Of a DNA stretch of 22,910 bases, positions 1 through 22,910 are shown piece after piece (positions within the stretch are counted from its first letter, which is position 1; every line of letters begins with the position of its first letter). Both the position numbers and the translations under genes were made by a program. Origin of the DNA: Candidatus Heimdallarchaeota archaeon (GTDB lineage: Archaea; Asgardarchaeota; Heimdallarchaeia; Hodarchaeales; Hodarchaeaceae); assembly GCA_048881705.1 (NCBI GenBank), contig JBHLSH010000066.1:1-22910 (forward strand), in the 5' to 3' direction. The notes beneath the pieces were generated by a model, which worked only from the letters and a program-made list of their open reading frames with translations, had not been told where the DNA came from and did not search any database.

Positions 1-153
1 GGGTAATTTCAATTGAAAACCTTTTGAAGTGAAAGTATACATGTTAGACATAAATCCAAAGAACCACAAATCTCGCTTTAAACCATAAAAACAGTGTCCT
101 GTGCTTGAAGGAGTACCTCCCGCATATTCCTAGATTACTTGTCTATCATCCAT
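1..153 (-). CDS. Possible 5' part of a gene running off the left edge, with one in-frame TAG at 132..130 (readthrough candidate or pseudogene); alternative start ATG at 51
   Basis: Manual translation from ATG 153..151: MDDRQVI*EYAGGTPSSTGHCFYGLKRDLWFFGFMSNMYTFTSKGFQLKLP, open to position 1. Purine-rich GGGGTTGAGGT lies just upstream. No family recognised. Confidence 0.3.
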
Positions 154-253
154 GGTACCTCAACCCCTATAAATGTAGATTTGGGTCCTCTCCATGTTAA
201 CCAAAGAGTGGATATTAGAGGACTTAAAATAAAAATAACACTGAGGTGTTTCC

Positions 254-1171
254 TTGAAATTGAATTTTGGAATTAAACCTCTGGAATATGACTTATTAAG
301 ACTGCTAACAAACCACGAGAAAAGGAAATCTCTCCAAACTCTAGTTGCAATTTTTGAAAGAGCACAAGAGTTCGGTTTTCAGCATTTTGAGATAGCTTGG
401 GACTATCGGTATGCATTGCCGAATTTGGTTACTGAAGCAAGAATAGCTGAACTGGCTGAATTTAAGGACGATAATAACGTAACATTTACATTGCATGCAC
501 CGATCTGGGGGGGAATAGAGCTCGCTTCGCATGTAGAAAAGGTCAGACGGGCATCCGTCGATATTTTAATTGACTCCCTTCAAACTTCTAAGGAATTAAA
601 GCCAGAAAGAATGGTGATCCATCTAAGCGGCGAGTTTGCTAACAACCTTTCATCACTCAATCCCTTAAAAGAAAACCACGCGCTTGAGTTGATCATCTCT
701 TCTATGGAGAAAAGTCTTACTGAAATCATATCCAAATCTGGAAAAAGCCCAAATTTCTTTTCTATTGAAAATATAGAATTCCCATTGGATATATTTCTAA
801 ATATAGTGAGAAATAAAAAAGCAAAACTCTGCTTAGACACTGGTCATTTCTTAGCGGGTACAAAACAAGCCAGTGCAGAGGATTTGGATTTGATGAACTT
901 TCTCAGGTCCTACCTTGATGAAATAGATGTGATTCATGCTCACGACGGAGGGATTTTTTGGCATAAATCTGGCAATTTTCTTCCTGATGATCACCGTGCA
1001 CTCGGAAATGGAATTATTCCTTGGAAGGATATGGTTGCCCACCTGATTGATCAAAAATTCTCTAACCCAATTATATTTCAATTGACTCTAGCCGATGCTA
1101 AGCAATCTCTTGAACTTATTGCAAATGAGTTTCCTGACGCAGTTGGAGAGGAGTTCGGAATTATAAGATAA
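254..1171 (+). CDS. Sugar-phosphate isomerase/epimerase / AP-endonuclease-2 family TIM-barrel metalloprotein
   Basis: Motifs in family order: TLHAP, VIHLSG, SIENIE, CLDTGH, IHAHDG, DDHRALGNG. TTG start preceded by GAGGTG at 243..248. Confidence 0.8.
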   Translation: MKLNFGIKPLEYDLLRLLTNHEKRKSLQTLVAIFERAQEFGFQHFEIAWDYRYALPNLVTEARIAELAEFKDDNNVTFTLHAPIWGGIELASHVEKVRRASVDILIDSLQTSKELKPERMVIHLSGEFANNLSSLNPLKENHALELIISSMEKSLTEIISKSGKSPNFFSIENIEFPLDIFLNIVRNKKAKLCLDTGHFLAGTKQASAEDLDLMNFLRSYLDEIDVIHAHDGGIFWHKSGNFLPDDHRALGNGIIPWKDMVAHLIDQKFSNPIIFQLTLADAKQSLELIANEFPDAVGEEFGIIR

Positions 1172-1220
1172 TAAGATTCGATCAGTAGCCGCACAACAGA
1201 TTCTGTTTGAGTGAGAAAGC

Positions 1221-2171
1221 GTGTTTAGTTTGAAAAGAATACCGAATTGGTTTCTCTTTCTGTTCCTCTCATTTTTAGTCCTTGCGGCATCTATCTCCTA
1301 TATGGAAATCTCCTCAAATCCTCGAGGAATTTCACCTGTGGAAAAGATTAAGGTCGCTGCAACTACTGGGATGATTGCAGACATTGCTCAGATAATTGGA
1401 GGTAATATTATAAAAGTAACTGGTCTGATGGGTTCTGGAGTCGATCCACATCTCTATAAGGCAACGGCGGGAGACCTAGATACCCTTTCAAATGCTGAGA
1501 TAATTTTTTTCAGTGGTTTACACCTTGAAGCAGGTCTTAGCAAAATCTTGGAAGTTGTCGCAAACGGCAAAGCAGTTACGGATGATATTCCACGGGATGA
1601 ACTTCTTGGAGATGTTCAATTTGTAAACCAGTTCGATCCTCACGTCTGGTTCGATGTAGAGTTCTGGATGGAAGCGGTCAAAACAGTTAATCATACGCTT
1701 GGTCTATATTTCCCCGGTTATGGACCGATATTCGATGCCAATACGAGAATCTATTTAGAGAAGCTAGGGGCTCTGCATGAATACGTAATAAATCGATCGC
1801 AGGAACTTCCTAAAGCACAAAGAGTACTTGTAACAGCCCATGATGCTTTTCGATATTTTGGGAAGAAATATGATTTTGAAGTTGTAGGGTTACAAGGAAT
1901 AAGTACTGTTACCGAGGCAGGAACTGCAGATGTATCTGAACTAGCGGATTTCATTCTCGAACGCCAAATACGTGCCATATTCGTCGAATCCTCAGTCCCT
2001 CAGAGAACGATAGAAGCGGTGATTGAAGCATGTGCAGATCGAGGTTGGGTTGTTAACATTGGTGGGAGCCTGTTCTCTGACGCAATGGGAGACTCAGGCA
2101 CCTTCGAAGGTACGTATATAGGAATGGTGACCCATAATATCGACACTATTGTTGATGCACTCTCTGGTTAG
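1221..2171 (+). CDS. troA: Mn/Zn ABC transporter substrate-binding protein (TroA/MntA-like)
   Basis: N-terminal hydrophobic anchor, VAATTGMIAD start of domain, His3Asp ligand set DPHLY, DPHVW, AHDAF, FSDAMG. Confidence 0.92.
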   Translation: MFSLKRIPNWFLFLFLSFLVLAASISYMEISSNPRGISPVEKIKVAATTGMIADIAQIIGGNIIKVTGLMGSGVDPHLYKATAGDLDTLSNAEIIFFSGLHLEAGLSKILEVVANGKAVTDDIPRDELLGDVQFVNQFDPHVWFDVEFWMEAVKTVNHTLGLYFPGYGPIFDANTRIYLEKLGALHEYVINRSQELPKAQRVLVTAHDAFRYFGKKYDFEVVGLQGISTVTEAGTADVSELADFILERQIRAIFVESSVPQRTIEAVIEACADRGWVVNIGGSLFSDAMGDSGTFEGTYIGMVTHNIDTIVDALSG

Positions 2172-2198
2172 TACAATTACTTGGTAAAAAGTCTATAG

Positions 2199-2963
2199 GT
2201 GAACATCGTGAACAACCTCAAAAATGGAATGGCAATCGAAGTGTCAAACCTTACCGTAGCATACAGAGATACCCCTGTGCTATGGGATGTTAGTTTTTCT
2301 ATTCCAAAAACTGAATTTCTCGCGATCGTTGGACCAAATGGTGCAGGAAAATCTACCCTGATTAAAGCGATTCTGGGGTTAATAAAACCCGTCGCAGGCT
2401 CCATTAAGGTATTTGGCAAGGATAGCGGACACCTACCCAAGAAACATCAGCTTATTGGGTATGTCCCACAACGAGGCAGTGTCGACTGGGATTTTCCGAC
2501 AAATTGCCTGGATGTTGTTATGATGGGGCGTTATGGTCATTTGGGGTGGTTTAGGAGACCGGGAAAACACGAAAAAAAAGCTGCACTAGAAGCGTTGGAG
2601 AAATTTGGACTCAAAGAACTAGCCATGAGACAGATAAGCCAATTATCAGGGGGTCAGCAGCAACGGGTCTTTTTAGCTCGTGCTTATGTCCAAGATGCGG
2701 ACATATACTTTCTAGACGAACCTTTTGCCGGAGTTGATGCCAAAACTGAAAAGGCATTGGTTACATTGCTGCAAGAACTAACAAAGAAAGGCAAAACCAT
2801 CATTGCCGTGCAGCATGACCTTCAAACGTTGGCTGAGTACTTTTCATCCGTTATGCTGTTGAATAGAAGAAAAATTGCTATTGGTATCACGTCAAAGGTA
2901 TTGACTCCGGAAAACATCGAACGTACTTATGGCGGTACAATCCCGTTATTAAAAAGCCGTTGA
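2199..2963 (+). CDS. troB: Mn/Zn ABC transporter ATP-binding subunit (TroB/MntB-like); start may be ATG 2229
   Basis: Walker A GPNGAGKST, YVPQR Q-loop, LSGGQ signature, Walker B FLDEPF, QHDL H-loop, DWDFP motif typical of metal importers. Confidence 0.93.
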   Translation: MNIVNNLKNGMAIEVSNLTVAYRDTPVLWDVSFSIPKTEFLAIVGPNGAGKSTLIKAILGLIKPVAGSIKVFGKDSGHLPKKHQLIGYVPQRGSVDWDFPTNCLDVVMMGRYGHLGWFRRPGKHEKKAALEALEKFGLKELAMRQISQLSGGQQQRVFLARAYVQDADIYFLDEPFAGVDAKTEKALVTLLQELTKKGKTIIAVQHDLQTLAEYFSSVMLLNRRKIAIGITSKVLTPENIERTYGGTIPLLKSR

Positions 2964-2990
2964 AGGCTTAAGAAGTGTCAAAGTGATACT

Positions 2991-4130
2991 ATGATAGACT
3001 TACTGATAGAAATTATTACGAACCATACGATAAGAACTGTGGCAATCGGCGCAGGAATTATCGGATTCGTATCGGGTAGTTTGGGAGCATTTGCTTTCTT
3101 ACGTCGGCAAAGCTTGCTTGGTGATGCTATTTCCCACGCTACATTACCTGGGGTTGCCCTCCTCTTTTTGCTCACTCTAAGTAAAGAACCGATAACGCTA
3201 TTGTTCGGGGCGGCGCTCGCAGGCATTTTAGGAGTTCTTCTGATTACCCTTATAACACGTTATTCCTCATTACATCGAACTACCGCGCTAGGTATCATCC
3301 TTTCAGTCTTTTTTGGATTTGGCATAGTTTTGTTGACCATCATACAAGAAATTCCGACCGCAGCTCAAGCAGGATTATCTACCTTCCTCTTCGGAAATGC
3401 AGCAACACTACTTCAAAGAGACATCGAGGTTATGTTCATTCTGAGTATTATTTCATTATTACTGCTTGCCTTGTTTTGGAATCAGTTTAAATTGATTGTT
3501 TTCGATCCAGATTTCGCGTTATCCCTCGGTTTCCCAGTTCGGAAGCTTGACATATTCCTTACGTGTCTTTTGGTAATAGCAATAATCATAGGACTCCAAA
3601 CCGTTGGTGTAATCCTTATGAGTGCAATGGTAGTTGGTCCAGCCGCCGCTGCACGACAATGGACAAACCGTTTAGATCATATGGTGATCTCTTCAGGGAT
3701 AATAGGTTCAGGTGCCGGGGTGATAGGATCAATTATTAGTGGTACAACAACAAAACTTCCGACAGGTCCCGTAATAATCGTTATTGTAACTTTACTGGTA
3801 GTTGTGTCATTTTTCTTGTCGCCAAACCGAGGATTACTTTGGGAATGGACGCGCGTGAGAAGAAACAGAGGGAAATTCGAACTATTTAATGCACTAGGTG
3901 ATTTTCTACATGAATCTTCACCAGAATTTATTGATAAATTTCCGTCTGAGATTGCTGTCGCGGAAATCGATTCAGAAAGGGATGATCCTTTTCCCTATCT
4001 TAAAGCTCTTGAAGGACTTGGCTGGATTCATAGGATTTCAGAAGGATATTGGGGTTTAACCTATCGTGGTCTCAAAGAAGCAAAACGTATTGGATTAAAG
4101 GAAGTCGAAAAACATGTCAGCCCAAACTGA
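2991..4130 (+). CDS. troC: Mn/Zn ABC transporter permease (TroC/MntC-like) with soluble C-terminal winged-helix extension
   Basis: LLGDAISHATLPG, FDPDFA, VGVILMSAMVVGPAAAA ABC-3 permease motifs. About 95 hydrophilic residues follow SPNRG. Confidence 0.9.
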   Translation: MIDLLIEIITNHTIRTVAIGAGIIGFVSGSLGAFAFLRRQSLLGDAISHATLPGVALLFLLTLSKEPITLLFGAALAGILGVLLITLITRYSSLHRTTALGIILSVFFGFGIVLLTIIQEIPTAAQAGLSTFLFGNAATLLQRDIEVMFILSIISLLLLALFWNQFKLIVFDPDFALSLGFPVRKLDIFLTCLLVIAIIIGLQTVGVILMSAMVVGPAAAARQWTNRLDHMVISSGIIGSGAGVIGSIISGTTTKLPTGPVIIVIVTLLVVVSFFLSPNRGLLWEWTRVRRNRGKFELFNALGDFLHESSPEFIDKFPSEIAVAEIDSERDDPFPYLKALEGLGWIHRISEGYWGLTYRGLKEAKRIGLKEVEKHVSPN

Positions 4131-5016
4131 AATCTTGTTGATCTCAGCTGTCGTAGCCGTTTCTTGTGCTCTACCTGGAACTTTTTTAGTATTAAGAAAA
4201 ATGGCACTTATTAGTGATGCAATAAGCCACTCCATTCTATTAGGAATTGTTATTGCGTTTTTCATTACTCCTGATCTGAATTCACCGTTGCTGATTGTTG
4301 GAGCAGCTTTGATGGGAGTTATGACCGTTACATTGACCGAGATAATTGTTCGGACCAGAAGGGTCAAAGAAGATGCAGCAATTGGCCTTGTATTCCCATT
4401 CCTATTTTCATTAGGTGTAATATTAATTACACGATTTGCGGGTAATGTGCATTTAGACATTGATGCAGTTTTGAGTGGTGAAGTTATTTTGACGCCCTTT
4501 GATCGTCTTAAAATTGACGAGATAGACTTAGGACCGAGGGCGTTCTGGGTAATGATTGGAATTTTGGTTTTAAATTTGTGCTTTATTATATTATTTTACA
4601 AGGAACTAAAAATCGTAACTTTTGATCAACAACTTGCAGCCTCGCTAGGTATTAACGTCGGGTTTATTCATTACGGACTTATGACTATTACAAGTGTAAC
4701 TGCAGTTGGAGCCTTTGATTCCGTTGGGACTATTCTTGTTGTAGCGCTTATGATAGTTCCTCCTGCAACGGCATATCTTTTAACGGAGAACCTGAGTGAT
4801 ATGATAGGGATGAGTGTCTTGGTAGCGATAATATCCTCGACAGCTGGATTTTTCATTGCTCAATTGTTTAATACCTCAATATCAGGCTCTATGACCACCA
4901 TATGTGGAATAATTTTCTTTATAGTGTTATTTTTTGCCCCAAGACGTGGAATTTTACAGAAGTACTTTCGGCATGGCCAATTAGGGGCCAAATCCTCTGT
5001 ACGTATTGAAAACTAA
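4114..5016 (+). CDS. troD: Mn/Zn ABC transporter permease (TroD/MntD-like)
   Basis: LISDAISHSILLG, VKEDAAIG, FDQQLA, VGTILVVALMIVPPATA. Overlaps the upstream permease by 17 nt. Confidence 0.9.
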   Translation: MSAQTEILLISAVVAVSCALPGTFLVLRKMALISDAISHSILLGIVIAFFITPDLNSPLLIVGAALMGVMTVTLTEIIVRTRRVKEDAAIGLVFPFLFSLGVILITRFAGNVHLDIDAVLSGEVILTPFDRLKIDEIDLGPRAFWVMIGILVLNLCFIILFYKELKIVTFDQQLAASLGINVGFIHYGLMTITSVTAVGAFDSVGTILVVALMIVPPATAYLLTENLSDMIGMSVLVAIISSTAGFFIAQLFNTSISGSMTTICGIIFFIVLFFAPRRGILQKYFRHGQLGAKSSVRIEN

Positions 5017-5048
5017 AGCACTTGGAATTAAATCGGTGTTTTCGATCG

Positions 5049-5110
5049 GATCTTGGCCAAAAATGAAATTTCTTTTTTCACACCCTTTTGATTTTATTTA
5101 TCTCTCCTCT
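5049..5110 (+). terminator. T-rich tract after troD, possible archaeal oligo-T terminator
   Basis: tttcttttttcacacccttttgattttattt lies shortly downstream of the troD stop. Confidence 0.35.
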
Positions 5111-5262
5111 AGTTTACGCTTTATCTTTAGCGGTAAAGGACATATCAGAGAAATTAAAGGGATTTAACCATCCTACCAAAACAGATACAAAGGAAGAACC
5201 TATATTACGATTTCCTCCATGATTATGTATAAGAGACCCTACAATTCGACCTTTTACACCCG

Positions 5263-6552
5263 ATGATAACCAAAGGTACACTTGAAAAAGGCACGTTTCT
5301 TGAATTACCCTTCGATCAAAAGTTTAGTGGTCTAGATGAAGGATTCGAGAAATGGTTAGATGTGGCTAAAGATCGGATTTTTTCGCTTGCAGCAGGAAAT
5401 CGGATCGCTCAGATAGCTCCGCGAATAATGCGAATCGGATATGCCAAGGTTTTATATGGCGTAAATCAACTGGGGGCCGATGTGGAAGCTTCAAAATCAT
5501 TTGTGATATTCGCGCCTGACGGAACCTGTTCGTTTAATGGCGTAAGAACCAAGCGTGGCTTTGCTTACGGTGCAGTCCTAGATATGGAATTTGATGGACT
5601 TATAGCAACTAATAACTCCATGCCTAATGGATGTGGATACAGTCTTTACGAGCTAATCGACCCCCTGCCAGATGATCAGTTATTCAATCTAATCAATTCG
5701 GCGTATACGAGGTTAGGAGAAGATCAGATAAATCAATTAGGCAAAGGTAACCATTTTTCTGCGATTTATTATGTTAAAGACCCCTTGTCAGGTGAAGATA
5801 GCGGACGTCGGTTTGTTGCTGTTCATTGTTCTGGACACGTGGGAACGGATACGCTTTATTATCCCGAGAAGTGGTTGAAAGATACCGCGGGCTACCATGA
5901 AATTCATACCCCTCATGGAAAGGTTATCTTACTAGAAGATGATGCAAAAAGCCTTTACCTCAAAAGATTCCAAAACACAGATACGATAAATACCTTCAAC
6001 AGAGACCATACGATGGAGAGTATATTTAAAAACCAACAGGAATGGCGGATACTAAGCAAAATTACCCATCAAGGATTAATAAATGACGGAAAAGTGCACC
6101 TAACTGGCACTCAAATTGCTGAGGGTATTGTACCGATTGCATTCAATCCTGAAGAGGGCTTGATCGGAGTGGAGATAAAACCTAATCTAAACGCAGGATT
6201 CGTAGATAGGTGGGAATATGGGCAGAAGATTAAGGATATGGGGGTGTACGATAAGGTTAAAGCACTTAATTTCGCTCCCCATGGCGGAGGATATGAATTT
6301 CGATTTCCTTTGGAATACTTTAACGTTCATTTGGGACCAAATGGCATTGATCAATTTGATCTCCAGTTTAAGGGGAACGGTGTCCAATTGCAGTTTAGAA
6401 ATTTCCGAGAAATCCGAAATTGGATGACTTATCGCCGCAAAACTCCACTAGTTCATAAGATGGGGGAATCGGATCTTGTCAAGATTATTTATGATATGCC
6501 ATGTCTCATCCAAATCTATCCGCACCATAATGTGCCCGGCGGTCATTCTTAG
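5263..6552 (+). CDS. Divergent RtcB-family (3'-phosphate/5'-OH) RNA ligase-like protein
   Basis: Colinear matches to RtcB motifs: APD...GFAYGAV (LPD...GFPIGGV), NGCG (DINCG), QLGKGNHF (LGSGNHF), VHCSG (VHTGS), THQG (HRKG), PHGGG (HGAGR). Confidence 0.7.
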   Translation: MITKGTLEKGTFLELPFDQKFSGLDEGFEKWLDVAKDRIFSLAAGNRIAQIAPRIMRIGYAKVLYGVNQLGADVEASKSFVIFAPDGTCSFNGVRTKRGFAYGAVLDMEFDGLIATNNSMPNGCGYSLYELIDPLPDDQLFNLINSAYTRLGEDQINQLGKGNHFSAIYYVKDPLSGEDSGRRFVAVHCSGHVGTDTLYYPEKWLKDTAGYHEIHTPHGKVILLEDDAKSLYLKRFQNTDTINTFNRDHTMESIFKNQQEWRILSKITHQGLINDGKVHLTGTQIAEGIVPIAFNPEEGLIGVEIKPNLNAGFVDRWEYGQKIKDMGVYDKVKALNFAPHGGGYEFRFPLEYFNVHLGPNGIDQFDLQFKGNGVQLQFRNFREIRNWMTYRRKTPLVHKMGESDLVKIIYDMPCLIQIYPHHNVPGGHS

Positions 6553-6564
6553 GTACATTGGTCA

Positions 6565-6604
6565 GTTTTTCCCTCACTCATCCTTATTCTCTTATTTTCT
6601 CTCT
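6565..6604 (+). terminator. Pyrimidine-rich tract after the RtcB-like gene, possible terminator
   Basis: gtttttccctcactcatccttattctcttattttctctct begins about 12 nt after the stop. Confidence 0.3.
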
Positions 6605-6733
6605 AAGTCTACCATAATTTATCAAATACTTGATCGATGGCCTTTTTTACTTTGTAAGGCTAGCATCACCAGATACGTTTAGCACGATTTACTAAACCTA
6701 TTTTGACTGATTAGCAATGAACGTGATTGAAAT

Positions 6734-7999
6734 TTGTCCCAAGGTTACAAACTGATCAAGCGAAGAATTTTTCAGCCAGGTTTCTCGTTTACTCAGGCGG
6801 ATATTGATTTAATAATTTCTAGCATCACTTCTGGTGAACTTTCTCCGTTAGAGGCCTCCGTATTTATTACAAGTCAGATTTTTCAAACCTGGAGCATTGA
6901 AGAGATTGTTTCTCTAACCAAGGCCATTGCATTCTCGGGAAACACGGTGGACTGGGATGGCGCCATGACATTCGACAAACACTCGTTGGGCGGGGTTCCA
7001 GGTAATAAAGTCACACTGTTGATTGTCCCAATAATAGCCGCTGCTGGATTAAAAATCCCTAAAACGAGTAGTCGGGCCATAACAAGCCCTAGCGGAACCG
7101 CGGATACAGTTGAAGCGCTTGGAGCTTCTGTTAAGTTCACACTAGACGAAATGAAGGATATTGCTAATGACGTTGGCGGGCTTTTTGCGTGGACTGAGGG
7201 GTTAGGGATAGTTCCTGCTGATGCCAGAATTATACAAGATGTCCAATTTCCCTTAGGAATTGACCCTGAACCCATGATGATGGCTTCTATTCTTGCAAAA
7301 AAGGTGGCAATGGGAATAAAGTTTCTGGCATTGGATATCCCGACGGGAGTTGGAACCAAGGCTAAAGATCTTAATACTGCGAAACGGTTCGCCCATAGAT
7401 TCGCAGAATTGGGGAGAAACCTAGGAGTACAGATCGAAAGTGGAATGACTTATGGTTCGTCCCCAGTTGGCCATGCCATAGGCCCCGCGTTGGAGGCTCG
7501 AGAGGCCCTGGCGGCATTGAAAGATCCAAAAAGGGCCTCTGAGTCCCTGGTAGGGAAAAGTACCTCACTCGCAGGAATTCTTTTGGAAATGAGCGGCAAG
7601 GTTATAGCAGGAAGTGGTCCCGATATGGCTCGTGAAATTCTTTTCTCGGGAAAGGCATATCAAAAATTCCAAGAGATTTTAGAAGCCCAATCTGCGGATC
7701 CAAAAATTAAACCAGAGGATATTGAGATAGGGAGCGAAATATACGAGTACAAGGCCTCCCAAAATGGTTGGGTAGTTGAGATCAACAATGAAGTCATATC
7801 TCGCGCAGCCCGGAGTGCTGGAGCTCCTAAGGATAAAAGGGCCGGAATACAATTCTACAAGAAAAAAGATAGCGTGAAACGTGGCGATGTGATATTCTCG
7901 CTTCATGCATCATCTTCCCAAAACCTATATGCGGCTGAGGCCGAGTTGGCCAAGAGCCTACCAGTCACCATTGAAGGGATGTTATTAGCTAGAGAATGA
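6734..7999 (+). CDS. AMP phosphorylase (archaeal thymidine-phosphorylase family), lacking the usual N-terminal domain
   Basis: DKHSLGGVPGNK, IPKTSSRAITSPSGTAD, ASILAKK, LDIPTG, GHAIGPALEA, AGAPKDKRAGI are AMP-phosphorylase-type rather than DeoA-type (DKHSTGGVGD). Confidence 0.88.
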   Translation: MSQGYKLIKRRIFQPGFSFTQADIDLIISSITSGELSPLEASVFITSQIFQTWSIEEIVSLTKAIAFSGNTVDWDGAMTFDKHSLGGVPGNKVTLLIVPIIAAAGLKIPKTSSRAITSPSGTADTVEALGASVKFTLDEMKDIANDVGGLFAWTEGLGIVPADARIIQDVQFPLGIDPEPMMMASILAKKVAMGIKFLALDIPTGVGTKAKDLNTAKRFAHRFAELGRNLGVQIESGMTYGSSPVGHAIGPALEAREALAALKDPKRASESLVGKSTSLAGILLEMSGKVIAGSGPDMAREILFSGKAYQKFQEILEAQSADPKIKPEDIEIGSEIYEYKASQNGWVVEINNEVISRAARSAGAPKDKRAGIQFYKKKDSVKRGDVIFSLHASSSQNLYAAEAELAKSLPVTIEGMLLARE

Positions 8000-8046
8000 A
8001 ATCGCCTTTAGAATCACGTATGATGATCAGAAAGGCCTTTTGATAG

Positions 8047-8430
8047 ATGGGGTATGTGTTTTTGTCCAAAAATCGGTTATTCGATGCAATTCAACCTTTT
8101 ATTCGATATTGTCGTGATATGCAAGATGCCATAATTATTGTAGAAGGAACCCGTGACCGACAAACACTCCAAGAGCTCGGTATTTTAAATTTGGTTGTGG
8201 TTAAGGGAGGGAAATCGGTGGATGAAGTAATAGATCTAATTGACGAGCGAAAACGTGTAATTATCCTGACAGATTTTGATAAAGAAGGAAAGCGATTAAG
8301 GAGGGAGTTTAAAAGAAGAATTCAACGTCACAAGGGAATCATCATTGATTCATTTGCTCGCCATTTTCTTTACAAAGTATGTCGGGAAAGGGGAGTAACA
8401 GAAATTGAAAATCTAGATCGTCTATTCTAG
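8047..8430 (+). CDS. Small stand-alone Toprim-domain protein (RNase M5/primase-like)
   Basis: IIVEGTRD and ILTDFDKEG Toprim acidic motifs in a 127-aa protein. Confidence 0.85.
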   Translation: MGYVFLSKNRLFDAIQPFIRYCRDMQDAIIIVEGTRDRQTLQELGILNLVVVKGGKSVDEVIDLIDERKRVIILTDFDKEGKRLRREFKRRIQRHKGIIIDSFARHFLYKVCRERGVTEIENLDRLF

Positions 8431-8474
8431 GGAAAATATCTTCATAGAACAGGTAAATTGTCTACATAGTTAAG

Positions 8475-9563
8475 ATGGTGCAGAATATGGAAGCTATCAT
8501 GAAAACAAAGCCCGAAAAGGGATTCGAAATCCAGGAAATTCCAGAACCAGAAATTTCTCGGGGTAACGAGGTCAAGATCAAGACTAATGTAACTTCAATT
8601 TGTGGAACTGATCACCACATGTGGGTATACGATGCCTGGGCCCAGAAAAGGCTACCTCCCGCTATCCCATTCGTTGCCGGGCATGAAGTAGGTGGAACTG
8701 TAGTGGAAATTGGCCCTGATGTTCGAAATATTGAAGTCGGTGATATGGTCTCATTGGAGTGCCATGATGCCTGTACAACATGCTACCAGTGTCGTAGTGA
8801 CAGAATGCATATATGTAGAAACACCGCGATCTTTGGCGTCGATAAGGATGGGATTTTCGCGGAATATGCGGTCATACCCGAATTAAATGTGTGGAAAAAT
8901 GATAAGAATCTTGATCCAGCGCTAGCAAGTCTCCAAGATCCTCTTGGGAATGCGGTCCATACCATTTTCCCAAAAGGAAATGTAGAGGATGATGGAGTGG
9001 GAGGCAAAAATGTGTTGATAACGGGATGTGGCCCAATAGGTCTGATGGCGATTCCTGTGGTGAAAAAACTGGGTGCTGCTCAGATATTTGCCACCGCGGG
9101 AGGTAATAATACGCTACGCTTAAACATGGCAAAGGAAATGGGTGCTGATATGGTATTGAATGCCCGGGAAGAAGGAAATAACATTCCAAAGATTATTCGT
9201 GATGCTACTGATGGCAATGGCGTTGATGTAATGCTGGAAATGGCCGGTAATATCCATGCCCTTAAGCACGGTCTCGAAGCCTTGACATATGGAGGACGTG
9301 TATCACTTCTTGGATTCTTCTCTGGCCCGATCACATTAGATATTAACACTCTAATGATCTCCAAAGGTGCCACTGTATATGGAATTGCGGGTCGTAGGAT
9401 GTTTCAAACATGGCAAGTTATGAGAGGTCTATTGAGGGATAAAAACCTCCAAGGAAAACTTAGAAAACTTATAACCCACCGAGTCCCCATGAGTGAATGG
9501 GAAAAAGGAATGCTGGAGATTCACGAAAAAAGAGCTATAAAGGTAACAATGGATCCTTTCTGA
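8475..9563 (+). CDS. tdh: L-threonine 3-dehydrogenase-like Zn-dependent medium-chain dehydrogenase
   Basis: SICGTDHH, GHEVGG, structural Zn CTTCYQC-x7-C, QDPLGNAVHT, ITGCGPIG, GIAGRRMFQTW (Tdh-typical GxxGRxMFxTW). Confidence 0.85.
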   Translation: MVQNMEAIMKTKPEKGFEIQEIPEPEISRGNEVKIKTNVTSICGTDHHMWVYDAWAQKRLPPAIPFVAGHEVGGTVVEIGPDVRNIEVGDMVSLECHDACTTCYQCRSDRMHICRNTAIFGVDKDGIFAEYAVIPELNVWKNDKNLDPALASLQDPLGNAVHTIFPKGNVEDDGVGGKNVLITGCGPIGLMAIPVVKKLGAAQIFATAGGNNTLRLNMAKEMGADMVLNAREEGNNIPKIIRDATDGNGVDVMLEMAGNIHALKHGLEALTYGGRVSLLGFFSGPITLDINTLMISKGATVYGIAGRRMFQTWQVMRGLLRDKNLQGKLRKLITHRVPMSEWEKGMLEIHEKRAIKVTMDPF

Positions 9564-9651
9564 CTGATTCAATTATCGGGTTCAGCTCGAAAGGTCCGGG
9601 ATTCTATAAAAAATCTAAAATAACGTCTTCCTGGATTCTTTGCCCGCTAGG

Positions 9652-10605
9652 TTAAAGCACTTCAGGAAGGATTTCATTGTTAAACTGGACGAGATACTGC
9701 AGTTCTTCCTTCATAGGAAACATAAGGATGAAATGTGATACCCCGAGTTCTTTATAAGCAACAAGTTTTTCAATTATCATATCCTTGGTTCCGACAAGAG
9801 CGCCTTTAACCCGATCCCTATATTGCTCGTAGGTCAAGTTCCTTTTTGAAGCTTCCTCTCGCATTTTCTTTTCCATCTCATCTTTATTCTTAAAGTATCG
9901 AACCCACGATCCCACCGAGCGGAGAACGTGACTAGGAGGACGTCCAAATTCGGAGCAGTACTTATCTAATTGGTTAAATAGTTCAACACATTTTTGGGGA
10001 CCAAACGACCATGCAACATTGATTCCATCCCCATATCTTGCTGTTATTCGTAACATTCGTCTTCCGCCAGTCATTGTTCCAATCCATAGCCTTGGATGGG
10101 GTTTTTGAAAGGGCTTAGGCGAACAGATGGCTTCTTGTAGTGTATAGTACTTGCCAGAAAATGTAGCTTTGTCTTCTTGCCATAAGGTCTTTAAAATTTG
10201 GATGGCTTCTTCAAATTGACCTAATCGAACGCTTGCTGAGGGAAAGGGAATTCCATAGGCATTGTACTCGATTTCCTTCCATCCAGCTCCGTAACCTAGT
10301 TCCAATCTTCCACCAGAAAAGTGATCTAACGATGTTACCATTTTTGCCAATATTCCAGGTTGCCTGTAGCTATTACACAACACCAGTGATCCTACACGTA
10401 GCTTCGAGTATTTGCTTACTAAATAAGTCATGAGCGTAAAACAATCAAAAGCACTCCTTTCCACGGAATTATTATCAAGAAACATGTGATCCGAGACCCA
10501 AATGGTATCGAATCGTGTTTCCTCAAGTTTCTCAGCTATAGAATCTATTTCAGTAGTAGTATATCCGAATTGGGGTTCTAGCTGCAGACCAAAAGAAAGT
10601 TCCAT
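9652..10605 (-). CDS. LLM-class (probably F420-dependent) oxidoreductase; start placed at ATG 10605 rather than TTG 10638
   Basis: FDTIWVSDH, CNSYRQPGILAKMVTSLDHFSGGRLELGYGAGW, PFQKPHPRLWIG. Confidence 0.88.
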   Translation of the reverse strand: MELSFGLQLEPQFGYTTTEIDSIAEKLEETRFDTIWVSDHMFLDNNSVERSAFDCFTLMTYLVSKYSKLRVGSLVLCNSYRQPGILAKMVTSLDHFSGGRLELGYGAGWKEIEYNAYGIPFPSASVRLGQFEEAIQILKTLWQEDKATFSGKYYTLQEAICSPKPFQKPHPRLWIGTMTGGRRMLRITARYGDGINVAWSFGPQKCVELFNQLDKYCSEFGRPPSHVLRSVGSWVRYFKNKDEMEKKMREEASKRNLTYEQYRDRVKGALVGTKDMIIEKLVAYKELGVSHFILMFPMKEELQYLVQFNNEILPEVL

Positions 10606-10748
10606 AATATGTAAACCTCTTGACAGGTCAAAAAGCAAGGCTTTGTAAATTTACTCGTAACAATTGGCTAAGACAATCACGGTATTTCGAGGATCTATGC
10701 TATGGATTCAATAAATAAGGACGACTCCATCCCTTTGGTGGGCCAAAA

Positions 10749-11861
10749 CTAATCAAGAGCATATTCCGTTGTAATTGAGAGCCAGAATGGAATTGTAAAC
10801 GCTGCTAAAAAGAACATCGTATGAAAGAGGACGTAATCGGGGAGCCTGAACTGAGTTATTGCCTTTATAAGCGTACTGATAATATATTGGCTGAATACAA
10901 GACCAAAAGCGATTAAATTAAAACCTACCACCCCTTTTCCAATATTAGGGGCAGAAGGTGTTCTCAGGGTTTTTAACCAGTCAGTAGCTAATTGGGACCT
11001 AGATATGCTGATTGTAACGATGAAATAAATGACTGTTAACGTTCCAGTTATGAGTGCGATGAGAGTGATTGCTTCGTGGATAGATGCGAGGAATTCGATA
11101 TTCAATTCTGATCCTAGGATGTCTGTCAATTTATAAAAATCGTAAACGACGGCATATAAGAAGCAATAAAGCATATTTCTAGTAAATACGTAAATAAAGC
11201 CTGTCAGAACGGCATAAATGAAAGTAGAACCCAACCAGAAAATATTACTCAGTAAATTAGGACTAGTCAAATAATATGGCAAATCGAGAAGTATAAAACC
11301 AATACTCGAAATGATTACTGCATGAGAAGGCCCCAATCCGCGATCCTCTAAGGCTGGAATCGCGGTTCGCCGATAAAGCAGTTCGCTGAAGATATGTATT
11401 GTTATTCTTCCAATCAAGAATAGGTATACGTACATTGGATTAAAGAGGAGGAGCCGATACGATCCTAGATACCAAGGTATCAATGGTTCTATTGATGCTC
11501 CTAGCAAGTCTGTGAGAGCATTAGTATAGCTTATCCGTATGGTCATTGCCACGCAAAATAGTATAAGAACCAGGATCAGGTTCCTTTTTGTGAGCGGCCT
11601 ATATTCTGCATCTATAACTTTTAAACGCGGAATAAAAACAAAATAAACTATTAAACTAACTAAAACACTCGATATAATAGGGAGTAGAAGGAATAGCAAG
11701 TTAAAATCAAAGCAGATCCTTGCTTGGTTAACCGCCCAAGGAAGTAATGATAACGGCCAATCTATAAGATTGATAAGGAAGTAGCCCGAGGCTATAATGA
11801 TTGCGGGAGTGAAGAAATTTAAATAACTATCCTCTATCTCTACTATTGAGAATTTCTTCAT
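10749..11861 (-). CDS. Polytopic membrane protein, CPBP/Abi (CAAX-protease-like) fold with degenerate catalytic motifs
   Basis: Many hydrophobic helices. SELLYRR...AVIISSIGFILLDLPY...GFIYVFTRN matches the layout EExxxR...FxxxH...YxxTxS of CPBP proteins. Confidence 0.6.
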   Translation of the reverse strand: MKKFSIVEIEDSYLNFFTPAIIIASGYFLINLIDWPLSLLPWAVNQARICFDFNLLFLLLPIISSVLVSLIVYFVFIPRLKVIDAEYRPLTKRNLILVLILFCVAMTIRISYTNALTDLLGASIEPLIPWYLGSYRLLLFNPMYVYLFLIGRITIHIFSELLYRRTAIPALEDRGLGPSHAVIISSIGFILLDLPYYLTSPNLLSNIFWLGSTFIYAVLTGFIYVFTRNMLYCFLYAVVYDFYKLTDILGSELNIEFLASIHEAITLIALITGTLTVIYFIVTISISRSQLATDWLKTLRTPSAPNIGKGVVGFNLIAFGLVFSQYIISTLIKAITQFRLPDYVLFHTMFFLAAFTIPFWLSITTEYALD

Positions 11862-11910
11862 CTAAAACACAAAAATGGGCTTTGATAATTTGTCGAAGTT
11901 TTTCCGTACA

Positions 11911-12438
11911 TTATTTCTTAAAATTTTTTTCCTTCCACCGTAAAATATCAAGTATAGGCATTTTAATAGTTGTGTTGAGATTTGTAAAAGGAGCTGTTTC
12001 AGTTCCTATCTCAGTAGGCCGATTCAATTCCATTATGAATGTAGATGACTCTTCTTTAAAATCGTCCCGATCGGATTGGTTTTCCAGGTAATCAATCCAC
12101 CATTCCGTAAGTTTAGAAATAACTAGGCTTTTTATCTTTACAAGATCTATCGTATGTTCCTCATTTCCCTTGGATAAATCAGGTCCTCTTAGCGAATAGA
12201 ATCTAGTTTTAAGTTGCCTTCTGGCGTCTTTTTTATCTTCTCGATAGCCTACAAGTTCGCTCTCTTCCAATTTTCTTATATGATGGTGTATTGTGGTTTT
12301 TCCTTTATGCAGATGCTCGCTAAGTTGTTTTAAGGTTAACTCTCCATAAACCATCAGATAAACGTAGATGGAAATACGGGTCTCATCCTCCAAAACCTGA
12401 ATCTTTACCTGAGTAAGAGGATTAGACGCAGAATTCAT
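11911..12438 (-). CDS. ArsR/SmtB-like winged-helix transcriptional regulator with C-terminal extension
   Basis: LEDETRISIYVYL...ELTLKQLSEHLHKGKTTIHHHIRKLEESELV...RFYSL. Confidence 0.85.
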   Translation of the reverse strand: MNSASNPLTQVKIQVLEDETRISIYVYLMVYGELTLKQLSEHLHKGKTTIHHHIRKLEESELVGYREDKKDARRQLKTRFYSLRGPDLSKGNEEHTIDLVKIKSLVISKLTEWWIDYLENQSDRDDFKEESSTFIMELNRPTEIGTETAPFTNLNTTIKMPILDILRWKEKNFKK

Positions 12439-12622
12439 CTATGCTACCTTATTTTTCTGGTGTGTTTTATCAACTCTACTTAATCTTTTCCTTGTCTTAT
12501 TTTCATTTTTTTGATATAAAAGCGAGCATGAGGTTATCTAAAGAGAAAAAATACAGGTTTAATATTCAATCGTAGGATTGCACGAACGGTTATTCTTATA
12601 AGTCATCATATATACTATAACC

Positions 12623-12650
12623 TTATAAAATCATTGGATAAAATGATTTT
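12623..12650 (+). promoter_or_regulatory. TATA-box-like TTATAAAA (12623..12630) overlapping a perfect 9-6-9 inverted repeat (candidate operator)
   Basis: AAAATCATT (12627..12635) ggataa AATGATTTT (12642..12650), about 33 nt upstream of the wHTH gene. Confidence 0.55.
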
Positions 12651-12682
12651 CATTTTGGCACTTACCAATACGAAAAGAGTTC

Positions 12683-12988
12683 TTGATAACGATGTATGCC
12701 CCAAATCATGAGATATTACGGAATTTACCTCCATCGGCTCGATTAGTATACGAGAAATTACAAGAAAAGGAATTCAAAAACTCGAGGCAACTTATAACCG
12801 AAACCAGCTATTCTCCCAGGACGATACGGTATGCGCTTAATCAATTACTCAATGTCCACCTCATAAGAAGAATCCATGATGTTAGAGACGCGCGTCGGTG
12901 TTATTACGCTGTTATAAGGGATACTGCTTCCTACCTATCCCGCGAGGGAAATGGGAGGACCGCCCCTAAAGCCTTTCACAATCCCTGA
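12683..12988 (+). CDS. Small archaeal winged-helix (MarR/TrmB-like) DNA-binding protein; start may be ATG 12692
   Basis: LPPSARLVYEKL...SRQLITETSYSPRTIRYALNQLLNVHLIRR...DARRCYY. Confidence 0.8.
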   Translation: MITMYAPNHEILRNLPPSARLVYEKLQEKEFKNSRQLITETSYSPRTIRYALNQLLNVHLIRRIHDVRDARRCYYAVIRDTASYLSREGNGRTAPKAFHNP

Positions 12989-13087
12989 AGTTACCTAGAT
13001 GTGTGGGAATGACAATCTTATTACTCTTCTGAAATATTTTACCATTTATCTCTCGTAGAGTAAACTTTGATACTGGTTGTGAGCTAA

Positions 13088-14200
13088 CTGGTCCGGAGTA
13101 GATTTTTTTTTGCCTTGGTTTATGCAACGATTCTCTCCCTAAATTTACTCATGATTTTTGCAACTTTGCAGGACAATATGGATCTCGTGTTTAATCTTGA
13201 AGAAATCGGTCAAATTGATACCCCTGGAATGGCGAGGGATGTCGTTGTAAAAGGGGACGCCGCATTTGTCGCAGCTATGAGTATAACGTCATCCATTAAT
13301 GGAGGTTTGTTCATTTTCAATATAAGTGATCCCTCCAGACCCCAGCTATTAGGACATTTTTTCGATGAGGGAAGTTCACATCGTCTTTTGGTTGAGGATG
13401 ACATCGTGTTTGTTGCCGACAATTTTGGTGGTCTGGAAGTATTCAATGTAAGCAACCTAACAAATCCTGTCAAAATTATCGAAGTCAGCGGAACCATCAA
13501 TGGCTTTTATAAGAAAGAACGTTTTTTATATGCAGCGGATTACAGTGAAGGTCTGTTAATCTTTGATATAACCAATCTAACCAAACCGATGGAAATAACA
13601 CGGTACACGGATTTCGATCATGCTTTGATGCATCTAATTAGAAATAACCTTGCTTATGTATCTGATGATTCTGGTCTTAAAATTTTGGATATATCCAATC
13701 TATCAAATATAACTGAGCTAGTAAGTTATTCTTATGACTATTATGTTTATGATTTGCAATTCGCGGGGGAAATTGCCTATACGGCCTGCGCTCGCTCAAT
13801 TTTTGAAGCCGGGGAGGGAATAAAGATATGGAATGCATCTGATCCCCTGAATTTTGCTTTGATGGGTAGTTTTTTTGATGGAGGGATGGCTTTCGATCTG
13901 CAGATCCTGAACAATTATGCTCTTGTCGCGGATTTTAATGATGGAGTGGAAATAATAGATGTTAGCAATCCTTATAATCCCATTAAAGTCACCAATTACT
14001 ATGACGGGGGAAATGCCACGCAATTGTATGTTGTGGATGATTTAATTTATGTTGCAGATGGTTTTGATGGGCTTGAGATCATAAGAATGATTCCCTCGGA
14101 TGAATGGACCACATCGAGTATAGGAACGCCCAGTTTTGGGCTTTTTTTGGCAGTAGTTGGAATGCTAGGTCTTCTACAATTGAAAAGAAGATTTGATTAA
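13088..14200 (+). CDS. Secreted LVIVD-repeat beta-propeller protein 1 with C-terminal PGF-CTERM-like anchor (start CTG 13088 or TTG 13115)
   Basis: Repeats such as ALVADFNDGVEIIDVSNPYNP. Hydrophobic N-terminus. Tail TTSSIGTPSFG-hydrophobic-KRR. Confidence 0.85.
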   Translation: MVRSRFFFALVYATILSLNLLMIFATLQDNMDLVFNLEEIGQIDTPGMARDVVVKGDAAFVAAMSITSSINGGLFIFNISDPSRPQLLGHFFDEGSSHRLLVEDDIVFVADNFGGLEVFNVSNLTNPVKIIEVSGTINGFYKKERFLYAADYSEGLLIFDITNLTKPMEITRYTDFDHALMHLIRNNLAYVSDDSGLKILDISNLSNITELVSYSYDYYVYDLQFAGEIAYTACARSIFEAGEGIKIWNASDPLNFALMGSFFDGGMAFDLQILNNYALVADFNDGVEIIDVSNPYNPIKVTNYYDGGNATQLYVVDDLIYVADGFDGLEIIRMIPSDEWTTSSIGTPSFGLFLAVVGMLGLLQLKRRFD

Positions 14201-14221
14201 ACCATGAGAGGACACTCAGGT

Positions 14222-15304
14222 ATGAAACGCGGTTTATATAGAATTACCACAGTCTTAGTGGTTTTTACTCTCCTTTTTTCTTTTTTAGGCAACGTTGTGG
14301 TAGGATCGGATGGAAACGGATACCTTGAGGAAGTAGCACAGATTGATACTGGGGGATGGGCACTCGACGTATGGGTTGAAGCTGGCTTCGCATATCTAAC
14401 AGATTTAGAGGCGGGATTTCGAATATATGATGTCACTAATCCTTCTAGCCCAGAAGAACTCGCCCACATGTTTTCTTCAGGTGGAGCCCATCAAATGTTT
14501 CTTGATACAATTAATGATCTTGTTTATCTTGGGAACCATGTTCACGGCTTGGAAATCATTAACGTGAGTGACCCCAACAATCCAAAAGAGATTGGGCATA
14601 CATACAATGAGGGGGGGTATGTAACCGATGCCTACCTGGTAGATAATCTTCTGTATATCATCGAACACGGATTAACGGTTCTGGATGTAAGCGACCCTGG
14701 TAATCCAGTGAGATTAGGACATTTTTCTGGTGATGATTATATGAGTGACATAAAAGTGGTTGGAAATTATGGCTATTTGTCGCATGGGCAGTTTGGGCTA
14801 GATATACTTGATATTTCTGACCCAACAAACATAACCAAAGTGGGTACATATGTCGATGAAGGTATTGCAAATAATGCTGAGGTCATCGGGAATCTACTAT
14901 TTTTAGCTGATTGGGATGCTGGTTTAAAGATATTAAATATTTCGGATCGTAATTTTCCTGCCAAAATTGGGGAGTCCGAGAGCATTACTGATTATGCCGG
15001 AGATCTGACTATTTTTGGTGATCTGGCGTTTGTGGGAGGATGGGTGGATGGTTTATACGTATATAACATTAGTAATCCAATGCGGCCAGTTCTGAAAACT
15101 AGTTATCATGACGGAGGTAAAGCAACTGGAGTTTATGTTCAGGATGACCTGGTATATGTCGCAGATACCACGGAAGGTCTTGAAATCCTTAAGATAAGAT
15201 CCGGTACAACAGAAACCTCGACATCACTAGAATTTATGCTTCCATTTGCTTTATGTGTCGGTTTGGTTTGCGTGCATCGGAAAATTGGGAAAAAAGGGGT
15301 TTAA
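14222..15304 (+). CDS. Secreted LVIVD-repeat beta-propeller protein 2 with C-terminal TM anchor (alternative start ATG 14204)
   Basis: Signal peptide MKRGLYRITTVLVVFTLLFSFLG. Repeats GLDILDISDPTN, AYLTDLEAGFRIYDVTNPSSP. Tail TTETSTSLEF-hydrophobic-RKIGKK. Confidence 0.87.
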   Translation: MKRGLYRITTVLVVFTLLFSFLGNVVVGSDGNGYLEEVAQIDTGGWALDVWVEAGFAYLTDLEAGFRIYDVTNPSSPEELAHMFSSGGAHQMFLDTINDLVYLGNHVHGLEIINVSDPNNPKEIGHTYNEGGYVTDAYLVDNLLYIIEHGLTVLDVSDPGNPVRLGHFSGDDYMSDIKVVGNYGYLSHGQFGLDILDISDPTNITKVGTYVDEGIANNAEVIGNLLFLADWDAGLKILNISDRNFPAKIGESESITDYAGDLTIFGDLAFVGGWVDGLYVYNISNPMRPVLKTSYHDGGKATGVYVQDDLVYVADTTEGLEILKIRSGTTETSTSLEFMLPFALCVGLVCVHRKIGKKGV

Positions 15305-15305
15305 A

Positions 15306-16433
15306 GTGAAACATAACAGCCATTTGATCCTTTTATGTCTTCTGATTATATCATTGAGTCCATTCACGGCGTTTCGGGGTCAAAACAGTGATCGAGAATT
15401 GGTTCTTTCAAAAATCGGAGAGCTTCCGACAGGCGGGGACGCCTATGATGTTTGGATAGATGAAGATAGGGAACTAGCGGTTCTAACTTGTGGTTATTAC
15501 GGAGTAAGGATTGTGAACGTAAGTGATCCCTCCAATCCAATCGAATTATCCCATATACCTGAACCACCAGCCGTGATTGAAACAGGTCATACCACAGGTT
15601 ACGCCCATCAATTCTACCTCGATCAGAAAATGGCATATGTTGGGGATGGAGCTGCTGGATTGACGGTAATAGACACTACAGATCCTAGGAACCCAAGTAT
15701 TATTTCCCATTATTCAGGCGGGTATGCATGGGATATCGAGGTTCAACAAGCGGTTGCTTTCGTTTCAAGCGGGTTCCTCGGTAATGGAGCAGGCCTTTTG
15801 ATACTTGATTTTTCAAATCCAACATCTCCAATATTGATGGCAAACTATAGCACAGAAGGTGACATTACCTCTGTTGAGGTAAAAGGAGATCTTGCGTTCC
15901 TCGCTGATTATGACAAGGGACTTGTTGTTCTAGACGTAAGTAACGCCTCCAACCCAGTATTGAAAGAAGAGTTCCCTGGGCCTCAAAATAGTGGAGTAAG
16001 TTACGTGGAAGTTGCGGATAACCTATTGTATTCAACTAGCTGGACTAGTGGACTGAGAATCTGGAATATCACCGTACCTTCTGAGATTTCAATCGTGGCC
16101 GATTATTCCAAGTTTGAGTCGTATTTCTCAGTTAGGGTTTTTGATGATTATGCGTTTCTAGGGGGAATGAATGACGGTTTAATAGTTTTGAATGTTAGTG
16201 ATCCCGTAAATCCTGTTGAAATCGGACGTTACTCCGAAGGGGGCAGAGTTAACAGCGCCTATGCTGTGAATAACCTGATTTATGTTGCAGATCAGGATAG
16301 CGGATTGTTAATCTTAAAAATTCAGTCTTCTATTGATACAACTTCCGCTGCCCAGACCTCTTTTGGATCTGAGATCATTGTTATAGGTCTGTTTTTATTC
16401 CTTGGATTCAAGAGGAAACGAAAAGGACAATAA
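15306..16433 (+). CDS. Secreted LVIVD-repeat beta-propeller protein 3 with C-terminal anchor (start placed at GTG 15306)
   Basis: GTG directly after the upstream TAA gives signal peptide MKHNSHLILLCLLIISLSPF. Repeats AFLADYDKGLVVLDVSNASNP. Tail TTSAAQTSFG-hydrophobic-KRKRK. Confidence 0.87.
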   Translation: MKHNSHLILLCLLIISLSPFTAFRGQNSDRELVLSKIGELPTGGDAYDVWIDEDRELAVLTCGYYGVRIVNVSDPSNPIELSHIPEPPAVIETGHTTGYAHQFYLDQKMAYVGDGAAGLTVIDTTDPRNPSIISHYSGGYAWDIEVQQAVAFVSSGFLGNGAGLLILDFSNPTSPILMANYSTEGDITSVEVKGDLAFLADYDKGLVVLDVSNASNPVLKEEFPGPQNSGVSYVEVADNLLYSTSWTSGLRIWNITVPSEISIVADYSKFESYFSVRVFDDYAFLGGMNDGLIVLNVSDPVNPVEIGRYSEGGRVNSAYAVNNLIYVADQDSGLLILKIQSSIDTTSAAQTSFGSEIIVIGLFLFLGFKRKRKGQ

Positions 16434-16501
16434 ATCGAATCAATCGCCAATTGCTCTCGGTACTACTTAAGCTTCGTTATTCCTACGCCCGACATTGGAT
16501 T

Positions 16502-17641
16502 TCAAGAAACTCTGTTTTTGCGAATTTGGGAAGCAACAAGGGCGATCCCTATCAGAGTAACAATTTCAAAACCTGAAGTCGCACTTGTTGGAGCCGTGGA
16601 GTAATCTCTATTATATTGAATGATTTCGACAATGCCATTGGGAAAATTCGTAATATAAGCATAATTTTCGTCTAAATCCAGTGCTAATGTTTGTCCAACA
16701 CTAGTGTAACTTGAAGCATATTGAGGATCCGTCGGATCAGTGACATTAAATACTATTAACTTGTTGTTTTCAAAATCAGTCGTAAAAACTAAGTTGTCAT
16801 TTAAAACCAAGTCCATCAATCTACCTACATCTTGATATGAACCCAATTCTCTTAATTCCGAAGGATTACTAGTGTTGTAGACTAATAAACCTGAAGAATC
16901 AGCCGCAATATAAGCGATGTCTCCAGAAGCAGCAATTGAATTAGCCTTAATATCATATCTGGCAATTTCTGTAATGTTTAACGGATCAGTGATATCTAAT
17001 AGAATAAGTGAGAAATCAGGTTTCCCTTCAAATCCTAGACTATGACTAACATATGCGGTTTCTCCGATCATTTCAATATGGTATATAGGTCCAGTATCAG
17101 TATAATTTGAGACGAGCGAAATGTTATTATGGTCTGTAACATCAAGAACTACCAAGCCAGTTCGATAATCCGCTACAAAGGCATAATTCCCTTTTATTTT
17201 CAGGTCGTGAGCTAGTTGAAAGTCACTAAATTCCCCAATTTCAGTGACAGCGTTGGGATTTGTGATATCATAGATCTCCAATCCATCACAATGATCCGCT
17301 AGAAATAGGGTATTTCCTATAATGACAATGCCGTGGGGTTGACCCCCATCGTAGAATTGATCCAGAATCCGCGGTTCAGAAGGATCAGTGACATCAATTA
17401 AAGAAATTCCTGTGGCATCGGGGCTTACACAACTACCTGGACTCGATCCTGATCCAGAATCGCCAACGATAAGAATATTTGGGCTTTTTCGAATTGTAAA
17501 AGGGCTTTTTCCAACGTCTATTTCGCCCACTTTATTTAAAGTAATATTCTGGACCGTACCTTGTGAATTTTGTATTATTAAAACGGGAGATATCATAAGA
17601 GTAAAAAAACAACAGAATTGTAGATATCTTGATTTAATCAT
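16502..17641 (-). CDS. Secreted LVIVD-repeat beta-propeller protein 4 with C-terminal PGF-CTERM-like anchor (start placed at ATG 17641)
   Basis: GGTGA RBS upstream of ATG 17641. Signal peptide MIKSRYLQFCCFFTLMISPVLII. Repeats AFVADYRTGLVVLDVTD. Tail STAPTSATSGFE-hydrophobic-RKNR. Confidence 0.87.
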   Translation of the reverse strand: MIKSRYLQFCCFFTLMISPVLIIQNSQGTVQNITLNKVGEIDVGKSPFTIRKSPNILIVGDSGSGSSPGSCVSPDATGISLIDVTDPSEPRILDQFYDGGQPHGIVIIGNTLFLADHCDGLEIYDITNPNAVTEIGEFSDFQLAHDLKIKGNYAFVADYRTGLVVLDVTDHNNISLVSNYTDTGPIYHIEMIGETAYVSHSLGFEGKPDFSLILLDITDPLNITEIARYDIKANSIAASGDIAYIAADSSGLLVYNTSNPSELRELGSYQDVGRLMDLVLNDNLVFTTDFENNKLIVFNVTDPTDPQYASSYTSVGQTLALDLDENYAYITNFPNGIVEIIQYNRDYSTAPTSATSGFEIVTLIGIALVASQIRKNRVS

Positions 17642-17924
17642 TATGAATTCACCCCGATAAACCAGTTTATTCAAAGGAGATTGAAGAGAATTCTCATCAG
17701 ATAACCGAAGTTTCATATTAAATACTTCGAGGTTTTGGCAGGCAATCTAATTATACAGTATTTCGAAGTAAAATTCGGTTCTTTCTTTTCTAGCCCTAAA
17801 TTTACTTAGCCAAGACTTAGGTTTCGGCCTTTGAAATGAATTTGAACCAAATATCCGTGAATAATTTGATATGCCCAATTGCCTCCCTCGGACCAATATG
17901 CTTCCTCTTATTTCCGAGATGATC

Positions 17925-20900
17925 TCAAGAACACACTATACACTGAGCGATAACTTCTTCACCCTTCAATTTGACTCTTACTCGACCGCAGTCATTGCAA
18001 ACGTTTGTTTTGCATTTACGGCACTGCTGGAGGTGTTCAGGACAGTATGATTTACTACAACCTTCACAAATGGCCGAACTGTCCTTAGTATTGAATTTTC
18101 CGCATTCCTGACATTCTACTAGATGAGATGGGGCACAATCTTCGCACACTGGTTCTTCTTTGGTGTTTTTAAATTCATGATTTGAACTAAAGACCCCTTG
18201 ACAAATGATACATTGCCAGGAATGTTCTTTGCAAACGATTTCTGCGTGCCTGGTATCTAAAACCCTGCATGTGCCGCAAAGCTTTTTATTGCAAATGAGA
18301 CAATCATAATCGTGGTCTAGACAGGAGATTTTGCCGCACTCCTCACAGAATGAAATATGCTCACTACAATAGGTGTTAAGACAGGTGGTACAAATAAAAG
18401 TTGGTGGACTAATCTCTGAAGCCAGTATTGTCTGATAGTAATTCTCCGTACTAATCTCAGGCCCGCAACCATCACAATAAAGCTCTGCATTCCCATTATA
18501 AAGATTTAAGTCAATTTCAGAACGTACTACGATTGCACCGTTTTCATTTTCGGCTGCGGGAACAGTGAATGATATAGGAATTAGTAACCTTGGAATCCAA
18601 TATACGGCCTTTTCTTCAATTTTTATGTCCGCTTTGCCAGGCCTATACAAATCCATGGGCGCCCCTTTTTTCTTAAGATTCTCGATTCCTTGATGCAATT
18701 TCGCATATTCGGTTTTTTGCTCCTTAATCATTTCCTCTCGCTTGTTTTCTAATGATCTAAGCTGATTTTGCAGCTCTTTCTTCCTTTCCTCATGACGAAG
18801 GATTTTAGCATCAGCGGTCTCCAAGGACCTTAGAACAGCCTTAATTGATCTACCTTCTGCGGAACGCGCCTTTTTCTCGGCTTGGAGTACTTCAATTCTC
18901 GCAAGGGTTTCGTCAAGACGTTGGTTTTCGGTTTCTATCCTTTCTTCAATTTTACTCATGTCTTTAGAAATCTTAGAGAACGCTTTAGATTCTTTTTTCC
19001 CCGCTAATTTCTCTAATTCGATTATTTCAAACTCACGCAACTTTTTTTGGTAAATGTTCCCCGCTTCGGGAAATGGGGATTGCGTAAAATACCATACAAG
19101 ATTATCAGGCAATTTCGTTATGATTTCCTTGTCAAGAGTATGAAAAACAAAATCATCGTTTGGACTAAGGGTGAGATCCTCCGGAGGTAGCGAAGAAGCG
19201 TGAATGCCTTCAACTGTGGTTTGATCCCACTTTATTTTCGTGCTTAAATCAAATGAACGAGACATGGTTTCTGTGATCTCAACAGGAAAGACAATCGGCC
19301 CCTCTTTTACTTCACGTTTAATATTGATCAGGGTTTTGGAAAAGTATAAAGGAGCATAATACTGGGTTTGTTCGTCAAACTCTATATCAAATCCATCAAC
19401 TTCTGGATTTCCCTGTATACTTAATCTTTCGTAGACAGTGATTGGTACATTCATTTGAGATATTTTCGGTATTAGGAAGCGCTCCGTAATTTTTCCGACA
19501 CCTGGTTTCTTTCTGGTAAATTCGTGTTTGGATGGAACCTTCTCTTCTACCTCAGTTTCGATCTTTTCTTTTTTTCTTCTTTTCTTTGGCTCTGGTTTCG
19601 GGGGACGAAGCGTTAAGGCCTCTATTTCAGAATCTGTTAAGGGGCCCTTGTGTAAACTCAACAGCCATCTGGTTTTGAGCTCGTTAACTCCATATCGTGG
19701 ATTGTATGCTATGAAATTTCCTGGTTTTAATGCCCGAATTTGACTCATCAATTTACGAAAGTCTTCCTCGGATCCTCCGGCACCTTCAAAAACTGGTTTC
19801 AAAGCTCCTTGGACTTTCGCAACATCTTGGTTTGTGGCTAACCTTCCCAGTATCCAAGTTGCGATATTTGACAATCCCCGATAATCTAAATCACCAGGAT
19901 TTTGTGTAGCCAGCACACAACCAAGCCCAGCCGCTCGAGCCTGCTTAAGAATTATTAACAGGGCAGTTTTAGAAGGAGGACTTAATGAACCCGCGGGCAT
20001 GAAACCATATAGCTCATCGAAATACAAAATTGCGCGAAGGCGACTGGTTCCTCCTTTAGACCACACCCACCGCTGTACCTCACCAAGAATTTCAGCAACA
20101 AAGGTACTTTTTTCATCGGAATCCGTAATCTTTCTTAAATCGAATACAATTATCGGAGTCCGTTTCTGTTTCTTCGCGAGTGCAATGAACTTGTCAAAGT
20201 TCAGATCTACTCCTGGAACTGCTCTAACCATCAAAGCATTGATTTTGCGCGCCAAATCGGTACGTTTTACTTTAGAAATGAATTTTTCTACTGCTAACGA
20301 GCCAACTTTTTCAAAGGGTGGATCTTCAATGGCTTCTATGAGGTTTTCAAGCGTCACCGCTTTTTTCTTTTCGACTTCCCAGATATGTCTGATAATATTG
20401 CTCAAAAAGATTACGCGATTATCAGTGGAAGAGGTAGTACCGATACCACATCGAGAAAGGAGCAATTGAATTTTAAGATCTAAAGAGCTAAGTAGTGCAT
20501 CAGGAGATTCAGTCATCAGCTCTTCATAATTGGTAGGCATTTCAAAACTGGGAGTAAGAGATATTTGCACCCCCGCGGCATTCTTTGGGGTGATAAGAAC
20601 AACGGCTACCTTGTTAGAAAACTCTTTTTCGACACTAAGATATTCTGGGCCAAAAGAGTCTTCTAGTTTGTTTTGATATAACTGAATCCATTCTTCTGCT
20701 ATCTCTTCTGGATCCCCCTTACCACGATCTTCAGCTTCAACTTGAGCGTGAATAATCAGAGTATCTTTATCAAATTCACCCAAACCAATTCCTAACGCAC
20801 CAATGTCCCCCTTAGGATCAATCGCAATTACGGGTATATCAGCACGAATAGCTTCCTCAACAATCGACTTACAAACAACAGTTTTACCACTTCCCGAAGC

Positions 20901-20993
20901 GCCCAGAATGGCGGCATGAGTCAAGAAGGTAGTACTCGGAAGTCTAAACTGTTCGTTTCCTATTCTGCCGAGAAAAAAGTCTGGAGCGGCCAT
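17925..20993 (-). CDS. HerA/FtsK-superfamily (DUF87/DUF853-like) P-loop ATPase with coiled coil and C-terminal multi-zinc-finger region
   Basis: HAAILGASGSGKT (Walker A, aa31-38), IAIDPKGD, LYFDELYGF (Walker B), QARAAG (Arg finger), VLATQNPGDLD. Heptad-rich K/E segment. 12 CxxC plus 4 CxxH from aa840 to the end. Confidence 0.85.
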   Translation of the reverse strand: MAAPDFFLGRIGNEQFRLPSTTFLTHAAILGASGSGKTVVCKSIVEEAIRADIPVIAIDPKGDIGALGIGLGEFDKDTLIIHAQVEAEDRGKGDPEEIAEEWIQLYQNKLEDSFGPEYLSVEKEFSNKVAVVLITPKNAAGVQISLTPSFEMPTNYEELMTESPDALLSSLDLKIQLLLSRCGIGTTSSTDNRVIFLSNIIRHIWEVEKKKAVTLENLIEAIEDPPFEKVGSLAVEKFISKVKRTDLARKINALMVRAVPGVDLNFDKFIALAKKQKRTPIIVFDLRKITDSDEKSTFVAEILGEVQRWVWSKGGTSRLRAILYFDELYGFMPAGSLSPPSKTALLIILKQARAAGLGCVLATQNPGDLDYRGLSNIATWILGRLATNQDVAKVQGALKPVFEGAGGSEEDFRKLMSQIRALKPGNFIAYNPRYGVNELKTRWLLSLHKGPLTDSEIEALTLRPPKPEPKKRRKKEKIETEVEEKVPSKHEFTRKKPGVGKITERFLIPKISQMNVPITVYERLSIQGNPEVDGFDIEFDEQTQYYAPLYFSKTLINIKREVKEGPIVFPVEITETMSRSFDLSTKIKWDQTTVEGIHASSLPPEDLTLSPNDDFVFHTLDKEIITKLPDNLVWYFTQSPFPEAGNIYQKKLREFEIIELEKLAGKKESKAFSKISKDMSKIEERIETENQRLDETLARIEVLQAEKKARSAEGRSIKAVLRSLETADAKILRHEERKKELQNQLRSLENKREEMIKEQKTEYAKLHQGIENLKKKGAPMDLYRPGKADIKIEEKAVYWIPRLLIPISFTVPAAENENGAIVVRSEIDLNLYNGNAELYCDGCGPEISTENYYQTILASEISPPTFICTTCLNTYCSEHISFCEECGKISCLDHDYDCLICNKKLCGTCRVLDTRHAEIVCKEHSWQCIICQGVFSSNHEFKNTKEEPVCEDCAPSHLVECQECGKFNTKDSSAICEGCSKSYCPEHLQQCRKCKTNVCNDCGRVRVKLKGEEVIAQCIVCS

Positions 20994-21208
20994 ATCGACA
21001 TCCTTTCCGTGTGTAATAACGGTTTATTGAGAAAACTTACGGTTTCTAACTCTTAAAACATTTCCGTGAGCCTTTTAAAACTGCTCTTTCTCAAAAAAAT
21101 ATAAAGAATCCAAACAGATATAGCAATAAAAGGACTACAGAAAAGGTGAAAGTCTAAAATATAAGTATACTTGACAGCGGTAAGTGTATAAACTTAATTG
21201 GTGGGTTT

Positions 21209-21787
21209 ATGGTTAACATAGGTATTCTGGGTGACATGAACTGCGGGAAAACGAGCGTTTTTGTGAATTTCATGAATGAGCTAACTTCCGCTGATGAACG
21301 GATCTTGGCAGGTGCGCCGGGCGGTCCGGAAATGTATACCACTCAAACCGTAGATTTCATCCGTTTTTCATGGAAAGGATTTATACACGTACTATACGGA
21401 ACTGGAGGCCATAAAACCCCCATAACAGATTATTACAGATTGTACGTGCTTCGTAATGCTAATCGCTTTGTCTGTATGTTCGATCTATCAGAACCACTAG
21501 AGAATCAAATTAGGTTTTATGATGACATAGAAATTCCCTCAAAACAGATCAGTATCTATCTCAACAAGTATGATCTTGCTCAGGATAAAGCGGACAATTA
21601 TAGGGCCGAGGTGCAAGATTATTTTCTTTCCAAGAAAAAGAAACTTGTTAAGGACATACTGGTAACGGTAGCGGTTAAAAAGCCCGAGTTTGAAGAGGAA
21701 AGGAAAAATTGCCAGCGGGGGATTCTCAATCTTTGTGAATTTGATGCAGAGAGTTCTGCGTTCGATGTTTGGGAAGGGCAAGGATAG
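21209..21787 (+). CDS. Small GTPase of the MglA/CvnD-like type
   Basis: G1 ILGDMNCGKTS, switch-I TTQTVDF (cf. TLFFDF / TVAMDF), G3 LYGTGGH (cf. LYTVPGQ / LFGTPGQ), G4 NKYD, G5 TVAV (cf. AVA). Confidence 0.8.
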   Translation: MVNIGILGDMNCGKTSVFVNFMNELTSADERILAGAPGGPEMYTTQTVDFIRFSWKGFIHVLYGTGGHKTPITDYYRLYVLRNANRFVCMFDLSEPLENQIRFYDDIEIPSKQISIYLNKYDLAQDKADNYRAEVQDYFLSKKKKLVKDILVTVAVKKPEFEEERKNCQRGILNLCEFDAESSAFDVWEGQG

Positions 21788-21794
21788 CTCAAGA

Positions 21795-21801
21795 GGAGGT
21801 G
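21795..21801 (+). promoter_or_regulatory. Strong Shine-Dalgarno site GGAGGTG
   Basis: GGAGGTG ends 7 nt before ATG 21809. Confidence 0.75.
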
Positions 21802-21808
21802 GAGATAC

Positions 21809-22720
21809 ATGTCAGAAGAAGATCCATTTGAGCGATTAGTTGGTACTCTCCAAGTTATTGAACATTATGATCGAGCCTTATGTCTGATTGCGATCTATCT
21901 GGGTCAACGTGCAGACCAGAATACAATTAAGGGAATCACGGAAATTTATACAGCGCTTCTAGGCCGTCCACAGGGAATTACGACCGCCAGAGTCAGGGGA
22001 TACATCACTTCGATGGTTAATGTGGATATTCTAGAAAGAGAACGGGAGCAGATAATCAGCTCCACCAAAGTTTCATTTCACACGATAAGCCCTCTTGGTG
22101 AATTAGCACTTTTGTACATATTAGTCACTTTCGTTACCCCTGACCCGCTACAAATAGAATGGGATCTAGAAAGATTCAAAGAAAAATTATCAATGCCAGA
22201 CAATATAACCAATGAAGAATCGGTCATTCGATTCTTGGTCGATACAATGATATCAAACGAAAAGATCCTTGATAAGGTGTTATCAGATCTGTTAACTGGA
22301 AAGGATCCTGAGAAAATTCGAACAAAGCAATTGATTTTTGAAACCCCAAAGACTTTTAGTGGAAAGAGCCTAGCTTTTAAAATTTTTGAGGATTTAATTT
22401 GGGATTATTTAAGTTTGGGGACTGGATTCTCGAAGAAAGCGTTGGCTGCACGTTTTAAGGGAACGTCTGTAGGAGGTTCTCTCAATAAATTAAGCCCCTA
22501 TATTATTGAAGAAACCTACGGAAAATTACGTTATTATAGGATATCGTTGTTAGGGATTTATATCCTACCTATTCTTGCATTCATTATTCGTCGTTTATCT
22601 ATTGAGAGGTCAGTTTTACCATCGATTTTATCTTCTCGGATAGACATAGAGAAAAATCCTTGGCTCAGTCTCGTTGAGCAAGCAAAAAAATTCTTCAAGA
22701 CTCTCTATACTCTTCCATGA
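21809..22720 (+). CDS. Hypothetical protein with two putative winged-helix domains
   Basis: Segment 1: ITTARVRGYITSMVNVDILERE...FHTISPLG. Segment 2: FSKKALAARF...VGGSLNKLSPYIIEETYGKLRYYRISLLG. Both show the recognition helix-wing-(Y/F)x(I/L)(S/T)xxG pattern. Confidence 0.55.
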   Translation: MSEEDPFERLVGTLQVIEHYDRALCLIAIYLGQRADQNTIKGITEIYTALLGRPQGITTARVRGYITSMVNVDILEREREQIISSTKVSFHTISPLGELALLYILVTFVTPDPLQIEWDLERFKEKLSMPDNITNEESVIRFLVDTMISNEKILDKVLSDLLTGKDPEKIRTKQLIFETPKTFSGKSLAFKIFEDLIWDYLSLGTGFSKKALAARFKGTSVGGSLNKLSPYIIEETYGKLRYYRISLLGIYILPILAFIIRRLSIERSVLPSILSSRIDIEKNPWLSLVEQAKKFFKTLYTLP

Positions 22721-22910
22721 GAGTGATATTTGTGTTAGTTGTTTTGGATGAAGACGGCAAGAAAAATTTTCTCCCTTTGGTAGATTTTCACACTCATATA
22801 GGGAAAGTGAGAATTCAGACAACATCTGGAACCTCTCAAAGGGTTAACAATCCCAAGGACATTCTTGCCCTCTACTCCAAACTCCAGTTTGAGATTCACA
22901 AAAGAATAGA
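22717..22910 (+). CDS. Partial gene running off the right edge; probable amidohydrolase-superfamily metallohydrolase
   Basis: ATGA start/stop overlap with the upstream gene. Manual translation MRVIFVLVVLDEDGKKNFLPLVDFHTHIGKVRIQ...KRI is open to the edge and contains a DxHxH motif. Confidence 0.6.
   Translation, partial: MRVIFVLVVLDEDGKKNFLPLVDFHTHIGKVRIQTTSGTSQRVNNPKDILALYSKLQFEIHKRI

Follow-up and report, generated by a model that had tools for sequence, protein, structure and literature searches.

Ras-superfamily GTPases work in pairs with effectors (Rab, Arf and Rag with theirs, MglA with polarity effectors), using a G domain of about 190 residues with a P-loop, a switch-I Thr, NKxD and SAx-like motifs, and the partner lies on the face made up of switch I, the interswitch and switch II. 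HerA/FtsK ATPases, of the YjgR/DUF853 type (PF05872) or the archaeal HerA type (PF01935), have in common a P-loop core with Walker A and B motifs and conserved Arg and Gln residues, and in the conservons (CvnA-D) and MglA/MglB a prokaryotic small GTPase sits within a multi-gene signalling cluster. In YbdK/GCS2 ligase and amidase systems a GCS2 domain (PF04107) adjoins a metal amidohydrolase, and PafA and Dop are the ligase and hydrolase of a reversible conjugation. A locus in a Hodarchaeales (Heimdallarchaeia) metagenome-assembled genome shares features with each of these, the effector face by prediction, the hydrolase through PF04909 in its orthologues and pupylation by analogy only. The reading that we favour, at a probability of about 0.6, is that its core is a two-gene switch-and-motor pair in which the GTPase binds a HerA/FtsK-class ATPase as its effector, tied in Hodarchaeales to a ligase-module operon.

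The window, by which we mean the whole stretch of 22,910 nt that was analysed, is one contig whose end falls within the operon. Open reading frame calls place an ATPase gene on the minus strand (17925-20993, 1022 aa), an AT-rich divergent intergenic region of 215 nt with TATA-like stretches (20994-21208) and, on the plus strand, a GTPase gene (21209-21787, 192 aa), a tandem winged helix-turn-helix (wHTH) gene (21809-22720, 303 aa) and the first 64 codons of an amidohydrolase gene (22717-22910), open at the contig end and encoding DFHTH at aa 23-27. The 21-nt gap between the GTPase and wHTH genes contains AGGAGGTGG, the wHTH stop overlaps the amidohydrolase start as ATGA, and the spacer holds one genus-conserved motif, TTTAAAACTGCTCTT here and TAAAAAATTGCTCTT in most relatives; the head-to-head layout, spacer, gap and overlap described in the sequence-only reading all agree with these coordinates. 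Contig C154 overlaps the 3' end of the window by 77 nt and bears the remaining amidohydrolase codons and the first part of a GCS2 ligase gene, and contig C116 of the same genome encodes the C-terminal part of the ligase, a CDC48_N+VWA protein and a GNAT. Homologues are named Hodarchaeales or Heimdallarchaeota, among them B3_Heim and two closed Heimdall chromosomes, in line with the Asgard host that had been surmised.

The ATPase is a HerA/FtsK-class (YjgR/DUF853-like) protein in four parts, which scores 34.8 bits with PF01935 (DUF87; cut-off 23.2) and also matches PF05872 (HerA_C), with weak matches to the PDB chains 11kk (YjgR) and 8wiv (HerA). Its ATPase domain (aa 1-460; 19614-20993, minus strand), the best-conserved portion of the protein, has no HAS barrel, the P-loop beginning at residue 31, and carries Walker A (GASGSGKT, aa 31-38) and Walker B (ILYFDE, aa 322-327). 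There follow, on the same strand, a K/P-rich linker (aa 461-500) with the middle domain (aa ~501-640; together 19074-19613), a coiled-coil-like segment (aa ~641-790; 18624-19073), recognised by matches to the coil models CENP-Q, Mis12, Rad50 and SMC and by a composition rich in E, K, L and R with few Pro or Gly (aa ~647-775), and a Cys/His zinc-finger region with its preceding segment (aa 833-1022; 17928-18497), the tail at aa 840-1022 containing 28 Cys, 12 CxxC and 4 CxxH. This architecture, of which the ATPase, coiled-coil and zinc-finger parts had been called correctly from the sequence, is kept from end to end by 33 relatives at identities down to 34%; the Walker motifs are invariant, and so are the Cys pairs of the tail across 33 family members. 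The ATPase domain also weakly matches defence HerA and mad8 models, as might be expected if the locus served anti-phage defence through HerA or belonged to a mobile element; however, these matches are confined to the generic ATPase core, PADLOC matches among the partners were none, no Sir2, nuclease or NurA gene is a neighbour, and the locus is vertically conserved across the genus between flanks of stable housekeeping genes, which makes this reading extremely improbable.

The 192-aa protein reads as a GTP-binding switch from a divergent Ras-superfamily family lacking a Pfam model, judging by its motifs (G1 P-loop GDMNCGKT, switch-I Thr45/Thr47, G3 GTGGH, G4 NKYD and G5 TVA), which are conserved or invariant in orthologues; no Pfam family reaches threshold. 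Its G3 lacks the Asp and has His in place of Gln, and across the wider family the residue following the GG is H, D or Q. Loss of the G3 Asp is shared with MglA, MglA-like GTPases have been reported from Asgard genomes (PMC10933270) and the genome has ten Roadblock genes, whose products could act in trans, so that the locus might be an MglA- or conservon-type polarity module with a true regulator of the Roadblock type (MglB/CvnB-like) encoded elsewhere and several outputs, one being the ATPase. Against this, the 'MglA-like' label of the sequence-only reading turned out to be unspecific: a profile search of PDB sequences returned Der, HflX, RagA, FeoB and Rab first, with MglA absent from the top 60 matches, structure comparison placed MglA at Z 10.8, tied with dozens of other G domains, and the His replacing the Gln of MglA recalls EF-Tu-type G3 motifs. 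The ten Roadblock genes are all on other contigs, none being on the window contig, consistent with the earlier remark that the locus encodes none, and neither Roadblock, sensor kinase nor DUF742 was found in the examined loci among called genes or by six-frame query searches; we consider a polarity module of this type quite improbable.

The GTPase and ATPase genes are neighbours in three orientations: divergent, convergent and tandem. The divergent pair was observed at 14/14 of the genus loci examined (the GTPase being present in 17/21 species genomes), in five of eight recovered metagenome contigs (the other three are too short for the ATPase or show none), in Heimdall LC_3 (44% identity for ATPase and GTPase alike) and in the ENA contig NODE_208 (ATPase 53%, GTPase 51%, 2.9 kb apart), many of these divergent cases coming from one genus and hence not being independent. 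A convergent pair with a 52-nt gap is present in GCA_048938655.1 (57% identity for both proteins), with no ligase gene within 8 kb, and a tandem GTPase-to-ATPase order in three Logan contigs (P0050 with P0132), in G133 and in Loki CR_4, where 15 nt and a contig break separate the end of the GTPase from the ATPase start. In the most distant linked pairs identity is about 31-39% for the ATPase and 42-45% for the GTPase, and within the genus the genomes G006, G007 and G011 have neither the GTPase nor an orthologous ATPase. The neighbourhood comparison, put forward earlier as a possible refutation, therefore found the two genes not unlinked, and it supports a linkage well beyond the reach of common ancestry within a single genus, spanning Heimdall- and Loki-type lineages. 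ATPases of the same architecture also occur without a nearby GTPase (L110, L115, G006, G089, G091, G116/117), so the motor can work without the GTPase switch, and several of the genomes bearing such lone ATPases yielded no GTPase of this family at all, which makes the GTPase an accessory of an ATPase subset.

Linkage is correlated with a C-terminal tail on the GTPase (aa 179-192; 21743-21784, plus strand; SAFDVW here). All ATPase-linked GTPases have such a tail, with the F-x-x-W forms SAFDVW, SSFEIW, DPFKIW, DPFSNW or DAFAVW and a sole exception in LC_3, which ends ...GYGSFF, whereas GTPases with other neighbours (P0051, G397, P0055, P0052 and P0056) stop directly after the last helix. In the GTPase tree the ATPase-linked members are not one well-supported clade (84/76 support).

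Physical binding is predicted from modelling of the GTPase with the C-terminal half of the ATPase (aa 461-1022) in the presence of GTP and Mg, as had been proposed from the sequence; the ipSAE values were 0.83, 0.79 and 0.78 (median 0.79) compared to 0.01 for the best of three controls. In calibration the mark of the tool was attained by 58/80 solved complexes and 2/110 mismatched pairs, counts that apply only roughly here, since the alignments were our own and a ligand was included. At least 71% of contacts are common to the runs, and the switch loops, which score pLDDT < 50 when the GTPase is modelled on its own, belong in the complex to a partner chain with an overall pLDDT of at least 82. 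The predicted contacts on the GTPase (residues 33-39, 46-52, 59-61 and 71-85; aa 33-85 at 21305-21463, plus strand) coincide with the canonical effector face of switch I, the interswitch strands and the switch II helix, which would rest on the ATPase middle domain (aa 519-525 and 578-604) and the first zinc knuckles (aa 833-877, the best-scoring contacts). The F-x-x-W tail falls outside the confident interface, and one unlinked relative (P0103) likewise keeps the contact segment of the ATPase. As no homologue of this C-terminal half has a solved structure, the prediction is unlikely to reproduce a known one. The model supports binding of the ATPase through the switch surface.

The two proteins could instead be neighbours only, the ATPase being an independent motor (e.g. 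in DNA transactions) and the GTPase regulating something else, with synteny inherited and the interface a false positive. The lone ATPases fit this, as do GTPase relatives whose partner is either an Arf-like GTPase or a protein of ~215 aa, and the few mismatched pairs that attained the mark; nevertheless, persistence of the pair in three gene orders down to such low identities, the tail that goes with linkage, and the contrast with controls at an effector-face interface render mere proximity unlikely. In the switch-and-motor pair that we prefer, the 1022-aa P-loop ATPase would presumably form a ring, the GTP form of the GTPase would bind its non-catalytic part (aa ~519-604 in the middle domain and 833-877 at the first zinc knuckles), and the nucleotide state of the GTPase may gate the place or time of motor action. 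The GTPase gene has become, in Hodarchaeales, the lead gene of the wHTH / amidohydrolase / GCS2 ligase fusion / CDC48_N+VWA operon, and the switch and motor are probably linked there to the products or targets of this amide-bond ligase and hydrolase module.

In an AF2 model (pLDDT 89.9) the wHTH protein has one winged-helix domain at aa 3-120 and another at aa 184-247, with a helical joiner between them, in accordance with the tandem-wHTH call, and its sequence relatives are confined to Hodarchaeales-like genomes. The amidohydrolase, 482 aa in total from the window and C154, is an Amidohydro_2-type metal hydrolase in which D23-x-H25-x-H27, the DxHxH noted earlier, is invariant together with H176, D208, H239 and D292; PF04909 is matched by 9/11 orthologues (best E 9.9e-13), the copy in the window falling below threshold. 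The GCS2 carboxylate-amine ligase (PF04107, 33.3 bits, cut-off 21) belongs to a fusion protein of ~1000 aa whose C-terminal domains are beta-sandwich-like.

A possible but distinctly less favoured extension, which does not exclude the switch-and-motor pair, would unite all six proteins (GTPase, ATPase, wHTH, amidohydrolase, GCS2 ligase fusion, CDC48_N+VWA) in one pathway, such as one in which ligase and amidase reversibly attach an amine or peptide to a target that the GTPase-gated zinc-finger motor then recognises and remodels, by a logic akin to Pup-PafA/Dop-Mpa or ubiquitin-Cdc48. All six genes are clustered in the genus, LC_3 and NODE_208 (28-68% identity), the last two being rearranged, with the VWA gene moved to the opposite side of the ATPase and the cluster kept; GCA_048883345.1 has the ATPase 2.4 kb from amidohydrolase-GCS2 with no GTPase, some genus members carry further amide-bond enzymes inside the operon (AAT/Ntn hydrolase, GNATs, M29 aminopeptidase), and a ligase beside a hydrolase would, by analogy, fit reversible conjugation. 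However, convergent and tandem lineages have the pair without a nearby ligase gene (G133 and CR_4 carry GCS2 on a different contig), no gene for a substrate or tag was identified, and every clustered case may come from a Hodarchaeales relative, so that shared descent can account for much of the clustering. The GCS2 domain is found in 238/400 Asgard genomes, and amidohydrolase and VWA genes group around it where ATPase and GTPase are missing; wHTH-amidohydrolase-ligase-VWA is a separate, widespread Asgard module that can stand alone, and only Hodarchaeales-like lineages combine it with the pair. Of the four-gene system first proposed, the linkage of GTPase and ATPase stood, while the wHTH and amidohydrolase genes proved to lie outside the conserved core, the pair occurring without them.

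Compared to ligase and amidase systems, the ligase here is the large fusion and the hydrolase is not its paralogue, and no tag protein or proteasome link of the pupylation type was identified. The examined loci differ from conservons and MglA/MglB in having no sensor kinase, Roadblock or DUF742 gene. Relative to HerA/FtsK ATPases, the present one lacks the HAS barrel and a NurA, Sir2 or nuclease partner and has ~560 additional residues that make up the linker, middle domain, coiled coil and 28-Cys zinc tail. In contrast to known Ras-superfamily pairs, the GTPase is below every Pfam threshold, has the GTGGH form of G3 with no Asp and His for Gln, and has no known kind of GAP or GEF (Roadblock, longin, TBC, Sec7) as a neighbour; it carries an additional C-terminal F-x-x-W tail, and its putative effector is a HerA/FtsK-class ATPase.

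ORF calling on the window, which is the whole of contig C66 among the 155 contigs of a 3.96-Mb MAG, placed the four genes exactly where the sequence-only reading had put them: a 1022-aa HerA/FtsK-class ATPase on the minus strand (17925-20993) and, across a 215-nt divergent spacer on the plus strand, a 192-aa GTPase (21209-21787), a 303-aa tandem winged-helix (wHTH) protein (21809-22720) and an amidohydrolase ORF that begins at 22717 and is open at the contig end. The 21-nt gap between the GTPase and wHTH genes contains AGGAGGTGG, and the wHTH and amidohydrolase genes share an ATGA overlap. The 3′ end of C66 is an assembly break inside the locus and not the end of the locus itself: the reverse complement of C154 (L003), another contig of the same MAG, shares the last 77 nt of C66 (22834-22910) as a k-mer-sized assembly overlap, completes the amidohydrolase (482 aa) and then starts a GCS2-family ligase gene, again with an ATGA overlap. 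A third contig, C116 (L129), carries the C-terminal part of the ligase, a CDC48_N+VWA protein and a GNAT; the 77-nt overlap and these remaining operon genes make a C66-C154-C116 scaffold possible, and no sequence overlap was found at the exact C154/C116 join. The locus is contiguous in the sister genome G001 (98% identical), with the ATPase diverging from GTPase, wHTH, amidohydrolase, a 979-aa GCS2 fusion, a 426-aa CDC48_N+VWA protein and a GNAT. Alignment of the divergent spacer across the genus revealed one conserved AT-rich motif at 21070-21092 (TTTAAAACTGCTCTT here, TAAAAAATTGCTCTT in most relatives), which may be a promoter element, and no clear operator repeat; the spacer is otherwise AT-rich and poorly conserved. 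The host is an Asgard archaeon: homologues are labelled Hodarchaeales, Hodarchaeota or Heimdallarchaeota, and genomes of the same genus include Heimdallarchaeota B3_Heim and the closed chromosomes CP070695 and CP070760, some "Thor", "Hermod" and "Promethearchaeota" labels on near-identical sequences being evidently unreliable.

The ATPase matches the DUF87/HerA central domain (PF01935, 34.8 bits against a curated cut-off of 23.2) and also PF05872, and its Walker A (GASGSGKT) and Walker B (ILYFDE) motifs are invariant across 33 relatives. Walker A lies at residue 31, and the protein therefore has no HAS barrel; without this N-terminal domain, and with no NurA found in the window, it is not a canonical archaeal HerA of the HerA-NurA type. 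Past about residue 460 follow a K/P-rich linker, a middle domain of ~140 aa, an E/K/L/R-rich segment matching coiled-coil models, and a 183-aa tail with 28 Cys, 12 CxxC and 4 CxxH. This four-part architecture is full-length in relatives down to 28-34% identity, including Loki CR_4 and a Thermoprotei MAG, with the Cys pairs invariant. HerA/FtsK relatives translocate DNA or peptides, and the winged-helix and zinc-finger partners fit either as the motor substrate. A HerA anti-phage defence locus is unlikely: in the known PADLOC systems HerA is accompanied by a defence effector (Sir2, DUF4297 or a nuclease), whereas here the generic ATPase core alone matches and five partner proteins have no PADLOC hit. 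Around this gene, four paralogous LVIVD beta-propeller genes (13115-17716; PF08309, E 1e-24 to 1e-39), three in tandem and one convergent, adjoin the ATPase and are not kept beside it in other species of the genus; elsewhere in the window, a 429-aa ORF (5263-6552) has no Pfam match at E <= 0.001. In G001, a stray 89-codon fragment (C3:157595-157861) with an in-frame TGA matches the final zinc fingers of the ATPase (aa 934-1022) at 80% identity and looks like a decayed partial duplicate.

The GTPase belongs to the Ras-superfamily/TRAFAC small GTPases. Its G1, G2, G4 and G5 motifs are present and invariant (an intact P-loop, the switch-I threonines, NKYD and TVA), and G3 keeps its Gly alone, reading GTGGH, with the Asp missing and, at the Ras Gln position, a His that stands at the EF-Tu-type catalytic position. 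The protein falls below threshold for every Pfam model, and among 1.84 billion cluster representatives a profile search found just 31 at E <= 0.001, the nearest solved relatives by sequence being Der, HflX, RagA, FeoB and Rab. The AF2 model (pLDDT 72) ties with many G domains at Z 10-12. The label "MglA-like" given by the sequence-only reading is unsupported because MglA is just one of these many tied G domains: it is absent from the best 60 PDB sequence matches and from the best 50 Foldseek rows, and superposition on MglA 5ymx (Z 10.8, rmsd 4.1, 154 aligned) ranks level with SelB, HflX, Arl, Arf, Rag and Der. MglA also differs in having a TxxGQ G3 with a catalytic Gln and an adjacent gene for the Roadblock protein MglB. 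That no Roadblock gene lies beside the GTPase proved correct: none is present on C66, neither the called genes of related loci nor six-frame query searches of these loci showed one, and ten lie in other parts of the genome. Pfam scans of all neighbours likewise found no sensor kinase, CvnB Roadblock or CvnC DUF742 of a conservon (CvnA-D). An MglA or conservon module is not supported, with no Roadblock adjacent and MglA singled out by neither sequence nor structure.

Gene-neighbourhood analysis showed that the GTPase and ATPase genes stay adjacent in related genomes, the opposite of the unlinked homologues that would have counted against a shared module. Within the genus, the GTPase is present in 17 of 21 species, the order ATPase <-> GTPase-wHTH-amidohydrolase-ligase recurs in all 14 loci examined, as far as contigs reach, and three genomes lack both the GTPase and the orthologous ATPase; scans of genome and metagenome contigs with the GTPase alignment mostly re-found this same genus. 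Heimdall LC_3 (44% identity for both ATPase and GTPase) has the divergent pair in the full six-gene layout, with the wHTH protein at 28%, amidohydrolase at 34%, ligase at 46% and VWA protein at 57%, and in ENA NODE_208 (53% for the ATPase, 51% for the GTPase) the pair is divergent and 2.9 kb apart, with all six parts clustered and the VWA gene shifted to the far side of the ATPase. The pair is convergent and 52 nt apart in GCA_048938655.1 (57%/57%), with no ligase genes within 8 kb, and tandem, with the GTPase directly upstream of the ATPase and no ligase genes nearby, in three Logan contigs, genome G133 and Loki CR_4 (ATPase 31-39%, GTPase 42-47%; 31-39%/45% in G133 and 33%/42% in CR_4); GCS2 is located elsewhere in the genome in G133 and CR_4. 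A contig break splits the CR_4 pair, contig C90 opening with the GTPase end ...DPFKIWEL and continuing through a Shine-Dalgarno sequence to the start codon of the ATPase. Three orientations that keep the pair together across divergent lineages make inherited synteny alone hard to accept; the GTPase tree is too poorly resolved to place one versus several origins of the linkage.

Each member also occurs apart from the other. ATPases of the same architecture stand alone at loci L110 and L115 and in genomes G006, G089, G091 and G116/117, and profile searches found no GTPase of the family in several genomes with a lone ATPase. In other branches of the GTPase family the neighbour is a conserved ~215-aa protein or an Arf-like GTPase. 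The ~215-aa protein always precedes the GTPase of its branch (L048:5906-7120, L050:2668-3904, L098-L100), has no Pfam match, is 31-57% identical between lineages, follows a 280-aa protein in some genomes, and may form with that GTPase a separate, equally uncharacterised GTPase-partner pair. At L051:3388-4893, 18 nt separate the family member P0056 from a downstream Arf/Ras-like GTPase of 307 aa, the two forming a tandem pair that recalls Rag-type heterodimers. Four GTPase fusions (P0066, P0067, P0072 and P0078) gave no Rosetta-stone evidence, because their helical/LRR extensions have no similarity to the ATPase.

The GCS2 ligase domain occurs in 238 of 400 Asgard genomes and clusters with amidohydrolase and VWA genes in lineages without the ATPase or GTPase at the locus. 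Lone ATPases, GTPases with other neighbours and this ligase module without the pair lead us to read the locus as two units, a GTPase-ATPase pair and a wHTH-amidohydrolase-ligase-VWA module, joined in Hodarchaeales-like lineages. Of the four-gene unit first proposed, GTPase-ATPase adjacency is therefore retained, but the wHTH and amidohydrolase genes belong to a separate module, and the pair also occurs without ligase genes. A single six-part system is attractive given the full clusters in LC_3 and NODE_208, but it depends on lineages that are perhaps all close to Hodarchaeales. A further link between motor and module comes from GCA_048883345.1, in which the ATPase (41%) lies 2.4 kb from the amidohydrolase-ligase genes without a GTPase; directly upstream of this ATPase homologue, a 299-aa protein carries two ArsR-type wHTH domains (L113:3445-4344).

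Linkage is tracked by a feature of the GTPase itself. Every ATPase-linked GTPase has a C-terminal extension of 10-15 residues with an aromatic motif (SAFDVW, SSFEIW, DPFKIW, DPFSNW or DAFAVW; ...GYGSFF in LC_3), in which F185 is invariant and W188 nearly so across the linked set, whereas GTPases with other neighbours stop directly after the last helix. Binding between the two proteins was supported by modelling the GTPase against ATPase aa 461-1022, both as alignments and with GTP and Mg included: the predicted complex reached ipSAE values of 0.83, 0.79 and 0.78 (median 0.79), whereas the best of three controls scored 0.01. In calibration, 58 of 80 solved complexes reached this mark, as did 2 of 110 mismatched pairs; with our own alignments and a ligand used, these counts are only a rough guide here. 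Model runs agreed in at least 71% of contacts, with partner pLDDT of at least 82, and, because no solved homologue was found for the C-terminal half of the ATPase, the score is unlikely to echo a known structure. The predicted contacts on the GTPase (residues 1-3, 33-39, 46-52, 59-61 and 71-85) correspond to switch I, the strands of the interswitch and the helix of switch II, and the switch loops, with pLDDT <50 in the lone model, are located in this predicted interface. On the ATPase, the predicted contacts (519-525, 578, 592-604, 833-834, 853-866 and 877) fall in the middle domain and, around the first zinc knuckles, in the conserved segment ISTENYYQ..EISPP. When linked ATPases are compared with unlinked ones, these interface residues correlate only partially with linkage, the segment being deleted in unlinked P0127 and kept in unlinked P0103. 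The model thus supports binding of the GTPase to a non-catalytic region of the ATPase through its switch face. The C-terminal tail is outside the confident contacts and may dock on the ATPase motor domain, which lies outside the modelled aa 461-1022. It is possible that the two proteins are neighbours only, with no functional link, as the lone ATPases might suggest, but such a reading must account for adjacency in three orders, a tail that tracks linkage and the predicted complex.

In the second unit, single-sequence Pfam, NCBIfam and PDB searches were empty for the wHTH protein and the window amidohydrolase, and their assignment required orthologue scans and folding. The AF2 model of the wHTH protein (pLDDT 89.9) has two predicted winged helix-turn-helix domains, the first resembling Rio2 (Z 10.7, rmsd 1.8, 91 aa) and SmtB/CzrA (Z 9.8-10.1) and the second giving structure matches at Z 8.3-9.3 (rmsd 1.6-2.1, ~60 aa); Foldseek against the PDB found single winged-helix domains only, and no whole-protein match. 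Its sequence relatives are limited to Hodarchaeales-like MAGs, and hhalign comparison of its profile with the ~215-aa and 280-aa proteins of other GTPase subgroups, and with two proteins encoded at L113 (297 aa and 299 aa), was negative for similarity, the 299-aa protein echoing its tandem-wHTH layout. The amidohydrolase has an invariant HxH/His/His/Asp metal-ligand set (D23xH25xH27, H176, H239 and D292), and 9 of 11 orthologues match Amidohydro_2 (PF04909, best E 9.9e-13), the window copy and its 92% twin falling below threshold. The ligase part on C154 matches GCS2/YbdK (PF04107, 33.3 bits against a cut-off of 21, the domain aligning in part) and the NCBIfam YbdK and carboxylate-amine ligase models at E 1e-13 to 1e-14, well under their equivalog cut-offs; an Atlas search of the C-terminal half of the ligase gave weak beta-sandwich likenesses only. 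The locus contains inserted genes in some species of the genus (L028:7346-9497, L031, L034, L025:10519-11625, L030:7632-8744): an AAT/Ntn-type acyltransferase and a double GNAT between ATPase and GTPase, an M29 aminopeptidase between GTPase and wHTH, and a 370-aa protein of no assigned family between wHTH and amidohydrolase, the identifiable ones all being amide-bond enzymes. The NODE_208 cluster has two inserted ORFs between the wHTH and amidohydrolase genes (L156:2776-3417), one for a Cys-rich membrane protein of 213 aa and one of 71 aa.

Among known archaea, the Asgard group, and above all Hodarchaeales, is most closely related to eukaryotes and encodes many small GTPases. Structural surveys of these GTPases distinguish Rab-, Rag/Arf- and MglA-like classes with Roadblock and longin partners and describe no HerA-class effector (PMC10933270). 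Our literature search found no description of the GTPase-ATPase pair or the ligase-VWA cluster, no Asgard GTPase effector and no HerA/FtsK-class motor under small-GTPase control. A small GTPase with an effector is a known theme, to which a HerA/FtsK-class effector would be new. The pair is a concrete, cloneable GTPase-effector candidate, with a residue-level predicted interface and a correlated docking-type tail; if confirmed, it would date the recruitment of a mechanical ATPase under switch control to before the eukaryotes, and would offer a handle on a widespread, uncharacterised Asgard ligase module. We infer that the GTP-form GTPase would recruit or activate a presumably ring-forming motor ATPase, and that in Hodarchaeales the pair would be transcriptionally coupled to the amide-bond ligase/hydrolase module. 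At its most speculative, with a chance of about one in seven by our estimate, the locus would encode an Asgard-specific, GTPase-gated machine of the proteostasis or conjugation type, in which the carboxylate-amine ligase and amidohydrolase, with a CDC48_N+VWA adaptor and a scaffold of tandem winged helices, would place a reversible mark on a target; a ring ATPase bearing the coiled coil and zinc-finger array, recruited by the GTP-bound switch, would then bind and remodel it. Such a machine would be a prokaryotic analogue of the Pup-Mpa and ubiquitin-Cdc48 tag-and-unfold systems, built from unrelated parts and placed under small-GTPase control.
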